Virus record (IMG/VR): IMGVR_UViG_3300045051_000172
Span: 32,001 to 96,000 of that record
Reading direction: 5' to 3' (one strand)
From: a virus
DNA: 64,000 nucleotides
Shown here: positions 1-64,000 of the stretch, piece by piece
How positions within the stretch are numbered: position 1 is the stretch's first letter
Layout of the letters: every line of letters begins with the position of its first letter
Position numbers and translations under genes: made by a program
The notes under the pieces: model-generated
Told to the model about the DNA's origin: nothing
Database searches by the model: none
What the model saw: the letters and a program-made list of their open reading frames with translations, nothing else

Positions 1-3000
1 GAAGATTTTCAACAATACGTTCAAATGTTGAACGTGATTCGAAATTACAATCTGGACACTACGACTGGTCAGGATTTAGATACCAGGGCTTTTGAATACG
101 GGCTCACCCGACAACAAGCCATTTCTGCGACAGGTAAAGTGGACATTCTCCGACCTGTTGGATTTGTAAAAGTTTCGACTTCTCTTTATCCAGGATTCCC
201 AGCTCCTCTCGCGGGCGACACTGTTCTTCGCGTGAACGACGCTTCGAACATTCTTTATGGAACTTCTGGCACTTTGATTATTGGTCGAGGAACTGCAAAC
301 GAAGAAGAAGTCACCTACTCTGTCGCTCCCGTAGACAATACGAACTACTGGGAATTTACAGTTTCTGCTTTCTCAAATGACCATACTTTGGACGATACCG
401 TCATCCTGAAACAAGGCGTAGACGAAGTAATTCCCGCTGGAACCGTGATTATCGTTCCAGGAACTTCTAACTCCCCAGAGATTTCCTTCACGGTAAATCA
501 AGATACAACTCTTCTGGCTGGAGAAGAAGAAGCGACTGATGTCGAAGTCACCGCTACGACTGCTGGCACGATAGGTAATATTCCAATTCAAGCTATTGAC
601 GGAGAAGAAGCCTTTTCTTCAGCTCCCTTTTCCGGAGCACGCGCGATCAACAACTCTAAGTTCACCACAGGTAAAGACTTAGAAACTGACGACGAACTTC
701 GAGACAGAATTAAAAATGCAATTCAATCCCTCTCCCGAGGTACAGCTACCGCAGTCAAAAATGCGATTGTCGGTGCTCTCGATGAAGAAACTGCAAAACG
801 GGTCGTTTCGGCAAACTTAATCGAGCCCTCAAATTTGCAAGATCCAGTCAAAATTTATATCGACGACGGTACAGGATTTGAGCCATCTTTTGAATCTCAA
901 GGATTCGAAACTATTCTTTTGAATTCAACCGGAGGCGAAGAACGAGTTCAACTCGATTTGTTTCCTCTTGTTAAAGCTCAAATCGAAACTACAGCTTTTG
1001 AACCTTACGATATGTCAGCCGGTTCCTTAACTCTTACTTACTCTGTAGGCTTGGCAACTGAAACAATCACTTTCGTTCCTCAGGATTTTGAATTCCCAAA
1101 TGCCGCAACTGCGGAAGAAATCGTTGCCTTAATTAACGACAAAGCTACAATAATTGAAGCTAGAACTTCCCAAGTAGGCAAAAAGGTCGTAATCCAAGCG
1201 ATGGATGATACGAACGAAGATATTCAAGTCACAAGCGGAACCGCGAATGCGAAACTTCTTTTCCCAACGGACAAGAAATCGACGCTGTTCCTTTATGTGG
1301 ATGATGTTCTTCAATCCAAAGACGGAGTTACTGCCTTTGTTGATTCCATTTCTGAAAGTTATAATTTCTCAGGTTTAGGCGCGGGTCCTTGGCCCCTTAC
1401 CGTAGTTGTTGACGGTAAGGTCGCCAATACTGCGACCGTTAACTTCGTTTCCGGAGACTTTGCTCTTCCCGCTGCTGCGACTGCCGAAGAAGTGGCGATT
1501 GCGATCAATGCCCGACTTCCTGGAGCAATGGCAACTGTCATAGAAAACGGAACCAAAGTTCGAATTGCCTCGAACACGGAATTATCCTCTTCCAGCAAAA
1601 TTCAAGTAACTGGCGGATCAGCCAATGGGGTTCTTGGATTTTCAACCTCACTAGTTACGGGTCAAGACAAGGATTACACCCTCAATCGAGAACTTGGACA
1701 AATTAGCTTCAACACTCCTTTGACTGCAAATCAACAAGTGACTGCGGGATCTCAATACACTAGAGCAAAGTTCAGAACAGCTTCCGCAGAATTTTATACA
1801 ATTACTGCGGCTCAAACTTTAGTTGTAACAATCGACGGCGGCTCACCTCAAACGATTACGTTCCCCTCAAGTGGAACCTTTAGCGCACAACAAGTTGCTG
1901 ATTTAATCAACGCTCAATTGATTGGTGGAACAGCTTACGTTCGAGAAGTGGGAACTGACAATTATTTAGAAGTTAGCACGAATACTTATACAGATGGGGC
2001 CGGAACTATTTTAATCAGCTCGTCTTCAAGTGCAGTAGCCTTGGATTTCCCTTATAATCAAACCGCAACTAACCAAAGACCTCACCGGGCATTTAGAATC
2101 AGCACTATTAGCGGACCCTATGCTTTCGTTGAAGGAGACAACTTAGTTGTTGTAATCGATGACGATCCTGCCACAAAGACTTTTAATATTATCTTGGATT
2201 TCGATGGTTCCGTGACCGCTGCTGGATCAGGTACGGTATTTACGAATGCCGTGTACAATACGATTTTCTTGACCAACAATATCCTCAATGGATTCTATGT
2301 TGTAATGAAAACTGGGCCAAATACGACTACCGGAAATATCTCTGACGTGACTATACCAGTCCCCGGTACAACGAGATTCATCTTCTCGACTCTTCCTACT
2401 GGATTAGCAAACTATGCCGCAGGAGATCATGTGAGTATTTCCGGCTTGACCAATTTGGATAATAATGGAAACTTTTTAATCACGGCAGTCAACACTGCAG
2501 GCAGCGGATACATTGAAGTTTCAAACTCAAATGGAGTTGCGGAAACCCTCGCTTCTGGAACTGCAGATTTAGGTCAACGAAGACAAGTTTCGGCTTACAA
2601 CGCCTCAACGGGACAGATCACGGTATCTTCTACCTTCAGTTCCTCCCCTGCAGTTGGCAATCAATTCATCATTCTTCCATCAACTTTGAAAAATGTCGTT
2701 GATTATATGAACAATGAAAAGATCACGAGTATCTCTCGAAGAGCCTATGTTGAAGAGGCCTCGAACAATACTCAACTTCAAATTTCTTCTAAATCTGAAG
2801 GATCTGATGGATATGTTCAAGTTACCGGGGGATCTGCAAATCTTAAGTTCGGATTCTCAACTACCTTGATTCAAGGACTTCAAGGATACAACTATTTCAC
2901 GGGCTTGCTCAAGCTTGTACACAAAATTGTGTACGGGGATGACACTGACCGAGTGACCTATCCTGGATTCGGAGCTGCCGGAGTTACTTTCCAAATTCTC

Positions 3001-3273
3001 GCACCAACAGTTAAAGAAGTCGCAGTAAATGTGAACGTAACTCTTAAAGAAGGAGTTTCCATCAGTAGTGTTGAAGAAGATCTTAAGTCTGAAATTTCTG
3101 CCTATGTAAACGGCCTTGGAGTAGGAGAGGACGTAATCGTCTCTGAAATTATTGATCGAGTCATGGGCGTAGACAATATCATTGATGTGGAGGTTATTGA
3201 ACCTGCTGCGAATATTGCGATTCAAGACAACGAAATTTCTCGAACTAAGAGCAGCCTGATCTTGATCGGATAA
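1..3273 (+). CDS. Baseplate J-like wedge protein, very large with internal insertions; 5'-truncated by the window edge
   Basis: The frame is open from base 1. It has gpJ-type motifs 'GQDLDTRAFEYGLTRQQAISATG' and 'ETDDELRDRIKNAIQSLSRGT', and a C-terminal 'ISAYVNGLGVGEDVIVSEIIDRVMGVDNI'. Confidence 0.8.
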   Translation, partial: EDFQQYVQMLNVIRNYNLDTTTGQDLDTRAFEYGLTRQQAISATGKVDILRPVGFVKVSTSLYPGFPAPLAGDTVLRVNDASNILYGTSGTLIIGRGTANEEEVTYSVAPVDNTNYWEFTVSAFSNDHTLDDTVILKQGVDEVIPAGTVIIVPGTSNSPEISFTVNQDTTLLAGEEEATDVEVTATTAGTIGNIPIQAIDGEEAFSSAPFSGARAINNSKFTTGKDLETDDELRDRIKNAIQSLSRGTATAVKNAIVGALDEETAKRVVSANLIEPSNLQDPVKIYIDDGTGFEPSFESQGFETILLNSTGGEERVQLDLFPLVKAQIETTAFEPYDMSAGSLTLTYSVGLATETITFVPQDFEFPNAATAEEIVALINDKATIIEARTSQVGKKVVIQAMDDTNEDIQVTSGTANAKLLFPTDKKSTLFLYVDDVLQSKDGVTAFVDSISESYNFSGLGAGPWPLTVVVDGKVANTATVNFVSGDFALPAAATAEEVAIAINARLPGAMATVIENGTKVRIASNTELSSSSKIQVTGGSANGVLGFSTSLVTGQDKDYTLNRELGQISFNTPLTANQQVTAGSQYTRAKFRTASAEFYTITAAQTLVVTIDGGSPQTITFPSSGTFSAQQVADLINAQLIGGTAYVREVGTDNYLEVSTNTYTDGAGTILISSSSSAVALDFPYNQTATNQRPHRAFRISTISGPYAFVEGDNLVVVIDDDPATKTFNIILDFDGSVTAAGSGTVFTNAVYNTIFLTNNILNGFYVVMKTGPNTTTGNISDVTIPVPGTTRFIFSTLPTGLANYAAGDHVSISGLTNLDNNGNFLITAVNTAGSGYIEVSNSNGVAETLASGTADLGQRRQVSAYNASTGQITVSSTFSSSPAVGNQFIILPSTLKNVVDYMNNEKITSISRRAYVEEASNNTQLQISSKSEGSDGYVQVTGGSANLKFGFSTTLIQGLQGYNYFTGLLKLVHKIVYGDDTDRVTYPGFGAAGVTFQILAPTVKEVAVNVNVTLKEGVSISSVEEDLKSEISAYVNGLGVGEDVIVSEIIDRVMGVDNIIDVEVIEPAANIAIQDNEISRTKSSLILIG

Positions 3274-3283
3274 TGAGGCTTAA

Positions 3284-4588
3284 ATGAGTGACAAAGTTGA
3301 ACGATATTTTCTTAACGCTCCAAGGATTATAAACGCCCGTTTCAATCCTATCGTCAAAGCTCTCTTTGAAGCTTGGGCTATTTCAGATGAAAATATCGTA
3401 GAAGAAATCAAAAATACGAAAGATCAAATCTTCGTAAGAACAGCCTCCGGACAATACCTGGATCGTTTAGCTTCTGGGTTGGGAGTTTCTCGTCCAGCCT
3501 CTTTGGGTCTTTTAGATTCAGATTTCCAAGAACTGATCCCTAACCTTTCTTTAAAGGCCAAACAAGTTCGTCAAATTTTCTACGACACCATGGACGTGTT
3601 TTGGGGTCCTTTATTCTCTCGCGCGAATGTGACCTCACTTAATTTTGAACCATTCAACGTCATAATTGGAGACAAACTCCAAGTAACGATAAACCATTCC
3701 ATCACTGAAGAAGTTGAAGCTTTGCCAGGAGATATTGCTATCTCAGGGGCAGCTACTGCAGAAGAATTGGCAGCCATTTTCTCCCGTCTAAAAAATGCAA
3801 CTCCTTCAGTTATTGAAGATCAAATCAGCGGAAACAAATTCATAAATCTGCGCACAAACACTCCTGGATCACGAGGTTCAATTGAAGTTCTCTCAAGTTC
3901 CATGGTCGGGGGCGCAAAAGTAGACTTTCCTTTAGAAGAAGTGGATATCTTGGATTTGGATCAAAGAACGGTTGTTTATGAAATCACCCACAGGGAGTTG
4001 ATTATCGAGATCCCAGCTTTCGTTCCAACTCTTCGAAGAATTTTAAGAGGGTCTCACCATTTTCATCAAGACGAGACTTTGGAAGCCCCAATTCCTCCGA
4101 ATAACGGAGTTTGGGCTGGAAGTTTCCTCTTCAATCCAGGCGGATCAGCATTCAGCCTCACCGGCCAAAAGACGACGATCTCTGAGAATTTAGAAGCAGG
4201 AAGCGTTTATACCAAGGTAACTGTGGCCTCCGGAAACAATATTCCCGACGAAAAAGGGTTCATTATGTTCGATTTCGGTCGATCAACCCAAGAGTTTCCA
4301 GTACCCTATATCGCGCGCCCGAACAATAATACGATCCTCTTAGACCCCTCCTATGTGTTTCAAAAGACTCACTTAAGCGGGGCTTCGATCAATTTTATCG
4401 AAGATAGACAAGCCTACAAGCCCCGGACGACTGGAGCGGACCTTCCGATCTATTTTACGTCCCCCGTGAGCGCTCGAACGATTGTTCAGGGATTGCTTGA
4501 AACCTTGGCCGCTGCCGGGGTAGTTGTTGTGTTTAAGATCCTACTTCCGAAATACAAATATTTGGTCGAGAATCCCTATGCGGAATAA
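3284..4588 (+). CDS. Baseplate wedge protein, P2 gpI-like N-terminus
   Basis: 'TASGQYLDRLASGLGVSRP' is a gpI-type motif, and the gene directly follows the gpJ-like gene. Confidence 0.6.
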   Translation: MSDKVERYFLNAPRIINARFNPIVKALFEAWAISDENIVEEIKNTKDQIFVRTASGQYLDRLASGLGVSRPASLGLLDSDFQELIPNLSLKAKQVRQIFYDTMDVFWGPLFSRANVTSLNFEPFNVIIGDKLQVTINHSITEEVEALPGDIAISGAATAEELAAIFSRLKNATPSVIEDQISGNKFINLRTNTPGSRGSIEVLSSSMVGGAKVDFPLEEVDILDLDQRTVVYEITHRELIIEIPAFVPTLRRILRGSHHFHQDETLEAPIPPNNGVWAGSFLFNPGGSAFSLTGQKTTISENLEAGSVYTKVTVASGNNIPDEKGFIMFDFGRSTQEFPVPYIARPNNNTILLDPSYVFQKTHLSGASINFIEDRQAYKPRTTGADLPIYFTSPVSARTIVQGLLETLAAAGVVVVFKILLPKYKYLVENPYAE

Positions 4589-4642
4589 TAACGGGGAACT
4601 CGCAAGGATAGTAGAATAAGGGTAGATTTACAGGAGATTTAG

Positions 4643-7600
4643 ATGGCCATTCTAAGTAAAGTTTTAATGCATCCTCAAGAAAGGTTTGACCTCGAAGACT
4701 TCGAGCAAGGTCAGATCGATCAATTGACCGATGCAAAGTTCTGGACCCGAGAATTCCTGTCTGAAGGTGCTTATATCCTCAAGGGATTCGCAGTATCTGG
4801 CCTCGGCGCTCCCTCTCCTTGTTCAGTTTCTCTTACAGATGCAACCCTGATTAATTCAAACAATACCGGAGATTTCTCCTGGTTTACTGCTCCTACGAGT
4901 CCAACTCCCCTCAGCGTAACTCTTCAACCTTCGAGTCGAAATTATCTCGAATTGGAATTGTCGACTGTTGACGGAACCCCCTTGACTAAAGCGTTTTGGG
5001 ACCCCTCGGCTGACGGTGGAAATGGTGCAGAATTTCAACAAATCGTCGATACCATTACTGACTTAGATGTCAACGTAATCGTATCAACCACAAGTTTTAG
5101 CGGTTCTGCGGATAGAATTCCTCTCGCGATTGTCGACACAGACGGAACCAATACGGTCAAACTTATCATCGATAAACGACCCCTGTTCTTCAGACTCGGA
5201 ACTACTTCTGACTCTCTTAACAATTTCAACTGGTTGAGTCAATTAGAACCTGCCGTGACCCTGACCTTGTCTGGCGTTTCCGGATCTTTCACTGCGGGAG
5301 AAATCTTAAACTTCTCAGGCGGCGCAACTGCGACACTTCAATCCGGAGTCACGACTCCTTTATTGGCTGTAAATTTCAGCTCTGATTCATTCGCAGTAGG
5401 CAACACGGTTACTGGCGCAACCTCAGGCGCGAGCGGAACTTTGCTCACTGCGTCAGACTCTTTCACTGGAGCCGACAAGAACATTAAGAATTTCAAAAAT
5501 GCACTTGATGCAGTAATGACTGAAATCAAACGCATCAAAGGAACAAACTACTGGTATGAAGCCGGTTTCGGTTCTGTTCTCGGTGAAATGAGATTCATCA
5601 ACTCCGTTCTAACTCAGAACACAACTTCAGCATTTATTGGATGGGATGGAACCAACGTAAGAATTTCCGACAATAACGGAACTCCTACGGCTGCAGATAA
5701 TATCGGTTTAATCAGAATTTTCGGATATAACGGAACCCTCAATTTACGTCGACAAGACGGAACTGGCGGCTCGTCCTTAATTCCACTTTCCGATGGTCAA
5801 GTTCTTTATGTGGAGCTTCCTACCTCTGGCAATAGAAACTATTCCGGAGTCGGTGCTGGATCTACGAATTACAAAACGATTGGTCGAACATCTTTCGTCC
5901 TCAACGATTCTAATTACTGGATCGCTTATCGAGAAGGTGGAAAAATTTACGTCCGAGGAATGGGCGAACTTGAAACTGGCGAAGAAGGTGGAATCGGAGA
6001 TACTCTCCCAGTTGACTTAATGACAGCTCTTGGATTGGATGAAAATGATCCAACTCCAAACTATACTTCGGATATCCGAGGTTCGGCTGGAGAAAGCTTC
6101 TTAGCTCGTATCAGCACCTTGACTTCCAACCAAGGAGATTATCAAGAAGATCGATCTGCATTTATTAGATCAAATTCTCCCGTTGTTTGGACTGGAACTC
6201 AACTTCAATTCACGGACAATATCGTTTTAGAAATCATCAATTCCAAAATTGGAACTACGACTCTTCACACGATCTTAACTTCTGGAAGTCCTTTAAATTT
6301 AACGAATGGTCAAATCGCGTATATAACGGTTGATAGAACAACTGCTTCTGAAAACGTCACATTGACAGTTGGGACTTCGACCCCAGCGCAAGTTCAAGCA
6401 AATAAAGACATTTTTGTTCTCTTCAAAAGAATTGATATTTCAGGACAAGGATTTTTATTCCTTCCCTTCAACCGACAAGTATTCCGAGCTGGACAAAGTT
6501 CATACCTTGGAGCATCAGGTTCTGGTTCTGGAATCACAGCAATTGATTTCCATGATCCTTTGAGCACGACTCTTCCTACGGGAACTTCAGTCACTATTGA
6601 CGGAGTCTCAGGAGTGGACGGGGATCTGGTTCTCTATACGAACCTCTCTTCTGGAAATAATCGAGTTTATAAACTGGGCGGCGTAGGAGTTTCTCTTACT
6701 TGGACCGCTCAATTCTCCTTCTCAAACGGAATCGATCCTTCAGATATGGATTTGATTGCGATTCGACGAGGAAATGGATTTGCCGATCAAATTGGTAAAT
6801 ACACTGGAACTGCTTGGCAATTCAACAAAACTCTTCGATATTTCGATGGAGCAAACTACGTTGAAATGGAAGCCATTAAAACTTCTACTTTGACCGCTTC
6901 AACAACTGACAATTTATTCAGCGTATCAGCCGCTTCTTCTGAAAACTGGGAAGTCCACTATTCCATCCTCAGAGGTTCAATTAAAGAATCAGGCATTCTC
7001 TTCCTAAACCACAATGGTACGGTTGCTTCTGTATCTCAAAGTGGAACGAATAACAATGGAGACGTTGGAATTGAATGGGATGCCGACATCAACGCAGGAA
7101 ACGTCCGTTTGAGATACTCCGCTGATGCTTCTGGCCCTGATGCGACAATCAAATATTTCTTCTTCCGATGGTCTGATGCTGTGGGAGGCCCTAATGGAAT
7201 TCCTTCGTATTCTGGAATCAGCGCTACTCCTGTTGTGGCCGCCGGTAACGTCGGAGATGTGCAATTTAAGGGATCAGGCGGCGGATTAGCTGCGAATGCA
7301 GAATTTACTTGGGATGATACAACCAAAGAATTAAACTTAAATGGTCTCAGATTGAGCACTTTACGCTCGGCTGCAATCGCCAATAACGTAGGTTCTCCAA
7401 CGACTTTATTCAGTATCGATGCCTCTTCCTTCGAATTCGCAACAATCGAATTCAGTATCAAACGAGGGACTGGTCGAAAAGTAGGACGTATTTTTATCGC
7501 GGCAGATGGCCCGTCTCCTACTGTAACTGGGTTTAACGAAGACTGGAGCGAGCCGCTTCCCACAGGCGTAACCCTGTCGGCTTCAATTTCGGGTTCTTTG

Positions 7601-7675
7601 GTAAATATTCAATATATTTCAGACAACTCAGGCCCTACTGGGACGATGAAATACCATCAAAAGAAATGGGATTAA
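4643..7675 (+). CDS. Baseplate/fibre attachment protein (1010 aa)
   Basis: It follows the baseplate genes, is Gly/Ser/Thr-rich, and ends in two copies of a beta-rich domain also found at the C-termini of the next two fibres. RBS AGGAG. Confidence 0.6.
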   Translation: MAILSKVLMHPQERFDLEDFEQGQIDQLTDAKFWTREFLSEGAYILKGFAVSGLGAPSPCSVSLTDATLINSNNTGDFSWFTAPTSPTPLSVTLQPSSRNYLELELSTVDGTPLTKAFWDPSADGGNGAEFQQIVDTITDLDVNVIVSTTSFSGSADRIPLAIVDTDGTNTVKLIIDKRPLFFRLGTTSDSLNNFNWLSQLEPAVTLTLSGVSGSFTAGEILNFSGGATATLQSGVTTPLLAVNFSSDSFAVGNTVTGATSGASGTLLTASDSFTGADKNIKNFKNALDAVMTEIKRIKGTNYWYEAGFGSVLGEMRFINSVLTQNTTSAFIGWDGTNVRISDNNGTPTAADNIGLIRIFGYNGTLNLRRQDGTGGSSLIPLSDGQVLYVELPTSGNRNYSGVGAGSTNYKTIGRTSFVLNDSNYWIAYREGGKIYVRGMGELETGEEGGIGDTLPVDLMTALGLDENDPTPNYTSDIRGSAGESFLARISTLTSNQGDYQEDRSAFIRSNSPVVWTGTQLQFTDNIVLEIINSKIGTTTLHTILTSGSPLNLTNGQIAYITVDRTTASENVTLTVGTSTPAQVQANKDIFVLFKRIDISGQGFLFLPFNRQVFRAGQSSYLGASGSGSGITAIDFHDPLSTTLPTGTSVTIDGVSGVDGDLVLYTNLSSGNNRVYKLGGVGVSLTWTAQFSFSNGIDPSDMDLIAIRRGNGFADQIGKYTGTAWQFNKTLRYFDGANYVEMEAIKTSTLTASTTDNLFSVSAASSENWEVHYSILRGSIKESGILFLNHNGTVASVSQSGTNNNGDVGIEWDADINAGNVRLRYSADASGPDATIKYFFFRWSDAVGGPNGIPSYSGISATPVVAAGNVGDVQFKGSGGGLAANAEFTWDDTTKELNLNGLRLSTLRSAAIANNVGSPTTLFSIDASSFEFATIEFSIKRGTGRKVGRIFIAADGPSPTVTGFNEDWSEPLPTGVTLSASISGSLVNIQYISDNSGPTGTMKYHQKKWD

Positions 7676-7704
7676 CAGGCTTATACTAGGTTTAGGAGAA
7701 AACT

Positions 7705-9753
7705 ATGGCATCAGGAACATATAAAATTTCAGGCGCTCTGCAAATGGGAGCAATGGCCTCGGCCCCAGCTTCCCCAGTTCAAGGGCTTATTTATTACGAT
7801 TCAGCCCTTCAAGAGTTTCGACTCTATGCAGGCGGCGGATTCAAACATATTGCTGATTTCAGCGTGTTGGGATCTACGGCCAACGGAGAAGGTGCCTCAA
7901 CCATTGGTATCGAAGATGTTGATGGAAATTTCACAGCTACCAACGTAGAAGCAGCTCTTGCTGAACTCTATGAGGGTCTCGCAACCGCTGGCGCGACAAC
8001 CTTCGACGAAGCAATGTTCCGAATTTATAAAACTGGCGCTCCTACGACTGAATTAATTTTCTCTCTTACGGCTCTCACCGCAGACCGTACAATTACGATG
8101 CCAGATTCGAACGTGAACCTTGGTTTAGTTGCTACTGCGATTCAACGAGATGGTTCGGTTGCTTTCACTGCAAATCAGCCTATGGGCGGATTCAAACTTA
8201 CCGGCCTTGCTGCTGGTACAAGTGCCGGTGACTCAGTTCGATACGAGCAAGCTATCTTGATCTCTGGAGCTAACGCTTTCGCTGCAAACCAACCAATGGG
8301 TGGATTTAAGTTCACTGGTTTAGGTGCAGGATCAGGCGCTGGCGATTCAGTAAGATATGAACAAGTTATTCTGGTCAACGGCGCAAATGCCTTCACTGCC
8401 GACCAATCTTTAGGTGGATTCAAAATCACCAACTTAGGTGCTCCAAGTGCTGGCGGCGATGCTACCAATAAGACTTACGTTGATGGCCAAATTGCAAACT
8501 ATATCAACGGAGTAAAACCAAAACAAGCCGCACGAGTTGCTGCAGATGTTGATGTTGATATCGCTACTGAATTAGAAAACGGCGATACCTTAGACAGCAT
8601 TGTTTTGGCAACTGGCGACCGAGTTCTCTTGACCGCACAAACGGCACCTGAAGATAATGGTGTGTATGTGGTTCAAGCTTCTGGAGCCGCTATTCGATCT
8701 TCGGATTTCGATTCTCTTACTCCAATTGACGAAATCAATGGAGCCTACTTACCAATTCAAGAAGGTACATACCAAGGCGCACTTTTCGTTCAATACGGAA
8801 CAGTTTCCGTTATTGGAACAGATCCAATTAACTTTACATACATCCCTGCCGTTACGTCAATCGTAGGCGGAGATATGATCTCGGTTCTCGGAAATATTGT
8901 TTCTGTAGACCTTGCAACAGTTTCTGGTTTGGAATCTACCAACCCTGGAAACAACGCTGGACAACTTCGAATCAAACTCGAAGCTTCAAACCCCAGCTTA
9001 CAAATCAGCGGTTCTAACGAACTTGGTGCGAAATTGTATTCAGGTGGCGCATTAGTTAAGAACTCTTCTGGTCTCTTGGTAAACACCGATGGAACCACAA
9101 TTGAGATCGCGACTAACGCTTTACAAATTAAAGACAACGGAGTTTCTGATGCTAAATTCCGACAATCTGCTGGACTCAGCGTTGTTGGACGTTCGGCTAA
9201 CTCAACTGGAAACGTAGCAGACATTACTGCCGCAGTTGATGGACAAGTGCTCCGAAGAAGTGGAACTTCGATTGGATTCGGCCTTTTGGTTGATGCCAAC
9301 ATTGATGCCGCTGCCGCAATCGCAGGTACGAAAGTATCTCCTGATTTCGGTTCCCAAAACATCAGAACGACTGGACAAATCCGACAAGGATCTGCTTCGA
9401 ATGATGTGGAAGAATTCTATCTCCATAACCAAACCCTTAATGGCAGTGCGTCAGGAACGGCTTTGGCTACGTTGACTTTTAATGGTCAAACGTACAAATC
9501 TTTGGTCATTATTTACAACGTAGTCGATACGGTAAGTAATAACCGACGAACTGGTATCCTCTATGTTTCAGCAGATAACGCTTCGGGCGTAACTCCTGCT
9601 GCGGCTGATGCAACTGATACCGGCGGAGATGCTGATGGCGATCCAGGCGTACAATGGGCTGCAGCAATCAGCGGTACAGACGTTGAAGTGCGATATACGA
9701 CTACAGCGAATAACAAGACGTTAAACGCCAAAGTCTTTAGAATTAGAGCCTAA
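7705..9753 (+). CDS. Tail fibre/adhesin protein (682 aa)
   Basis: It has three ~38-aa repeats (ANQPMGGFK.TGL.AG..AGDSVRYEQ), a 'DATNKTYVD' fibre motif and a fibre-type 'DRVLLTAQTAPEDNGVYVV' segment. Confidence 0.75.
   Translation: MASGTYKISGALQMGAMASAPASPVQGLIYYDSALQEFRLYAGGGFKHIADFSVLGSTANGEGASTIGIEDVDGNFTATNVEAALAELYEGLATAGATTFDEAMFRIYKTGAPTTELIFSLTALTADRTITMPDSNVNLGLVATAIQRDGSVAFTANQPMGGFKLTGLAAGTSAGDSVRYEQAILISGANAFAANQPMGGFKFTGLGAGSGAGDSVRYEQVILVNGANAFTADQSLGGFKITNLGAPSAGGDATNKTYVDGQIANYINGVKPKQAARVAADVDVDIATELENGDTLDSIVLATGDRVLLTAQTAPEDNGVYVVQASGAAIRSSDFDSLTPIDEINGAYLPIQEGTYQGALFVQYGTVSVIGTDPINFTYIPAVTSIVGGDMISVLGNIVSVDLATVSGLESTNPGNNAGQLRIKLEASNPSLQISGSNELGAKLYSGGALVKNSSGLLVNTDGTTIEIATNALQIKDNGVSDAKFRQSAGLSVVGRSANSTGNVADITAAVDGQVLRRSGTSIGFGLLVDANIDAAAAIAGTKVSPDFGSQNIRTTGQIRQGSASNDVEEFYLHNQTLNGSASGTALATLTFNGQTYKSLVIIYNVVDTVSNNRRTGILYVSADNASGVTPAAADATDTGGDADGDPGVQWAAAISGTDVEVRYTTTANNKTLNAKVFRIRA
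8158..8480 (+). repeat. Three tandem ~114-bp coding repeats in the fibre gene
   Basis: AFTANQPMGGFKLTGL / AFAANQPMGGFKFTGL / AFTADQSLGGFKITNL, spaced 38 aa apart. Confidence 0.8.
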
Positions 9754-9819
9754 AAATTAGATGTGCCCTAACGGGCCCATCGAACCCTCCAAGGATGTTG
9801 GAATTGAAGGAGTTCGAGA

Positions 9820-11697
9820 GTGAACGGTTTTTATAAAATCAAAAAGGGGATCAATTTAGATCCTCAAACAGCTCCCGCATCTCCTATCAATGGCGACGTT
9901 TACTACGATTCCGGAACAAACAAATTCAATTTCCGAGAAAATGGTGCATGGACTCAAATCGGGGCCTCCAACATTACCGGACCCGGCTCCAGCACTGATA
10001 ATGCTTTAGTTCGCTGGGACGGAGTTACCGGAACTGCAATAAAAAATTCTACGGTTGTTCTTGACGGATCGGGAAACATAACCGGAGTTGCCCAACTCAC
10101 TGCAACTACTTTAAAAGCCAGTACAGTTCGATTAGATGACACTGCTTCTGCTTTCGATCTGTTGATTCAATCAACTTCTTCTGGAGTATTGACAGCGGAT
10201 CGAACTCTCACAATCGATGTAACGGATGCGAACAGAACTATCGATTTAGCTGGAAACTTAACAGTCTCTTCGGCAGCTACGATATCCGGAACCAACTCCG
10301 GAGACGTAACTTTAGGAGCTGTGGGTTCATCTCCCAACGGAAACGGCGCAAGTCTTTCCGGCCAAGTTCTCACACTTCAACCTGCTGATGGATCTAACCC
10401 TGGGGTCTTAACTGCCGGAACTCAGACCATTGGCGGAGCAAAAACTTTTTCTGGAAACGTAATTATTTCCGGAAACCTCACGGTCAACGGAACCACGACT
10501 ACGATCAATACAACCACATTGAACGTGACGGACACAAATATCACGGTCAACAATGGGGGAAATGACGCTTCTTCAGAAGGCGCAGGTTTGACCGTAGCAA
10601 GAACGGGGACTGCGGGATCTTTCATTTATGCCGCAGCCGCCGCATCTAAATGGAAAATCGGAGCCCTTGGAGCTGAAGTTGAAGTTGCAGATATTTCAAC
10701 TGCTCAAACATTTTTAAATAAGACTCATACCAGTCCAGTAATCAACAATGCCACTTTGAGCATTGATGATACGGCAACTGCGTTTTCTTTGAGTCTCGTT
10801 TCGACCTCTTCTGCATCATTGTCTGCGAATAGAAGTTTGACGTTCAACGTGCAAAATGCCGACCGCACCATATCAATGGCTGGAAACCTGACGGTATCGG
10901 GGACGGCTACGGTAAGTGGAACAAATACGGGCGATCAAACAATTACCCTCACCGGAGATGTGACGGGATCGGGCACTGGATCTTTCGCTGCTACGATTGC
11001 AAACAATGCAGTGACCAATGCCAAATTGGCGGACATGAATGCCAATACGATCAAAGGTAACAATACCGGCGGCGCAACAGACCCTATCGATTTGACTACC
11101 GCTCAAGTAAAAACCATGTTGGACCTCACTGGAACCAACTCTGGAGACTTAACCCTGACCGCCGTAGGATCTTCCCCTAATGCTAACGGAGCCTCACTTT
11201 CAGGCCAGGCCTTGACTTTGCAACCCGCGAACGGTACAAACCCTGGAGCCTTGACTGCAATTGCCCAAGTGATAGGCGGGGATAAGACTTTCAACGGTAA
11301 TATCATAGAGTTAGGTCTATTCAGACTCGCAGATACGAGTGCAGCAAACTATCTTGAAAGCCAATACGTCCATACGGTTACCCTGACCGGCGGACAAACG
11401 AATGCCGTTGCTTCGAGCTTCACCTTCAACTCTCAAACTATCAAAGGTCTAATTATTTCCTACAATGTTTTTGATGCGACGACTTTGAACCGAAAAACCG
11501 GCCATCTTTATGTTTCTGTGGATAAGGCTTCGGGCGTCACCGGGGTCAATCCGACCATTGCAGACGTAGGTTCGGACAATTCTGAAGTCGGAATCGACTG
11601 GGATGTCCAGATGAACTCGACCAACGTAGAAGTCCTTTATACGACAACTGCGGGCAATAAAACCATGCGCTGCGAGATAAAGAGATTCCAAGCTTAA
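9820..11697 (+). CDS. Tail fibre protein (625 aa, GTG start)
   Basis: It is Thr/Gly/Asn-rich with internally duplicated modules ([36 protein letters not shown]) and shares N- and C-terminal domains with its neighbours. RBS AAGGAG. Confidence 0.75.
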
Positions 11698-11763
11698 TGT
11701 TAAACTGAAAAAAAGGCATATAGGATGCCCTTTTCACGAAAGTGACTGAAAAGGAGACGCCAA

Positions 11764-14460
11764 ATGGCTTCTAAGAACGCTTTTAAGATATCAAAATATC
11801 TGTCCATGAAACCTCAGGCCTCTGCGCCTTCTTCTCCAAATGATGGAGATGCTTACTACGATTCCGCTTTAGGAAAATTTCGTTTTAGACAAAATTCTGC
11901 TTGGGTTGAAGTCGGTTCCGGCAATGCCGAGAGTGCACTCTTACTCAGCTTGCTTCAATCCAACAATATGGAAGAAGCTGCTTTTTCAAGTTTTAATAAC
12001 GGTGAAGATGACATCATACGTTCGGCTGATGGTCAGAACGTAACTTTAGATTCTGCCAACGGACGATACTCAGCTTCTGCTGCCGGTGAATTTACTTACT
12101 GGGATGGTTACAGAGATCCTACTGCTGGAGCAACTAGCGAGCAATGGACCTCAAATGGTACTGCAACCGGACAATCTGTTGCGAATTCTGGCGGCGAATT
12201 TACAATCACCGATGCTTCAGTTTCAGGACGAAGAGCATATACAAAATCATTTACATCTTTGACGGGCACGGGAGACTGCGTACTCGAAGCCAAAATGAAG
12301 ATCACTTCTGAAACTACCTATGTCACTTACACGGGTTCCGATCAATGGACTGGACTCGGATTTCAAATTCGAGATGGTTCGAGAGACATTAGAGCAAATT
12401 TTATTCGAGAAGGTTCTTCTTCTGGAACAAGAGAATTAGTATTTGGTAATGCTGGATCTACCATCTTGAATGATGCTGATACTGGAGCTGCGCTTAGAAT
12501 TGTAGTAGATTACACTCAATATCACCTTTATCAGTTCTATAAACAAGGCACCAACTTATTGATCTACATTGACGGAGCCTATAAAGGTCGAGTCGCCACT
12601 GGGGGCTTTTCTTCAACTGCCTCTACTGATGTTTTCTGGGGTGGATATACAATTGATACCGCACAATCAGTTAGCGTGTGGCAATATGTGAATTTCAAAT
12701 CTTGGAAATCAATTTTAGCAACTAAGAATCTAAATTATCGCGGAACTGGAGCTTATGAAGGAGACGGTGATCCCGCCGCTGCTACTTCTTCCGGAACCAA
12801 CTTAGCCGGAGCCAATTTATTCTTTTTAGAAGATAACTGGGTTCAATGGACGGCAGATATCTCCGGACCTACTCCATCTACTGTAGTTTTTGGAAGTTCT
12901 AACGTGTCCACTTCAGTGACTCCTCAGTCAGCTCGAAGAATTGTTCTTTCTGGAGCACAGAGAGCTAACTGGTCCAGAACGGTATTTCCTGCGGAAGTAG
13001 TGGACGATGCTTCTTTAAGTTTTCAAGCCAACGTATATTTCGAAGCAATTAACTTCTTAGCTGGAGATTCTTGCTCCGTAATCTTGATGCGAGTTTTCAA
13101 TAAATCAATTCGAGTCATTCTTAAAAGAAGCACCGGATTGGCTTCAAATGTTCTGGAATGTGGTATTGCGGATAGCTCGGATACCTCATTCTTAACCACA
13201 AATGTCACTGGGTCAACGGGCTTTGTGACTGTTGGTGAAAGACATACTTTTGAACTTCGAAGAATTAACGCTAAACGATTTCAATTTCTTTTAGATGGAA
13301 AAGTTCAACAAGAAGTTGCTCAGTCAGATGCTAACTTAACTGCATCTACAGCAAATGATATTTTTTGGGGTAACGTATCGAACCTCAATGCTTCTTCTTC
13401 TATGACTTGGCAATGGGGTCATGTTCGATATACAGTAGGTCCGGATTCAATGCTTCCAAAATCTCCTCATAAAGAGTTTTTGGCTTTGTTAGATTATTCT
13501 GACACTTCCATGCATGTGAGCTTCAGTTCCGATAACGTGACTTGGTCTGTTCCAGTTCCAGTGTCGGATACAGGTGCCTCAGATTTTGTTGGAATAACTG
13601 GGCAACGTGCCGCAGGTTATGTATTTTCTCGATTTCTGTTTAACGCAGGAGGAAGTACCCCCTACTTAAACAACCTAGCGATCCTCTTCAATTCTGCAGC
13701 AGGAGCTGGAGGTTTAAGTAATCTTGCAGTTAAAACCTACACTACGACTGAAATTCCATCCGCTCCAGCTACGGTTACTTTCAACCATGGACTTAGTGTT
13801 TCTGAAGATGAAATTATAGTTTTTGGCGGAACTGAGCACTTAGTTAAAGATTTAGACTGGGCCTATTTATCAAGTGATTCCATTTCAATCATTAACGCAA
13901 ATCCCGGAGTTCCGTATACGGTTCGACGAGTAGGATTTAGCTTTGATCGAAGTTCCAGCAACTCGGATAGATTGGATGATATTGAACAAGTAATTAAAGT
14001 AGTGGCAAAAAGAATCACGTCTACTCAAACTATTACTGCTGGAACTAGCTGGGTAGAGCTTATTTATAACGGAGAGATTGAAGACACTACAAATTCTTAT
14101 GATCCAACAACAGGCAGATTTACTGTCCCAGAGGATGGAACTTACCTAGTTACTTGGGGCATGGATGCTCTCACGGGAGGAACAGTTCCCACTCAGTTAC
14201 AAGGAGCAGTACAAATTAACGGAAACTCAGGACCCGCAATCCCAAATGCCCATGCTCATGATTACATGAACCAAGGTGCTATTGTGGGTACTAACGCTGG
14301 GCGTGTTTTAAAAGGTTCTGCCATTCTTAAATTGAGCAAGAATGACTACATATCTGTTTGGGCCCAATGTACGAGTCAAAACGTATCTATGGATAACTTC
14401 TCAACTGATGTAGGTGCGTCGAGAATTGAAATTCAACGCATCAATCCAAAGAAGAGTTAA
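11764..14460 (+). CDS. Tail fibre/receptor-binding protein (898 aa) with lectin-like middle region and C1q-like C-terminal domain
   Basis: It carries the shared N-terminal fibre motif. The C-terminal 'YDPTTGRFTVPEDGTYLVTW...ILKLSKNDYISVW' fits the C1q/TNF-like fold seen in phage fibres. Confidence 0.7.
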   Translation: MASKNAFKISKYLSMKPQASAPSSPNDGDAYYDSALGKFRFRQNSAWVEVGSGNAESALLLSLLQSNNMEEAAFSSFNNGEDDIIRSADGQNVTLDSANGRYSASAAGEFTYWDGYRDPTAGATSEQWTSNGTATGQSVANSGGEFTITDASVSGRRAYTKSFTSLTGTGDCVLEAKMKITSETTYVTYTGSDQWTGLGFQIRDGSRDIRANFIREGSSSGTRELVFGNAGSTILNDADTGAALRIVVDYTQYHLYQFYKQGTNLLIYIDGAYKGRVATGGFSSTASTDVFWGGYTIDTAQSVSVWQYVNFKSWKSILATKNLNYRGTGAYEGDGDPAAATSSGTNLAGANLFFLEDNWVQWTADISGPTPSTVVFGSSNVSTSVTPQSARRIVLSGAQRANWSRTVFPAEVVDDASLSFQANVYFEAINFLAGDSCSVILMRVFNKSIRVILKRSTGLASNVLECGIADSSDTSFLTTNVTGSTGFVTVGERHTFELRRINAKRFQFLLDGKVQQEVAQSDANLTASTANDIFWGNVSNLNASSSMTWQWGHVRYTVGPDSMLPKSPHKEFLALLDYSDTSMHVSFSSDNVTWSVPVPVSDTGASDFVGITGQRAAGYVFSRFLFNAGGSTPYLNNLAILFNSAAGAGGLSNLAVKTYTTTEIPSAPATVTFNHGLSVSEDEIIVFGGTEHLVKDLDWAYLSSDSISIINANPGVPYTVRRVGFSFDRSSSNSDRLDDIEQVIKVVAKRITSTQTITAGTSWVELIYNGEIEDTTNSYDPTTGRFTVPEDGTYLVTWGMDALTGGTVPTQLQGAVQINGNSGPAIPNAHAHDYMNQGAIVGTNAGRVLKGSAILKLSKNDYISVWAQCTSQNVSMDNFSTDVGASRIEIQRINPKKS

Positions 14461-14468
14461 GGTGAACT

Positions 14469-14843
14469 ATGAAATGCTTTAGAAAAATATCAGATGACTC
14501 TTTTAACTCTGTGATTGATAACGAAAATCAAGAGTTGGGATTTGTCGGTCAATTGGATGAACAAGATAGACTCAGCAATGGAAATGTTTACGTTTCTTCA
14601 GATGAATTAAGTCCTGAAGAAAAAGAGCAGATTCTTGACGCCAATATTCGATGGAAGCGAGATGAACTTTTGGCAGCTTGTGATTGGACGCAAGGAAACG
14701 ATAGTCCATTAAGCGTGGAAGACAAAGCTCTGTGGGCTACTTACAGACAAGCATTACGAGATTTACCTGAAAATCTCGACCTCGATGCTGTAGACTATAT
14801 TTCAGAGATTGAATGGCCTACAAAGCCCGGAGAAGGAGCATAA
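14469..14843 (+). CDS. Tail fibre assembly chaperone
   Basis: 'RDELLAACDWTQ..D.PL...W..YRQALRDLP...IEWP.KP' is the typical Tfa-like chaperone signature, directly after a fibre gene. Confidence 0.8.
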   Translation: MKCFRKISDDSFNSVIDNENQELGFVGQLDEQDRLSNGNVYVSSDELSPEEKEQILDANIRWKRDELLAACDWTQGNDSPLSVEDKALWATYRQALRDLPENLDLDAVDYISEIEWPTKPGEGA

Positions 14844-14844
14844 T

Positions 14845-15879
14845 ATGTCAGGTGGAATAAAAAGAGTTGGAAACGGAACCTCGCGAGCGCGGGGTATTAA
14901 GACTGGGGTAGACAACAATCCAAATCGACAAAGTTTGATTAAAATTAATCAACTGCAATTTCCAGTAATGACTGCATGGCAATCAGCTTCCCTGACTTAC
15001 CCTTCTCAATGGGGAACTACTACCCTAAACGAAGCCCGTATGCGCCGAGTAGGTGATTGTGTGGAAGTTGAGGGTTCTATTAGATCAGGAACTCTCACGG
15101 CAGGGCAGCCAATGGCTATTCCGCTTCCTGACGGTTTATCTTTAGATATTGCAAAACTTGGAACTTCTCAACGACATTGGTTTGGAATGGCTTGGAGATG
15201 TTCTTCAATTTCCACGACTATCCCGGTTGCGACCTTAGGGGTTTGGCCAATGTTCTACGACACGGCTGTAGGTAGCACTGGTTTAAGAGTTACCGATACT
15301 GCTCCCGGAACTCCGGCAGGCGCATTGTTCGACGGAACCAGACCTATCAACGGTTTGATTTCTTCAAACGACGCAATGAGCTTTAGATATCTTGTTCCTG
15401 TTTCAGGATGGGATGTAAACGCATTCGGGACTATTGAAGACATTATTGGATCTTCAATTCTCGATGCTTCTCGCTTAATCAAAGTCGGCAGAGTTGATGG
15501 ATCTAATCCTCTGCCAGGGGAAATTGGAGAATACTTCGAATCCAAAGGAACAAATGGAAGTGCTACTAACAGTCCGACCAACATGACTTCATTGACACTC
15601 CCTCCCGGGGATTGGGCCCTAGAAGGTCAAGTTTCCTTTAATGCTTCAAGCGGAACTCCGAGCCTCATGACAACTTCTATTTCAACTACAAGTGCTGTTC
15701 ATGGCACCGCAGGGGATAACTTACTCCTAAGTGCTCTTAACGGAGGCGGACAAGGAAATGCCCACATTTATTGGAGACAAAACATTACAGTGCAAACTAC
15801 GTTTTATTTAGTGACGACAATTTCTACCGCAGGTCACACAAACCAAGGATACAAACTTTGCGCGACAAGGAGAAGCTAA
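14845..15879 (+). CDS. Tail fibre/spike protein (344 aa; start moved to ATG 14845)
   Basis: RBS AAGGAG precedes ATG 14845. The C-terminal 'GSNPLPGEIGEY...SLTLPPGDW' is a fibre-type module, and the gene is flanked by chaperones. Confidence 0.65.
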   Translation: MSGGIKRVGNGTSRARGIKTGVDNNPNRQSLIKINQLQFPVMTAWQSASLTYPSQWGTTTLNEARMRRVGDCVEVEGSIRSGTLTAGQPMAIPLPDGLSLDIAKLGTSQRHWFGMAWRCSSISTTIPVATLGVWPMFYDTAVGSTGLRVTDTAPGTPAGALFDGTRPINGLISSNDAMSFRYLVPVSGWDVNAFGTIEDIIGSSILDASRLIKVGRVDGSNPLPGEIGEYFESKGTNGSATNSPTNMTSLTLPPGDWALEGQVSFNASSGTPSLMTTSISTTSAVHGTAGDNLLLSALNGGGQGNAHIYWRQNITVQTTFYLVTTISTAGHTNQGYKLCATRRS

Positions 15880-15880
15880 C

Positions 15881-16198
15881 ATGCAAGCCCTGTATAAAAT
15901 TGAAGGAAATGAATTCAAATCAGCCTTGGCTCAAGAAGGTTTAACTTTATCTGAAGGTTATGAAATCAAGGATTTAGAAGAAGCCGATTTTGAGGCTGCT
16001 CTTAACCAGCATGTTCGTCCTATGCGAAACGATTTGCTAAAAGCTTCTGATTCTAGGTGGATCGAGAAAAGTTCGAAGGCAGAAGATTTGACAGCGATTA
16101 ACTCTTACAAACAAGCTCTTAGGGATTTACCCGATAGTCTTGATTTAGATTCTATCGACTATCTATCTGAAATTGAATGGCCGGTTGAGGGAGAATAA
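15881..16198 (+). CDS. Tail fibre assembly chaperone (paralogue of 14469..14843)
   Basis: 'RNDLLKASD...YKQALRDLPDSLDLDSIDYLSEIEWP'. Confidence 0.75.
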   Translation: MQALYKIEGNEFKSALAQEGLTLSEGYEIKDLEEADFEAALNQHVRPMRNDLLKASDSRWIEKSSKAEDLTAINSYKQALRDLPDSLDLDSIDYLSEIEWPVEGE

Positions 16199-16200
16199 TT

Positions 16201-16677
16201 ATGGCAGCACCAACAAGAACAAGATACAGACATCACTACGCTGAAGGAGCCCTTTCCAGTCTTAAGTTAGAAAACGGAAACGGGCATGGAAGCACGAATA
16301 CGGTTATTCGAAGGTTCTCGACTATTGCAGTCAATAATCCTGGAACCTCTGTTACCTTAACTCAAAGTGCGACTCTAGGGGATAGTGTCACTATAAATGA
16401 ATCTGGACTTTATAATATCCAATATGGAGATAGATCTTCGTCTGGTATTCAGACCTTTGGTATTTCAATAAATTCAAGTCAATTAACGACAAATATTGCT
16501 TCAATTACTTCTGGTAATCGAGCAGCTATAGCTCAAAGCATTAGCGGTAACGGTTCGACTCAAATTGGTTTAGATTTAAGACTTTCGGCTGGGGACGTTG
16601 TTAGATGCCATACTGATGGGGCCTTAGACGGAACTGAAGTTCGAACCTATTTCCATATACGAAAAGTAGGGGAATAA
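16201..16677 (+). CDS. Small fibre-tip/C1q-like beta protein
   Basis: 'DSVTINESGLYNIQY...LRLSAGDVVRCHT' resembles a C1q-like jelly-roll strand pattern, in the fibre cluster. Confidence 0.45.
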   Translation: MAAPTRTRYRHHYAEGALSSLKLENGNGHGSTNTVIRRFSTIAVNNPGTSVTLTQSATLGDSVTINESGLYNIQYGDRSSSGIQTFGISINSSQLTTNIASITSGNRAAIAQSISGNGSTQIGLDLRLSAGDVVRCHTDGALDGTEVRTYFHIRKVGE

Positions 16678-17192
16678 TGTATCCTTTTGACCAGATTCTT
16701 GCTTCCCAGCGCTGGAGCTGGTTCAAAGATCTCTGGGCTCAGAAGCAATACCAACAGGCGATCCTTACTCTTTTCAACGGATGGCCAGACATTACTTATC
16801 CTTGGCGTGAACGCGCAGCGGATGGAACTCTTCTTCCTCGTGGGGAACCTTCTTACAATCGCCTTCTTGAAATTGCTGTTGAAAAATGGGGCAATTACAA
16901 TGACCTTCGTAACTGGAAAAATGTTCTTTGGAGGGAATTTGGACACCTTCAGCAAGGCTGTCTTTGGTTTCCTCTTCACTACCTAGGGTATTGGAGTATC
17001 AATAAACTTTTCCCAGAATATGGGATTTACGGCTTTTTGGCCGCTTGGTCCGCGTTAATTTACTCAGACGCAAAGAAAGAATTCGTCGAAGATGTGGCCG
17101 GAGACGGACGTATGAACGCAAAGAATTATATTGATTTTGTGGTTCGATTGATCCCCGGTATCGCCTTTCTTCTCTATCTTTGGCTTTCCTAA
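16677..17192 (+). CDS. Membrane protein next to the endolysin (holin candidate)
   Basis: It has two to three hydrophobic segments in the C-terminal half and lies immediately upstream of the lysozyme. Confidence 0.35.
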   Translation: MYPFDQILASQRWSWFKDLWAQKQYQQAILTLFNGWPDITYPWRERAADGTLLPRGEPSYNRLLEIAVEKWGNYNDLRNWKNVLWREFGHLQQGCLWFPLHYLGYWSINKLFPEYGIYGFLAAWSALIYSDAKKEFVEDVAGDGRMNAKNYIDFVVRLIPGIAFLLYLWLS

Positions 17193-17207
17193 TTTACAGG
17201 AGACCTT

Positions 17208-17807
17208 ATGTTTCGTATAATTGAATTGATCTTAGGTATGCTTAAAGGCGCTCCGAGAGGGAATGATGCACCGGAGAGTCATGAGAAACCTCATACGATT
17301 CCAGCTCGCGAGGCCCATGAAATGTTTAAAGCTGGGGAGAAAGCTTCAGAACTTCCTCCAGGAAAGAAGGACCACATGAAGATTAATTCAAAAGGCCTGG
17401 ATATTCTAAAACAATTTGAAGGTCTAAGACTTAAAGCCTATCAAGACTCAGTTGGGGTCTGGACTATTGGGTACGGGGAGACCAGAGGCGTAAAACCTGG
17501 AATGGTAATTACGGAAGCCGAGGCAGAAGAGATGCTTAAGAACTCCTTAGAAGAATTTGAAGCTGGAGTCGCAGCCTTGACTTCTCAGGTCCATGTAACG
17601 GATAATCAATTTTCGTCTTTAGTTGTATTTGCATACAATGTTGGGCTCGGAAATCTCAAGTCCTCAACTCTACTCAGGAAATTAAACCTTGGGGATTTCA
17701 AAGGAGCGGCGGACGAATTTTTGCGTTGGGATAAAGCTGGGGGGCAGAAGTTAGCCGGGCTTACTCGACGACGAGAGGCTGAAAGAGCCCTGTTCCTTTC
17801 CGCCTAA
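17208..17807 (+). CDS. GH24 phage lysozyme (endolysin)
   Basis: The catalytic E-x8-D-x5-T pattern is present in 'FEGLRLKAYQDSVGVWTIGYGET'; also 'NQFSSLVVFAYNVG' and 'LAGLTRRREAERALF'. Confidence 0.92.
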   Translation: MFRIIELILGMLKGAPRGNDAPESHEKPHTIPAREAHEMFKAGEKASELPPGKKDHMKINSKGLDILKQFEGLRLKAYQDSVGVWTIGYGETRGVKPGMVITEAEAEEMLKNSLEEFEAGVAALTSQVHVTDNQFSSLVVFAYNVGLGNLKSSTLLRKLNLGDFKGAADEFLRWDKAGGQKLAGLTRRREAERALFLSA

Positions 17808-17809
17808 GC

Positions 17810-17818
17810 TGTTATACT
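17810..17818 (+). promoter_or_regulatory. Extended -10 promoter (TG-t-TATACT) for the tRNA
   Basis: TATACT at 17813-17818 lies 5 nt upstream of the first tRNA base. Confidence 0.5.
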
Positions 17819-17823
17819 GATTT

Positions 17824-17895
17824 GGCAGGGAGATCAAGGATCAACTGAGCCTCATAAGCTCGGACAGCCGAGGGCGGTATTCGGCCCTGCAACCA
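17824..17895 (+). tRNA. Atypical tRNA-Met (anticodon CAT) with encoded CCA
   Basis: Acceptor GGCAGGG/CCCTGCA (G1.A72 mismatch), discriminator A then CCA. Anticodon stem TGAGC/GCTCG with loop CTCATAA. T-stem CCGAG/TTCGG. The D- and T-loops are non-canonical. Confidence 0.7.
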
Positions 17896-17979
17896 ATTAT
17901 TCCGATAACCCGATTATTAAGATCATCTGAATAGCTCGTTTATCTTAATAACCTACCCGCAATTTGAACCCGCAGTTTT

Positions 17980-18297
17980 TCAGACTTTTTCTACCTGGAC
18001 AATTTTTATCTCTTTGGAATCATTGAGTTTTTGAAGCAAATCTGCCTTTTCTCGAACCAGCAATTTATTTGCCTTTCTAAGGTCCATGACTTCGTCCGCC
18101 AGACGCATCATTTTGCGAACCATGGGATTCCAGTCTTCCCCGCGAGCGCGAAACTTCTCAGCCCGCATCAATAGATACTCTTCCGGGGTCATTGAGCCTC
18201 GGACTTCATCTTTTGATTTGTGGTGTTGCTTTTGTTGCTTGGCCCTATTCCTCAGAGCCTGTAAATCTTGTTGAAACTTCTTCAATCGTTTGCTCAT
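17980..18297 (-). CDS. Hypothetical basic coiled-coil protein
   Basis: 105-aa ORF at the end of the - strand operon. Confidence 0.6.
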   Translation of the reverse strand: MSKRLKKFQQDLQALRNRAKQQKQHHKSKDEVRGSMTPEEYLLMRAEKFRARGEDWNPMVRKMMRLADEVMDLRKANKLLVREKADLLQKLNDSKEIKIVQVEKV

Positions 18298-18508
18298 TTT
18301 GAATGTCTCCTCTCATGGCTTGAAACATAAGTCTATAGCGCCCAATTTGGGTTCCAGGAAGGAACTGTTGGTAAAGATGGTAGCCGAAGTAATTCTCTTC
18401 GAACCAGACGCCCCTATATTCTCTTGGACGCTTTTTGAGAAGATATTGAAAGGCGACGTAGTTTCTCTTGTTTAGGGCTCTCGTCTCGGGGGTATTCATG
18501 TCATGCAT
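18245..18508 (-). CDS. Hypothetical protein
   Basis: 87-aa ORF with upstream GGGAG RBS; it overlaps the next gene by ~50 nt. Confidence 0.5.
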   Translation of the reverse strand: MHDMNTPETRALNKRNYVAFQYLLKKRPREYRGVWFEENYFGYHLYQQFLPGTQIGRYRLMFQAMRGDIQNEQTIEEVSTRFTGSEE

Positions 18509-18511
18509 TAG

Positions 18512-18679
18512 TTAATCTCCCGAAAGTTCCTTGGACAGAGTGTTCTGAATGTAAAAGAGAGCTTCCTCTTGTGTATCAAATATGGGTTTTAGAAGTTTTC
18601 CTGTTTGATGACTTAGAATTCGATACTTGTCGCCTTCCTTCTGGATCTCATATTTTCTGGGCTTCCATTCCATTGTCAT
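18512..18679 (-). CDS. Small hypothetical protein (55 aa, MTMEWKPRKYEIQKEGDKYRI...), not in the ORF track
   Basis: Translated by hand; GAGG upstream; it fills the gap in the operon. Confidence 0.55.
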   Translation of the reverse strand: MTMEWKPRKYEIQKEGDKYRILSHQTGKLLKPIFDTQEEALFYIQNTLSKELSGD

Positions 18680-18804
18680 TTCCTCTTCGGTTTATAAGTC
18701 CCATTTTCCAAAATTAATTTTGATCTTCGGTCCCGATTGGGATTTCTCCGACTAATCAAATGGCTTGCAACTCCCAGCCAAAATGACCAGGAAGCAAGAC
18801 TCAT
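18676..18804 (-). CDS. Small hypothetical protein (42 aa, MSLASWSFWLG...)
   Basis: GAGGAG RBS and an ATGA-type overlap with the next gene. Confidence 0.35.
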   Translation of the reverse strand: MSLASWSFWLGVASHLISRRNPNRDRRSKLILENGTYKPKRK

Positions 18805-18808
18805 AGTT

Positions 18809-19513
18809 TTAGTCGTCTCCTCGATCCTCGGGAAAACAGTCTTTACAAGCTTCATCATTGCAAGGCGGTCCTTTTGCGAGATCCTCAAATAAGTCTGAGT
18901 GCTCGTCCATAATCTTCTTCGCAACTTCCATTACTTTAGATTTTCTTAAATCCAACACGGCCCTCATGGCTACTTCCATTTCTTCTACCGTAAGTTGCGT
19001 ATTCCTCATAATATTACAGCTTCCACAGCATGGCAAGACGTTAGAAAGCTCGTATCCCTTTGAATTGTCTATTCGATCCAAACTAGCTCCCGGGCCTTTT
19101 AATATTGGAGTAGAACAATAATGACAGGGTTTTCGAACCAGTTCGGAATATTCATTAAGGGTTAGTTCCCAAGATAAATTTCTCCTGCGAGCGTTGCTTC
19201 GAGCCAAGCCGAAACGAGATGAAATGTAATCTTTTCGTATCTTCTTTCTGAAACAATTCGAACAACTATTCTTTGTAGAACTTACTGTAATTCCGCAGTC
19301 CGGACAAGGTTCTCTTTTTTTACTTCGATTCTTTTTGACTGTCCTGGATGCGTAACAACCCCCACAGATGGGTCCCTTATACCAGCGAGAACTTCTAGTA
19401 ATCTCGCAAAGAGTGCATTTATTATCCTCCCTGGAAAGCATGTAACATGAGTGGCAAATTTTACCTCTATAGACTCTCGGTCCTAGCTGATTTTTACAGA
19501 GAGAGCAGGTCAT
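18809..19513 (-). CDS. HNH/His-Me finger endonuclease with N-terminal multi-CxxC zinc fingers (start moved to MTCSLC)
   Basis: 'PCHYC...SLDRIDNSKGYELSNVLPCCGSCNIMRN' is the phage HNH-like signature; at least six CxxC pairs lie upstream. Confidence 0.75.
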   Translation of the reverse strand: MTCSLCKNQLGPRVYRGKICHSCYMLSREDNKCTLCEITRSSRWYKGPICGGCYASRTVKKNRSKKREPCPDCGITVSSTKNSCSNCFRKKIRKDYISSRFGLARSNARRRNLSWELTLNEYSELVRKPCHYCSTPILKGPGASLDRIDNSKGYELSNVLPCCGSCNIMRNTQLTVEEMEVAMRAVLDLRKSKVMEVAKKIMDEHSDLFEDLAKGPPCNDEACKDCFPEDRGDD

Positions 19514-19887
19514 TTTAAAAGATACGTCCTTTTCATTATCCACTCAGTAGCCTCTTTATCGTCTACGCTCCATGAGGGTTTACTCATAATCATATCTACA
19601 TAGGAAGTCAGTCCTAATCTTTCTATTACTTTTCGAGCCCAATGATGTCCCCCATCCGACCAAACTATGATAAAGAAATCTCTGGCAGCGAATTCTTTCA
19701 GAAGTTTTATGTGGGGAGTTATGGGAAAGAGGAGTTCACTGCGTCCCGGTTCTCCGAATTCAATAGGTGCGCTATCTCCATACAGCTTCTCTGTTGGAGT
19801 AACCAAGGTGTCATCAATATCAAAACAAGCAACTCTATCTGAGTTTACAAAGAGGGGGCCGAGAGAAGATGCTTTGTAGGTCTTCAT
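19510..19887 (-). CDS. HAD-superfamily phosphatase-like protein
   Basis: Motif I 'CFDIDDTL', motif II 'IVWSDGG', motif III/IV 'KP...VDD'. Confidence 0.75.
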   Translation of the reverse strand: MKTYKASSLGPLFVNSDRVACFDIDDTLVTPTEKLYGDSAPIEFGEPGRSELLFPITPHIKLLKEFAARDFFIIVWSDGGHHWARKVIERLGLTSYVDMIMSKPSWSVDDKEATEWIMKRTYLLK

Positions 19888-20618
19888 TTCTTTTCCTCCG
19901 GCTTCGGCAATAGATTGTTTTCGGCTAAGAGAACTTCTAGGGTTCGTCGGAATCTCTCATACAAAGACTGTCTCAGACGGTTTTGGGCTGAGATGCCAAA
20001 ACTCTCTGTGAACTTCTTTTCAATTTCTTTGACCGCCGCAAGGGCTTCTTCTTTGGAGGTCCAAGCATATTTCTTGTCGGCCTCAACTTCGAGGAACCTT
20101 CCGGTCTCTTTAAAATCCGTGTCGTAGGTAATATAGTAAACCCCGGTCGTATGGTTTTTGAACTTGTAAATCCAGCACATCTTGTAAATCTCGAAATTGA
20201 ATAGGTATCCGCGCTCGCGAGCTTCTTCGAGAACCTTGGACAAGTCAACCTTTAACTGGATCGCCGCATTCGAGGGTTGTTTTAAAACAGACCCCTTATC
20301 GATCCCCGTCATCTTTAAAAACTTGTTGTAGGTATTGATGTCAGAGTCCACTTCCAGATCGATCTCCTCGCGCACGTTGTTGTTGTGCTCGATGGTCTTC
20401 CTCTTAGAGGTCAACTCTCGGAATCCCGTTCCGGGCCCGCCTCGATCTCGAATGAACATCTCAAGGTTATCTTTGTGGGTGTAATAATAATCCCATGACC
20501 CGATTTCGATAAACTCGGCAGGCTCTAGGGATTCGAAGAATTTCTTAGCTTTTGAAAGGGAGATCTCATTGGCGAGATATTTAAACTCCAGTTCAGTAAA
20601 TTCAAAGAGTTCAGGCAT
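19884..20618 (-). CDS. CYTH-domain (triphosphate tunnel metalloenzyme) protein (start moved to MPELFEFTELEFKY)
   Basis: N-terminal ExExK motif 'ELEFK' and C-terminal 'FLEVE'; GGAG RBS before ATG 20618. Confidence 0.75.
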   Translation of the reverse strand: MPELFEFTELEFKYLANEISLSKAKKFFESLEPAEFIEIGSWDYYYTHKDNLEMFIRDRGGPGTGFRELTSKRKTIEHNNNVREEIDLEVDSDINTYNKFLKMTGIDKGSVLKQPSNAAIQLKVDLSKVLEEARERGYLFNFEIYKMCWIYKFKNHTTGVYYITYDTDFKETGRFLEVEADKKYAWTSKEEALAAVKEIEKKFTESFGISAQNRLRQSLYERFRRTLEVLLAENNLLPKPEEKK

Positions 20619-22143
20619 ATATGATCTCCGCTGCGAATTGGTTTCTGTAAATGTCCAATCTTTCCTCCAAATGCCTTTCTTGGAATTTAGTTCCTTCGAA
20701 TAGAAAATCATGTACCCAACCAATGTCTTTACCTTCGGCCAAGCGTGCAACTCGTCCTACGGCTTGGGTAATCTTAATCTCAGACTTGCCGCCGGTCGCG
20801 AGCAATAAATGGTTGGTTGAATAAACATCAATGCCTTCTCCAATGACCGTAGATCCGATCATGTTGCGGAGTTCCTTTTTATTGAACGCTCGAATCGTTT
20901 CTTTGACGTGAGCCTTCTTGTCGTCCCCGGAAACGAACGTAGACTCAATCTTGTTGAGCTTGAGGTATTCTTGAATCAATTTGCCTGATCCGTCTTTTCG
21001 GTCTACTAGAGTAAGCATTTGATTCTCTTCTGGAACATCTTTAATAATGTTCAAAATTTTGTTCAATAATGGGACGCTACCACAATAATTCTTCTCGTAC
21101 TCTTTTTGGTAGTTCATCATTGCCTTACCCGGGAGCCGGTGAACGATGACTTTGATTGGAGTGATGAATCCATCTTCTACGGCTTTCCAGGCTGGATAGT
21201 GATACAGGCGATTACTGAGAACGCCCCAGAGGTCTAAAGTCTTCGAGTCGTTTCTTAAGAAAGTTCCCGTGAACCCATATCGATAATAAATGTGCTCCAG
21301 CATTGGAAGAAGATCTGTGTAAGATTTCGATGCCGCATGGTGAAATTCATCCATGATAAGCATGTTTACGTCGCCAATCAATTCGTGAAGAAGTCCGGAA
21401 TCTTGAAGGCTGGCTAGGGTCGCAACGGTGACGAAACGAATTGGCTTCAGTTTGGTCTTGCCCTTTTTGATATCGGCTGCTGAGATTACTTGAACGAAAG
21501 TTTTCCCAAAGGCTTCTGTAAAGTCATCGGCGGTCTGTTGCAAAAGGAAGACTGCTGGAATCACGATCAAGGTAGTGACTCTCTTATCGAAAGTGACCTC
21601 TTTCATCATGTAAGTTTTTCCCGATGCAACGCAGGACTCTACGACGCCTCGTTCTTCAACTCTCAAAATTTCCGCAACTTCAGACTGATAGTAACGTGGA
21701 GGCAAAGGCTCTACTTTCCATTTGAAACGATGTTCTTGCTTGGGTACGATCCGAAGATCTCTTATGGTGTATGCAGGAGCCTTGGCTTCTTTTAGGACGT
21801 TCTTAACGATGCCTATGAGCCCTGTAGGAAACCGATTGTCGTCCAAAAGCAAACAGGCCGTTTCTTCGGCCTCAAATCGACGCAGCATCGCCTGGAGCTG
21901 TCTAATGTGTCCCTCGATGTCTTGTCCCGTTTCCGCCATCTTTTTTGCCAGATATGGGGAGGGGTTGCCGGATCTCCGCGCCATGTGAGCAAACTTCAGA
22001 GCACGAAGAGTTTCAATCTTCTTCTGAGTTGCTTCTTCGTCTTTATACGTTAGAGCACTTCGGACATACGAAATGAAAGAGGCTTCGAAATCCTGCAAAG
22101 TGCAATACGAGTTCCTAAGAACTATTGTGGGGGATTTACCCAT
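20611..22143 (-). CDS. Superfamily 2 DNA helicase (UvsW/XPB-like)
   Basis: Motif I 'VASGKT', II 'MDEFHH', III 'GFTGT', V 'VIGEGID', VI 'QAVGRVAR'. Confidence 0.88.
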   Translation of the reverse strand: MGKSPTIVLRNSYCTLQDFEASFISYVRSALTYKDEEATQKKIETLRALKFAHMARRSGNPSPYLAKKMAETGQDIEGHIRQLQAMLRRFEAEETACLLLDDNRFPTGLIGIVKNVLKEAKAPAYTIRDLRIVPKQEHRFKWKVEPLPPRYYQSEVAEILRVEERGVVESCVASGKTYMMKEVTFDKRVTTLIVIPAVFLLQQTADDFTEAFGKTFVQVISAADIKKGKTKLKPIRFVTVATLASLQDSGLLHELIGDVNMLIMDEFHHAASKSYTDLLPMLEHIYYRYGFTGTFLRNDSKTLDLWGVLSNRLYHYPAWKAVEDGFITPIKVIVHRLPGKAMMNYQKEYEKNYCGSVPLLNKILNIIKDVPEENQMLTLVDRKDGSGKLIQEYLKLNKIESTFVSGDDKKAHVKETIRAFNKKELRNMIGSTVIGEGIDVYSTNHLLLATGGKSEIKITQAVGRVARLAEGKDIGWVHDFLFEGTKFQERHLEERLDIYRNQFAAEIIYA

Positions 22144-22176
22144 TCAATTAAAGGGTAAGATAGTTTACGGATTTAG

Positions 22177-22350
22177 TCAAGAAGGTTCCATACCAGTGAA
22201 CTTGTATTCCTCGTCCTCAGCATGTTCTATGGCCTTCATGAGTTCGAGCGCGTGCTGGACAGTCAGAGAATCTGCCATCTCTTGCGCGTTACGGCGAGCA
22301 TCCTTGGCCTTTATGAGCCCTTTAGAAAGCTCCGTACAAATGATACACAT
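22177..22350 (-). CDS. Small hypothetical protein (57 aa, MCIICTELSKG...), not in the ORF track
   Basis: Translated by hand; N-terminal CxxC; fills the operon gap. Confidence 0.5.
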   Translation of the reverse strand: MCIICTELSKGLIKAKDARRNAQEMADSLTVQHALELMKAIEHAEDEEYKFTGMEPS

Positions 22351-22354
22351 GAAA

Positions 22355-22555
22355 TTATCCTAAGAGTTTATAAGCAACTACGGCCAGGCCGAGCAGTAAG
22401 GCTCCAGCAGCAACAACTGCCGCCAATGCGGTTAATTGAGCCATTGCGACTCCGAGAGTAGCTTTATAGGCCACTTGAAAAGGCTTATCTGTTGCGCTCG
22501 CAATTGCTGCGATTACTTTTGAAGTTCCATCACTTTGTTGATTTGGATTTCTCAT
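22355..22555 (-). CDS. Small membrane protein
   Basis: C-terminal hydrophobic helix; GGGG RBS. Confidence 0.55.
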   Translation of the reverse strand: MRNPNQQSDGTSKVIAAIASATDKPFQVAYKATLGVAMAQLTALAAVVAAGALLLGLAVVAYKLLG

Positions 22556-22668
22556 TGACCAACCCCTAAAAGACCAAGCAAAAGTCCTCCGATTACCAGA
22601 GTTGCTTGAATTGCAACAGTTACGATGATAAGTCCAATTCCTAATTTAATTCCGTCTACGATTGTCAT
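22552..22668 (-). CDS. Small hydrophobic protein (38 aa, MTIVDGIKLGIG...)
   Basis: AAGGAG RBS, TAATG and ATGA overlaps with both neighbours, single TM helix. Confidence 0.5.
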   Translation of the reverse strand: MTIVDGIKLGIGLIIVTVAIQATLVIGGLLLGLLGVGQ

Positions 22669-23015
22669 TATTTTTTCTCCTTAAGTTCTGATTCATCCAA
22701 CCAAACAGTAGCCTGAATTCCATTACCACATGAGATTCGTACCTTATAAGCATTGGATTTAATAGATAAACTTTCTTCGGCATCTCGTTTGTAGTAGTTT
22801 CTGAAATCTTCTATTCCAAAATTTTCGTTGGCGACGCAACGACGATAGGGAGATTCTGCGCCAAAAGAAACCTCAACGGTTTCACCTAGAGAGAATTTGT
22901 AAGGAGGAAAGGGAGTATGTTTTGGGACACAAAGATAAAAGGGAACCGCTATGGCTGCAAAAACTGCGACGACCGCCAACCCGCAAAGAAGGTTGTGTTT
23001 AACCGTCTTTTTCAT
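22668..23015 (-). CDS. Hypothetical protein with N-terminal TM anchor
   Basis: 115 aa with a hydrophobic N-terminus; overlaps both neighbours. Confidence 0.6.
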   Translation of the reverse strand: MKKTVKHNLLCGLAVVAVFAAIAVPFYLCVPKHTPFPPYKFSLGETVEVSFGAESPYRRCVANENFGIEDFRNYYKRDAEESLSIKSNAYKVRISCGNGIQATVWLDESELKEKK

Positions 23016-23473
23016 TCATCATCCTCAGAGTCATCATTTAAAATATTATTTTTTGCGTATTCGATCAGATAGAGTCTGGGAGCAAAAACTGCTTTCAAAA
23101 GATTTCTAAATTGTCCGAGAATTTCGCCCAAAGCAAAGAAAGAAGCAACTATAGTGGCGACATGAACAAAATTCCAAAATCCATCCGGATATTTTAAGTA
23201 CCGTGGATCTTCTTCTGGATTAAGAGGAGTTATTTGATATTGGTGAATGAAATAAGAAATTGTTCCTAGGATCACTAGGTATACCAGGGCAACCCCCATT
23301 TGATAGAGGGAATCGTAGATTCCATCAAATTTTATGATTTCTTTACAAACTTGAGGAATCTCTTTTTTCGCAAAACTCTTGGCTTCTGACGCCGCACTTA
23401 AGATTCCCTCTGCTGAAGAATGCAAAAGTTTAGATAATTCTTTTTGAGCTGCTTTACTTACTTTCATTTTCAT
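23012..23473 (-). CDS. Hypothetical two-TM membrane protein
   Basis: Two hydrophobic helices; GGAGG RBS. Confidence 0.6.
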   Translation of the reverse strand: MKMKVSKAAQKELSKLLHSSAEGILSAASEAKSFAKKEIPQVCKEIIKFDGIYDSLYQMGVALVYLVILGTISYFIHQYQITPLNPEEDPRYLKYPDGFWNFVHVATIVASFFALGEILGQFRNLLKAVFAPRLYLIEYAKNNILNDDSEDDE

Positions 23474-23666
23474 CCCCTCCGACTTTGATTGAAAATCCCG
23501 TCACTTTTCTCCAGTTCCATCCGAGCACTCCCCCAACTAACATGCATAAAAGTGTTCTAGTTCCAGAGGGTTGCATCAAGTTGTTGATAACCATTCCCGT
23601 CAAAAGACATGCAATTGTCAACGATGCGAAGTGTGATAGTCCGTGAAGAAATCCATTTTGCTTCAT
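23454..23666 (-). CDS. Small two-TM membrane protein, probably leaderless
   Basis: The ATG is 6 nt downstream of the -10 TAACCT of a TTGACA-17-TAACCT promoter. Confidence 0.55.
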   Translation of the reverse strand: MKQNGFLHGLSHFASLTIACLLTGMVINNLMQPSGTRTLLCMLVGGVLGWNWRKVTGFSIKVGGDENESK

Positions 23667-23672
23667 GCATTC

Positions 23673-23713
23673 AGGTTAATGCACTTGATTCTTTTTGTCA
23701 ATCGGGGTATTCT
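23673..23713. promoter_or_regulatory. Overlapping divergent sigma70-type promoters
   Basis: - strand: TTGACA (23701-23696), 17 nt, TAACCT (23678-23673). + strand: TTGATT (23685-23690), 17 nt, TATTCT (23708-23713). Confidence 0.65.
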
Positions 23714-23719
23714 AAAAAA

Positions 23720-24181
23720 GTTCGGTGCCTTGGGACTAGGTGCGAATCCTAGCTTGCCTCATGAGGTGAAAACATTGTGAGGTACTGGTACAGGCGAATA
23801 GCTTGTGCTGAGGAACTAACCAAGAGGCACGTTAAATACTTTCTACCGCAGTTGACTACTGTGCGGTTAGAAGTACGCTCCAATGAGGTAACTCAAAGGA
23901 GTAGAATAGGCGAAGAGCTGATTGGTTCCATATCCTCAGTGTTAAGGGCTTTACTCTTAGGAACATATTTCCCTAAGATCCTAGACATCAGTTCCCAAAC
24001 TTATGAAGTAATTTCATGAGGTTAGGGAGCTTTTGTCTTTAAGGCTAGTAAACCTAAGCGGGACCAAGGGACACCACATGATAAATCGAAGGGTTGGAAG
24101 TTAGAGTTTACTGATGCGTCGGGCCATAGTGTCAAAATCCTAACGGGACACACTTTCAAGAATGTGGGCTAGTCTCCAAGC
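23720..24181 (+). ncRNA. Large (~460 nt) highly structured ncRNA of unassigned family
   Basis: It has a dedicated + strand promoter and no credible + strand ORF. More than 10 helices were found by hand, including a GTAA (GNRA) tetraloop, two GGC-GAANA-GC loops, a T-loop-like TGCGAAT and 5'/3' complementarity. G.U pairs work only on the + strand. Confidence 0.7.
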
Positions 24182-24298
24182 ATTCAGATTCTTCCGATTG
24201 ATCCTCTTTTTGATTTCTTTCTTCACCCGAGCCAGGGTGACTTCTTTTAAAGTAATCTTTAATTTCTTTGCGAAATAATATTTAGATTCAAGAGTCAT
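24140..24298 (-). CDS. Small basic hypothetical protein (52 aa, MTLESKYYFAKK...)
   Basis: Translated by hand; ATGA overlap with the upstream gene; its last ~40 nt are antisense to the ncRNA 3' end. Confidence 0.4.
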   Translation of the reverse strand: MTLESKYYFAKKLKITLKEVTLARVKKEIKKRINRKNLNAWRLAHILESVSR

Positions 24299-24558
24299 TT
24301 ATCACCCCAATCGGCCCAATAGGACATCCAGTTCTCCTTCACAAACGGCTTATGTCCTCCTGAGTGAATGATGCAATCGCATTTTCTTTCCTTGGCTTCC
24401 TCGTCCGTCGCGATATCCGTGATGTCGTAATTCGCGAACTCGGATTGACCTGTTTTCATTTGACCGTACATTTTCTTGTGTCGCTCTATTTGAGCCAAGC
24501 GTTTCTTCCTCGTCATGGGAGCAACATTAGGCAGAGCCTTAGCTGATAAAACTTTCAT
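24295..24558 (-). CDS. Hypothetical protein
   Basis: 87 aa; ATGA overlaps. Confidence 0.55.
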   Translation of the reverse strand: MKVLSAKALPNVAPMTRKKRLAQIERHKKMYGQMKTGQSEFANYDITDIATDEEAKERKCDCIIHSGGHKPFVKENWMSYWADWGDK

Positions 24559-24965
24559 TCAAATCGTAGTCCTAACTTTCTCAAAATAATGTGCGAATTC
24601 GTGAGAATCAAATTCATCACGTCTTCCTCTAAGTTAGGAGAAATCTTACGATTTTTCGAAATCACTTCTTTTGCCGTGTCCCGAATGGCCTCTAAAATCT
24701 CAACATCACTGAGAATCTTTTTGAGAGGTTCTGCCGGTTTAAGTTCGTAATCAGTCGCCTCGATATATTCGACGGACATAGATTCAATCTGACGATTATC
24801 CCCGTAGGCGATCCAGCGCATCCCATCTTTTTCTATTACTCGAAAGTAAGAGTCGTCACCGGGGCGCTTGAAAGGGACTCCAGTTTTGAGGGCTTCAAGA
24901 AAGGTAAGTCCAGGGCCCGGGCCCTCAGTTATTCCATATTGTGTAAGTTGTCGTCGCATGTGCAT
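24555..24965 (-). CDS. Hypothetical protein
   Basis: 136 aa; strong AAGGAGG RBS. Confidence 0.65.
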   Translation of the reverse strand: MHMRRQLTQYGITEGPGPGLTFLEALKTGVPFKRPGDDSYFRVIEKDGMRWIAYGDNRQIESMSVEYIEATDYELKPAEPLKKILSDVEILEAIRDTAKEVISKNRKISPNLEEDVMNLILTNSHIILRKLGLRFE

Positions 24966-25086
24966 CCTCCTTTATCAATCTTGACTCAACTGATCTAGGA
25001 AGTAAAGAGGGGGTGTCGGAGAGAACTATGCATCTTTTATAGGGGGAGGGGAAAGCTGCGAAAGAATTTCCTCTCCGACTGTTTTC

Positions 25087-25115
25087 AGAATATCAAAACT
25101 TTGACATAAATGCAA
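25087..25115 (-). promoter_or_regulatory. sigma70-type promoter TTGCAT-17-TATTCT with extended -10
   Basis: The predicted start site falls at the 5' arm of a 9-bp stem (25079-25071 / 25023-25015). Confidence 0.5.
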
Positions 25116-25357
25116 TGCGCAAAATAAGGAGAATTCTGCGCAAAATTTGACACAAAATGCGGAAGTTTATGTCATTTACTTCCGAGCAACGGGAAGTTCT
25201 TAAAGTTAACCTTTTGAATAGATTAGGAAATTTGAAAGCCATAGTTATATAATTTACTACACGCAAGATACCCGCCAAATACCCATAATCATTGGGGCTT
25301 TAAGGTATCTCACTCTCTAGCCTTGACCGGGCCTGGTCCCCGTGAGAAAATGAGGGT

Positions 25358-25666
25358 ATGGAACTCGTAATGGAAATCATAGGCTGGATCGGATCGATGG
25401 CCTTCGCAGTGTGCGCCGTTCCTCAGGCTTACGATTCTTGGAAGAAAGGTCACTCGCGAGGAATTACTTGGGGCTTCTATCTTCTTTGGGTCATCGGCGA
25501 AATCTTCACGCTTCTCTATATCATCCCGACTGGCAAAGTTCCCCTCCTCGTAAATTATCTCGTCAATTTGGTTTTCCTCACAATCATCGGATATTACAAA
25601 GCCTACCCACGAAAAAGAACCCGGAAGAGTCACTCTCGCAGATCTCATTTAACTGTGGTGAAATAG
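25358..25666 (+). CDS. PQ-loop (SemiSWEET-like) three-helix membrane protein
   Basis: 'AFAVCAVPQAYDSWKKGHSRGITWGF' has the PQ motif after TM1; three TM helices; GAGG RBS. Confidence 0.75.
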   Translation: MELVMEIIGWIGSMAFAVCAVPQAYDSWKKGHSRGITWGFYLLWVIGEIFTLLYIIPTGKVPLLVNYLVNLVFLTIIGYYKAYPRKRTRKSHSRRSHLTVVK

Positions 25667-25741
25667 GGCCCTACTGAAAGAGTTGCACTTTCGCCTTCGG
25701 AATCCCATAGTATCCGACGTGCCGCTTCACACCGAGTAGGG
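25665..25741 (-). ncRNA. tRNA-like cloverleaf with an 11-nt anticodon loop
   Basis: - strand: acceptor CCCTACT/AGTAGGG, D-stem GTGT/GCAC, anticodon stem TCGGA/TCCGA, 4-nt variable loop, T-stem GAAAG/CTTTC with loop TGCAACT, then C73-C-C-T. Confidence 0.65.
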
Positions 25742-25750
25742 ACTTCCATA

Positions 25751-25780
25751 TTGACATGAAGAGGTCTCAGACGTTATTCT
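25751..25780 (+). promoter_or_regulatory. sigma70-type promoter TTGACA-18-TATTCT
   Basis: It lies 10 nt upstream of ATG 25791. Confidence 0.55.
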
Positions 25781-25790
25781 AAAGGCATCC

Positions 25791-26492
25791 ATGCGCATCA
25801 TAAGTAACTTCAAAGATTTCTATGACGGTATCAGTCATCAGTATTTAGATAAAGAAATCCTATACTTGCGCAGCAGTGTCGAAGAATCGCCGGAGCGCGC
25901 GAAGGTTCCCGAAGTGAGCAAGTTCGAAATCATCGACTCTCCGAATAATGTGACTTATTTCTTCAGCTTAGAGCTTCTCGGATTCTGCGGAAAGATCTAC
26001 CCCATGGCCGTTGTGCGCACGACAGGGATCGAATATAAGCCCACAGAGTTCAATCAATACTCCCAAGGATTCTTCAGCTACGACAAGCTCGTCGATTTCG
26101 TGAACCTCAAAAAGATTCCCATCAAAGAGGGTCGCCGATATCGCTGGTTCAACTTTTCCTACCAAGATAGTTTGGCGGATATCGCTCGCTTTTTCGAAAC
26201 TACTACTGATTACAATAAGTTAGATAAGGTCTTTCAAAGACTCAATACGCCGGTATTCGTCCTGCGCGAGACGGGCCGCCGCGAGCGAAAGCTGATTACG
26301 AATCCCATGCTTAAGAACTTCTCGTTCCAAAAGTTTAAGGACCCGTTCACGACGCACCAAGAACTTTTCATGTATGTGGGAGGAATCCTCCGACAGCCGG
26401 ATCGGGAAATGGTCAAGCTTACAGATAAACAAAAACTTGAAAAGAGAGGCTTCGACAAATGGAGCTTCAGAAAACCCCCGGAGGGAAAATGA
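25791..26492 (+). CDS. Hypothetical protein (233 aa)
   Basis: Long ORF downstream of a promoter; no motif recognised. Confidence 0.7.
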   Translation: MRIISNFKDFYDGISHQYLDKEILYLRSSVEESPERAKVPEVSKFEIIDSPNNVTYFFSLELLGFCGKIYPMAVVRTTGIEYKPTEFNQYSQGFFSYDKLVDFVNLKKIPIKEGRRYRWFNFSYQDSLADIARFFETTTDYNKLDKVFQRLNTPVFVLRETGRRERKLITNPMLKNFSFQKFKDPFTTHQELFMYVGGILRQPDREMVKLTDKQKLEKRGFDKWSFRKPPEGK

Positions 26493-26680
26493 ATCGACTC
26501 ATAATGCACCTGATCGGATTAGCCTTAATTCCTTTGATTTTAGCGATCTCAGTTCTGGCTGCGGGACTTGCTTTAGTCCTCGGAGTTTTTGTTAGTTTGG
26601 CCTTGCTAGTTGTGCCCGGACAAGTTAAATTCAATGGAGAGAAACTCAGCAGCATTCTACGAAAGGTAAAACGAGCATGA
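26489..26680 (+). CDS. Small membrane protein (start moved to ATG 26489)
   Basis: GGAGG RBS, long hydrophobic segment, ATGA overlaps. Confidence 0.55.
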   Translation: MNRLIMHLIGLALIPLILAISVLAAGLALVLGVFVSLALLVVPGQVKFNGEKLSSILRKVKRA

Positions 26681-26967
26681 AAATCAGTCCTCAGCAATTT
26701 GTTCAAAATTTACGAAATGGTGGCCTAAATGCCCAGGCTTCTTTGACTTTAGCGGAAGCTTCTTTAAAGAGCGTTACCGGCGGAAAGCAAGGCTGGACCT
26801 ATGCTGATCTTCCGAACTACCTTCAACTTGCTCAGGATTCTCACTATTCAGACTCGATGCGAAAACAGCTTATTCAAATGGAACGTGATAAGCCAAAACA
26901 GCTTGCCAAACTTCAAGGTTTCTATTCTCAAGTTGTTGGCATTTTGAAGAAACAAGTCAAAGCATAA
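26677..26967 (+). CDS. Hypothetical protein
   Basis: 96 aa; ATGA overlap. Confidence 0.55.
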   Translation: MKISPQQFVQNLRNGGLNAQASLTLAEASLKSVTGGKQGWTYADLPNYLQLAQDSHYSDSMRKQLIQMERDKPKQLAKLQGFYSQVVGILKKQVKA

Positions 26968-26968
26968 T

Positions 26969-26997
26969 TTGACAATTTGCCCTGTTCCCGATACATT
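26969..26997 (+). promoter_or_regulatory. sigma70-type promoter TTGACA-17-TACATT for groEL
   Basis: It is followed by the AGGGAG RBS and ATG 27010. Confidence 0.65.
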
Positions 26998-27009
26998 TTA
27001 GGGAGACTT

Positions 27010-28677
27010 ATGACTTTAAATCCAAAGAAAATTGCTCAAAAAAACGAGATGGCCGACAAAATGAAAGTTGGCATTTCCCTCGTTGCTTCCATCGTTAAAC
27101 GTACTTTAGGGCCCGGAGGTCTTCCGATCCTAATCGAACGAAATGGACAGAACTTAGAAGGTGATCCTCTTGAGCCCATGATTACGAAAGACGGAGTCAC
27201 CGTCGCAAACGAATGTGCCTCAGACGACCCCGAAGTTGATCTCACTATTCAAACCGTCAAAGCAATTTGTAAGAAAACAAATCGAATCGCTGGAGATGGA
27301 ACTACGACCGCGATTGTTTTAGGTGAGGCTTTATATCTTGAAACTCTCAAAGAGCTGGATGCTGATTCAAATTTGAATCCTCAGATTGTTCGAGAAGAAT
27401 TAGAATTGGCAATCAAAGACGTAGTGGCTGAACTTGAAAAAGTTGCAGTACCTGTAAAAGATTTCGCACGCATTGAACAAGTTGCAAACATTTCTGCAAA
27501 CGGTGAAAAAGAAATCGGCTCAGTAATTCGGGCCGCTTTCGAACACGTTGGAGCTGAAGGCGTCGTCACTATCGATGAAGGTTCCTCAATTGAAACCACG
27601 ATTGATCGAGTTGAAGGTTTTCAATTTGCTCGCGGAGCCGAATCTCAAGATCGTTTTTTCAATAACAAAGAGAGAACTAAGTTCGAAGCCAAAGATGCTT
27701 TGGTAATTATCTATGACGGCAAGATCGACCACAATGGAAAACTGGTCGCGGTCATGAATACGATTTCAAAAGAATTCGCAACTGCCGGAGGCGGCATCGG
27801 AGCCTTCCCGCCAATTTTAATCATTGCGAATGATTTCAGTTTAGATACTCTTCAACTCCTTCTAATCAATAAAGCCGAATCAGGATTAAATTTCTGTGCG
27901 GTTCGAAGTCCCAACACGACTACGATTCGTTCCTTGATGCTTGACGATCTGGCGGTATATCTCGGCGGAACCAAGCTGGGCAATGGAGGCAAAGACCTTC
28001 AATCAGCCGAATTTAAGATTTCCAAGGACCAAAACGGAAAGATGGTTTTTACGGGCGACATCGGATTTGTCTCTTCAGTTATTGTGGATCGCTACAATAC
28101 AACCCTATTCGGAGGCGGAGGAACTGAACAAGCCGTCACTGAAAGAGTAGACCAATTGAATGCCTCCAAAGAAGCCGCCTTCAGTGAATACGACCGCTCG
28201 ATGATTAATGATCGAGTTGCTTCCCTCACAGGTGGAATCGCCAAGATTGGCGTAGGTGGACGGACAGAGTTAGAAATCAAAGAAAAATATCATCGCATTG
28301 AAGATGCCTTGAATGCTTCCCGAGCCGCCATTGAAGCCGGAGTTATCCCAGGAGGAGGCGCGGCCCTTTTCCGAATTGCCGATCAATTGAGTAAGTCCGA
28401 CACTGTTGGCCATAGAATTCTTTCGAAGGCTCTCAAGTCTCCCATATTCCAAATCTTGGATAATATCGGGATCGCTCATGAGAGTCTAAATTTAGATCAG
28501 CTTAAATCTGATCCTACTTTAATTTTCGATGCCCGCAACAAAAAGTTTGTTGATGCATTTGAGGCCGGAATTATCGATCCCTTAAAAGTAACCGTAACTG
28601 CACTTGAGAATGCCGCATCCATTGCCGGACTTCTTTCGACTTGCGGCGGCGGGATTACTTATCTGAGAAAGGTTTAA
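27010..28677 (+). CDS. groL: Phage-encoded group I chaperonin GroEL (start moved to ATG 27010)
   Basis: 'TLGP', 'ITKDGVTVA', 'AGDGTTTAIVL', 'KEKYHRIEDALNASRAAIEAGVIPGGG' and 'GIIDPLKV' are all present; there is no C-terminal GGM tail. Confidence 0.93.
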   Translation: MTLNPKKIAQKNEMADKMKVGISLVASIVKRTLGPGGLPILIERNGQNLEGDPLEPMITKDGVTVANECASDDPEVDLTIQTVKAICKKTNRIAGDGTTTAIVLGEALYLETLKELDADSNLNPQIVREELELAIKDVVAELEKVAVPVKDFARIEQVANISANGEKEIGSVIRAAFEHVGAEGVVTIDEGSSIETTIDRVEGFQFARGAESQDRFFNNKERTKFEAKDALVIIYDGKIDHNGKLVAVMNTISKEFATAGGGIGAFPPILIIANDFSLDTLQLLLINKAESGLNFCAVRSPNTTTIRSLMLDDLAVYLGGTKLGNGGKDLQSAEFKISKDQNGKMVFTGDIGFVSSVIVDRYNTTLFGGGGTEQAVTERVDQLNASKEAAFSEYDRSMINDRVASLTGGIAKIGVGGRTELEIKEKYHRIEDALNASRAAIEAGVIPGGGAALFRIADQLSKSDTVGHRILSKALKSPIFQILDNIGIAHESLNLDQLKSDPTLIFDARNKKFVDAFEAGIIDPLKVTVTALENAASIAGLLSTCGGGITYLRKV

Positions 28678-28679
28678 TC

Positions 28680-29258
28680 ATGGAAGAGTTGATGAAATAT
28701 TTTACTCTGCCTCTGGACAAAGAAGACGGCACTATTACCTACCTCGTCAACAAGATTGAGACTTACGAGAACGGTGAATTGCGTATTCTTCTTTTGCATC
28801 CCTTGGCCAAGAAGATTTTAATTCCTGTCATTGCAGCCTCTGAGAACGACATGCTTTTGACGCAGACTCAGACTCAAGGTAAGAGCAACCTCCAGAAATG
28901 GATTGAATACGTCATCAAGAATGGCAACATCCTCTCTTTCTCGTCTCGCGAAGACGCGGAGTCCCTCGCAATGATCTTTGTGGTTAATCGTCGTCTCACT
29001 CGTCGACAAAAGTCCAAACTCTCTTCTTTGACTGGAGAGATCTCCATAAACTATTTCAATGGTGATTTGAATATAGCGATTCGAACCATCAATGAAAATG
29101 AAGTCCTCCTGGATGAATGGAATCGATCCTGGTTCGAGAAATTCTTAGATAAGACCAAGCAAAAGAATAAGTACGGTCGCCCTAAGCCCTTATCCCCACA
29201 AGAACGAGAAGGTCTCTTCCGCATAGCCGGATTTGTTCTTTCTCAATTGGAGGTGTAA
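28680..29258 (+). CDS. Hypothetical protein
   Basis: 192 aa directly after groEL. Confidence 0.65.
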   Translation: MEELMKYFTLPLDKEDGTITYLVNKIETYENGELRILLLHPLAKKILIPVIAASENDMLLTQTQTQGKSNLQKWIEYVIKNGNILSFSSREDAESLAMIFVVNRRLTRRQKSKLSSLTGEISINYFNGDLNIAIRTINENEVLLDEWNRSWFEKFLDKTKQKNKYGRPKPLSPQEREGLFRIAGFVLSQLEV

Positions 29259-29259
29259 T

Positions 29260-29790
29260 TTGAGTCTATCCGGAACCAACACTGGAGAAGCAGTTACTCT
29301 GCAGATGCCAGGATATCCCGTAGTGCAAATCAAGAAGCTCTCTGAGAATGCAATATTGCCGGAAAAAAAGTCAGTCGGGGCCGCAGCCTTCGATATGTAC
29401 GCAACAGAAGTCGTAATGGACCGATTTCAAGATTGTCAAATTGTTTATAAGACTGGAATTGCAATGTCGATTCCTGAAGGTCATGTCGGATTGATTTATC
29501 CTCGTTCGAGCATTCGAGATACTTTTCTATCCTTGACTAATGCAGTTGGAGTAATTGACTCTGACTATCGCGGTGAAATTACTTTCACTTTCAACTATCG
29601 AGGACCCTTGACAAAAATGGTCAGCGGAAAATTAGGAATTCCGATTGATTCCAAAGACAAAATTTATAAGTCAGGAGATCGCATAGGTCAAATAATTGTC
29701 ATGCCGATCCCTTTGGTGTATTATAAAGAAGTGCAGGAACTCAGCCCTACCCTCAGAGGTAGCCAAGGACTTGGATCAACCGGGAGATAA
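29260..29790 (+). CDS. dut: Trimeric dUTPase (likely TTG start at 29260)
   Basis: Motifs 'GAAAFD', 'PRSS', 'GVIDSDYRGE', 'RIGQ', 'RGSQGLGSTG'; GGAGGT RBS. Confidence 0.92.
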   Translation: MSLSGTNTGEAVTLQMPGYPVVQIKKLSENAILPEKKSVGAAAFDMYATEVVMDRFQDCQIVYKTGIAMSIPEGHVGLIYPRSSIRDTFLSLTNAVGVIDSDYRGEITFTFNYRGPLTKMVSGKLGIPIDSKDKIYKSGDRIGQIIVMPIPLVYYKEVQELSPTLRGSQGLGSTGR

Positions 29791-29794
29791 CTGA

Positions 29795-31462
29795 ATGAGT
29801 AAACGCAAATTACCAAAAAAACCTTCCATTAAAAAAGTAGAAAAAGAAAAAGCTAAGGCGAAAAAGAAAGTTCTCAAGACGTACACCTCGTTCGTAAAGA
29901 AACAAGGGCGTCACCCGACAACTTCCGAAATGCTTCAACTCGGGGTCACCCGAAATACCATTCGTCATCACTATGGATCTATTAGTGTTTTGAAAGAATT
30001 GGCTCGTGAAGAATTTCCGAAAGTGTTCAGAGACATTATCGATGGAGACTATTTCACCGAACAGCGTTATGAAAAACTTCAGAACGATGTAAAGAATTAT
30101 TCTCGTTTCGTAATCACTACCGCAGTAGTGGGTTCTCCTGTTCATAAAAAGTTCTTAGCTGCGATTGAAAATTATTGCAGTAGAAATCGGGCGCTCCTTT
30201 TGGTTCTCCCGTCTGCAGACCCTGCCAAATCTTCTGATTGGGTTTTAGATCGTGTTCTAGCCCAGAAACAAATTCACTTGGTATTTAAGAACTTGAGCTT
30301 GAATTCTAATTTCTTTGTAAGTTCCATTAAAACCAGTGCAAAGCAGCTAAAGCCCATGACTGGCTTGGAGCGCATTGGAAACCGAAATGGATCTTTCGTA
30401 TTCGCCTCACCGAAACAAGATCTTGATTTCGTTGCAACTTCCAACACTAAGTTTCCCCACGCTCTCATGACGACGGGCGCAATCACTCTTCCAGATTATG
30501 AAACCGATGAATATATGTCGGAGCGCACCGCGTATCTTGCAAAAGAAGATCACGTTATGGGCGCGCTCATTGTCGAAATCGAAGATGACAAGATTTATCA
30601 CTTCCGTCAAATCCAGGCAGAGTCAACCTCAGGTAACTTTGTGGATTTAGGAGATTATTACAAATCTACCGGCGAAGTGGAACAGATGGATGCCGAAGCT
30701 CTTGTAATGGGGGATTACCACGCTGGAGAAACTGATCCTACCGCAAAACAAGCTTGGAAAGAAGTTGTTCAGGCTGTTCGAGCAAAAGACTTAGTTCTTC
30801 ATGACATGTTCAACGGAAAATCGATTTCCCATCATGATAAGAAACGAAAAGTCAAAATGGCTATCAAGTTTAAAGAAAATCACTTGTCTCTGCAGGATGA
30901 AGCTAAGATCACTGCGGATGAAGCAAATGACCTGGCTTCTTGGATTAAATCCCGAGATGGAAAATTGTTCTGGGTTAAGTCGAATCATGATGACTTCCTA
31001 GCTCGTCTCCTTGAAGACGGAGGTTGGATTGACGATCCGATCAATATGGTTCTTTGTTCGTCTTTAATTGAACCCATGTCTGAAGGTAAAGATCCTTTGA
31101 CGGTTTTAATGGAGAAGCAAAAGAATTTGAAGGCAGATACCAAAAGTCGAATTGTTTGGTTGAAAAGAACTCAAGATTATAAGATTGCTGGGCATCAAAT
31201 CGCTGCTCACGGGGATTTAGGTTCGCACGGTTATAGAAACCCTACTCTTGAGAACTTAGAGAATTCTTATGGAAGCTCGGTTTCCGGCCACTCCCATACT
31301 CCTGCGATTCGCAGAAATGCTTGGAGAGTCGGAACCTCAAGTATGCTCAAGCTGGACTACAATGAAGGTCCTTCTGCTTGGTTGCACACTTCCTGTATCA
31401 TCTATCCTAACGGCGCTCGACAGCTTGTTAACGCCTTCCAAGGAAAGTGGAGAAAAAAATAG
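29795..31462 (+). CDS. Calcineurin-like metallophosphoesterase with basic/HTH-like N-terminus
   Basis: Metal ligands 'GDYHAG', 'LHD', 'SNHD', 'HGD', 'GHSH'. Confidence 0.7.
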   Translation: MSKRKLPKKPSIKKVEKEKAKAKKKVLKTYTSFVKKQGRHPTTSEMLQLGVTRNTIRHHYGSISVLKELAREEFPKVFRDIIDGDYFTEQRYEKLQNDVKNYSRFVITTAVVGSPVHKKFLAAIENYCSRNRALLLVLPSADPAKSSDWVLDRVLAQKQIHLVFKNLSLNSNFFVSSIKTSAKQLKPMTGLERIGNRNGSFVFASPKQDLDFVATSNTKFPHALMTTGAITLPDYETDEYMSERTAYLAKEDHVMGALIVEIEDDKIYHFRQIQAESTSGNFVDLGDYYKSTGEVEQMDAEALVMGDYHAGETDPTAKQAWKEVVQAVRAKDLVLHDMFNGKSISHHDKKRKVKMAIKFKENHLSLQDEAKITADEANDLASWIKSRDGKLFWVKSNHDDFLARLLEDGGWIDDPINMVLCSSLIEPMSEGKDPLTVLMEKQKNLKADTKSRIVWLKRTQDYKIAGHQIAAHGDLGSHGYRNPTLENLENSYGSSVSGHSHTPAIRRNAWRVGTSSMLKLDYNEGPSAWLHTSCIIYPNGARQLVNAFQGKWRKK

Positions 31463-31469
31463 TTTCCAC

Positions 31470-31498
31470 TTGACGTTTGTTTTCTTCGACTGTAAAGT
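31470..31498 (+). promoter_or_regulatory. sigma70-type promoter TTGACG-17-TAAAGT
   Basis: It precedes the AGGAG RBS of 31521. Confidence 0.5.
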
Positions 31499-31520
31499 TG
31501 AACCATAGGAGAACATTCAC

Positions 31521-32093
31521 ATGCAAGTAGAATACAAATTAAAATTGGGTCAAGAAGAATTCACTCTTAAGACGGAAGTCCAAAACGAGATCGAATTTTT
31601 CCAAAAGATGGCTTTCTATTCAGGTCTTCCAAAGACTGGTCCGAATGGAGAGAATGACCTTAAGCTCGTTCACAGAACTACCAAGAAAGGCGATTACTAC
31701 TCAATCGTTTCAGTTTCGGCTGGACAAGAGTATCGTCTCGGAATTTTAAAAGAAGGCGGCCTCTTTCCTAAAGGTTGGGCTCCCATCTACGGCACAAGCG
31801 AAGACGCAGAAGAAACTGCTACGTCTACGGCTCAAGCCACAGTAGCCTCGGTTGAAACTCAAATTGCCGCCGCTACCGCAGCTCCAAAGGCTGCAGCCGC
31901 AACTGCGACTGCCGCTCCGAAAGCAGCAGCTCCCGCAGCCGCTGCACCTAAGGCCGCACCAGCCCAGCGTTCAACGGCAGACATCATTAATCAGTATGCC
32001 GTCGGAAACACCGCAACTAAACCCGCAGCAGCCTCGGCGGCCCCCGCAACCGCCCCAGCAACTGGAAATGTGAACTCACTACTTAGGAGATAA
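31521..32093 (+). CDS. Hypothetical replication-region protein with Ala/Pro/Lys-rich low-complexity tail (possible ssDNA-binding protein)
   Basis: Globular ~90-aa N-terminus plus AAPKAA repeats; upstream of the primase-helicase. Confidence 0.55.
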   Translation: MQVEYKLKLGQEEFTLKTEVQNEIEFFQKMAFYSGLPKTGPNGENDLKLVHRTTKKGDYYSIVSVSAGQEYRLGILKEGGLFPKGWAPIYGTSEDAEETATSTAQATVASVETQIAAATAAPKAAAATATAAPKAAAPAAAAPKAAPAQRSTADIINQYAVGNTATKPAAASAAPATAPATGNVNSLLRR

Positions 32094-32095
32094 AT

Positions 32096-32398
32096 ATGTC
32101 AGATCAAGCTCAACCCAAAAAACGTATCCGAAAGATCGCAAGCGTTTGTTTGTCCGATAAGGCCAATCAAGATGGCTCGCCAAATCTGTACCTGAAAATC
32201 AATGATTATCCAGGGCAGCTTCTCTTTGTGGATAAAGAGACTCAACAAGTTTACGTCGTAAAGACGGCAAGTATTCGAAAGCCTTATAACGACAATGCTC
32301 CAGCATTTGTTCAACAGGAATTGACGATTAATCTGGACAATCCTAAGAGTGCGGAACTCTTGTCTCAGACTAAAGCGGACACTGCTGCTAGTGAGTGA
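32096..32398 (+). CDS. Hypothetical protein
   Basis: 100 aa; AGGAG RBS. Confidence 0.6.
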   Translation: MSDQAQPKKRIRKIASVCLSDKANQDGSPNLYLKINDYPGQLLFVDKETQQVYVVKTASIRKPYNDNAPAFVQQELTINLDNPKSAELLSQTKADTAASE

Positions 32399-32481
32399 AT
32401 AGACCCTCCTATAGTTCACACCCCTGCACTAGAGGACCTGAGCATGTCTCAGAAACTGCTCATTCTTTTTAGGAGATTTGA

Positions 32482-34464
32482 ATGCGTTATAAGCTTCTTA
32501 AACCTGATTGGGCTCAACCTTATATAAAAGGTAAGGATCGAAAACCCAATCCGGCGTTCATACAAGAAATTCCAGGATCTGAAGATACACTCGAAGGTGA
32601 CTTCACTGAGGAATTCCTTGCGCAAAAAAATCAAGAAGGTTACAACGTCTACTTCTTTCCAAACTTTCCAAAGACTCTACATCCAGAAATTAAGTACGCT
32701 CGCGGAGAGCATATCGATGTTTTTGATTTCGTTTTTGTAGACATGGATTTAAAAGAAGGGGTTTATCCGACTAAAGAAGCCTTCTTGAGCAAACTTAGAG
32801 AATTTCCCATCCAACCATTTTTGGTAGTTGATTCGGGACATGGAATCCATGCTTATTGGAAGATCTCCAATTTGACTCGAAACGATTTCGTTTTTACTCA
32901 ATTACAATTGATTCAAACTTTCACCACAGATGATTCGATCTGGACTGTCAAACAAATCATGCGCGCCCCTGGATACAACAATACTAAACGATTCGGGGAA
33001 TTTGTTCCCGCTGCCGTAGTTCCAGGATTCCAAGGAATAGAGGTTTCTCTTGAGACTCTACGCTCTGCCTTAAGCCCTTTGACGGCTGATAATAAAACTC
33101 GCGGACAACGTCACTTGGACAAAATGGATGGTATTGAATCAGACGAAGATCTGGAAGATTTAGATGTCTCTGAACTTCCTGAAAAATTTAAAGACGATAT
33201 CGCCAAAGATCCTTTCTTGAAACAGATTTGGGAAGATCCTAAATCCTATCGAGGAGATCGATCTTCTGCTGACATGAAGTTAGCCAATATGCTGTTCAAC
33301 TTAGATTACGACCGAACCGAGGCTTATACCGTTCTAATGAATACGGAGAAAGCTCGAAGTCGAGATGCCCACAATCGACACACATACGCATTCACAGTCG
33401 TAGACAAAGTTTATAAAGATCGACCTAAATTTTACGAGGACACTGTTGCTGATTATGTTAAGACAGAAGGGGACTTTATTGAACTCGGAAAAGAAGTTCG
33501 AGGTCCAGAGTGGATGGATGTTCAAGAAGAGAAATGGAGACGCGGACAAGTTCTGGGTCTCGTTCTAGGAACGGGTATGGGTAAATCAACCCTATCCTTA
33601 GACATCATTAAACACATTCTTCAAAATAATCCCAAGGGACGTTTCGTTTACTTCTCTCTTGAAATGTCTAAGAAGAGCATGATTGATAAGTGGCTTCGAC
33701 TGACGAGAAATGATATGGCCCTTGCGGCTCGGCTTCATATCGTAGCAAATGAAACTAAGTCAAACGACATTCGTCACATTGGTCTTCAAGAAGTTGTTTG
33801 GATCACTAAAGATATCAAGAAAGTCACTGGCGATGAAATTATCGGCATCGGAATAGATCACATGGGAGAACTCTCTAATGTGGTTGACTTGACTAAAAAC
33901 CCGGCATTCAACGCAAAGGGCGAGCTGGGACAAGGTGCAGGAGATAAGCGTTTCCGAGCATTGGGATACCAATCATTATGTTCTAAAGTTAAAGACATCG
34001 CCAAGATGCTCAACGTATTTGTAATCATGCAATCACAAACAAGCCGCTTGTATGACATTATGGGCGATATTCCAATTCCAAAGTCTGGAGCTTTCGGTGC
34101 ATCTAATTTCGAAAAGATGGTTCACTGGATGGTTACGGGCTGGCAACCGCTGCTCCGTGTTTATACCAAAACCAACATGAGAGTCACGGCTTGGCAATAT
34201 TGCAAATTAAGAACGGTAGGCGAAAGAGATCCGATTAAATTAAATGATCCTCGTCTGCTACTTTTTGATATGAAGATGGGAGCCTATAGAACTCTCACCG
34301 ATGACGAAATGGAAGAAGTTAAGCTTTTAACCGAAGAGGCGGACAAACTTCGTTTAGCCCAAGAAAAGAATAAAGGTGGAGGAGTAGTTTATGGAAACTC
34401 TCCCGGAAAACTTTTAGAGCTTGTAGCTCAATACGAACGGTTGAAATCAAATGGTAAAGTTTGA
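32482..34464 (+). CDS. Primase-helicase fusion (AEP/RepB-like primase plus SF4-like helicase)
   Basis: Primase motifs 'FVDMD', 'VDSGHGIHAYW', 'RAPGYNN'. Helicase motifs 'GTGMGKS', 'YFSLEM', 'IDHM', 'SQTSR'. Confidence 0.82.
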   Translation: MRYKLLKPDWAQPYIKGKDRKPNPAFIQEIPGSEDTLEGDFTEEFLAQKNQEGYNVYFFPNFPKTLHPEIKYARGEHIDVFDFVFVDMDLKEGVYPTKEAFLSKLREFPIQPFLVVDSGHGIHAYWKISNLTRNDFVFTQLQLIQTFTTDDSIWTVKQIMRAPGYNNTKRFGEFVPAAVVPGFQGIEVSLETLRSALSPLTADNKTRGQRHLDKMDGIESDEDLEDLDVSELPEKFKDDIAKDPFLKQIWEDPKSYRGDRSSADMKLANMLFNLDYDRTEAYTVLMNTEKARSRDAHNRHTYAFTVVDKVYKDRPKFYEDTVADYVKTEGDFIELGKEVRGPEWMDVQEEKWRRGQVLGLVLGTGMGKSTLSLDIIKHILQNNPKGRFVYFSLEMSKKSMIDKWLRLTRNDMALAARLHIVANETKSNDIRHIGLQEVVWITKDIKKVTGDEIIGIGIDHMGELSNVVDLTKNPAFNAKGELGQGAGDKRFRALGYQSLCSKVKDIAKMLNVFVIMQSQTSRLYDIMGDIPIPKSGAFGASNFEKMVHWMVTGWQPLLRVYTKTNMRVTAWQYCKLRTVGERDPIKLNDPRLLLFDMKMGAYRTLTDDEMEEVKLLTEEADKLRLAQEKNKGGGVVYGNSPGKLLELVAQYERLKSNGKV

Positions 34465-37156
34465 AGATCATCAATACGTCAACACAGAAGCCAAGTTAGC
34501 TAAGTTGGATCAAATCCTCATGGATGGGGATTCTCCTCGATTCAGTGTCCTCGCGTTCGATACAGAATCAAACGGGGTTGAATTTCACGAGAAGGTTGTC
34601 ATTGGATTTTCCATTGCAACTGATCGCTACCACGGATATTACGTTCCCCTCCTTGAATGGAAGAGAGACGAAACTTTCTTTAAGAAAGATAAAAAGTTCG
34701 GGGAACTGGGTTCCATAGATGTATTTCCCAAAGGCAATTTAGTTGATGTTTGGACTGGAGAAGTTCTACCAGAGTTCGTAACTTCCAAAGAATGGAAGAT
34801 GCCCGAGATGATTCGAGGGTTCTTAGAGCGTTGGACTAAAACCAACCTCATTATGCACAACGCGGCCTTTGACTGTAACATTGTTGCGTATAATACCGGG
34901 ATCGACCTTACACCCAATCTGTTCTGTGACACTATTCTTTTGAAACATGCCATCGATGAAAATCCCCCTCATGGTTTGAAAGAAGTTGCCAGTTCCTGGA
35001 AGAAAGAAATTGGATTTAATCCAGACGAAGACGCAGCTTCTGAAATGAAAGAACTTGGAGTTTCGATCATTCGCAATGGAGGAAAGTTCTCCAAGATGAT
35101 TCGATTTGTCTGGAGAGGCGACGGACCCTTGGTAGCCAAGTATGCTGCAGCCGATGCCGCGCTCACATTCGGAGTCTACGAAGTTGGACTTCAAAAGTTT
35201 CAAGAAGCATTCACTCCGAAGCACTTAGATTGGTTCTTTGGTAAAGAAATTATGCCTCTGGCTCGCGAAGTCGTAATTCCTATGACTTGTGGGGGAATGT
35301 ACATCGACTCCCAATACTATAAAGAACTCATTGAGGAAACTGAAAAGATTCTGCTCCGACTAGAAGACGAGGCAATCAATGCCCTGGGCCCTATGGCTTA
35401 CGAATGTCCTTATGGAGATGAACCTGAGAAGGCCGTTTCTAAGAAGGCTTTAAATGAAAAGATTTTAGAACTTGAAGGTCTCACCTACCCTACGATTACC
35501 AAAAAGGGAGAGACGAAACAAAGTCTAGCCAAAGATGCAATTAAGTTAGCTTACGAGTCCACTGGACATTGGTTCTATGAATACCTCCTCGGAGAGGGAA
35601 CCATGAGGTACTCCGATCAAAAATTGGAAGATCTCAAGGATGAAATCTATTACGAAGAAAATGAAAAGGCTCGCCCCAGATACAAATTCAATATCCGATC
35701 TGGGAAGCAACTGAGATGGGTTCTGTTCGATAAGCTTGGAAACAATGCAGCGGACTTCCCTCAGACGGACAAGGCCACAGATGAAAACCCAGAAGCTTCT
35801 CTCGCGGGAGAAATCCTAGAGGAACACTTCAAGGGTAAGTACGAATTCATCAATCCAATTATTAAATATTTGAAATTACACAAGATGATTTCAACTTATG
35901 CCAAACCTCTGTTCAAGAAACAGCACGGCGGCTACGTCCACATGGACATGCGTCAATACGGTACAACTTCCGGACGATTCGCCTGCCGACGCCCGAACAT
36001 GCAAAACCTCCCCGCCGTCAAAGATTTCGGTATATGTGGTTCTTGTGAGTCTAAGAACGTCACAGTTGAGAACCCAGCCATGCTTCTTGCCAATATAAAA
36101 TGCAAAGATTGCGGGCATGAAGTATTCGAAGTTCGAGACCCCTCGGCAATCAAGAAGGGCTTTATTGCCCCTCCAGGACAAAAGATCGTCAATGCCGACT
36201 TTGAGTCTCTGGAACCTAAATGCTTTGCATTCATGAGCGGAGACGAAGGTTTGAAGGCGGTTTATAAACAAGGTCTGGATCTTTACTCCAAAGTTTACTG
36301 CGATATGTTCGACCCGAAGTTCGAGAAGTATTCAGCAAGTAAAAAAGATCCCAACTACCTCGGCAAGGTTGCTCCTGATAAACGTAAGGAAATTAAGCCC
36401 ATAGTATTGGGAATTCCTTACGGAGAAGATGATTGGAAAGTAGCGGATACTCTCGGTCTTAAGATTAAGAAAAGATTTTTCAATGAAGCTCTTCGAACCT
36501 GGGAAGAAAAAGAAATCGTAGATGTAGAAAAAGGAAACTTCTATCGAACTCTGTACCTAGAGGCCTATCCCAGACTCAAAGATTATATGTACCAATGTGA
36601 GTTTGATGCTTTGAACCTGGGCTATGTTGAGACGCTCGTAGGCCGCCGAAGACACTTTAAAGTGGCCCCAGCGATGAACAAACTGTTCTTGCACTACGGT
36701 GTTGGATTTCAGGAATTCATGAAGCTTTCGAATTCCAAGTTGAAATGGTCGACTCCAAGAGATCTTCCTTTCACTAAAGAGGATCTGTTCAATGTTTGCA
36801 CGGATTCCGGCATACCCTACTACATTGTCAAAGAAAATGACAACTGGGCATTCTTGAAATCGAAGCTCAAGAACGAGCTGAACAATGCCAAAAACTTCCC
36901 AATTCAAGGTCTAGCGGCCCATATAACCAATACTGCGATGATTGACATTATGAGAGCTTTTAGGCAGAATGGCATTGATGGCTACGTTTGTTGCCAAGTC
37001 CATGACGAAATCACTTGTTACGTTCGAGAAGATCAAGCGCAACAAGCTAAAGAGATCGTTCAGGAATGTATGGAGCGAAATGAAGTGACGGCCCTTTTGG
37101 ATATACCAATGAGAGCTGAACCTTTGATTGCAAACAACCTCAAGGAAGCGAAATGA
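34451..37156 (+). CDS. polA: Family A DNA polymerase with 3'-5' exonuclease
   Basis: Exo I 'FDTES', Exo II 'HNAAFD', Exo III 'YAAAD', 'TTSGRF...PNMQNLP', motif A 'ADFESLEPK', motif B 'RKEIKPIVLGIPYG', motif C 'QVHDEI'. Confidence 0.93.
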   Translation: MVKFEDHQYVNTEAKLAKLDQILMDGDSPRFSVLAFDTESNGVEFHEKVVIGFSIATDRYHGYYVPLLEWKRDETFFKKDKKFGELGSIDVFPKGNLVDVWTGEVLPEFVTSKEWKMPEMIRGFLERWTKTNLIMHNAAFDCNIVAYNTGIDLTPNLFCDTILLKHAIDENPPHGLKEVASSWKKEIGFNPDEDAASEMKELGVSIIRNGGKFSKMIRFVWRGDGPLVAKYAAADAALTFGVYEVGLQKFQEAFTPKHLDWFFGKEIMPLAREVVIPMTCGGMYIDSQYYKELIEETEKILLRLEDEAINALGPMAYECPYGDEPEKAVSKKALNEKILELEGLTYPTITKKGETKQSLAKDAIKLAYESTGHWFYEYLLGEGTMRYSDQKLEDLKDEIYYEENEKARPRYKFNIRSGKQLRWVLFDKLGNNAADFPQTDKATDENPEASLAGEILEEHFKGKYEFINPIIKYLKLHKMISTYAKPLFKKQHGGYVHMDMRQYGTTSGRFACRRPNMQNLPAVKDFGICGSCESKNVTVENPAMLLANIKCKDCGHEVFEVRDPSAIKKGFIAPPGQKIVNADFESLEPKCFAFMSGDEGLKAVYKQGLDLYSKVYCDMFDPKFEKYSASKKDPNYLGKVAPDKRKEIKPIVLGIPYGEDDWKVADTLGLKIKKRFFNEALRTWEEKEIVDVEKGNFYRTLYLEAYPRLKDYMYQCEFDALNLGYVETLVGRRRHFKVAPAMNKLFLHYGVGFQEFMKLSNSKLKWSTPRDLPFTKEDLFNVCTDSGIPYYIVKENDNWAFLKSKLKNELNNAKNFPIQGLAAHITNTAMIDIMRAFRQNGIDGYVCCQVHDEITCYVREDQAQQAKEIVQECMERNEVTALLDIPMRAEPLIANNLKEAK

Positions 37157-37419
37157 GAAAATTCATTATCAATTCAGGTTTGATCTACGCTTTTCCCATA
37201 GTTATGTCTTTGGGAGGGGTAATACTCAGTATTAGTGCAGTTCTGGCGATCAACGCAATCTTCATGGATAACGAACACCTAGTCGCCAAACTTCTTAGCT
37301 TTGCAATTGGATCTTTCGGAGCCACTTATTGCATCCGAGCCACTATGAATATGTTTGAAGAAATTCCTGAAATTCGACGTTTACAAAAAGTCCTAGATGA
37401 CATGGAGAAACGAATATGA
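37153..37419 (+). CDS. Two-TM membrane protein
   Basis: Two hydrophobic helices; ATGA overlaps. Confidence 0.55.
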   Translation: MRKFIINSGLIYAFPIVMSLGGVILSISAVLAINAIFMDNEHLVAKLLSFAIGSFGATYCIRATMNMFEEIPEIRRLQKVLDDMEKRI

Positions 37420-38078
37420 TCTTTATCGCATTCACTGGAGTAAAAGGTTCTGGAAAAACTACCGCAAGCGGATTCTTAAAAGAACTCGTACCAGACATGC
37501 AAGAGGTCACGTTGGCAAAGCGTCTCAAAGATGCCTCTTCTGTGGTGCTCGGAATCCCTCGTGATGACTTTGACAATCCCGCCGTAAAGGAAAAAGAATT
37601 GGCCACTCCAGTTTATCTGGATGAAAAAAATGTTGCTGCTCTTTTTGACTTCTTCAAAGTAACCCCAGACTACGACAAACACATTCGTCCGCATATCAGT
37701 AAGGTTCTTCATAGCCCGCGCAGAGTGGCTCAATACGTTGGTACGGAAGTTCTTCGAAACTTCGACGAAGATATTCATTGCACCGGAGCCGTCATAGATG
37801 TGACCGAAGGCGGAATCTACGTCGTAACTGACATGAGATTCACCGGAGAGTACGATTTCTTCAAAACTCGTTACGGAACAAATTTCTATCCCTACTACAT
37901 TCAAAACGGTTTGGCTGAGAAGAAGGTGGACAATCATCCATCAGAAATGCAAGTCTTTGAAGTCGCCAAAAAATGTGTCAAGTTGGACAATAATGGAACC
38001 CTAGAAGATTTGAGAAATAGAGTCTCTCAAGTTTATCAAGAAGTTATGAATACGAGACTCAGCAAAGTTGGAGGATAA
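37416..38078 (+). CDS. Deoxynucleoside monophosphate kinase (T4 gp1-like)
   Basis: P-loop 'FTGVKGSGKTT', 'AQYVGTEVLR', 'VTDMRFTGE'. Confidence 0.8.
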   Translation: MIFIAFTGVKGSGKTTASGFLKELVPDMQEVTLAKRLKDASSVVLGIPRDDFDNPAVKEKELATPVYLDEKNVAALFDFFKVTPDYDKHIRPHISKVLHSPRRVAQYVGTEVLRNFDEDIHCTGAVIDVTEGGIYVVTDMRFTGEYDFFKTRYGTNFYPYYIQNGLAEKKVDNHPSEMQVFEVAKKCVKLDNNGTLEDLRNRVSQVYQEVMNTRLSKVGG

Positions 38079-38082
38079 ATTT

Positions 38083-38523
38083 ATGGATAATCTTAAATTA
38101 ATTGGACTCGGAATTGTTTTAGTGATTGCCGGATATGGAATCGGATACTTCGCCGCTCCGGATAAAATCAAGATCGAAGAAAAGATCATTGAAAAAGAAA
38201 AAACGGTCAAGGAAGAAAATAAGAAAGTCACCGAAGAGTACGATCCGAACACTGGGAAGGTGACCAAACGAATTGAAGAGACCGGCAAAAAGGAAACGAA
38301 CACAAATTCCACTCAGAAGGATAAGACCACAGAGAAGGAAAAGACCCGCAAGATGTGGGCCCTTAAAGGCGGAGTTGCTTTAGATCCCCGCAAAGACATG
38401 AAGTTGACTCCTAGAGTCGGGGGCGAAGTAAGGCTTCCTATTTTTAACAGTTGGGTTGGAGTTGAAGCCGACATAAATATCGACCGACCGTTGGTTGGTG
38501 CGTACCTCAGATTGGAGTTCTAA
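38083..38523 (+). CDS. Envelope protein: N-terminal TM, charged linker, four C-terminal beta strands ending in Phe (start moved to ATG 38083)
   Basis: GGAGGA RBS; hydrophobic N-terminus; alternating amphipathic strands ending 'VGAYLRLEF'. Confidence 0.55.
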   Translation: MDNLKLIGLGIVLVIAGYGIGYFAAPDKIKIEEKIIEKEKTVKEENKKVTEEYDPNTGKVTKRIEETGKKETNTNSTQKDKTTEKEKTRKMWALKGGVALDPRKDMKLTPRVGGEVRLPIFNSWVGVEADINIDRPLVGAYLRLEF

Positions 38524-38524
38524 T

Positions 38525-38914
38525 ATGGAATTGCAAGAGATTAAAGGAAAAGTAATGCCGTTCTTGGAAAAGATTTTAACCAAGACCCGAACCTCGGAGC
38601 AATCAGAAGAGCTTTCAAATGAGTTCATCATTGTTCGATCTCTTCTCGCAGATGAATATGAAGCTGCTGAACGATTAGCCGGAGCCTTGGAAGCTGAAAA
38701 GAAAGCTACCTACGCTCAAGCAGTATTCGCCTCTGGGGAAAAAACGGCAGGCCTAAAAGAATATGATGCAGATCGAAATGAATCCGTCGTTCAGATTCGA
38801 GCCGCAGTTGCTGAAGCTAATTCCCGAATGAACTGGCTTGAGAATCATTTGAAGATTTTTAATGACGCTACTGTTGGATTCAGACAAAAGGCAGATCGTC
38901 AAGGGAGAACCTAA
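38525..38914 (+). CDS. Helical protein upstream of the recombinase (UvsY-like mediator candidate; start moved to ATG 38525)
   Basis: 129 aa, coiled-coil pattern, adjacent to the RecA-like gene. Confidence 0.4.
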   Translation: MELQEIKGKVMPFLEKILTKTRTSEQSEELSNEFIIVRSLLADEYEAAERLAGALEAEKKATYAQAVFASGEKTAGLKEYDADRNESVVQIRAAVAEANSRMNWLENHLKIFNDATVGFRQKADRQGRT

Positions 38915-39873
38915 TGGACTTGAAAGACACAATTGCAAAGCTCCGAGAAGGCATCAATAAAGATCTAGGTAAGAAGGTAGCGCTCGATTTAAACGTCGAA
39001 GACCTTCTTCAAGTAGACCAATGGATCAACATGCCAGACTGGTTTACGTTCTTGACCGGCAAAGGAACAGGTATCCCATGTGGTCATTTCGGCCAAGTTA
39101 TCGGTGAACCTGATTCGGGCAAAACTTCCCTGATTATCGCAATGATGATTGCCTGCCAAAAACAAGGCGGGGTTGTCTTCATGATTGATTCTGAACACAA
39201 ATTTCCAGTAGATCGATTTGTACGCTTCGGTGGACAGAAAGAACTTCTTCTCCCTCTCGTAGCGGATACCTTGGAAGAAGCCTGGACTAACTTCGACGCG
39301 GTTATTGAACAAGTGAAAGTCCTTCGCAAGAAAGACCCTACAATGCCAATCCTGCTTGTTTGGGATAGTATTGCAGCTTCAGTTCCGGATGCGATTAAAG
39401 AATCCGAAGCTGGACAAGCCCACGTTGCGGTTCAAGCCAAGATCAACAATCAGCAGGTCATTAAGTTTCGCCAAGAAGTTCGAAAGAACAATATTGCCGC
39501 AGTGCTTATCAACCACAGTTATTTTGAAATGAATGGGTATGGCGCTCCGAAAGAAATTTTAAAAGGTGGAAAAGAACTCACCTTCCATAGTACCTACGTC
39601 ATCAAGGCAGCCAAGATGGGCTGGATTGATCGTGAGAAAGATGGACGTAAACAAATTATTGGAGTCAAAACCAAGCTTTCTCCCTACAAGAATCACTTAA
39701 GTGACCTTAAGGGAGTTTCTGAAATCGCAATGATCGGGGATACGATTTGTTTCTTAGACGACACGGACGCTATCAAAGCTACAAGAGAGAGAATCGACGA
39801 GATCTTCTCTGGCATCAAGGTGGACACCGTTGAAGAGAAAGAAGCAGCAGAGAACCTCAGAAAGAAAAAATAA
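38914..39873 (+). CDS. RecA/UvsX-like recombinase
   Basis: 'GIPCGHFGQVIGEPDSGKTSL', 'IDSEH', Walker B 'LVWDSIAA', 'GGKELTFHST'. Confidence 0.85.
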   Translation: MDLKDTIAKLREGINKDLGKKVALDLNVEDLLQVDQWINMPDWFTFLTGKGTGIPCGHFGQVIGEPDSGKTSLIIAMMIACQKQGGVVFMIDSEHKFPVDRFVRFGGQKELLLPLVADTLEEAWTNFDAVIEQVKVLRKKDPTMPILLVWDSIAASVPDAIKESEAGQAHVAVQAKINNQQVIKFRQEVRKNNIAAVLINHSYFEMNGYGAPKEILKGGKELTFHSTYVIKAAKMGWIDREKDGRKQIIGVKTKLSPYKNHLSDLKGVSEIAMIGDTICFLDDTDAIKATRERIDEIFSGIKVDTVEEKEAAENLRKKK

Positions 39874-40841
39874 TGTTTTCTTTAAGAGAAGAACCTATCA
39901 TTTGCGGAGATCCGCACAATAGGCTTAATGAACTTCCTAAGGCCAACTTGTTGTACGACATGCTGGAAGCCTTTCATCGTGACGTAATTCATCTGGGGGA
40001 CATCTTCCACACAAAAGAGAAACTTAGTTCGAAGACTTTGAATCTTGTTTACCGCAAATTAAAGGCCTCGAAACTCAATCACGTTATCTTGGTTGGGAAT
40101 CACGATTGGCACTCTCTTGAATGCACTGAACACTCGCTTGAACTTTTTAAAGACCTCCCGAATGTCTTAGTTGTGGACAAGCCCACTATTCTTCCAGTTG
40201 GGAATAGAGCTGCATTATTCCTTCCGTATTATCATGATTTGCAAAAGTTTAAGAATGCTTTGACTTTCCCTAAAAGAGAGAAGACTCCTTGTAGTGTCTT
40301 ATTCATGCATCAAGGAGTTACTGGCTTTGATTATGGAAACGGATTCATAGCAGTTGATGAACTTGATTTTGAGGCCGTCTCTGGATTTGTAAAGGTTATT
40401 TCCGGGCATTTCCACAAGTATCAAGAAAAAGGAAATCTCGTATACCTTGGTACGCCCTACACTCAAGACCATGGAGAATCCAATCAAAAGAAATTTTTAG
40501 GAATTCTCAAGCCAGACCTATCCCTTGAGTTGATTGAAACTGATTCAGTTTTCCCAAAACACACTACTCACACGCTTCAATGCCCAGTGACTGAATTTCC
40601 AGATATCTCGAAACCTGGATATTACCGTTTCATCCTCACTGGATCTCAAGAGGCGGTAGATGCTTTTCCCAAGGATCAATTTCCAGGAGTCAAAATTATT
40701 CCCCGTCCCAACGTGTCTGCAAATACTCTTAAGTTGACGGAGAAGCTTTCGAACGAAGGTAAGTTTCAGTTATGGGCTAAAGACAAGTTAGATAACGAGA
40801 CAACCAAGTTGGGATTAGAACTTCTGTCGGAGGTCAAATGA
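39873..40841 (+). CDS. SbcD/Mre11/gp47-like nuclease
   Basis: 'CGDPH', 'LGDIFH', 'VGNHD', 'SGHFH', 'YLGTP'; adjacent to the SbcC-like ATPase. Confidence 0.85.
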   Translation: MFSLREEPIICGDPHNRLNELPKANLLYDMLEAFHRDVIHLGDIFHTKEKLSSKTLNLVYRKLKASKLNHVILVGNHDWHSLECTEHSLELFKDLPNVLVVDKPTILPVGNRAALFLPYYHDLQKFKNALTFPKREKTPCSVLFMHQGVTGFDYGNGFIAVDELDFEAVSGFVKVISGHFHKYQEKGNLVYLGTPYTQDHGESNQKKFLGILKPDLSLELIETDSVFPKHTTHTLQCPVTEFPDISKPGYYRFILTGSQEAVDAFPKDQFPGVKIIPRPNVSANTLKLTEKLSNEGKFQLWAKDKLDNETTKLGLELLSEVK

Positions 40842-42754
40842 TTGCCTCAGTTCGCGCTAAGAATTTATTTTCATTTAAAGAGCTTGAGGTCCCCTTCGAG
40901 CCCGGCATTACTATGTATGAGGGATTCAACCATGACGATGGAACTGAGGAGGCCGTAGGAAAATCTTCGATTCTGAATATCGTTTCATGGGTTCTATATG
41001 GCGAAATTCCCAAAGATGTAAAGATTGACGATGTAGTTCGCATTGGAGAGAAGAGCGGATCGGGAATGGTCGATCTTAAAAACGGATTCTCGGTCTTTCG
41101 ATCAAGAAGACCAAATGATCTTTACTTATTCGATTCGGCTACTCAAGAGAAGATCAAAGGTAAGGACGCCAAAGAAACTCAAGAAATGATTATCCAAAAG
41201 GTTGGAATGAGTTTTAAGACTTTTTGTCAAGCAGTTTATTTTGCTCAGAATTATCCAAATAAGTTTATTACGGCTACGGAAGAAGACAAGGCTAAGATTT
41301 TAGCTGAGATTGATGACTTAAGTCAGTTCGACCGGGCCCGCAAAGAGGCTACTCAGAAAGTTAAGACTTTAGAAGCGGAATTATCGACTACAGCATTAAA
41401 GCTGTCTCATGCGATTCAATCCAGGGACACGGCCCAGCAACAAGTGACTTCTTTGAGAAAGCTGATCTCAGTTCAAGCTCAAGAGAGGGAACAGAAGTTG
41501 GCCAAGCTCACGGAAGATCTTAAGTCGGCTGAATCTTTAGTAGAGGCCCGAGAGAATTCCTTGAAGTCCATGGAAGAGAGTTTGACGGATCTTCAGGCCG
41601 AGAAGGATCATATCAATTCGGCTACGCCAGTGATTACTTCCAAGAAATATGAAATCGAAAGATCCCTGAAAGAGGTAGATGCCTTAAAGATTAAAGTCAT
41701 GAGAGCTAAGGAAAAAGAGAAGGCCGCTGCGAGAGCCGCAGAACTCCTCAATTCTAAGATCATGAAACTTCAGACCCCAGTAAAGGGTCAATCTTGCCCA
41801 ACTTGTGGTACTGATCTATCAAAGGCTGATGAAGCCACATTGAACAAACATATCGAGGAATTGAAGCTGGCCTTTCAAGAGAAAGATAAAGAGACTTTAG
41901 CCGCCTCTCAGGAAGCGTATGAATTAGAAGCTTCCATCCCGGATACGGAAGAATCTAAAGGTTTGATTGAACAATTGAATTCTGATTTCAAATTGCTAAT
42001 GGATCGAGGACGAGAAATTGATAAAGCTTTAATGGATGTTCAAAAAGCCGCGTATGAGCTTGAAATGCTTAGAAAGTCCGTTTCGAATATTTCGAATGAT
42101 CTTCAAAAGTCAGAAACTTCAATTCAATCAGAAGAGACTCAAAAGCTTCTCTCAGAGGCTGAGTACCAGCAATCTAAGTTTATCTTGGATGCAGAAAGAC
42201 TGGAAGACGAGAAATCGAAGGTTTCTTCCGATCTCGCTAAATATTCTGCCCTTAAAGACGCTTTCAAAGAAGTGAAGTCTTTCGCCTTTAGAAATACCTT
42301 GGCGGAGCTTACTCACAAATCTAATTTCTATATGTCTCAACTCTTTAATCAAGAAGTTCGAATTGAATTCTCAAATGAAGGGGACGCTGGAGAATTATCG
42401 AAAATCCTTTGCAAGGTTTCCATCGATGGAGATGAACGACCGTTGGGTCTTTACTCCGGAGGACAGTTCCGCAGAATTCAACTATCCGTTGACTTAGCCT
42501 TATCCGATTTGATTTCAAGCAGAAACCAGGGTAATCTTGGAATTCGATTCTTTGATGAATATTTCAAGGATCTTAGCGAAACTAGCATGGAGAACTGTCT
42601 CCGTTTGTTCCAGACTTTAAAAGGGACTACGATTCTAATCGAGCACAATAGCCTGTTCAAAAGTATCGTAAACCAGACAGTCCACATTGAATTAACCGAC
42701 GGCGTGTCGAGAATAGTAGAATCAGAGTATGGCTCTAAGATATTGGAAATGTAA
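40838..42754 (+). CDS. SbcC/Rad50/gp46-like ABC ATPase
   Basis: 'GKSS' Walker A, long coiled coil with zinc hook 'CPTCG', signature 'YSGGQ', Walker B 'FFDE', 'IEHN'. Confidence 0.88.
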   Translation: MIASVRAKNLFSFKELEVPFEPGITMYEGFNHDDGTEEAVGKSSILNIVSWVLYGEIPKDVKIDDVVRIGEKSGSGMVDLKNGFSVFRSRRPNDLYLFDSATQEKIKGKDAKETQEMIIQKVGMSFKTFCQAVYFAQNYPNKFITATEEDKAKILAEIDDLSQFDRARKEATQKVKTLEAELSTTALKLSHAIQSRDTAQQQVTSLRKLISVQAQEREQKLAKLTEDLKSAESLVEARENSLKSMEESLTDLQAEKDHINSATPVITSKKYEIERSLKEVDALKIKVMRAKEKEKAAARAAELLNSKIMKLQTPVKGQSCPTCGTDLSKADEATLNKHIEELKLAFQEKDKETLAASQEAYELEASIPDTEESKGLIEQLNSDFKLLMDRGREIDKALMDVQKAAYELEMLRKSVSNISNDLQKSETSIQSEETQKLLSEAEYQQSKFILDAERLEDEKSKVSSDLAKYSALKDAFKEVKSFAFRNTLAELTHKSNFYMSQLFNQEVRIEFSNEGDAGELSKILCKVSIDGDERPLGLYSGGQFRRIQLSVDLALSDLISSRNQGNLGIRFFDEYFKDLSETSMENCLRLFQTLKGTTILIEHNSLFKSIVNQTVHIELTDGVSRIVESEYGSKILEM

Positions 42755-43043
42755 TAAATGCGAAGAAGTGATTCGCAGCCTGGAAGACGGGCCTACGCAT
42801 TGTGAACTCCCCATGGAGATGCAATTGGTTGCGCCCAAAGCCAAATTCATGGAGCCGAGACATAAAGCCAAGGGTAAGTCGGTTCTTAAAGATCAGAACA
42901 AAATGCTTAAGGCCAGAACCCGAGAACATACTCGGGATTTCGAACTTGATGAACTCATTGCCAACAATAGTTTGGACATGGCCAAAAAGAACAAATGGAT
43001 TACGGACAAAGGAAAACGAAGGACTAGGATCGATGACTTATGA
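42729..43043 (+). CDS. Small zinc-ribbon protein
   Basis: 'YWKCNKC...PTHCELPM'. Confidence 0.55.
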   Translation: MALRYWKCNKCEEVIRSLEDGPTHCELPMEMQLVAPKAKFMEPRHKAKGKSVLKDQNKMLKARTREHTRDFELDELIANNSLDMAKKNKWITDKGKRRTRIDDL

Positions 43044-43663
43044 AGAAATATCTCCTAGCTTTAGATTTGTCTACCAATTCCACCGGATGGGCTCTGTTTA
43101 ACACCGAGTCCAAAGTGCTCGTAGAATTTGGAGTCTTGAAGCCCTCTCTTAAGGGGATCAGCAAATTAGTTTATCCAAAACTGCAACTCATGAAAATCAA
43201 AGCCTTCTCAGCAGAAGTTGCAGATCTCGTCAAAAGATTCAAAAACGATCTTCAATCTATTGTGGTTGAGGAAATCAACATGGGCCGCAATCGTATGGGC
43301 CAGAAGACCCTAGACGCCTTCCACTTCTTCGTAATGGATGCCCTCGGGGGAATGATTGATTTGGTAGTTTATCGGGACTCAGACGGGGCCGACGGCTGGC
43401 GCAGGCAACTGGGTCACTTATTGACCGATGCAGATAAAGAGAAAAATAAGCAAGCAAGACTCGACAATAAGAAACTTCGTCAAAAAGATCAAATAGTTAT
43501 CCTGACTAAAAAACATGTCACTGCTCGCTGGGTGAACAAAAAGTTCAATAAAAACTTCAACATAGACGAAAACGCATCGGACAACGATATATGTGATGCC
43601 ATAGGACTTGGTTGGGCCGGTTTGGAAAAACTGACAGCAAATCAAGGACTTATGCGGGATTGA
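43040..43663 (+). CDS. RuvC-like Holliday junction resolvase
   Basis: RNase H-fold acidic residues 'LALDLSTNSTGW', 'IVVEE', 'DICDAIG'. Confidence 0.78.
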   Translation: MKKYLLALDLSTNSTGWALFNTESKVLVEFGVLKPSLKGISKLVYPKLQLMKIKAFSAEVADLVKRFKNDLQSIVVEEINMGRNRMGQKTLDAFHFFVMDALGGMIDLVVYRDSDGADGWRRQLGHLLTDADKEKNKQARLDNKKLRQKDQIVILTKKHVTARWVNKKFNKNFNIDENASDNDICDAIGLGWAGLEKLTANQGLMRD

Positions 43664-43708
43664 CCTGACAAAGAATCCTTGGTACATTGTATATTGAGGT
43701 AGTAGAGA

Positions 43709-44197
43709 ATGGCTGACGATAATAAAAAATTCTCAACTGAAGATCGGGCTGAATATTTGGGCCAGGGAGTAGAGTGGCTGCTCAAGATCGGCTATTTGGA
43801 ATCTCCTGACGTTCAGATCGCTCTGACGGCGAATATCTACCGGGTATCCGAGCGCATTGAGGACGCCTCGCTGGTTGCTGACACCGAGCAACAAAAACTT
43901 TTGGTTTATCTGAAACTCAGTCCAATTCCGGAACCCCGCCTTTACAATAAGGTTTTTTCTTTCATTCGAAACATCTTTGGGATGGAAAGAACCGGCATTG
44001 ACGATTTGACCCAAGAAGAGGTTGGATCTTTAGTCGCGGATATGATTCATCAAGTTTTGCCAGATTACGAACTCAGAGTTATTTTTGACCACGCTCTTTA
44101 TTTGAAGGCCAAGGATATGTCCGAAAAGCTTCAAAAAATCCGAGCGGAGACTTTGCTTATGAGAGATAAAGCAAAAGCTAAGGAAAAGAAAACATGA
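43709..44197 (+). CDS. Hypothetical protein
   Basis: 162 aa; GAGGT RBS; promoter-like TGgTACATT upstream. Confidence 0.6.
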   Translation: MADDNKKFSTEDRAEYLGQGVEWLLKIGYLESPDVQIALTANIYRVSERIEDASLVADTEQQKLLVYLKLSPIPEPRLYNKVFSFIRNIFGMERTGIDDLTQEEVGSLVADMIHQVLPDYELRVIFDHALYLKAKDMSEKLQKIRAETLLMRDKAKAKEKKT

Positions 44198-44790
44198 CTT
44201 CAACCCTCCTAGCGTTATGCTTGGTCGGGCAGTTCGAAATCAAAGATGTAGAACAAGCCAACAAAGTCATCAACGCGCTCCAACCAGAACTCACGGATGA
44301 ACAGGCAATGGACCTTTCTTGGGCCGTTGTCGTAAATGCGCCCAAAGCTGGAATTCCATGGACCAAGTTCCTCGCGGTCCTCTTCCAAGAATCCTCATTG
44401 TGGTTAGATCCTAAAGGCTGCATGGAAGGCAAGAAATGCCATGACTACGGAGTCGGCCAGGTTAATTGGCGAACTTGGGGAGAAGAACTGAATTTAGATC
44501 GATACAAATTACTCACCGATTATGCGTATTCGGTCAAAGTGAGTGCCGAAGTTTTCGCGCATTATCACGCAAAATATAGCAAAAAAGACCCTAAGAATTG
44601 GTGGGGTTTCTACCATTCTAAGACTCCTAGCCTTAAACGGGCTTATCAGGCAAGGGTTCGGGGCGTACATGCTAAAATAGTCGGAGAACTAGAGGTAGAG
44701 CCAAATGAATCAAGAGTTTTCGACATTTCCGAATCAGACCGTTGCGTATTTGGACCAGGAGAAAAAACATCCTTACGTTCAGCTCCGTAA
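44194..44790 (+). CDS. SLT-like lytic transglycosylase with N-terminal signal/anchor
   Basis: Catalytic Glu in 'FQESSL', 'DYGVGQVN', 'GFYHS'. Confidence 0.7.
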   Translation: MTSTLLALCLVGQFEIKDVEQANKVINALQPELTDEQAMDLSWAVVVNAPKAGIPWTKFLAVLFQESSLWLDPKGCMEGKKCHDYGVGQVNWRTWGEELNLDRYKLLTDYAYSVKVSAEVFAHYHAKYSKKDPKNWWGFYHSKTPSLKRAYQARVRGVHAKIVGELEVEPNESRVFDISESDRCVFGPGEKTSLRSAP

Positions 44791-45289
44791 CCATTTCATC
44801 AAGTCCGACGAGACTCCTGAAGAATTTGCCATTAACCGAGGCCTGTCTGAATCAGCTTTAGAGATCATTAAAACCGAACGCTGGGTAGCCTTGCGCGACA
44901 CGCTCCGATCCCAACATGAGGATGTCTATAAGACCGTCGCGGCGTATTACGTCGACAGCTCCCTGAAGTACGAAATCGAACTCTATGAACTCAAAGCTGC
45001 CCAACTGATGGACGAGGTCAATTATTTCCGACGATACAAAGAAAAGTACGGGGACCTCTTCAAAAGAAACGCAGAAGGTGACTTGGTCTTAGACCATTAC
45101 GGAAGACCTCTGACTCATGACATCCCTTCTGGGTTAGCCGACCGCTCCGCGCACATCATGGAGTATCTTGAGAATTTAGGAAAGATCGATAACGTGCATC
45201 GAAGATTAAGAGGGGAGATTATAGAAATCGATGCCAGCACTTCGACGGTCGATCCTCTAGCCGGATTACTTGAAAGCCGAAAAATATGA
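44705..45289 (+). CDS. Terminase small subunit candidate
   Basis: HTH-like N-terminal region; directly upstream of and overlapping the large terminase. Confidence 0.45.
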   Translation: MNQEFSTFPNQTVAYLDQEKKHPYVQLRNHFIKSDETPEEFAINRGLSESALEIIKTERWVALRDTLRSQHEDVYKTVAAYYVDSSLKYEIELYELKAAQLMDEVNYFRRYKEKYGDLFKRNAEGDLVLDHYGRPLTHDIPSGLADRSAHIMEYLENLGKIDNVHRRLRGEIIEIDASTSTVDPLAGLLESRKI

Positions 45290-47148
45290 GCGTAATGCCC
45301 CTAAAAGAATTAGTCGACAAACTTTCGGACATTGAGTTTGCTCGAACCTTCGCAAAGCATCGAGAAAGAATCTTAAGTGATCCCATTGCATTTTTCATTA
45401 AGGGAACTGGATATCTTGATTTCCTTCCCAGTGCTGCGCAATCCGTAGCGTTGAAACTTGCATTCGGACAAACCCTTGATGACACGGTCAAATATTTAGT
45501 TCCTCAAGAACGAATGACGGCTGATGGAACTTTTTGCTTAATGGATTCTGAAATGACGGAATTCGAACTCTATAACTACATGACCGACATAAATTATGAC
45601 AAGACTAAAAATCCTGTTCTGAATTATTTGGATTTCATCGTCGGTCGTCGGGGCGGGAAAACTACCCTAGCTGCGGCACTTTCATGCTTTTGTTCTATCA
45701 AGGAAGATTGGTCTAAATACCTAGAAAAGACGCCAGTAGCTACCATTTTGATCTTGTCACCCACAAAGGAACTTTCTCAGGAAATTCTTGAAATTGTTCG
45801 GAACATGTACCAGAACTCTCCAGTCTTGAATCGTTTAATCGACACCAAGAAGAGAAATACTCAGAGCACGTTCAATATCAAAGTGCCATTCATCGAAATT
45901 GTGGATGGCAAGGAACAAGTTCATTTTTCCAGAGTTCAAATTAAAGTAGGGGCCGCGAGTAAGAAGACTACTCGGGGTATCGCAGCTTGCGCGGTGATAT
46001 GCGACGAAATTTCATTCTGGGGAACCGACGAAAAGTTCGCTGAAACTGACGTTGATATTTTGCGAGCCGTTAAGCCAGCTCAAGCTCAGTTCAAAGACAA
46101 ATTCTTACTTATTAAGCTTTCATCTCCCGGGATCAAGCAAGGGGTTCTCTACGATGAATATCAAAAACGATTTGAACTTCCAGAAAGCTACGCAGTATTT
46201 AAAGCCCCATCTTGGGTTTGGAACCCTTCGAAATTTACTGAAGGATTCCTTCGAACGGAATTGGACTTAGATCCAACAGGATTCGCGTCAGAATATCGCG
46301 GCGACTTCGTTGACTCCTTGTCCGACTTTATTTCTCCGGAAAGCTTGGATGCGACGATTCTCAAGGGTAAAACCTTTCTTACGCCTGAAGCCAAAGGCGA
46401 AGACGCTGTATATACAGCAGCAATCGACGCGGCCTTTAAGGGGGACCGTTTTGCCTTTACGGTCATGGGACAACATGGCGCGCGCATCAAGCAGTACGTC
46501 ATGAACACCTGGCAAGGTACTCGAAAAGATCCAGTTAAGTCGAGGGAAGTGGCTCAGTACATTTCCACAGTTTGCAAAGAATTCGGAATCTCAAGGGTCC
46601 ATGCGGACCAATACGCATTTCAACCCTTGAAGGAAATCTTCGAACAATACGGAGTGAATCTCATAGAAACTCCGTTCACGAATACTTTCAAGAAGCAAAT
46701 TTATTACAACCTGAAGCAAATGATCCATAATTTAAAGATTGACCTTCTTGATAATCACATAAACATTAGTGAAATCAAACAGTTAAAGGTTGAACAGACC
46801 TCAACGGGTCTGGTTAGAATTGGTCACCCTCCGGGCGGACATGATGACTGCGCGGACGTTACTGCGATTTCGACCTACATTTTGGCCATGAATATGAACA
46901 AGGGCGGAGTCCTCGATGTGGCTGAGATTGCAGGAGACTTTGGTATGGATTACAATCCAGATGCGAATACGATTAGCCAGGCCCCTTCGGCGGAAATGCT
47001 GGGAGCGATGTATGGCTATGAAATTTTCAATAATTCTGCGATGTACGTTAGGGACCCAAAAGACGGCCAAATGAAGCGATATGACGAAATGGAAGAGGCC
47101 GATGAAGATAAATCAGGGGAAGTCGGCGGAGACTTTGTTTTTGCCTAA
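45286..47148 (+). CDS. terL: Terminase large subunit
   Basis: Walker A 'VGRRGGKT', Walker B 'VICDE', 'LSSP', nuclease 'AIDAAF' and 'HDDCAD'. Confidence 0.9.
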   Translation: MSVMPLKELVDKLSDIEFARTFAKHRERILSDPIAFFIKGTGYLDFLPSAAQSVALKLAFGQTLDDTVKYLVPQERMTADGTFCLMDSEMTEFELYNYMTDINYDKTKNPVLNYLDFIVGRRGGKTTLAAALSCFCSIKEDWSKYLEKTPVATILILSPTKELSQEILEIVRNMYQNSPVLNRLIDTKKRNTQSTFNIKVPFIEIVDGKEQVHFSRVQIKVGAASKKTTRGIAACAVICDEISFWGTDEKFAETDVDILRAVKPAQAQFKDKFLLIKLSSPGIKQGVLYDEYQKRFELPESYAVFKAPSWVWNPSKFTEGFLRTELDLDPTGFASEYRGDFVDSLSDFISPESLDATILKGKTFLTPEAKGEDAVYTAAIDAAFKGDRFAFTVMGQHGARIKQYVMNTWQGTRKDPVKSREVAQYISTVCKEFGISRVHADQYAFQPLKEIFEQYGVNLIETPFTNTFKKQIYYNLKQMIHNLKIDLLDNHINISEIKQLKVEQTSTGLVRIGHPPGGHDDCADVTAISTYILAMNMNKGGVLDVAEIAGDFGMDYNPDANTISQAPSAEMLGAMYGYEIFNNSAMYVRDPKDGQMKRYDEMEEADEDKSGEVGGDFVFA

Positions 47149-47200
47149 AACAGCCCCGTATGCTAAGATAAAGGTTGAAATTCTTCGGTTATAGGAGCTT

Positions 47201-47590
47201 ATGATGTCTAAATTTTTGGATTTACAACTCAAATTCTTGTCTTACGATAGTTCTGCCGAATCCAACGACCCAGCCGATGCGATTAAACTCGCCACTAAGG
47301 TGCAAGAATCGGCGGTCACTGAAGTGTTTCGCATTCAGACTTCCATTCCTACGGCAACGGTAGATCAAGCCGTGACCCTTCCAGATGCGGCAACGGATTA
47401 TTTAATCATCTTGTCGGATCGAGAGATTTCAGTCAAGCTGAATGGAAACTCCGATGTTCAAGTTTTAAAGCCCAAAACTCCAGGCAAAAAATGTCTGGTA
47501 CTCATGATTAGAGGGACTGTTTCCGGATTGAGCATTTCAAATGCTTCTGGAACTGCAGCGAACTTAGATCTAATCATGGTTAATATTTAA
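47201..47590 (+). CDS. Hypothetical beta-rich virion protein
   Basis: It lies between terminase and portal, with a TGcTAAGAT promoter and AGGAG RBS. Confidence 0.55.
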   Translation: MMSKFLDLQLKFLSYDSSAESNDPADAIKLATKVQESAVTEVFRIQTSIPTATVDQAVTLPDAATDYLIILSDREISVKLNGNSDVQVLKPKTPGKKCLVLMIRGTVSGLSISNASGTAANLDLIMVNI

Positions 47591-47598
47591 GGAATTCT

Positions 47599-49572
47599 AT
47601 GGCAGACGGCGACAACAAAGAAGGTATCCTTTCGAAAGCCTTGAATGCTTTTGAAAATTACTTGGACAATCGGATGGAGAAGGGCGCTAAAGTAGAGCCT
47701 GATTTTGCTCCAGTCGAAGAAGACGTACTTTATCGAAAAAGTGCTTACAAAGATCCGAGCTACTCAATCGGAGCCCAAGGATACCAAGATAAGACCGCTC
47801 GCTTGAGCTTCAACTTGCTCAGAGAAATGGCCGTTCGAGATACCGTCGTTTCCGCAATCATTCAAAATTATCAAAACGATGTTTCAGACTTCGCGAAGCC
47901 CGCCAAAGCAAAATACGAAAAAGGCTTCAAAATTGTTCCGAAGAACGAAAGACAAAAGATTTTAAAACTCATTGCAGAACTCTTTCCTGAACAAAAGTCT
48001 GAGAAGAAAGAAGAGAAAGACTTTAATAAAGCCTCTGATCCTCTTTTAAACAAAGAAGAAGCGATGGACAAAGAGGACAACAATCTGAGCGAAGATTTGA
48101 TTGATGATGCGATCAATGAAGCCAGCCAAGTAGTAGCCGAACCTCTTACTCTCCGTGAAAAAGAACGGATTGCCAAGGAAGAACTTGTTCGAAGAAATCT
48201 TGAGAAGATTGAAAAGCTCAAAGACTTAGTCATGAGCTGCGGAAATTTAGAGAATCGAAGTTTTGAAGATCGACGATGGAACTTTGAAGGTCTCCTTCGA
48301 GCCATTGTTCGAGATACCCTTACCTTCGATCAGTATGCAATTGAACGTATTCCAAACAATGAAGGCAAGCTCAATCACTGGGTTCCAGTTGACGGAGCGA
48401 CTATTCGATTTGCAACTCCGGCTTTAAAACAACAAAAGGGTCAAATAGCCAGCGAATTCGGTTACGATATTCTTTTTCCTGAGAAGGAATTAGAAGCTAT
48501 GCAACAATCAGACGCGATTCAATTGGACGAAAAGAAACTTGAAAACGACGAGTATAAATGGGTTCAAGTTATTAGAGGCAAGATCGAGCGCGGCTTCACA
48601 GAACAAGAACTTGTGGTTGGTATGCGTAACCCTACGACCAATGTTTATTCAAACGGTTACTCTGTCCCTGAATTAGAAGTGCTGGTCAATACGATTTCCT
48701 CACATATTTTCACTGAAAACTACAACCGAATGTATTTCACCCAAGGGTTTTCAGCCAAAGGTATCCTGCACATTAAGGCTCCACTTCCTCGACGTAAGTT
48801 AGAAGCTTTCCGCCTTCAATGGAATCACCTTTTGAAAGGTAATAAGAACTCCTTCCAAACTCCGATTGTTTCTGGTATGGACGAGATTCAATGGATTCCT
48901 TTGACTCAGAATCATTCTGATATGGAATTTTCCAATTGGATGAACTACCTCATTAAGATTATTTGTTCTTTGTTCCAAATTGATCCAATGGAAATTGGCT
49001 TCGGAATGAAAGAAGAAGGCCGAACCGGCGGGAACATGGGCGGAGACAACACTCAAGAGAAGCTCAAGCTTTCTCGCGAAAAGGGTCTCAAGCCAATGAT
49101 GACTCATCTTCAAAACTTCTTCAATCAAAATATTATCAATCAAATCGATCCTGAATTTGAATTGGTATTCGTAGGTTTAGACGATGAATCTCAACAAGAA
49201 GCTATTAGTCGTCAAGAAAAAGAAGTTAAGTTCAAGAAGACTGTAAACGAGATTCGAGCGGAAGACGAACTTCCTCCTCTCGACGGATGCGACAAGTTAT
49301 TGCTCGATCCAAACTACATGCAGTATTACATGAACATGAGTCCAGACGGTCTCAAAGCCAAGCAACAAATGAATGAACAGCAAATGCAAATGCAATCGAT
49401 GCAAGATGGCACTTTGGCTGATCCGAAAGTTGGAGAAGAGCTTGAGAATCAAAAAGATCAACCGGAAGAAGAAGAAGTTGGCACGGCTTCGGTCAATCCA
49501 CAAAAAGCTCCCGAAGAAGAAGTACAGAAGTCACTCCTAACCATCGAGCACTATACGCTCCCTAAGGAGTAA
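47599..49572 (+). CDS. Portal protein
   Basis: 'DTLTFDQYAIERIPNNEGKLNHWVPVDGATIR', 'GYSVPELE', 'IICSLFQIDPMEIG', 'KTVNEIRAEDELPP'; position after terL. Confidence 0.88.
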   Translation: MADGDNKEGILSKALNAFENYLDNRMEKGAKVEPDFAPVEEDVLYRKSAYKDPSYSIGAQGYQDKTARLSFNLLREMAVRDTVVSAIIQNYQNDVSDFAKPAKAKYEKGFKIVPKNERQKILKLIAELFPEQKSEKKEEKDFNKASDPLLNKEEAMDKEDNNLSEDLIDDAINEASQVVAEPLTLREKERIAKEELVRRNLEKIEKLKDLVMSCGNLENRSFEDRRWNFEGLLRAIVRDTLTFDQYAIERIPNNEGKLNHWVPVDGATIRFATPALKQQKGQIASEFGYDILFPEKELEAMQQSDAIQLDEKKLENDEYKWVQVIRGKIERGFTEQELVVGMRNPTTNVYSNGYSVPELEVLVNTISSHIFTENYNRMYFTQGFSAKGILHIKAPLPRRKLEAFRLQWNHLLKGNKNSFQTPIVSGMDEIQWIPLTQNHSDMEFSNWMNYLIKIICSLFQIDPMEIGFGMKEEGRTGGNMGGDNTQEKLKLSREKGLKPMMTHLQNFFNQNIINQIDPEFELVFVGLDDESQQEAISRQEKEVKFKKTVNEIRAEDELPPLDGCDKLLLDPNYMQYYMNMSPDGLKAKQQMNEQQMQMQSMQDGTLADPKVGEELENQKDQPEEEEVGTASVNPQKAPEEEVQKSLLTIEHYTLPKE

Positions 49573-49573
49573 A

Positions 49574-49807
49574 ATGGACTCGGAACTAAAAATTAAGATC
49601 GAACGTCCTGAAGGAATGACCCAAGAGGAAGCCGAAGAGCTTATCTATAAAGCTTTGTCTATGCCCCGTCAAGGTGAAGCCCATCAAGAAGAATTTCAAG
49701 ATCCAGCGATGCAGAGCGTAGTAGACATCATGACTAAGCTGCATAAAAATATTGCCAAAGACATTGCGGCTGAAATTTTCTCCCAACTTGATAAGGAAGA
49801 ATTCTAA
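49574..49807 (+). CDS. Small head-module protein
   Basis: 77 aa after the portal; contains the putative maturation site 'IYKALS'. Confidence 0.55.
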   Translation: MDSELKIKIERPEGMTQEEAEELIYKALSMPRQGEAHQEEFQDPAMQSVVDIMTKLHKNIAKDIAAEIFSQLDKEEF

Positions 49808-50700
49808 TGGTTATCAATAACGAGACCATTGAAGCGATCAGAAAGATCATTGCGAAGAACTATAATCGTCTCGCAATTGCGGTTCTTGGGCGCAATAATG
49901 TTCCCGAAGAAGTTCGAGAGCAATTTCCAGACTTGGATTCAAATCCTCTTTTGGCCATGGTTTACTATCATAATTATTTGAACGAACAGGGTTCTGCAGA
50001 TGCCCCGACTGATTATTCGGAAATGCAAGCCCAGCAACAGCCAGATAATCTCCCTCAAGGAGAAGCCCATAGACAGTCAGTTGACTTTGTCAATTCCAAT
50101 ATTTATCAATTGATTGAAAAGCAAAAGGCTGAAGTTGAATCCCGGGTTGTCGGTTTAGTACGAGACAACAACAATCAGTATAAGGCTGACGCCCTCCAAA
50201 ACCTGGATCGAACCGAATATGGCGATTCGGTCGCGAAGGAAAGAACCGTCCCAGAGCTTAAAAAACGTATCGAAAATTATCTTGAAACGGATGCCAAGAG
50301 AGACTGGAATCGAATTACCAACACAGAAGTCAGCAATGCGCTCGGACAGGGTTCAGTTGACCGAGTCGTATCTCAGAACAAGGATAAGAACCTATTTGAA
50401 GTTTTTGTCTATAGGGTCAATCCAGACGATGGACGAACCTGCAAATATTGTCGCAAATTTTATATAGACAATGACTCGTCCCCTAAAGTTTACAGACTAT
50501 CGACCCTCCTATCCAATGGGACAAACTATGGCAAGAAGGCCGTAGACTGGCGTCCAGTGCCCACTTCAACCCATCCCAACTGCCGCGACTCCCAGATTGT
50601 GGAACTTCGTCCAGGCTGGGCCGTAAAGCCGGGAGGCAAGGTTACCTACATCGGCATGGAAAAATGGCCGGAATACATTCGATCCAAAGTCACAGCTTGA
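49807..50700 (+). CDS. Head morphogenesis protein (Mu gpF/SPP1 gp7-like)
   Basis: 'RITNTEVSNALGQG', 'DGRTCKYC', 'HPNCR'. Confidence 0.75.
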   Translation: MVINNETIEAIRKIIAKNYNRLAIAVLGRNNVPEEVREQFPDLDSNPLLAMVYYHNYLNEQGSADAPTDYSEMQAQQQPDNLPQGEAHRQSVDFVNSNIYQLIEKQKAEVESRVVGLVRDNNNQYKADALQNLDRTEYGDSVAKERTVPELKKRIENYLETDAKRDWNRITNTEVSNALGQGSVDRVVSQNKDKNLFEVFVYRVNPDDGRTCKYCRKFYIDNDSSPKVYRLSTLLSNGTNYGKKAVDWRPVPTSTHPNCRDSQIVELRPGWAVKPGGKVTYIGMEKWPEYIRSKVTA

Positions 50701-50725
50701 CACTTATAAAGCCCTTTGATACGCT
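50697..50725 (+). promoter_or_regulatory. Promoter TTGACA-17-TACGCT giving a leaderless mRNA
   Basis: ATG 50732 is 6 nt after the -10 hexamer and has no SD. Confidence 0.55.
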
Positions 50726-50731
50726 ATTCTC

Positions 50732-51247
50732 ATGGCAGCAGATCAGAGTTCATTCAATCAAACTCTTCAAAATAATATTCAGAATTTGAAGAAGAAACAA
50801 CGTGAGTTGGAACTTATCGCTAAAGTAGTTGATTTCGTTGGCAAACTTCCTGATGAAGAAGCTGATTTCAAAGACACGGCTGAGAAGGTTCGAGATCTTT
50901 TTACTCAATTCTCCGCAAAAACCATTGAGCTTATCGAAGCCGGGGCCCTAACAGGTCGAAGACTCCCAAAGCCAACACAAGCTGCCTTACCTGATTTGCA
51001 AGAAGCTCCCCGTCCAGAAGACAACGGAGCCACCGTTTCTAAACTCCCTACTCCCCAACCTGACAAACTCCAATTCTTAATTGCTTGGAGGCACATGGAT
51101 GGAAAGCGCGTCAAGATCGGCGAAGAGATGGGAACGGTCAGAGGTTGCGATGCCCCTGAGTTAGTCGTTGCATTAGACAATGGAACCACAGCAAGAGTTA
51201 GACCTGAAACTTTACAGATGAATCAGCAAGCAGGAAAAGGAAAATAA
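50732..51247 (+). CDS. Hypothetical protein (coiled coil plus small C-terminal SH3-like beta domain)
   Basis: 171 aa; the C-terminal 'GKRVKIGEEMGTVRG...LVVALDNGTTARV' has an SH3/KOW-like strand pattern. Confidence 0.6.
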   Translation: MAADQSSFNQTLQNNIQNLKKKQRELELIAKVVDFVGKLPDEEADFKDTAEKVRDLFTQFSAKTIELIEAGALTGRRLPKPTQAALPDLQEAPRPEDNGATVSKLPTPQPDKLQFLIAWRHMDGKRVKIGEEMGTVRGCDAPELVVALDNGTTARVRPETLQMNQQAGKGK

Positions 51248-51248
51248 C

Positions 51249-51806
51249 ATGAGCGGAAAACACCCTACAAATAGTTTTGCAAACTTAGTCGCACAAACCG
51301 CGAATAAACAAGCCAAAGATCATTTGGAACCGTTTATTCAAGCCACTGTCATCAAGAATGTTGCTCAAGCGGCGGGAATCGTCGAAGGCAATTTGAAGCG
51401 ATTCTTGGCAAACGCTCTGACTCGATTGGCTGTTTTGGAAAAGATCGCGATCTCCAAGGGTTTAATCTCTGAAGAAGAGATCAGCGAAGGCATCTTGAAT
51501 CAAGAAGATGAAAGCTGGGGATATGCTAAGACTTCAGAAGCCGCCTCTGAAAAAAGTTTAGTTCGACTTGTTGTTCGCAAAAAAGGTAAAGACCAAACTG
51601 AGTTTGCTCTCCCTTACAATCTTCTTGTTCCTTCAGTTGGACAAGGCGCATCAGAACTTTCAAAAGAAGTAGAGACCGCTTTAGTCGGATTGGCTGTTGG
51701 AGATAAAAAAGAAATTCAAGATGGAGATACGACTTTAGAAGTTACCGTCACCCGAGTTTCTAAGAAAAAGGAAGAAGCTAATGTCGAACAAAGTCAAAAA
51801 AATTAA
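51249..51806 (+). CDS. Protein with C-terminal trigger-factor/FKBP-like domain
   Basis: 'VGQGASELSKEVETALVGLAVGDKKEI...LEVTVTRV' resembles the FKBP domain of trigger factor/SlyD. Confidence 0.45.
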   Translation: MSGKHPTNSFANLVAQTANKQAKDHLEPFIQATVIKNVAQAAGIVEGNLKRFLANALTRLAVLEKIAISKGLISEEEISEGILNQEDESWGYAKTSEAASEKSLVRLVVRKKGKDQTEFALPYNLLVPSVGQGASELSKEVETALVGLAVGDKKEIQDGDTTLEVTVTRVSKKKEEANVEQSQKN

Positions 51807-52050
51807 GGGAAATCGAGTAGTCCTCGTTAAGCCTACTGCGACTCAGAAACGAGATGGAGCCTTTTTCGTTCCTGAAGTTTCTACGAATGTCGGAGTAGTT
51901 AAGTTCATTGGAGACGAAGTAGCCGAAAGCTACGGCCTCAAAGTTGGCATGAGAGTGATTTATCTTACTCAGCATGAACAAGTTCAAATGGAGAACGAGA
52001 CCGTTTTCATCATGGAACCTTCCAACATTGTTGCTGAGTTGGAGGACTAA
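51781..52050 (+). CDS. groS: Co-chaperonin GroES (Cpn10)
   Basis: 'KIKGNRVVLVK', short mobile loop 'DGAFFVP', 'GVVKFIG', 'LKVGMRVIY', 'IMEPSNIVAEL'. Confidence 0.8.
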   Translation: MSNKVKKIKGNRVVLVKPTATQKRDGAFFVPEVSTNVGVVKFIGDEVAESYGLKVGMRVIYLTQHEQVQMENETVFIMEPSNIVAELED

Positions 52051-52053
52051 ACT

Positions 52054-52908
52054 TTGAAAGCCAAATCTACGATTCACCGGGATCAGAGTGCCCTAGAGAA
52101 CTATCTGGTCTACGGAATTCATATCTCAAACCGAAAGATATACTTTGGTACGGCTTCCCCTACGGAAGGAGAGCCGGGGGATCAGTCTGATTTCGGACAC
52201 AATTCAGTTGCCCTTTATATACGGGCCATCGATCTCATGGTTGAGATGTCCAGCAAACCAATAGAGCTTCACATGACTTCATACGGCGGAGACCCGTACT
52301 TCATGCTCGCGCTCAAGGATAAGATTCTCGAATCCCCAGTCAAGTTTAAATTCTACGGTCGGGGCCGGATCGCCTCAGCCGCGACCTGGATTATGGCGGT
52401 CTGTGACGAGCGCTATCTTTCTGAGGATACTGTGGTCATGATCCATAACGGGTCTACCTATTATCAAGATTTCTCCGGCAAGGTTCCAATGACCGATGCC
52501 AGCATTATGGCTGAACACGACGAGATCCTCCAAGATCGTTTGAATACGATTTTCGCTGAGAACTCTCGAATGCCTAAAGAATTTTATGACATGATCGTGA
52601 AGCGAGATTGCTTCATGACAGCCAAAGAAACAATCATGCTTGGATTGGCCGATGAAATCATCCCTCACCGCAAGAGAGCCAGTCTACGACAAAGGCGTAT
52701 CGAGAATCTCAAAGACGCTCCCAGAGCCATTGACATTCAGAGATTAGTCAATCGCTTGGTCAAGAGAACTCACATTGACAATGCGGCGCTTAAATTCACC
52801 TTTAATATTCAAAAAGAGAAATCAGAAGAATTACCGGATTACGATAATTCGATAAACGAGCTGGGTAAGCTTGGAATCTCGGAGACTCCGGATGAATCTG
52901 ATAAGTAA
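52054..52908 (+). CDS. clpP: ClpP-like serine protease 1 (TTG start) with C-terminal extension
   Basis: 'IELHMTSYGG'; Ser 'IASAA', His 'MIHN', Asp 'RDCFMTAKE...GLADEI'. Confidence 0.82.
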   Translation: MKAKSTIHRDQSALENYLVYGIHISNRKIYFGTASPTEGEPGDQSDFGHNSVALYIRAIDLMVEMSSKPIELHMTSYGGDPYFMLALKDKILESPVKFKFYGRGRIASAATWIMAVCDERYLSEDTVVMIHNGSTYYQDFSGKVPMTDASIMAEHDEILQDRLNTIFAENSRMPKEFYDMIVKRDCFMTAKETIMLGLADEIIPHRKRASLRQRRIENLKDAPRAIDIQRLVNRLVKRTHIDNAALKFTFNIQKEKSEELPDYDNSINELGKLGISETPDESDK

Positions 52909-53674
52909 ATTGATCGAAAAACATCTCAAAGACAAGGATGTTCAAGCCTTTTCTAAGCCTGGCAAAAATTTCTCATTAAATCCCTCGGTCCTCGGAGACG
53001 ATTGTCTTCGAAAGAAATACTTCTCATATTTTCGAATGCCCCAGAAGGCCAAAGAGATTGACAATATTTTGATTCTTGAGAGCGGAAACACCGTTCATGA
53101 GCGAGTTCAAGACTGGCTCGGAGATCTGGGAATAGCCATAGATTATCTCGATCCCAAGACTGGAAAAGTGCCAGTAAATTACTATACGGGTAAGAAAGAT
53201 ATAGAATTTCCAATCTCAATTCCTCAACTTTTAATTCAAAAAGGTAAGATAGATCGAGTCTGCCTTATGGATGACGAACTATGGCTTATTGAGGTCAAAT
53301 CCATAGGTAGCGAGCAATATAAGAAATTGGATGAACCCAAATTTGACCATACAATTCAAGGAACCGTTTATTTATTTGGATTCGAAATGTGTCTTCAAGC
53401 TGGCAATTACGACCACATTCCAAAGTTGCGCCGAGACATGGTTCCGAAGGGTTTGAAATTCATTTACGTCAATCGAGATACTGGTCAGATGAAGGAATAT
53501 TTCCTAGAAAGAAATGAATCTCTTTTTGTGAGAATTTGTAAGGATATTCAAGAGTTAGCTTATTACATTTTGAACAAAGAACTTCCGCCTCCACCCAAAG
53601 GTGGCATGTGTAAGTTTTGTCCGTATCCAGAATTGTGCGGTAAAAATTTGAATCCCCCTGGAGAAAATAAGTAG
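52892..53674 (+). CDS. Cas4-like/PD-(D/E)XK exonuclease with 4Fe-4S-type cysteines (start moved to ATG 52892)
   Basis: 'DDCLRK', 'GKID', 'IEVKS', 'QGTVY', C-terminal 'CKFCPYPELC'. Confidence 0.78.
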   Translation: MNLISKLIEKHLKDKDVQAFSKPGKNFSLNPSVLGDDCLRKKYFSYFRMPQKAKEIDNILILESGNTVHERVQDWLGDLGIAIDYLDPKTGKVPVNYYTGKKDIEFPISIPQLLIQKGKIDRVCLMDDELWLIEVKSIGSEQYKKLDEPKFDHTIQGTVYLFGFEMCLQAGNYDHIPKLRRDMVPKGLKFIYVNRDTGQMKEYFLERNESLFVRICKDIQELAYYILNKELPPPPKGGMCKFCPYPELCGKNLNPPGENK

Positions 53675-53693
53675 GGGAATCCAACAGTATATC

Positions 53694-53951
53694 ATGGGCC
53701 TGCGGTTGAATCCGACGCAGAATCTTGGTATGCTTTATAATATGAGTAGAGACTCGACGGAAGTCAAATTATTAACGATTCGGCAGAGGTACAGAGATGC
53801 CTTGGACTTTTACACAAGTTCTCGTGTTCTCCCTTTGAAACGGGTTCACTACCTCCGAACACAGTTAGAAGTTTGCACCGAACTCCTGACTCTTTATCAG
53901 AACGCGAAACTAGAAAGGGTCAAACATGGAAAAACTAATCAAGCTTCTTAA
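53694..53951 (+). CDS. Hypothetical protein (start uncertain)
   Basis: ORF filling the gap between the nuclease and the second ClpP gene. Confidence 0.45.
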   Translation: MGLRLNPTQNLGMLYNMSRDSTEVKLLTIRQRYRDALDFYTSSRVLPLKRVHYLRTQLEVCTELLTLYQNAKLERVKHGKTNQAS

Positions 53952-55014
53952 AGGTTTAACAAAGGCTTCAATCGTCACTTCAATCTTGATTGGCGGCGCG
54001 ATTACTCTCCTAGCCTACGTTAAGTATCCTTTCGAAAGCACACTTGGACCCCTTCAACAAGAAACTAAAATTGTTGAAAAAGAAGTTCCCGCAAAAGAAA
54101 CAGCCACAAATACGGCTACCGCGAAAATCAAAGAGCTTCTTTACACTCCAGCGAATGGAACTCCGGCCAATGATGTGAAGATTCTTCCAGTGAAACCTTC
54201 TCCTGCAAAAACCGAAAAGCAACAAACAATTATTTTGGGCAAGAAAAATACTTTGGTTTTGAAAGGCGTAGTCAATATGCTCTCCGTCTCAAAGCTTCAA
54301 CAAGAAGCAATTTTGATGTCGGCGAAACTTGATAAGAACACCCCGATCTATCTGGTCCTTGACACTCCCGGCGGCTCCGTCACTGCAGGTCAGATCCTTG
54401 TGGATACTCTTAAAGCCCTCCCAAATAAAGTTCACACGATTACCCTTTTCTCGGCATCCATGGGTTATCACATCGTTCAACGACTTGATGATCGATTGAT
54501 TCTCCCCTCAGGTACTCTTATGAGTCACCGTATGCGAGTTGGCGGAATCGAAGGACAAGTCCCTGGAGAAGCCGTTACCGCAATGAATGATACGATTCGT
54601 CTCGCGAATAAACTTGACCGAGAAGTTTCCGAAAGAATCAATATGCCTTTCGAAGAATATAGAGCCGCAATCCGAGATGAACTTTGGTTAGATGGTTCTG
54701 ATTCAGTTGCTCAAAACATGGCAGATAAAGAAATTCTGGCCCTTTGCGGACAAGACATGATGGGCACCTATGAAGAAAAGATCGACCTCCTGTTCTTTGT
54801 CATCAAAGCCACTTGGTCCGAATGCCCTTTGATTCGATTTCCAGTCAAGGTAGAAATGGCCGATCTGACCAGATCTCGACAGATTTTCGGAATCCAAGCA
54901 GCGGCAAAACAAGCTGAATATGAAAAATTTATCAATACTTTAATGTACGATAAAGCCAAATTTGTCCATGAATACATCGTTACGGACAAATACAAAGAAT
55001 TCATATCACAATAA
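53926..55014 (+). CDS. clpP: ClpP-like serine protease 2 with N-terminal membrane anchor
   Basis: TM 'ASIVTSILIGGAITLLAYV', 'LVLDTPGGSV'; Ser 'SASMG', His 'MSHR', Asp 'RDELWL'. Confidence 0.78.
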   Translation: MEKLIKLLKGLTKASIVTSILIGGAITLLAYVKYPFESTLGPLQQETKIVEKEVPAKETATNTATAKIKELLYTPANGTPANDVKILPVKPSPAKTEKQQTIILGKKNTLVLKGVVNMLSVSKLQQEAILMSAKLDKNTPIYLVLDTPGGSVTAGQILVDTLKALPNKVHTITLFSASMGYHIVQRLDDRLILPSGTLMSHRMRVGGIEGQVPGEAVTAMNDTIRLANKLDREVSERINMPFEEYRAAIRDELWLDGSDSVAQNMADKEILALCGQDMMGTYEEKIDLLFFVIKATWSECPLIRFPVKVEMADLTRSRQIFGIQAAAKQAEYEKFINTLMYDKAKFVHEYIVTDKYKEFISQ

Positions 55015-55123
55015 GCCTTGACATTATTGCGTACTTCTGTCACAACTGAAGTATGTAACAAAGGAGTTGAGATACTCGACCCCGCCAAAATAACCGTGCC
55101 TTATTGCACAAAGCGGATAGAGT

Positions 55124-55678
55124 ATGAACAATTCCAAACGAGAGGTTCTCAAACGCCTCGAAAAAACCCAACCTAGAAATTACTGGAATACCAGCGGTAA
55201 AGACCGTCAGTTCATGCGCTCTGCAAAAGATCCAGATCCGACTTGCGAGCCGGAAAAACAAATAGTTCCCTGCCAAAAATGTCAATCAACTGACTTAGAA
55301 ATCACCCGAGTAAAGGGCCCAGCGTTTGACGTGAAATGTAGAACGTGCAGTCATGAAATGCTCGGAGTTCATGGAAGAATCACAAAAGAACCAGAAAATG
55401 AATGGTGGATTGATTCCCCGGAACACGGATACTGCTTTTGGAAGTTTATTCAGGATAAATCGACTCCGGACGGCAAAATGGAGCCAATGCAGCAAAATGA
55501 GATTGCCAAGTATTTTGGCTGTTCTGCCACTAAAATTCACTTTATTCTGAAGCAAGCAATTGCCAAGATCAAAGCCCAAGGGCTGGATGAGGTCTTAAAG
55601 GACTTCACTTCAATTGAGCCGACCGGCGAAGCTATCCGCCCCACTATCACTAATTACGACTCTGATTCCGAAGATTAA
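55124..55678 (+). CDS. Zinc-ribbon plus sigma70 region-4-like HTH protein (putative transcription regulator)
   Basis: 'CQKC...CRTC' and 'PMQQNEIAKYFGCSATKIHFILKQAIAKIK'. Confidence 0.6.
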   Translation: MNNSKREVLKRLEKTQPRNYWNTSGKDRQFMRSAKDPDPTCEPEKQIVPCQKCQSTDLEITRVKGPAFDVKCRTCSHEMLGVHGRITKEPENEWWIDSPEHGYCFWKFIQDKSTPDGKMEPMQQNEIAKYFGCSATKIHFILKQAIAKIKAQGLDEVLKDFTSIEPTGEAIRPTITNYDSDSED

Positions 55679-55711
55679 AAAGCTAATCTTTCCCTATGGT
55701 AGACTGAAACA

Positions 55712-56554
55712 ATGGAAACAGTGTTCAAGGCTATTATTCCGGTTGAAATCGATAAAAGTTCAACCGAAGGGGAATGGAAAATCAGGGGATTAGCCAGTAC
55801 CTCCTCAAGAGATCAACAAGGCGAAGTCGTACTTCAAGAAGGTCTTGACATCTCTCCCATCGAGCAGAAAAAAGGCTATTTCAATTTCGACCATAAAGTC
55901 GGACCTGAGAATATGGTCGGTTTGATCGATGGAGGTCGCAAGACTCCAGAAGGATTTTTCGTAGAAGGTCGACTCTTCAAAAACCACGATAAGGCTAAAG
56001 CTTTATACCAAATCATGTCTTCTCTCGGCAAGTCCGATAGAGGCCGAGTTGGGATGTCGGTTGAAGGTGTCATCCGCGAGCGCGCGGGCCAAGATGGCAA
56101 GATCATCAAACGAGCCATGATTAAGGCCGTAGCCCTCACTATGAACCCAGTCAATCAGGACACTTATGTGGATATCGCTAAGTCCCTGAATGCTGAAGGT
56201 ATCGATATGGAAGAGAGTTTCAACCTCGGAGTCAGTGAAGATCTGAGTAATGTTCTCTCTGAAGAAGTTCACAAAGCTTTAGGCGTATCAAGTGCTTATG
56301 CCACTAGTACCCCTGCCCAATTAGAAGGCGGGGATGCTCTGGCTCAAGAAAGCCTCGATTCCAAAAAGAAGAAGAAAAAGAAGCTTAAGAAGATGGACGC
56401 CACCATGGCAAAATCCATGATTGGGACGGTTTTGGAGAAACTCCAGATCCTCTATCCTGACTTCTCAAGAACCCAACTTTTCGAACTCTTCAAGGATCGC
56501 CTGAACCAAAGATTCCCCGATTTAACAGGTTCTAAAGAAAACAAAATTAATTAA
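55712..56554 (+). CDS. Prohead maturation protease
   Basis: 'IRGLASTSSRDQQGE', His 'NFDH', Ser 'GMSVEG', 'VALTMNPVNQDT'; upstream of scaffold and capsid. Confidence 0.85.
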   Translation: METVFKAIIPVEIDKSSTEGEWKIRGLASTSSRDQQGEVVLQEGLDISPIEQKKGYFNFDHKVGPENMVGLIDGGRKTPEGFFVEGRLFKNHDKAKALYQIMSSLGKSDRGRVGMSVEGVIRERAGQDGKIIKRAMIKAVALTMNPVNQDTYVDIAKSLNAEGIDMEESFNLGVSEDLSNVLSEEVHKALGVSSAYATSTPAQLEGGDALAQESLDSKKKKKKKLKKMDATMAKSMIGTVLEKLQILYPDFSRTQLFELFKDRLNQRFPDLTGSKENKIN

Positions 56555-56607
56555 AAGTGCTATGATAAGGCATAGATTTAACCGCTAGGTAACAAGGAGA
56601 TTTTCAA

Positions 56608-56823
56608 ATGGCGCTATCAAAAGGTCGACGACAAGGACGAAGTTTACGAAAGACGAATACCATTAAGCCAAAATCGGCTGAACAAGGTATGCTCATCAAT
56701 CAAGATTCTCTTATTGATGTATTGAATGCAATCAAAGAAGCAGTTGCTGACGCGACTGATCTTGCTACGCTTCAATCTGGAATTGCAGCGATTTCTATTC
56801 CAAGCAAACTGAGACTTCGATAA
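56608..56823 (+). CDS. Small head-module protein
   Basis: 71 aa; TGcTATGAT promoter and AAGGAG RBS. Confidence 0.55.
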   Translation: MALSKGRRQGRSLRKTNTIKPKSAEQGMLINQDSLIDVLNAIKEAVADATDLATLQSGIAAISIPSKLRLR

Positions 56824-56854
56824 TTTTTAGAAAAGTTTTAACGGAGGCGTTATC

Positions 56855-57766
56855 ATGGCAGATCAAGTTCAAAATACAGAAGAACTCAAAAAATCAATGG
56901 ATCAATTGATCGAAGAGTTTTTTGCGGAAGAAGAGGCCACTGCCTCCGAAGAAGTTAAAAAATCTGAGCCCAAGGCTGAGGAAAAGAAGGAAGAGGGTAC
57001 GGCCACTTTAGAAAAAGCATCTGATGCTATTTCTCAAATCATCGGCGAACCCAAACAAGCTAAGGAAGAAAGTGACCCGAACAAAACTCCGGCCACTTTA
57101 GCTGACTCTTCAGATAACAACATCAAAGAGAAATCTGAAGATGATGAAAAGAACGGCAAAAAACGCGGTCGTCCAAATGACCTTTCTCAAATGTCAATGC
57201 GAGATATGTCTACTGGCGAAAGCAAGGGCTCTTATGATGCTTCTATCGCAGAAGCGGCTGTTTCTCCTGCCAAAGCAGAAGACAGCCAAGTTTCTCCTCC
57301 TGAGCACATGAAAAAAGCTGAGACTGTTGAAATCTCCAAAGAAGAATACGAAGCTCTTAAGAAATCTGCTGAAGAAAATAAAAAGGCAGAAGAACTTAAG
57401 AAAGCTGAAGTAGTCAAAGCTGACACTGAGCGACTTGTTAAGTCTGCCGTTGAAAGCGCTACTGCTGAAATTCGAAAAGAAAAAGACGAAATCGCCAAGA
57501 AACTTGAAGAAACTACTATTCTTGTCAAATCGTTCTTGAAACAACCGAAACCTCGTAAATCGATCTCTTCTGTGGCCGCTCTCGAAAAAGGCGGATACGA
57601 AGGCGAACAAGCCAAAGTGTTCAGCAAGTCAGAAATGCTTGATGCCGCTGAAGAACTTGTTAAGTCGAAAGAACTTACGATGGAAGACGTTATTGAACTC
57701 GAAAACACGGGCACGATTCACGATAAGTCGAAGCGCGCTGCTGTTGAACGAAAACTTCGTTCTTAA
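56855..57766 (+). CDS. Capsid scaffolding protein
   Basis: Acidic/Lys-rich coiled coil between protease and MCP with ~11 K-[S/A] sites; GGAGG RBS. Confidence 0.7.
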   Translation: MADQVQNTEELKKSMDQLIEEFFAEEEATASEEVKKSEPKAEEKKEEGTATLEKASDAISQIIGEPKQAKEESDPNKTPATLADSSDNNIKEKSEDDEKNGKKRGRPNDLSQMSMRDMSTGESKGSYDASIAEAAVSPAKAEDSQVSPPEHMKKAETVEISKEEYEALKKSAEENKKAEELKKAEVVKADTERLVKSAVESATAEIRKEKDEIAKKLEETTILVKSFLKQPKPRKSISSVAALEKGGYEGEQAKVFSKSEMLDAAEELVKSKELTMEDVIELENTGTIHDKSKRAAVERKLRS

Positions 57767-57791
57767 TTTCTAAAAGTTCAATTTAAGTTTG

Positions 57792-57891
57792 TGCTACGAT
57801 AGGTTATCCAATACCCTGGACTCAACCTCAACCGAGTCCTACAGCCAGTTTACCGGCTAAAGTCCCACAAAGGACACATTCCACTAAGGAG
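57792..57891 (+). promoter_or_regulatory. MCP promoter (TGcTACGAT) and three-hairpin 5' leader
   Basis: GGACTC/GAGTCC, AGCC/GGCT and GTCC/GGAC stems, then the AAGGAG RBS. Confidence 0.5.
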
Positions 57892-57900
57892 TATTTTAAA

Positions 57901-59334
57901 ATGGATAGTCTTAATCAACTACCCCAAGATCTTACTGGCTTTGGTGCTGCTAATGCTCAAGAAATCGAACAACTTCAAAAAGCGTTGTCAATCGGTTCTG
58001 AATATGCTACGCAAACCCCTGGGACATTAACCCAAGGTGCTGCGCTTGCTGTTGAAGACCTTGACCGTACTTTGAAACTCGTTACCCACAGCATGGAACA
58101 CATCAAGCTTTGGAAAGATATTGGTAAAGAAAAAGTGAGCCAAACGGTTCATGAATTTAACGTGCAAAACAGCTATGGAAATGAAGTTCCCGTATTTTTT
58201 CAAATGGGCGGAACTCCATCTTCAACCGATGCTAAATATGCTCGCGATGTCGCGATTGTAAAGTATCTTGGAACCCAAGGACAAGTTCAACACAACTTGA
58301 CCCTTATCCAAGCCGCTCACGGTCCCGTTATCGCTCGCGAAGTCAAGAACAAGACGATTGAACTCTTGTCGCGTAATGAACGCGCCATGTTCAGCGCTGA
58401 TTCTTCGATCAACTCGCTTGAGTATGATGGTATCGAAGCTCAAATCGCTTCAAAAGAAGGTCAAGCTAAGTACAAATCGACTGCTTTCGCAGGATATGAT
58501 GGTCTCGGCGTTGACGATTCCGTATTTATCGACATGCGAAGCCGTGACGATATCTTGGATGAAGACTCTTGTGAAGAAGCCTGCTTGAGAGCAGTGAATA
58601 ACTTTGGTATGCCAATGGATATGTACTTGGCCACCGACGTTCACTCTGATTTCAGCCGCGCTTTCTACGCAAAGCAAGTTACTCGTCCTGGAGATCGATC
58701 TGCTGCTGGTTACTTGGTTCCTGAATTCGTTGGAACTTTGAATTTCCGATTCAAAGCTAACTTGTTCAACCGAGCCCGCAAATCGCCTCTCGCTTCTGCG
58801 GTTTCTGCTTCTGCAGCTCCCACTCTCGCTTCGCCACTCAGCCCTGCTGACGCGGCTTCCGAGTTTGCTTCTGACGACGCTGGTACCTATGGCTACAAGA
58901 TTTCTGCAGTATATTCGGATGGCGAAACCCTTCCGTCTTCTGAGTCTTCTTTGGCTGTTGCCGCTGGCGACAAAGTAACGCTTGCAATCACCTACTCAGG
59001 CTCGCCTGTTTACTTGAATGCATTCCGTTCTGCGAAAGATGCTGCTGGTTCTAATTGGCAATTCATTGGTCGAATCGCACCTGCTGGTTCGGGCAATGCT
59101 CATAACGTCGATTACAACAAAAAGCTTCCTGGACGCAGTTCAGCTTTCTTACTTATGCATGATCCGGATGCGCTTGTTTTCAAGCAACTCGGCTCTATGA
59201 TTAAGTATGACTTGGCTGTTACTGACACTTCGTACAAATGGTTACAACTGTTGTACGGAATGGTCGTTATCCAAGCTCCTCGTAAACACATTATTCTTGA
59301 GAATATTGCGTTGTCGAGAGATGTTTCGGCTTAA
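57901..59334 (+). CDS. Major capsid protein (HK97 fold, resembles Twort/SPO1-like MCPs)
   Basis: 477 aa after protease and scaffold. The N-terminal 'QKALSIG...GAALAVEDLDRTLKLVT...IKLWKDI' parallels my recollection of the phage K-type MCP. It has a strong RBS and a terminator. Confidence 0.88.
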   Translation: MDSLNQLPQDLTGFGAANAQEIEQLQKALSIGSEYATQTPGTLTQGAALAVEDLDRTLKLVTHSMEHIKLWKDIGKEKVSQTVHEFNVQNSYGNEVPVFFQMGGTPSSTDAKYARDVAIVKYLGTQGQVQHNLTLIQAAHGPVIAREVKNKTIELLSRNERAMFSADSSINSLEYDGIEAQIASKEGQAKYKSTAFAGYDGLGVDDSVFIDMRSRDDILDEDSCEEACLRAVNNFGMPMDMYLATDVHSDFSRAFYAKQVTRPGDRSAAGYLVPEFVGTLNFRFKANLFNRARKSPLASAVSASAAPTLASPLSPADAASEFASDDAGTYGYKISAVYSDGETLPSSESSLAVAAGDKVTLAITYSGSPVYLNAFRSAKDAAGSNWQFIGRIAPAGSGNAHNVDYNKKLPGRSSAFLLMHDPDALVFKQLGSMIKYDLAVTDTSYKWLQLLYGMVVIQAPRKHIILENIALSRDVSA

Positions 59335-59365
59335 TTCTAAACCTCAGTAAGTCCTGAGTAAGAGA

Positions 59366-59402
59366 GGCTCCTAGGTGAAAACTTAGGGGCCTTTTCTTTT
59401 TT
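59366..59402 (+). terminator. Intrinsic terminator after the MCP gene
   Basis: 10-bp stem GGCTCCTAGG/CTTAGGGGCC, loop TGAAAA, then TTTTCTTTTTT. Confidence 0.85.
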
Positions 59403-59455
59403 GTGCGAAAGAAAATAAATCCAATGATATACTGTAGTTAGAAAGAGGTGTTTAT

Positions 59456-59797
59456 ATGGGGATTTCACAATTTTTAATCAATTTAGCGAATCAAGCCGAC
59501 CCTAGAGATAAGGTTTCGGGCGAAATTCTTCTTATTTCGGAAATGATGAAGATTATGGCGGGAGATCAGTCTCTTGCTTTGGATCATTTCATTTCCAAAG
59601 CTCAAGCGGAAAGCGACGATGAAACTTATAATTTCTTGTCGAATATCAAATCTGCTTGCGAAGAATTAAGCGAGAAGCAAGATGGAGCCTTTGTTCCTGG
59701 AACTCCAGCGAACTGGGCAGTTGCTCCTACTAGCGTTCAAGAAGCTATCGATATGTTGGCTGAGAAAGTATCCGACGGCGGAGTTGATCCTGTCTAA
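59456..59797 (+). CDS. Hypothetical protein, possibly virion-associated
   Basis: TGaTATACT promoter and GAGGT RBS; C-terminal 'APTSVQEAIDMLA'. Confidence 0.6.
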   Translation: MGISQFLINLANQADPRDKVSGEILLISEMMKIMAGDQSLALDHFISKAQAESDDETYNFLSNIKSACEELSEKQDGAFVPGTPANWAVAPTSVQEAIDMLAEKVSDGGVDPV

Positions 59798-60369
59798 GGT
59801 TCAGTTCTAGGTTCTTCTTGAAGATACCCATCAAGTTCGGTTTTAGTTCCGAACATCTTCAGGATTTCTAAAGCTTTTAACATGGTGAGACCGTCTAGGT
59901 AGGAAGTTCTTACGAGACGGTCTCTCACGTTATCAAAGTCATTATCATCATCTACACAGACAAACTTATCCCGAGGAACATTGTTCTCTTGGGCCCATTT
60001 GAGGCAGAGATCTCCTCGTTGAAGTATATTTGGATTGCCCCAGCTCGTGCGACCTTCCATTTTGTCTCCTGTTAAAACTTCAGTCATAGCGATCAATTTC
60101 TCTTGTGGAACTCCGTGTTTCTTAAGAATCCATTTGATTTGATCTAAGGTAAAGTGCTTCCTCCAACTGGAAGAAATTACGATTCGAATTTCTTTATCTT
60201 CTGAGAGAATGAACTTCAGGGCTTCCACACAATAGGGGTTGATGCTCCTAGAAGCAGCCCTCTTCGCTCGATCCTTTGCCGTCGAATAAAGACTCGGAAA
60301 GGAATTCCTGTGAAGATCATGGGCAACATTATTTAAAACTCCATCAAAATCTAAGAATAGAATCTTCAT
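59794..60369 (-). CDS. HAD phosphatase of the 'Swiss Army Knife' RNA-repair type
   Basis: 'KILFLDFDGVLN', 'IVISSSWR', 'RGD', 'VCVDDD'. Confidence 0.78.
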   Translation of the reverse strand: MKILFLDFDGVLNNVAHDLHRNSFPSLYSTAKDRAKRAASRSINPYCVEALKFILSEDKEIRIVISSSWRKHFTLDQIKWILKKHGVPQEKLIAMTEVLTGDKMEGRTSWGNPNILQRGDLCLKWAQENNVPRDKFVCVDDDNDFDNVRDRLVRTSYLDGLTMLKALEILKMFGTKTELDGYLQEEPRTEP

Positions 60370-60541
60370 TTTTCACCCTATCAGTCCAGGCATGTTTGCA
60401 AGTTAAGCAGTCATAATGTCGATAAGTTCGAATTAATACGGGCCGAATAATACTTTCAGCGCAGATTTCAGTATTGGGAGTTTTGGTTTCTGGCCAAACC
60501 ATCGAAGAGGTCCATTGACTGTTACATTTAGGACAATTCAT
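60344..60541 (-). CDS. Small zinc-finger protein
   Basis: 'CPKC' and 'CLTC'. Confidence 0.55.
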   Translation of the reverse strand: MNCPKCNSQWTSSMVWPETKTPNTEICAESIIRPVLIRTYRHYDCLTCKHAWTDRVKNEDSILRF

Positions 60542-60978
60542 TTTATTTCCTGATCTACTGGAACGAATATATCGAAGCCGGTGTCATCTTCTGGAGCTTC
60601 AACTGAATCCGGGAATACAATTCCGAATTTATATCTTTGGTATTCGAATCTGTTTCCAGTCCATATAGCCTCTTCGGCGTTCCGGCAATGACCATAATAA
60701 GTTCTTCCCACTACATAATCTGACTTGGGGATCATTCCAGCTTCATAGGCTTTTTTAAGACAACCCTCTTTATCGGCTTTCATGTCTCCTGGACGGAGGA
60801 AGGTGTGATAGATCTCGTGAGCTTTCAATCGAAAATCTTTCTTGTCCTGGCATTTTTTACTGCAGAAATGTTCTTCAAATCCATCTCTGAATCGTTTGAG
60901 CCAGATAGTATTGTCTGCAGTGTAGAAATCTAAAAAGGCCCGACAAGTATCGCAGGTATATCCGTCATCTCTTTCCAT
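60538..60978 (-). CDS. Hypothetical protein with N-terminal zinc finger (start moved to MERDDGYTC)
   Basis: GGAG RBS; 'CDTC...FCSKKC'. Confidence 0.6.
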   Translation of the reverse strand: MERDDGYTCDTCRAFLDFYTADNTIWLKRFRDGFEEHFCSKKCQDKKDFRLKAHEIYHTFLRPGDMKADKEGCLKKAYEAGMIPKSDYVVGRTYYGHCRNAEEAIWTGNRFEYQRYKFGIVFPDSVEAPEDDTGFDIFVPVDQEIK

Positions 60979-61522
60979 CGATAATCTCCATGATTTGATC
61001 GATTGAAACAGGATAGTAATCCCAAACGTCAACTCCAACATTAATCATGCGTCCGTTGACTTTCCAAGAACCATGAACGTGTCCATGAATCAACCATTGA
61101 CCTTGATCTTTAGGGCGGCGCTCGGCGTAGCGAACTTTATAGTTATTCCTCTCGGCATCCGCCTGTTCTCCAGAGAGGTAGGGATAGTGGCAGAGAATAG
61201 CCTTGTGACCGTTTGGAAGGGCATATTGGGCGCGGGTCACGATAGTCTCGAAGCAATCTCTCGGAATATTCTTCTCTTTATCGTGGTTACCTTGGATCAA
61301 AACTTTGGTTCCATTGAGATCCTGGAGCACTTTACGAGTGCTGGAGGATTGCATGAAGGAGAAGTCGCCGACGATCATTACACGATCTCTAGGGGCAACC
61401 CGTTCGTTCCAGCGGCGTTTTAACTCACGGTGCATCTCTTCAAGGTCAGCAAAGGGCCTGTTCGATAACTGAAGAATGTTTTTGTGCCCGAAATGTTCGT
61501 CGGACGAGAACCAGTCAGCCAT
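60965..61522 (-). CDS. Calcineurin-like metallophosphoesterase
   Basis: 'SDEHFGH', 'VGDFS', 'GNHD', 'CHYP', 'HGHVH'. Confidence 0.88.
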   Translation of the reverse strand: MADWFSSDEHFGHKNILQLSNRPFADLEEMHRELKRRWNERVAPRDRVMIVGDFSFMQSSSTRKVLQDLNGTKVLIQGNHDKEKNIPRDCFETIVTRAQYALPNGHKAILCHYPYLSGEQADAERNNYKVRYAERRPKDQGQWLIHGHVHGSWKVNGRMINVGVDVWDYYPVSIDQIMEIIDGKR

Positions 61523-61527
61523 AAGCC

Positions 61528-61556
61528 AGAATACTCCAATTTTATCTATTTTTCAA
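61528..61556 (-). promoter_or_regulatory. Promoter TTGAAA-17-TATTCT, leaderless start
   Basis: ATG 61522 is 5 nt after the -10 hexamer. Confidence 0.5.
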
Positions 61557-61674
61557 TTGTTGCCCCTGAGGCAATTTATGTCAAGTAAAATGCATGAAAA
61601 ACTTGACTCTTTTACATGAAACGTGATTAAAATTTCATGCACTTAGTCTCATAAGTTATTGAAATCATTGACGG

Positions 61675-61702
61675 TTGACTTTCTCTACCAATTTAGTATA
61701 CT
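61675..61702 (+). promoter_or_regulatory. Promoter TTGACT-16-TATACT
   Basis: It precedes the AGGAGG RBS of 61721. Confidence 0.55.
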
Positions 61703-61720
61703 GACTTTAGGAGGAAAGCT

Positions 61721-61909
61721 ATGAACACAAATATCAAATCAAATCACAGTCACCTGATTGGTCAAGCCGTGAAAGGTTTCCGCAAATCCAAGATTCTCTC
61801 GATCAACGAAGACCATGAAATCACTTTTGAGTATGAAGTGCTTCCTGGAGTTGTTAAGCAAGACACCCGAGATTTAGCTCAGGTTGAAGTGCTTACTATC
61901 GGAGGATAA
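61721..61909 (+). CDS. Small hypothetical protein
   Basis: 62 aa; AGGAGG RBS. Confidence 0.6.
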   Translation: MNTNIKSNHSHLIGQAVKGFRKSKILSINEDHEITFEYEVLPGVVKQDTRDLAQVEVLTIGG

Positions 61910-61937
61910 CTTGAGCGAATTAGCCAGGAGACGTGAA

Positions 61938-62132
61938 ATGAAAAGTATGTATATCGGAAATGCTTATCCAGTTCCCCACGAGTGCAAGACTTGCAAGTTC
62001 GAATGGAACGAAGGAATGTACTACGAACGAGATACAAACTACGAAGGTTACGTTCTCGAAGACGGCGGAACTTGCCCTAATTGCGGCGAAGAAGATGAAA
62101 AATTAGTTGGAAAAAAGGAGAATCTTAAATGA
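61938..62132 (+). CDS. Small zinc-ribbon protein (start moved to ATG 61938)
   Basis: AGGAG RBS; 'CKTC...CPNC'. Confidence 0.55.
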   Translation: MKSMYIGNAYPVPHECKTCKFEWNEGMYYERDTNYEGYVLEDGGTCPNCGEEDEKLVGKKENLK

Positions 62133-62407
62133 AAACTACTTTATTGGCTCTCGTAATTTTAGCTTTAGGTGGAGCGGTTGGTTATCAACAACTTCAAATC
62201 AAAGCTTTGAAGGAAGATCACGTTTATCTCAAGGACGCGACTTTGAAAGTCATACAACGCATTGACGAGGAGTTCGTTCTTATGAATGATAATTACACTA
62301 GCCGCCAAAATCGATTGCAAGATTCTCTCGAAGAGCGAATCGGAACTTTGGAACGAGATTTAGAAGATCTTAAGTTTTTATTTGGTACGAAGAAAAAGAG
62401 AAAGTAA
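62129..62407 (+). CDS. TM-anchored coiled-coil protein
   Basis: N-terminal hydrophobic helix then heptads; AAGGAG RBS. Confidence 0.6.
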   Translation: MKTTLLALVILALGGAVGYQQLQIKALKEDHVYLKDATLKVIQRIDEEFVLMNDNYTSRQNRLQDSLEERIGTLERDLEDLKFLFGTKKKRK

Positions 62408-62508
62408 TGACTAACGAAGAATGGCTTCGAATTCTTCTGTTTACAATCGGATTCCTAGCCGGGGTTGCTTTCGAAAGGCTTCCAGATTTTGATAAGGACG
62501 AGGAATGA
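62407..62508 (+). CDS. Small single-TM protein (33 aa, MTNEEWLRILLF...)
   Basis: TAATG and ATGA overlaps with both neighbours. Confidence 0.4.
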   Translation: MTNEEWLRILLFTIGFLAGVAFERLPDFDKDEE

Positions 62509-62933
62509 AAGACAAGGACAAACGGTCAGACATTAGAATTCCCTTGCTATCCGAAACGGTAGCAATTTCTTCGGATTTCTATTTTGATCGCCTTGATGTG
62601 GCTGATATTTGTTCAGGAGGAATTTTCGTCAAGATAAAAGAACCTAACCAATTTTTGAAAGCCAAGACTAAAGTTAAGATCATTTTCACGTTACCAGGGG
62701 ATCTCGGAGACCTAGATCTGACTGGAGAAGTTTGTCGAGTTAATTGGATGTTGAGTAAGAAAAAGAACATTACAGTTTTGGGAATGGCTATTAAATTTGA
62801 CCCAATGGATGCTGGTCGCAAGAAGATTATGGATGCTTACAGAATTTATTTGAGGAATAAACAAATAATTACCGTCTCCAAAAGAATCATTGAAGAATTT
62901 TTTGGAGATCAAGGACCTAAGAAACTCCTATGA
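62505..62933 (+). CDS. Stand-alone PilZ-domain protein
   Basis: RxxxR 'RSDIR', D-x-[S/C]-x-x-G 'DICSGG', 'IFV', 'GEVCRV', 'GMAIKF'. Confidence 0.8.
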   Translation: MKDKDKRSDIRIPLLSETVAISSDFYFDRLDVADICSGGIFVKIKEPNQFLKAKTKVKIIFTLPGDLGDLDLTGEVCRVNWMLSKKKNITVLGMAIKFDPMDAGRKKIMDAYRIYLRNKQIITVSKRIIEEFFGDQGPKKLL

Positions 62934-64000
62934 AACTAAGCGATGGAAAAACTACGAAGAATGGATCGACTTTCTATAAGGTCGCGGGACTTCCAGCTAA
63001 AGAGATCTTCCGACGCCACTTAGGTATTGGAAAATTGGCTGAGGTCGTTCGGGGGCATAGCACGGACAAAGAAGAGACTTTCGCTGACTTCCCCAAATCA
63101 GTTGGAATTTTTGTTCACGAGAAAAAGATGGTCTTCATTGCGTATAAGATGCGCTTGAATGTCGGAGCCAATGCGAAACCTAGAATTTTCGCCGATTCCA
63201 AACGATTTACAATCTCTTTTAAGAATGGAAAAGCTTTTATTTACAAGGTCCAAGTGGGACGAGAGCAAACTCCCGTTGCTAACTACACTTTTAAACCAGA
63301 GGCCTTGGTTGAGTTTCTTGCTCGGGAATTGAAGCATTACGATGTTAAAAAGATCAAGCATAAGATTTACAATCAGGTAGCCAACTTGATTTTCCGAGAA
63401 GCTAAGAAGCATGGAATTTTCAAAAAGCATCCTCCTAAAAAAGTGTTTAAACTTTCCAACGTGATGCTTGCGTTAGCCTATCCGGAACTCATTCCTTTCT
63501 GGATGGAAGGCTTTAATCTGAACAATATTCAGAACGATCAAGAAGTTATCAAGCTTTTCAGATCTCTTCCGGCTCCTTCCGTCACGAGAAAGTTCGTTGA
63601 GATCAAAGGAAAGAAGAAGGGACTCATTCGAGAGATCTTAGAGGGAACCAAACTTTACGGCAGTCACGATAAATATCTGACTACACTTCCCTTCTATGTG
63701 GCGAGATTTTTCCAAGGACTTTTGTCTGAGGACCACATTCAGAACGTGCTTAAGTTAACCCGCTCTACTCTTCAGGAGTCTCTTAAAGATCCCAAATTGG
63801 TTCTGACGACTACAGAGCCTTTCGAAAGAGGATGGACTAAAACGGAGCAAAAGCATTATGTCGAAGGCCTGATTTCTTTCGGCCAGGAATTGAAGACCCA
63901 TAATTCTAAGATTGAGACTCAGGCTGCAGGTAAAAAGAAAGCCGTAATAGTTAAGATTCCAAACCCGGATACGGTTCGACTCAAGGCTTTCTTGGCTAAT
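62930..64000 (+). CDS. Large hypothetical protein, 3'-truncated (MKLSDGKTTKNG...), not in the ORF track
   Basis: ATGA overlap with the PilZ gene; I read the frame as open to the window end (>350 aa). Confidence 0.6.
   Translation, partial: MKLSDGKTTKNGSTFYKVAGLPAKEIFRRHLGIGKLAEVVRGHSTDKEETFADFPKSVGIFVHEKKMVFIAYKMRLNVGANAKPRIFADSKRFTISFKNGKAFIYKVQVGREQTPVANYTFKPEALVEFLARELKHYDVKKIKHKIYNQVANLIFREAKKHGIFKKHPPKKVFKLSNVMLALAYPELIPFWMEGFNLNNIQNDQEVIKLFRSLPAPSVTRKFVEIKGKKKGLIREILEGTKLYGSHDKYLTTLPFYVARFFQGLLSEDHIQNVLKLTRSTLQESLKDPKLVLTTTEPFERGWTKTEQKHYVEGLISFGQELKTHNSKIETQAAGKKKAVIVKIPNPDTVRLKAFLAN

Follow-up and report, generated by a model that had tools for sequence, protein, structure and literature searches.

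The window analysed here is a stretch of 64,000 nucleotides, running from base 32001 to base 96000 of a viral record of 119,478 bp (IMG/VR IMGVR_UViG_3300045051_000172) that CheckV rates as complete. The phage encodes baseplate and tail proteins, a UvsW/SNF2-like helicase, a GroEL chaperonin, a primase-helicase, a DNA polymerase and an SbcC-like protein. It has no cultured close relative; its GroEL is at most 38% identical, and its helicase about 23% identical, to the proteins of deposited phages. A search of sequencing runs located the stretch considered below in two rhizosphere metagenome DNA runs and listed no RNA run with it; comparison of contigs showed that the second run contains short fragments only, all identical to the stretch and free of variants. 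A Shine-Dalgarno sequence lies upstream of about two-thirds of the longer genes of the phage, and the genome is ~94% coding by rough ORF cover, a figure that includes some spurious ORFs. An earlier note on this sequence had pointed out that large phage RNAs often lie near tRNAs; however, ARAGORN predicts zero tRNA genes in the window and in the whole 119-kb genome.

The locus of interest lies within 4.8 kb of small orphan ORFs (22143-26977) that separate the divergent helicase and GroEL genes (Table 1). The spacing between these two genes is just 0.35-1.5 kb in five related IMG/VR phages, and the stretch therefore sits in a lineage-specific insert at a divergent junction. Gene direction is that of the minus strand from 25648 down to ~17980, such that a plus-strand RNA would indeed lie against the flow of the flanking genes, as the earlier note had observed. 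Minus-strand ORFs of 57, 66, 115, 153, 87 and 136 aa possess gene-like codon log-odds of 0.17-0.46, compared with reference values of -0.09 +/- 0.14 for decoy ORFs and +0.26 for long real genes. Between the start of a 70-aa ORF (23666) and the stop of a 52-aa ORF (24140), 473 nt (23667-24139) hold no credible gene. The 52-aa and 87-aa genes share an ATGA, in which the start of the former overlaps the stop of the latter; the codon score of the 52-aa gene, 0.097, is borderline. The 70-aa ORF is likewise borderline in codon score (0.134) and has no Shine-Dalgarno sequence (-0.1 kcal/mol); in addition, it is not called in an independent assembly of this phage, where gene calling leaves a gap of ~670 nt. 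If the 70-aa ORF is not a gene, the non-coding gap extends over 23474-24139 (666 nt). The stretch had been described as ORF-poor. By codon usage it is non-coding; as an 80-aa GTG ORF is present within it, it is ORF-poor, not ORF-free.

Table 1. Features of the locus in window coordinates, with properties of the predicted plus-strand fold.
Feature	Coordinates	Strand	Remarks
Helicase gene	20611-22143	-	
70-aa ORF	23454-23666	-	Doubtful; product resembles a two-segment membrane protein by eye
Opposite-strand promoter-like site	23673-23701	-	Perfect -35 TTGACA (23701 to 23696), 17-nt spacer, TAACCT (23678 to 23673)
TTGATT-17-TATTCT promoter-like site	23685-23713	+	8/12 consensus bases
Candidate structured RNA core	23720-24185	+	Multi-branched fold, ~151 pairs, 22 G.U; ends of core provisional
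P1 closing helix, 5' strand	23724-23739	+	Pairs with 24169-24184; 14 pairs, two bulges; pair probability 0.83-0.92
Hairpin CUAGG-UGCGAAU-CCUAG	23736-23752	+	tRNA T-arm shape; competes with P1
P2 hairpin	23755-23784	+	10 pairs; pair probability 0.94; buries GAGG and GUG start of 80-aa ORF
80-aa GTG ORF	23777-24019	+	Inside candidate RNA; probably spurious
P3 hairpin	23788-23808	+	GAAUA pentaloop; pair probability 0.92; first copy of box AGGCGAAnAGCU
P4 domain	23809-23938	+	Three-way branch; pair probabilities 0.65-0.99; local z -3.19
P4a	23837-23875	+	Arm of P4
P4b	23877-23902	+	GUAA tetraloop, AA/AA internal loop
Second AGGCGAAgAGCU box	23908-23919	+	Within P4
P6 domain	23970-24071	+	Long irregular stem, terminal hairpin 24000-24020 (loop GUAAU); pair probabilities up to 1.00
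P7 domain	24074-24167	+	Long interrupted stem; pair probabilities 0.69-0.95; local z +0.4 to +1.3, unexceptional alone
52-aa basic protein gene	24140-24298	-	Last gene of upstream minus-strand array; Shine-Dalgarno duplex -6.0 kcal/mol
Terminator-like hairpin (24223-24240) then CUUCUUUU	24223-24250	+	Possible 3' end, giving an RNA of ~530 nt
GroEL gene	26977-28677	+	

The plus strand of this non-coding stretch folds into a well-defined, multi-branched structure. Over 23715-24185 its MFE is -156.1 kcal/mol (z -4.10), which none of 100 dinucleotide shuffles equalled, and z is still -3.98 when the 3' end is extended to 24260. The complementary strand is ~33 kcal/mol weaker (-122.7 kcal/mol, z -1.87), with 5 of 100 shuffles folding as well. 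Its fold contains 7 G.U pairs, compared with 22 among the 151 pairs of the plus-strand fold, a difference that favours the plus strand, for which the earlier note had argued from the G.U pairs. The plus-strand fold contains 24 helices with pair probability above 0.6, many of them above 0.9. All 14 helices that had been listed in the earlier note are present at the positions given there, albeit single helices of 7-10 bp are expected by chance in 470 nt by our own estimate. The GC content of the candidate equals the genome average, and the adjoining segment 23667-23719 is AT-rich (34% GC).

To place these values in a genomic context, two controls were run with our own scripts. When 471-nt windows on both strands of the 119-kb genome were ranked by composition-corrected folding energy, the candidate ranked fifth of 1288. 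Local 120-nt windows of its plus strand reach z-scores of -3.25, -3.19 and -4.95, and two of its four non-overlapping windows lie at -3.25 and -4.95; of 790 windows of this size drawn at random from the genome, 2.0% attain a z of -3 and 0.4% a z of -4.9. P6 is the strongest sub-region (local z -4.95), and the 3' quarter (24060-24180) is locally unexceptional. A 500-nt ORF-free gap of a related phage (L002) served for comparison and is unstructured (z -0.7 and -0.9). The other top folding outliers of the genome occur in or beside coding sequence, either inside a 617-aa gene or at a terminator and its adjoining genes; RNA genes therefore cannot be told apart by an excess of folding energy alone. 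The 617-aa gene (genome positions 16112-17965, or approximately -15900 to -14000 in window coordinates) contains, on both of its strands, the 471-nt windows with the greatest excess folding in the genome (residual z of about -3.5). A strong intrinsic-terminator-like hairpin of 13 pairs followed by a U-tract occurs on the plus strand at 59360-59400, just after the 477-aa gene 57901-59334, and accounts for one of the folding-energy outliers.

In the modelled fold, several arms (P2, P3, P4a/b and P6) are predicted to be independently stable, with loops of the GNRA type. The closing helix P1 is less settled: its 5' strand has alternative partners at 23820-23830 and 24064-24075, and the partner shifts when the assumed 3' end is extended. 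Three partners that contain CCAAG are available to the 5' segment GGUGCCUUGG, with duplexes of -15.5 to -21.4 kcal/mol, and mutually exclusive pairings of this kind had been taken to suggest pseudoknots or a conformational switch. However, the best partner of the same segment in shuffled sequence averages -18.8 +/- 2.4 kcal/mol, and a switch built on the three CCAAG partners was rejected because the pairings do not exceed chance level. Insofar as the partner duplexes match those of shuffles and the closing helix moves with the 3' end, the pseudoknot or switch idea is without statistical support. A 12-mer, AGGCGAAnAGCU, occurs at 23792-23803 and again at 23908-23919, the two copies being 116 nt apart. 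The first copy forms the hairpin with the GAAUA pentaloop; the second could make a short hairpin with a GAAGA loop that is unused in the predicted fold. Both loops have the sequence GNRNA, and such loops recall lambda boxB. An origin of the RNA by internal duplication was rejected, since its repeats span only 9-15 nt.

Signals for initiation and termination were considered on both strands. The earlier note had credited the RNA with a promoter of its own, and the two hexamers are present with the 17-nt spacing described; their value as evidence did not survive. There are 220 sites of equal match on the plus strand of the genome, and because 8/12 matches recur roughly every 540 nt on each strand, the site is no evidence alone. 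The extended -10 word shows no enrichment in the genome. The promoter-like site of the minus strand overlaps the plus-strand site back to back and is weak, its -10 matching at 3/6 positions only. A transcript from this site would begin at about the first letter of the ATG that opens the 70-aa ORF and may be leaderless; lacking a Shine-Dalgarno sequence, the ORF may be translated from such a message. Terminator-like sites number 8 in 5.2 kb compared with 5.2 +/- 2.4 expected, and the one beyond the core, the hairpin 24223-24240, is therefore no evidence alone either. No minus-strand terminator was found within the gap.

Known RNA families provided no assignment, in agreement with the earlier note. 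Rfam cmscan returned zero hits in the whole window at the gathering score, and over 23500-24400, on both strands and at E up to 10, it returned only a 13-nt chance match to a TMV pseudoknot. The candidate is therefore not GOLLD, ROOL, OLE, raiA, HEARO, RNase P, tmRNA, 6S, pRNA or a group I/II intron as these are currently modelled. No riboswitch, leader, intron or toxin-mRNA family of Rfam matched at E up to 10. Several specific identities were also rejected. For a tRNA or tmRNA, ARAGORN finds none in the window or genome, and the T-arm-like hairpin sits near the 5' end of the candidate. For a group I/II intron, no model matches either strand at E up to 10 and the genes on both sides lie on the strand that folds less well; nor do the flanking ORFs have homologues against which a spliced product could be compared. 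A retron msr-msd, a DGR template and a TnpB-IscB omega RNA were set aside on the lack of an RVT_1 domain (PF00078) and of a TnpB zinc-ribbon domain (PF07282) in the genome. Finally, a T5-type helicase leader RNA was rejected in view of a helicase whose best matches among 50,697 phage records are just 22-27% identical, none of these best matches being listed as T5, and of the location of the candidate RNA on the strand opposite to the helicase gene.

Relatives of the stretch were sought in several collections. Neither blastn against phages and plasmids nor nhmmer against the loci of related phages gave a match. Single-sequence covariance models were built for the two best domains, P4 (R1) and P6 (R2), and applied together with BLAST to records of five related phages, including one complete genome of 114 kb, again with no match; R1 matches only itself, and R2 matches nothing outside P6. 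The contexts of neighbour-gene homologues yielded no match by BLAST, R1 or R2. Pattern scans, in which stop-free frames of the RNA were treated as pseudo-proteins with six 8-codon patterns per scan, covered viral, metagenome and genome contigs and returned only a 28-nt chance match in an archaeal MAG (L039). A pattern for the P4b 20-mer gave no match, and neither did a DNA polymerase pattern with which further relatives of the phage were sought among viral contigs. Close relatives are lacking for the 153-aa, 87-aa and 80-aa products, and the genes for proteins distantly related to the 153-aa one (38-40% identity) sit in dense arrays, where no gap of this kind adjoins them. Given that neighbouring ORFs with good codon usage are equally orphan, the absence of homologues from every collection searched is weak evidence.

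The reading that we favour, with a probability of about 0.5, is that 23720 to ~24185 (perhaps ~24250) constitutes a stand-alone plus-strand gene for a structured non-coding RNA of ~470-530 nt, convergent with an early-type minus-strand operon. Transcription would start in the AT-rich segment 23667-23719, with its overlapping back-to-back promoter-like sites, and would end at or before the hairpin 24223-24240. The transcript would fold into arms P2-P7 and may act as a folded molecule, e.g. by scaffolding a protein of the phage or host, or by serving as its decoy. The candidate, including domain P7, overlaps the 3' end of the 52-aa gene, such that the 3' 45-110 nt of the RNA would be antisense to this gene. 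By virtue of this overlap and its convergence on the leftward operon, the RNA may also be an antisense or interference element; convergent transcription with antisense pairing could, as a by-product, dampen the operon at its end. Gene orientation around the candidate counts against a stand-alone RNA, since the operon there runs on the minus strand and a plus-strand transcript needs the putative promoter.

A structured RNA gene must be weighed against the possibility that the stretch is a spacer or decayed remnant without RNA function, in which only the promoter segment at the left end matters and folding is incidental. In favour of this, the stretch lies among 4.8 kb of rapidly evolving orphan genes, a variable insert that is missing from related phages, and nothing in it is conserved in any collection searched. 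Coding regions of the genome show similar excess folding, and promoter, terminator and alternative pairings are all at chance level. We nevertheless regard this explanation as unlikely, because the combined folding statistics are improbable (two independent 120-nt windows at the 2% and 0.4% levels, in addition to the overall z of -4.10) and the asymmetry of G.U pairs between strands is marked. Moreover, a dead spacer of 470-670 nt would be unusual in a genome with the coding density given above, even if that rough figure counts some spurious ORFs.

Function could reside instead in the minus strand, with the gap forming part of the leftward early transcript, as a structured leader or a structured segment between cistrons. 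Placed between the 52-aa gene and the 70-aa/153-aa genes, it might there control processing, stability or translation. That the minus strand is transcribed is very likely given that the flanking genes all lie on it, and transcription through the gap would meet no minus-strand terminator; some local structure is also evident, with z of -2.1 to -2.6 in three windows. The fold as a whole makes the proposal doubtful, however, being matched by 5 of 100 shuffles at an overall z of just -1.87 and lying 33 kcal/mol above that of the plus strand, of which the 22 G.U pairs become A.C on the minus strand. Nor does either strand match a riboswitch, leader or intron family.

Returning to a plus-strand RNA, a new class of structured RNA is a reasonable but unproven reading, and the sequence qualifies as a candidate new class only in the weak sense of fitting no family. 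GOLLD (Rfam RF01998) and ROOL (RF03087) are large ornate RNAs of bacteria and phages (PMC5737381), with structures determined by cryo-EM (bioRxiv 10.1101/2024.12.08.627333). The candidate resembles them in its length of several hundred nucleotides, its multi-branched fold with GNRA-type loops, its carriage by a phage, and the lack of an obvious partner protein or known function. It differs in having no covariance-model match, no tRNA genes and no family of relatives; the kinship to GOLLD or ROOL that had been suggested is not upheld, even at E up to 10. GOLLD and ROOL measure about 580 and 800 nt, and the candidate is shorter than either. We consider it improbable that the RNA is the first example of a hitherto undescribed class of large phage RNAs that fold by themselves, acting by catalysis or by RNA-only assembly like that of ROOL and GOLLD, with tertiary or intermolecular contacts made through the T-arm-like hairpin, the GNRA/GNRNA loops and the twin AGGCGAAnAGCU boxes.

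The pRNA of phage phi29 is a further point of reference. It measures 120-174 nt, is encoded at the genome end, has its own promoter, and acts as an RNA that works with the packaging motor. Like the gene for this pRNA (Rfam RF00044), the candidate would be a phage gene for a folded RNA with its own promoter, which is only putative here. However, it does not match the pRNA model, and it lies among early-type small genes, not packaging genes. If real, the candidate adds one more large, well-folded phage RNA, from a soil (rhizosphere) lineage without cultured relatives, and would indicate that RNAs of this kind, no less than the small early genes surrounding it, can be 'orphans' confined to one lineage. 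In practice its value is limited, as the collections searched supply no relatives whose covariation could be analysed.

A coding function for the stretch was also evaluated. The 80-aa ORF could be translated from a highly folded plus-strand mRNA with its ribosome-binding site buried in P2, in the manner of type I toxin mRNAs of the hok kind. A GAGG motif 10 nt before the GUG provides a Shine-Dalgarno duplex of -6.9 kcal/mol, and the combination of a closing helix and a buried start recalls the fold-back inhibition of hok mRNA. The likeness extends to the length of ~400-500 nt, the pairing of 5' and 3' ends in a closing helix, and the presence of an ORF with both its ribosome-binding site and its start codon sequestered in a hairpin. 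However, the ORF is non-coding by codon usage (log-odds -0.149, below the decoy mean), it has no relatives, the candidate has no Rfam match to a toxin-mRNA family, and no partner antisense sRNA was identified. Gene-calling pipelines are split, as one calls the ORF and another omits it, leaving the region uncalled. The product has no homologue in 5.8 billion protein clusters and belongs to no family, its AlphaFold model is poor (mean pLDDT 59.5, pTM 0.26), and its translation, judged by eye, is not clearly hydrophobic and is unlike a short hydrophobic toxin; other frames of the stretch have no Pfam or PHROGs match. We therefore view a small protein as very unlikely.

Least probable of all is a DNA-level element, e.g. 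a replication origin or protein-binding region, for which the position 1.5 kb from the helicase gene and 1.6 kb from the divergent orientation switch at 25650-25790, and a cumulative GC skew close to its minimum in this part of the window, are outweighed by the lack of iterons or repeat families beyond chance pairs of 9-15 nt, the lack of an AT-rich unwinding block within the structured core, and a G.U asymmetry that points to selection on one RNA strand, not duplex DNA.

Two motifs of the candidate were also sought in other contigs. No tRNA is predicted by ARAGORN around the hairpin 23736-23752, and no acceptor strand or CCA follows it by eye; tRNAs almost always carry U55 where the T-loop UGCGAAU has G. 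The same 17-mer was found in 30 viral contigs, none of which is like the candidate RNA beyond the motif, and in most of which it reads as the T-arm of a tRNA-like sequence (assessed by eye). In most of the IMG/VR contigs concerned (L009-L038), tRNA-like sequences with the T-loop UGCGAAU share an identical 17-nt T-arm within tRNA bodies that look unrelated by eye. A scan with the twin-box pattern gave only a false hit to a coding peptide repeat in an unrelated viral contig (L042:1350-1550), in which a gene-like tract of repeated GAAGGCGAAAAGCT units apparently encodes a repeated xEGxKL peptide motif.

What the first reader, a model, noticed from the sequence alone, without database searches (positions are those of the whole stretch)
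25665..25741. Second tRNA-like cloverleaf with an expanded 11-nt anticodon loop, hidden on the minus strand
Seen: the - strand reads CCCTACT CG GTGT GAAGCG GCAC G TCGGA TACTATGGGAT TCCGA AGGC GAAAG TGCAACT CTTTC AGTAGGG C CCT. The stems are fully paired at 7/4/5/5 bp in correct tRNA order with a 7-nt T-loop. However, position 8 is C, the D-loop lacks GG, the T-loop is TGCAACT, the anticodon loop is 11 nt (centre CT-ATG-GG) and the end is C73-CCT. C73 is the tRNA-His discriminator and an ATG anticodon would read His, but the loop size precludes normal decoding. Established: host anticodon nucleases (PrrC, RloC, VapC, PARIS AriB, retron-PtuAB) attack tRNAs, and phages counter with variant tRNAs. 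Inference: it could be a decoy or sponge for an anticodon nuclease, synthetase or modifying enzyme, a tRNA with a tiny intron, or a frameshifting tRNA. Standard tRNA finders may miss it.
Basis: partly seen in the sequence, partly recalled or inferred. Interest (0 to 1): 0.7.

Follow-up and report, generated by a model that had tools for sequence, protein, structure and literature searches.

The report
Conserved phage tRNA look-alike, oversized anticodon loop
A 119-kb soil phage with no ordinary tRNA genes keeps one strongly conserved tRNA-shaped RNA gene whose anticodon loop has grown to 11-12 bases, so it most likely acts as a tRNA mimic rather than a decoder; what it binds is unknown.

Summary
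The cloverleaf is at exactly the stated coordinates (window 25665-25741, minus strand). On its own it is at chance level: ARAGORN and Rfam tRNA miss it, its folding energy equals that of shuffles, and relaxed ARAGORN finds as many such hits in shuffled genomes.

Comparison with relatives shows it is real. Four related phage contigs carry an orthologue at the same place, on the strand opposite the neighbouring phrog_4243 gene. The closest relative is 96% identical in the element, against 55-60% at synonymous codon positions. Three arms are kept through compensatory changes and the D stem never varies. Two orthologues have a canonical T loop, and ARAGORN calls two as tRNA at default settings. 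Two have a normal 7-base anticodon loop, while the window's lineage has 11-12 bases.

Best reading (0.6): a tRNA-derived, non-decoding small RNA gene under purifying selection, probably a tRNA mimic. Its partner, its role and its minus-strand transcription are not shown. The tiny-intron, frameshift, terminator and attP readings are unlikely.

Separately, phrog_4243 homologues sit just downstream of tRNA arrays in 43% of 123 other phage loci. This scan has noted other phage tRNA look-alikes with enlarged loops, none on this DNA.

The parts
25665..25741 (-). tRNA-derived cloverleaf RNA gene (77 nt including the C73-CCU tail), with 7/4/5/5-bp arms, a 6-nt D loop, an 11-nt anticodon loop, a 4-nt variable region AGGC and T loop UGCAACU
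   Evidence: Sequence. Covariation. RNAalifold. Models R1 and R2 find orthologues in L013, L018, L015 and L016. The element is 96% identical to L013 against 55-60% at synonymous sites.
25702..25712 (-). Expanded anticodon loop UACUAUGGGAU (11 nt). L018 has UACUUUAGGGAA (12 nt). L015 and L016 have 7-nt loops, AGUGCAA and CGUGCAA.
25748..25756 (-). TGTCAATAT, a candidate TG-extended -10 box ending 6 nt before the RNA's first base. GTCAAkAT is invariant in all five orthologous loci. The same bases read on the plus strand are the TTGACA -35 box of the phrog_4243 promoter.
   Evidence: The tool's sigma-70 scan does not call a minus-strand promoter here, so this part is inference.
25751..25780 (+). 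Sigma-70-like promoter TTGACA-N18-TATTCT of the rightward phrog_4243/GroEL/replication module, overlapping the candidate leftward -10 box
   Evidence: 10 of 12 matches
25358..25666 (+). PQ-loop membrane protein gene. Its TAG stop overlaps the last two bases of the RNA's tail on the other strand.
   Evidence: Pfam PF04193, E 1.5e-10
25791..26492 (+). phrog_4243 protein gene, function unknown, divergent neighbour of the RNA gene in all five loci
   Evidence: PHROG hit E 2e-25; homologues; weak ATP-grasp-like fold, Z 5.0-5.5

Best explanation
The stretch is a gene for a tRNA-derived, cloverleaf-shaped small RNA read from the minus strand. It is the only tRNA-like gene in this 119-kb rhizosphere phage. 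It descends from a phage tRNA gene: related phages have orthologues with a 7-nt anticodon loop and a canonical T loop. In the window's lineage the anticodon loop grew to 11-12 nt, and position 8, the D loop and T-loop position 55 are non-canonical. Even so, the four-arm fold and most unpaired bases are under strong purifying selection. I infer three steps. It is transcribed leftward from a TG-extended -10 box that overlaps, back to back, the rightward promoter of the phrog_4243/GroEL/replication module. It folds into a tRNA-like L-shape. It works not as a decoder but as a tRNA mimic that occupies a tRNA-recognising protein, either a host tRNA-targeting nuclease or modification/processing enzyme, or the phage's own neighbour phrog_4243. 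Shown here: the structure, its conservation, its tRNA ancestry and its strand-specific sequence signature. Inferred: transcription, processing, non-decoding behaviour and the partner.
For: (1) Purifying selection. The element is 74/77 identical to L013, while synonymous third positions of both flanking genes are 0.55-0.60 identical. It is 60/82 identical to L018, where synonymous sites are at 0.42-0.49. (2) Covariation. In a structure-blind alignment all 63 pair cells are paired and 6 pairs change on both sides (3 acceptor, 2 anticodon stem, 1 T stem), with 0 in slid controls. With five members, 98% of cells are paired and 11 pairs change on both sides (this alignment is fitted to the model). 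RNAalifold finds the same helices unaided. (3) tRNA ancestry and strand. ARAGORN at default calls L016:1923-1998(-) as tRNA-Ala(tgc) and L018:366-446(-) as a tRNA with an odd loop. L016 and L018 have GG-UUCAAyU-CC T arms on the minus strand. The family model R2 picks up ordinary tRNAs in other phages. The six G.U cells on the minus strand would be A.C mismatches on the plus strand. (4) Non-decoding. The loop is 11 nt (window, L013) or 12 nt (L018). The window has C8, no G18G19 and G55, and RF00005 gives no score at E<=10. (5) Conserved position. It is always divergent and directly upstream of phrog_4243, even where that protein is only 36-51% identical. GTCAAkAT is invariant 6-7 nt before the 5' end. 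(6) It is the only tRNA-like gene in the genome.
Against: There is no RNA evidence at all. The sigma-70 scan calls no minus-strand promoter in any of the five loci; CAAGAT and CAATAT match only 3 of 6 in the -10 hexamer. The invariant GTCAA could be conserved solely as the plus-strand -35 box. Only five members are known, three of them close, so covariation statistics are thin. Plus- and minus-strand consensus folds have similar energies, -25.9 against -27.4 kcal/mol. No partner protein is identified, and the phage lacks a CCA-adding enzyme, PTH2 and RtcB. The isotype of origin cannot be resolved.
Confidence: 0.6

Rival explanations
1. The functional strand is the plus strand, or the element acts as DNA. 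It would be a multi-hairpin 3'-end structure of the PQ-loop mRNA (stabiliser, processing site or terminator), or an operator or origin-like DNA element at the head of the replication module.
For: It starts at the PQ-loop stop codon and lies between two plus-strand genes. The plus strand folds nearly as well. The only promoters the scan calls are on the plus strand. It sits where leftward and rightward gene blocks diverge, just ahead of the replication genes.
Against: No U-tract terminator is present. L015 and L016 keep the element without a PQ-loop gene upstream. On the plus strand the D-arm helix is lost and L018 gains an A.C mismatch. The canonical T-loop sequence and the ARAGORN calls are on the minus strand only. 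Compensatory changes that include G.U point to RNA, not to a protein-binding DNA site.
Confidence: 0.12
2. It is a decaying pseudo-tRNA, a relic of the tRNA array that usually precedes phrog_4243, with no function of its own.
For: It lacks U8, G18G19 and Psi55, has no 7-nt loop, is missed by all tRNA finders, and the phage has lost all other tRNAs.
Against: It is 96% identical to L013 where synonymous sites are only 55-60% identical, and two of the three differences form one compensatory pair. All stems are kept in L018 through six double changes.
Confidence: 0.08
3. It is a tRNA-like 5' module of a leftward transcript. RNase P or RNase Z cutting at the cloverleaf would shape an antisense RNA across the PQ-loop gene or the leader of the leftward operon, as in tRNA-mRNA co-transcripts or MALAT1-mascRNA.
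For: Nothing terminator-like follows the element on the minus strand until 25142-25116, so a leftward transcript would cross the PQ-loop gene in antisense. In L014 the same promoter-like motif precedes a called minus-strand ORF with a structured leader. L016 has further structured RNA downstream on the same strand.
Against: This would not explain conservation of the loops and the anticodon arm. L015 and L016 have no PQ-loop gene downstream. There are no RNA data.
Confidence: 0.1
4. It is a working decoder: a frameshift, bypass or suppressor tRNA, or a tRNA with a tiny intron that is removed to restore a 7-nt loop.
For: The window loop contains CUA and the L018 loop contains UUA, which are anticodons of stop codons. 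Phage tRNAs with 8-9-nt loops are known from earlier notes of this scan.
Against: The loop is 11 nt in one orthologue and 12 nt in another. The candidate triplets sit at different loop positions. There is no bulge-helix-bulge. The window has C8, G55 and no G18G19. No complementary site is conserved nearby.
Confidence: 0.05

Closest known systems
Canonical bacterial and phage elongator tRNA (Rfam RF00005)
   Same: A cloverleaf with 7/4/5/5-bp arms in tRNA order, a 7-nt T loop with the U54-A58 and C56 positions kept, a 4-nt variable region, and homology to real tRNAs (model R2 finds tRNAs).
   Different: An 11-12-nt anticodon loop without the U33 context, C8, a 6-nt D loop without GG, and G at position 55. 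RF00005 gives no score and ARAGORN at default does not call it.
Phage tRNAs that escape or neutralise tRNA-targeting defences (van den Berg et al. 2023, PMC10264068; Azam et al. 2024, PMC11555353)
   Same: A phage-encoded tRNA-shaped RNA whose anticodon loop differs from normal tRNAs. A decoy or replacement role is conceivable.
   Different: Those are working, chargeable tRNAs with 7-nt loops carrying point substitutions. This RNA has a loop size incompatible with decoding, and no link to a defence system was tested.
Non-proteinogenic tRNA-Gly of Staphylococcus for cell-wall synthesis (reviewed in PMC4052509)
   Same: tRNAs diverted from translation, with G18G19 replaced and weak EF-Tu T-stem pairs such as A51-U63. 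The window's T stem also has A51-U63 and its D loop has no GG.
   Different: Those keep a normal anticodon loop and are aminoacylated by GlyRS. Charging of this RNA is unknown.
Candidate tRNA-like structured RNAs catalogued in IMG/VR phages (PMC10690425) and tRNA-like domains such as mascRNA, YrlA and the tmRNA TLD
   Same: Conserved tRNA-shaped RNAs of unknown role in phage genomes, only sometimes overlapping ARAGORN calls.
   Different: No Rfam family matches the window element. I could not check whether this motif is in that catalogue. It keeps a full anticodon arm, unlike the tmRNA TLD.
Laboratory and natural frameshift-suppressor tRNAs with 8-9-nt anticodon loops (sufD, sufJ and similar; from my own knowledge and the earlier notes)
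   Same: An enlarged anticodon loop on an otherwise tRNA-like body.
   Different: The loop is 4-5 nt larger than normal, not 1-2, and its length is not fixed between orthologues.

Membership tests
Canonical tRNA (RF00005) | Cloverleaf with 7-bp acceptor, 3-4-bp D, 5-bp anticodon and 5-bp T stems | tested here: met
Canonical tRNA (RF00005) | 7-nt anticodon loop with U33 and a purine at 37 | tested here: not met
   11 nt in the window and L013, 12 nt in L018. L015 and L016 have 7 nt but G33.
Canonical tRNA (RF00005) | T loop U54-U55-C56-R57-A58 and D-loop G18G19, which form the elbow | tested here: not met
   The window has UGCAACU (G55) and D loop GAAGCG. The T loop is canonical only in L016 and L018.
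Canonical tRNA (RF00005) | Scores above the family threshold in a covariance model or a tRNA finder | tested here: not met
   No RF00005 hit at E<=10. ARAGORN finds it only at -ps84, which is the noise level.
Frameshift-suppressor tRNA | Anticodon loop enlarged by 1-2 nt that pairs with a 4-5-base codon; otherwise chargeable | tested here: not met
   The loop is 4-5 nt larger and differs in length between orthologues. No conserved complementary site lies nearby. Charging cannot be tested here.
Intrinsic terminator of the PQ-loop gene | GC-rich hairpin followed by a U tract on the transcribed strand | tested here: not met
   The scan of 24900-25900 finds none at the element. ACTTCCATA follows the outer stem.
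Phage attP core within a tRNA gene | An integrase in the genome and identity to the 3' half of a host tRNA | tested here: not met
   No PF00589 or PF00239 match in the genome. A family pattern found no true copy in 185,579 prokaryote genomes; the 6 hits were chance matches.
Anti-defence decoy tRNA | Binds or is cut by a host tRNA-targeting nuclease and rescues infection | not testable with these tools
   Host unknown; no RNA or defence data

The most novel reading that the evidence does not exclude
The remodelled tRNA look-alike and its divergent neighbour phrog_4243 form an undescribed RNA-protein module. phrog_4243 is a widespread phage protein of unknown function and possibly ATP-grasp-like fold. 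In 43% of 123 other phage loci it sits right after a tRNA array. Under this reading it acts on tRNA-shaped RNAs, and this phage lineage, having lost all decoding tRNAs, keeps one dedicated non-decoding RNA as its substrate, cofactor or regulator.
Probability: 0.15. Interest if true: 0.75.

Novelty: new variant of a known kind. Interest (0 to 1): 0.5.

Why it matters
Phage tRNA genes are usually explained by codon supply or, more recently, by escape from tRNA-cleaving defences. Here a phage has kept one tRNA-shaped RNA that cannot plausibly decode, and it has preserved that RNA more tightly than its neighbouring proteins. That points to a tRNA-mimic function outside translation. The same locus also flags phrog_4243, a common phage protein of unknown function, as strongly tied to tRNA arrays. 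Both observations can be tested directly by expression, pull-down and in vitro tRNA-enzyme assays.

Tried and rejected
Searches for relatives that found nothing:
- blastn of 24500-27500 against 50,697 GenBank phages gave no match.
- A first loose DNA pattern in IMG/VR gave 3 chance hits.
- Two family-specific patterns in IMG/VR gave 0 hits.
- The same pattern in prokaryote genomes gave 6 chance hits, none a cloverleaf and none a tRNA.
- A search for truncated phrog_4243 homologues found none.
- GroEL-based relatives L006-L012, and the complete 114-kb relative G001, have no R2 match.

Expression: no RNA holder is listed among the sequencing runs, and read laying on three rhizosphere DNA runs laid nothing. 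Expression is therefore untested.

Repeats and targets:
- No other copy or repeat of the element exists in the genome.
- The motif GTCAAkAT is not enriched in the window: 5 found, 4.97 expected.
- No nearby site complementary to the big loop is shared by the window and L018.

Origin and neighbour:
- Isotype of origin is unresolved. The best pairwise matches are spread over Gly, Ala, Trp, Arg and Gln tRNAs, so I dropped 'derived from tRNA-Ala(UGC)', which rests only on ARAGORN's anticodon label.
- phrog_4243 function: Foldseek against PDB gave nothing at E<=0.001. VIA-align gave only Z about 5 ATP-grasp rows. The ESM Atlas gave nothing usable.

Other:
- No CCA-adding enzyme, PTH2 or RtcB is encoded in the genome.
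- Two extra pairs inside the big loop (C-G and U.G) are predicted by RNAalifold but never vary, so they are unsupported.

Full report
WHAT IS THERE

The window is bases 32001-96000 of a 119,478-bp IMG/VR virus record rated complete. The only DNA runs that hold it are rhizosphere metagenomes. It has a 7-bp acceptor stem, C8 G9, a 4-pair D stem (three Watson-Crick pairs plus one U.G) and a 6-nt D loop GAAGCG. Then come G26, a 5-bp anticodon stem, an 11-nt loop UACUAUGGGAU, the variable region AGGC, and a 5-bp T stem with loop UGCAACU. It ends with C73 followed by CCU.

The real flanking genes are both on the plus strand. One is a PQ-loop membrane protein gene at 25358-25666 (Pfam PF04193, E 1.5e-10). 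The other is a phrog_4243 gene at 25791-26492. The latter heads a rightward block with GroEL, dUTPase, primase-helicase, family-A DNA polymerase, a RecA-like protein and an SbcCD-like pair. The element therefore lies antisense in a 124-nt gap, and its tail overlaps the PQ-loop stop codon by two bases.

IS IT MORE THAN CHANCE?

As a single sequence, no.
- Its folding energy equals that of shuffles, with z = 0.08 on the minus strand and -0.95 on the plus strand.
- ARAGORN at default finds no tRNA in the window or in the whole genome.
- The element appears only when ARAGORN's threshold is lowered to 84%. At that setting the genome yields 13 hits and 30 dinucleotide-preserving shuffles average 16.4.
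- Rfam finds nothing at gathering thresholds. The tRNA model RF00005 gives no match even at E<=10.

COMPARATIVE EVIDENCE

I reached relatives through the two flanking proteins and fetched their contigs.

L013 carries a phrog_4243 protein that is 85% identical. In L013 the element differs at 3 of 77 positions, and two of those differences form one compensatory A-U to G-C change in the acceptor stem. Synonymous third positions of the two flanking genes are only 0.55-0.60 identical. The element is thus far better conserved than neutral sites, and better than first and second codon positions too.

L018 carries a PQ-loop protein that is 75% identical, and its synonymous sites are saturated at 0.42-0.49. 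There the element sits in the same 123-nt gap and is 73% identical. Every stem is kept through double changes: three in the acceptor stem, two in the anticodon stem and one in the T stem. There is also one G-C to G.U change. In the structure-blind MAFFT alignment all 63 pair cells are standard pairs, 6 pairs change on both sides, and partners slid by 1-3 columns give none. RNAalifold predicts the same four helices without being told.

A covariance model built from these three sequences found two more members. They are L015:633-725 and L016:1913-2005, at E about 1e-5. Both are again on the strand opposite to phrog_4243 and just upstream of it; in L016 an inserted endonuclease VII gene lies between. 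With five members, 98% of cells are paired and 11 of 21 pairs change on both sides. That alignment is fitted to the model, so it leans towards the structure. The D stem GUGU/GCAC never varies, so it is neither supported nor contradicted by covariation.

IT IS tRNA-DERIVED, AND THE MINUS STRAND IS THE SENSE STRAND

- ARAGORN at default calls the L016 orthologue tRNA-Ala(tgc) and the L018 orthologue a tRNA with an abnormal anticodon loop. It calls L015 at a 90% threshold.
- L016 and L018 have the canonical T arm GG-UUCAAyU-CC. The window, L013 and L015 have G at position 55.
- L015 and L016 have ordinary 7-nt anticodon loops (AGUGCAA, CGUGCAA). The window and L013 have 11 nt, and L018 has 12 nt (UACUUUAGGGAA) with the same UACU..GGGA frame.
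- The five-member model R2 picks up dozens of ordinary tRNAs in other phages.
- On the plus strand the six G.U cells become A.C mismatches and the D helix is not predicted. The consensus energies of the two strands are close, at -27.4 and -25.9 kcal/mol.
- I could not resolve which isotype it came from. The 'Ala' label reflects only the triplet in the L016 loop.

HOW IT PROBABLY WORKS

Shown: this is a structurally constrained, tRNA-derived element, unique in its genome. Its anticodon loop is too large, and too variable in length, to decode.

Inferred: it is transcribed leftward. GTCAAkAT is invariant 6-7 nt before the 5' end in all five loci. In L014, L015 and L016 it forms TTGACA-N17-CAAGAT on the minus strand. 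In the window, L013 and L018 the -35 box is poor, but a TG dinucleotide sits in the extended -10 position. The same bases read rightward are the -35 box of the phrog_4243 promoter, so the two promoters would overlap back to back.

This part is weak. The consensus scan calls no minus-strand promoter in any locus, and no RNA data exist.

Given the conserved loops and the tRNA-like body, I take the RNA to be a non-decoding tRNA mimic that engages a tRNA-recognising protein. Candidates are host tRNA-targeting nucleases or tRNA-processing and modification enzymes, as in the anti-defence tRNAs of PMC10264068 and PMC11555353, or the neighbour phrog_4243. None of these was testable here.

RIVALS

- A decaying pseudogene is contradicted by the level of constraint.
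- A plus-strand mRNA or DNA element is disfavoured by the strand-specific tRNA signature, by the absence of a U tract, and by L015 and L016 keeping the element without a PQ-loop gene.
- A decoding or intron-containing tRNA is disfavoured by the loop sizes and the missing tertiary-pair bases.
- attP is disfavoured because the genome has no integrase or resolvase.
- A role as a processing module for a leftward antisense transcript cannot be excluded.

CONTEXT WORTH NOTING

I fetched 160 further phrog_4243 loci from metagenomes and IMG/VR.
- 67 of the 160 have at least one ARAGORN tRNA within 1.5 kb.
- tRNA density is 0.70 per kb upstream against 0.13 per kb downstream.
- 53 of the 123 loci with at least 1 kb of upstream sequence have a tRNA there.
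- Nearly all of these tRNAs are on the same strand as phrog_4243. Trp(CCA), Leu and Ala(UGC) are the most frequent.

phrog_4243 is therefore typically the first protein gene after a tRNA array. In the window's lineage that position is held by the single inverted, remodelled tRNA look-alike.

The AlphaFold model of phrog_4243 (pLDDT 80) gives only weak but consistent ATP-grasp rows, at Z 5.0-5.5. This is a hint, not an assignment.

NOVELTY

tRNA-like RNAs in phages are known as a class (PMC10690425). Earlier notes of this scan describe other phage tRNA look-alikes with enlarged or closed anticodon loops on other genomes; I have not checked those notes. This family found no further members in IMG/VR or in prokaryote genomes with two specific patterns. 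I rate it a new variant of a known kind, with moderate interest.

Noticed in passing
L021-L180 (160 loci around phrog_4243 homologues): phrog_4243 genes sit at the downstream end of tRNA arrays. There are 138 tRNAs in 196 kb upstream against 26 in 203 kb downstream, almost all on the same strand. Trp(CCA) 44, Leu 31, Ala(UGC) 16 and Gln 14 are the most frequent, and the nearest tRNA is often 14-200 nt before the start codon.
   Followed up: partly
L084:1198-1281, L027:412-497, L122:379-452, L032:565-637: Some of those neighbouring tRNAs are odd. There are 84-86-nt Trp(CCA) tRNAs with a long extra arm, and tRNAs that ARAGORN folds with 6-nt anticodon loops.
   Followed up: partly
window 25791-26492 (+): The AlphaFold model of the phrog_4243 protein (pLDDT 80, pTM 0.74) gives only weak but consistent ATP-grasp rows (D-Ala-D-Ala ligase, RimK, LysX, glutathione synthetase; Z 5.0-5.5). 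Pfam gives no hit.
   Followed up: partly
L016:1698-1767 (-) and L016:1594-1913; L015:334-632: Downstream of the orthologous RNA on the same strand, L016 has a second tRNA-like element. It has a canonical T arm and a short hairpin with a 4-nt loop, and it hits mascRNA weakly at 23 bits. It lies inside about 350 nt of non-coding, well-folding sequence. L015 also has about 300 nt of non-coding sequence there.
   Followed up: partly
L014:2945-2995, L015:725-765, L016:2005-2045: There is a near-palindromic promoter arrangement, TTGACw-N17-wGTCAA, in which the -35 box of each divergent promoter overlaps the -10 region of the other. In L014 the leftward arm precedes a called 177-aa ORF instead of the tRNA-like gene.
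   Followed up: partly
window 26677-26967 (+): A 96-aa ORF with no Pfam or PHROG hit lies directly upstream of the phage GroEL gene (26977-28677). Its size and position are those of a co-chaperonin.
   Followed up: no
window 13583-13659 (+): Relaxed ARAGORN (-ps80) also labels this stretch tRNA-His(atg). It lies inside the 898-aa ORF 11764-14460 and is one of 68 noise-level hits. The family model R2 does not match it.
   Followed up: partly
window 24966-25357: A non-coding gap of about 390 nt lies between the leftward and rightward gene blocks. It holds a terminator-like hairpin on the minus strand (25142-25116) and a promoter-like site for the PQ-loop gene (25323-25351, +).
   Followed up: no
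L018 versus window: The locus is a mosaic. In L018 the PQ-loop protein is 75% identical and the RNA 73% identical to the window's, but the adjacent phrog_4243 protein is only 36% identical. That is less than in L015 (51%), whose RNA is more distant.
   Followed up: partly
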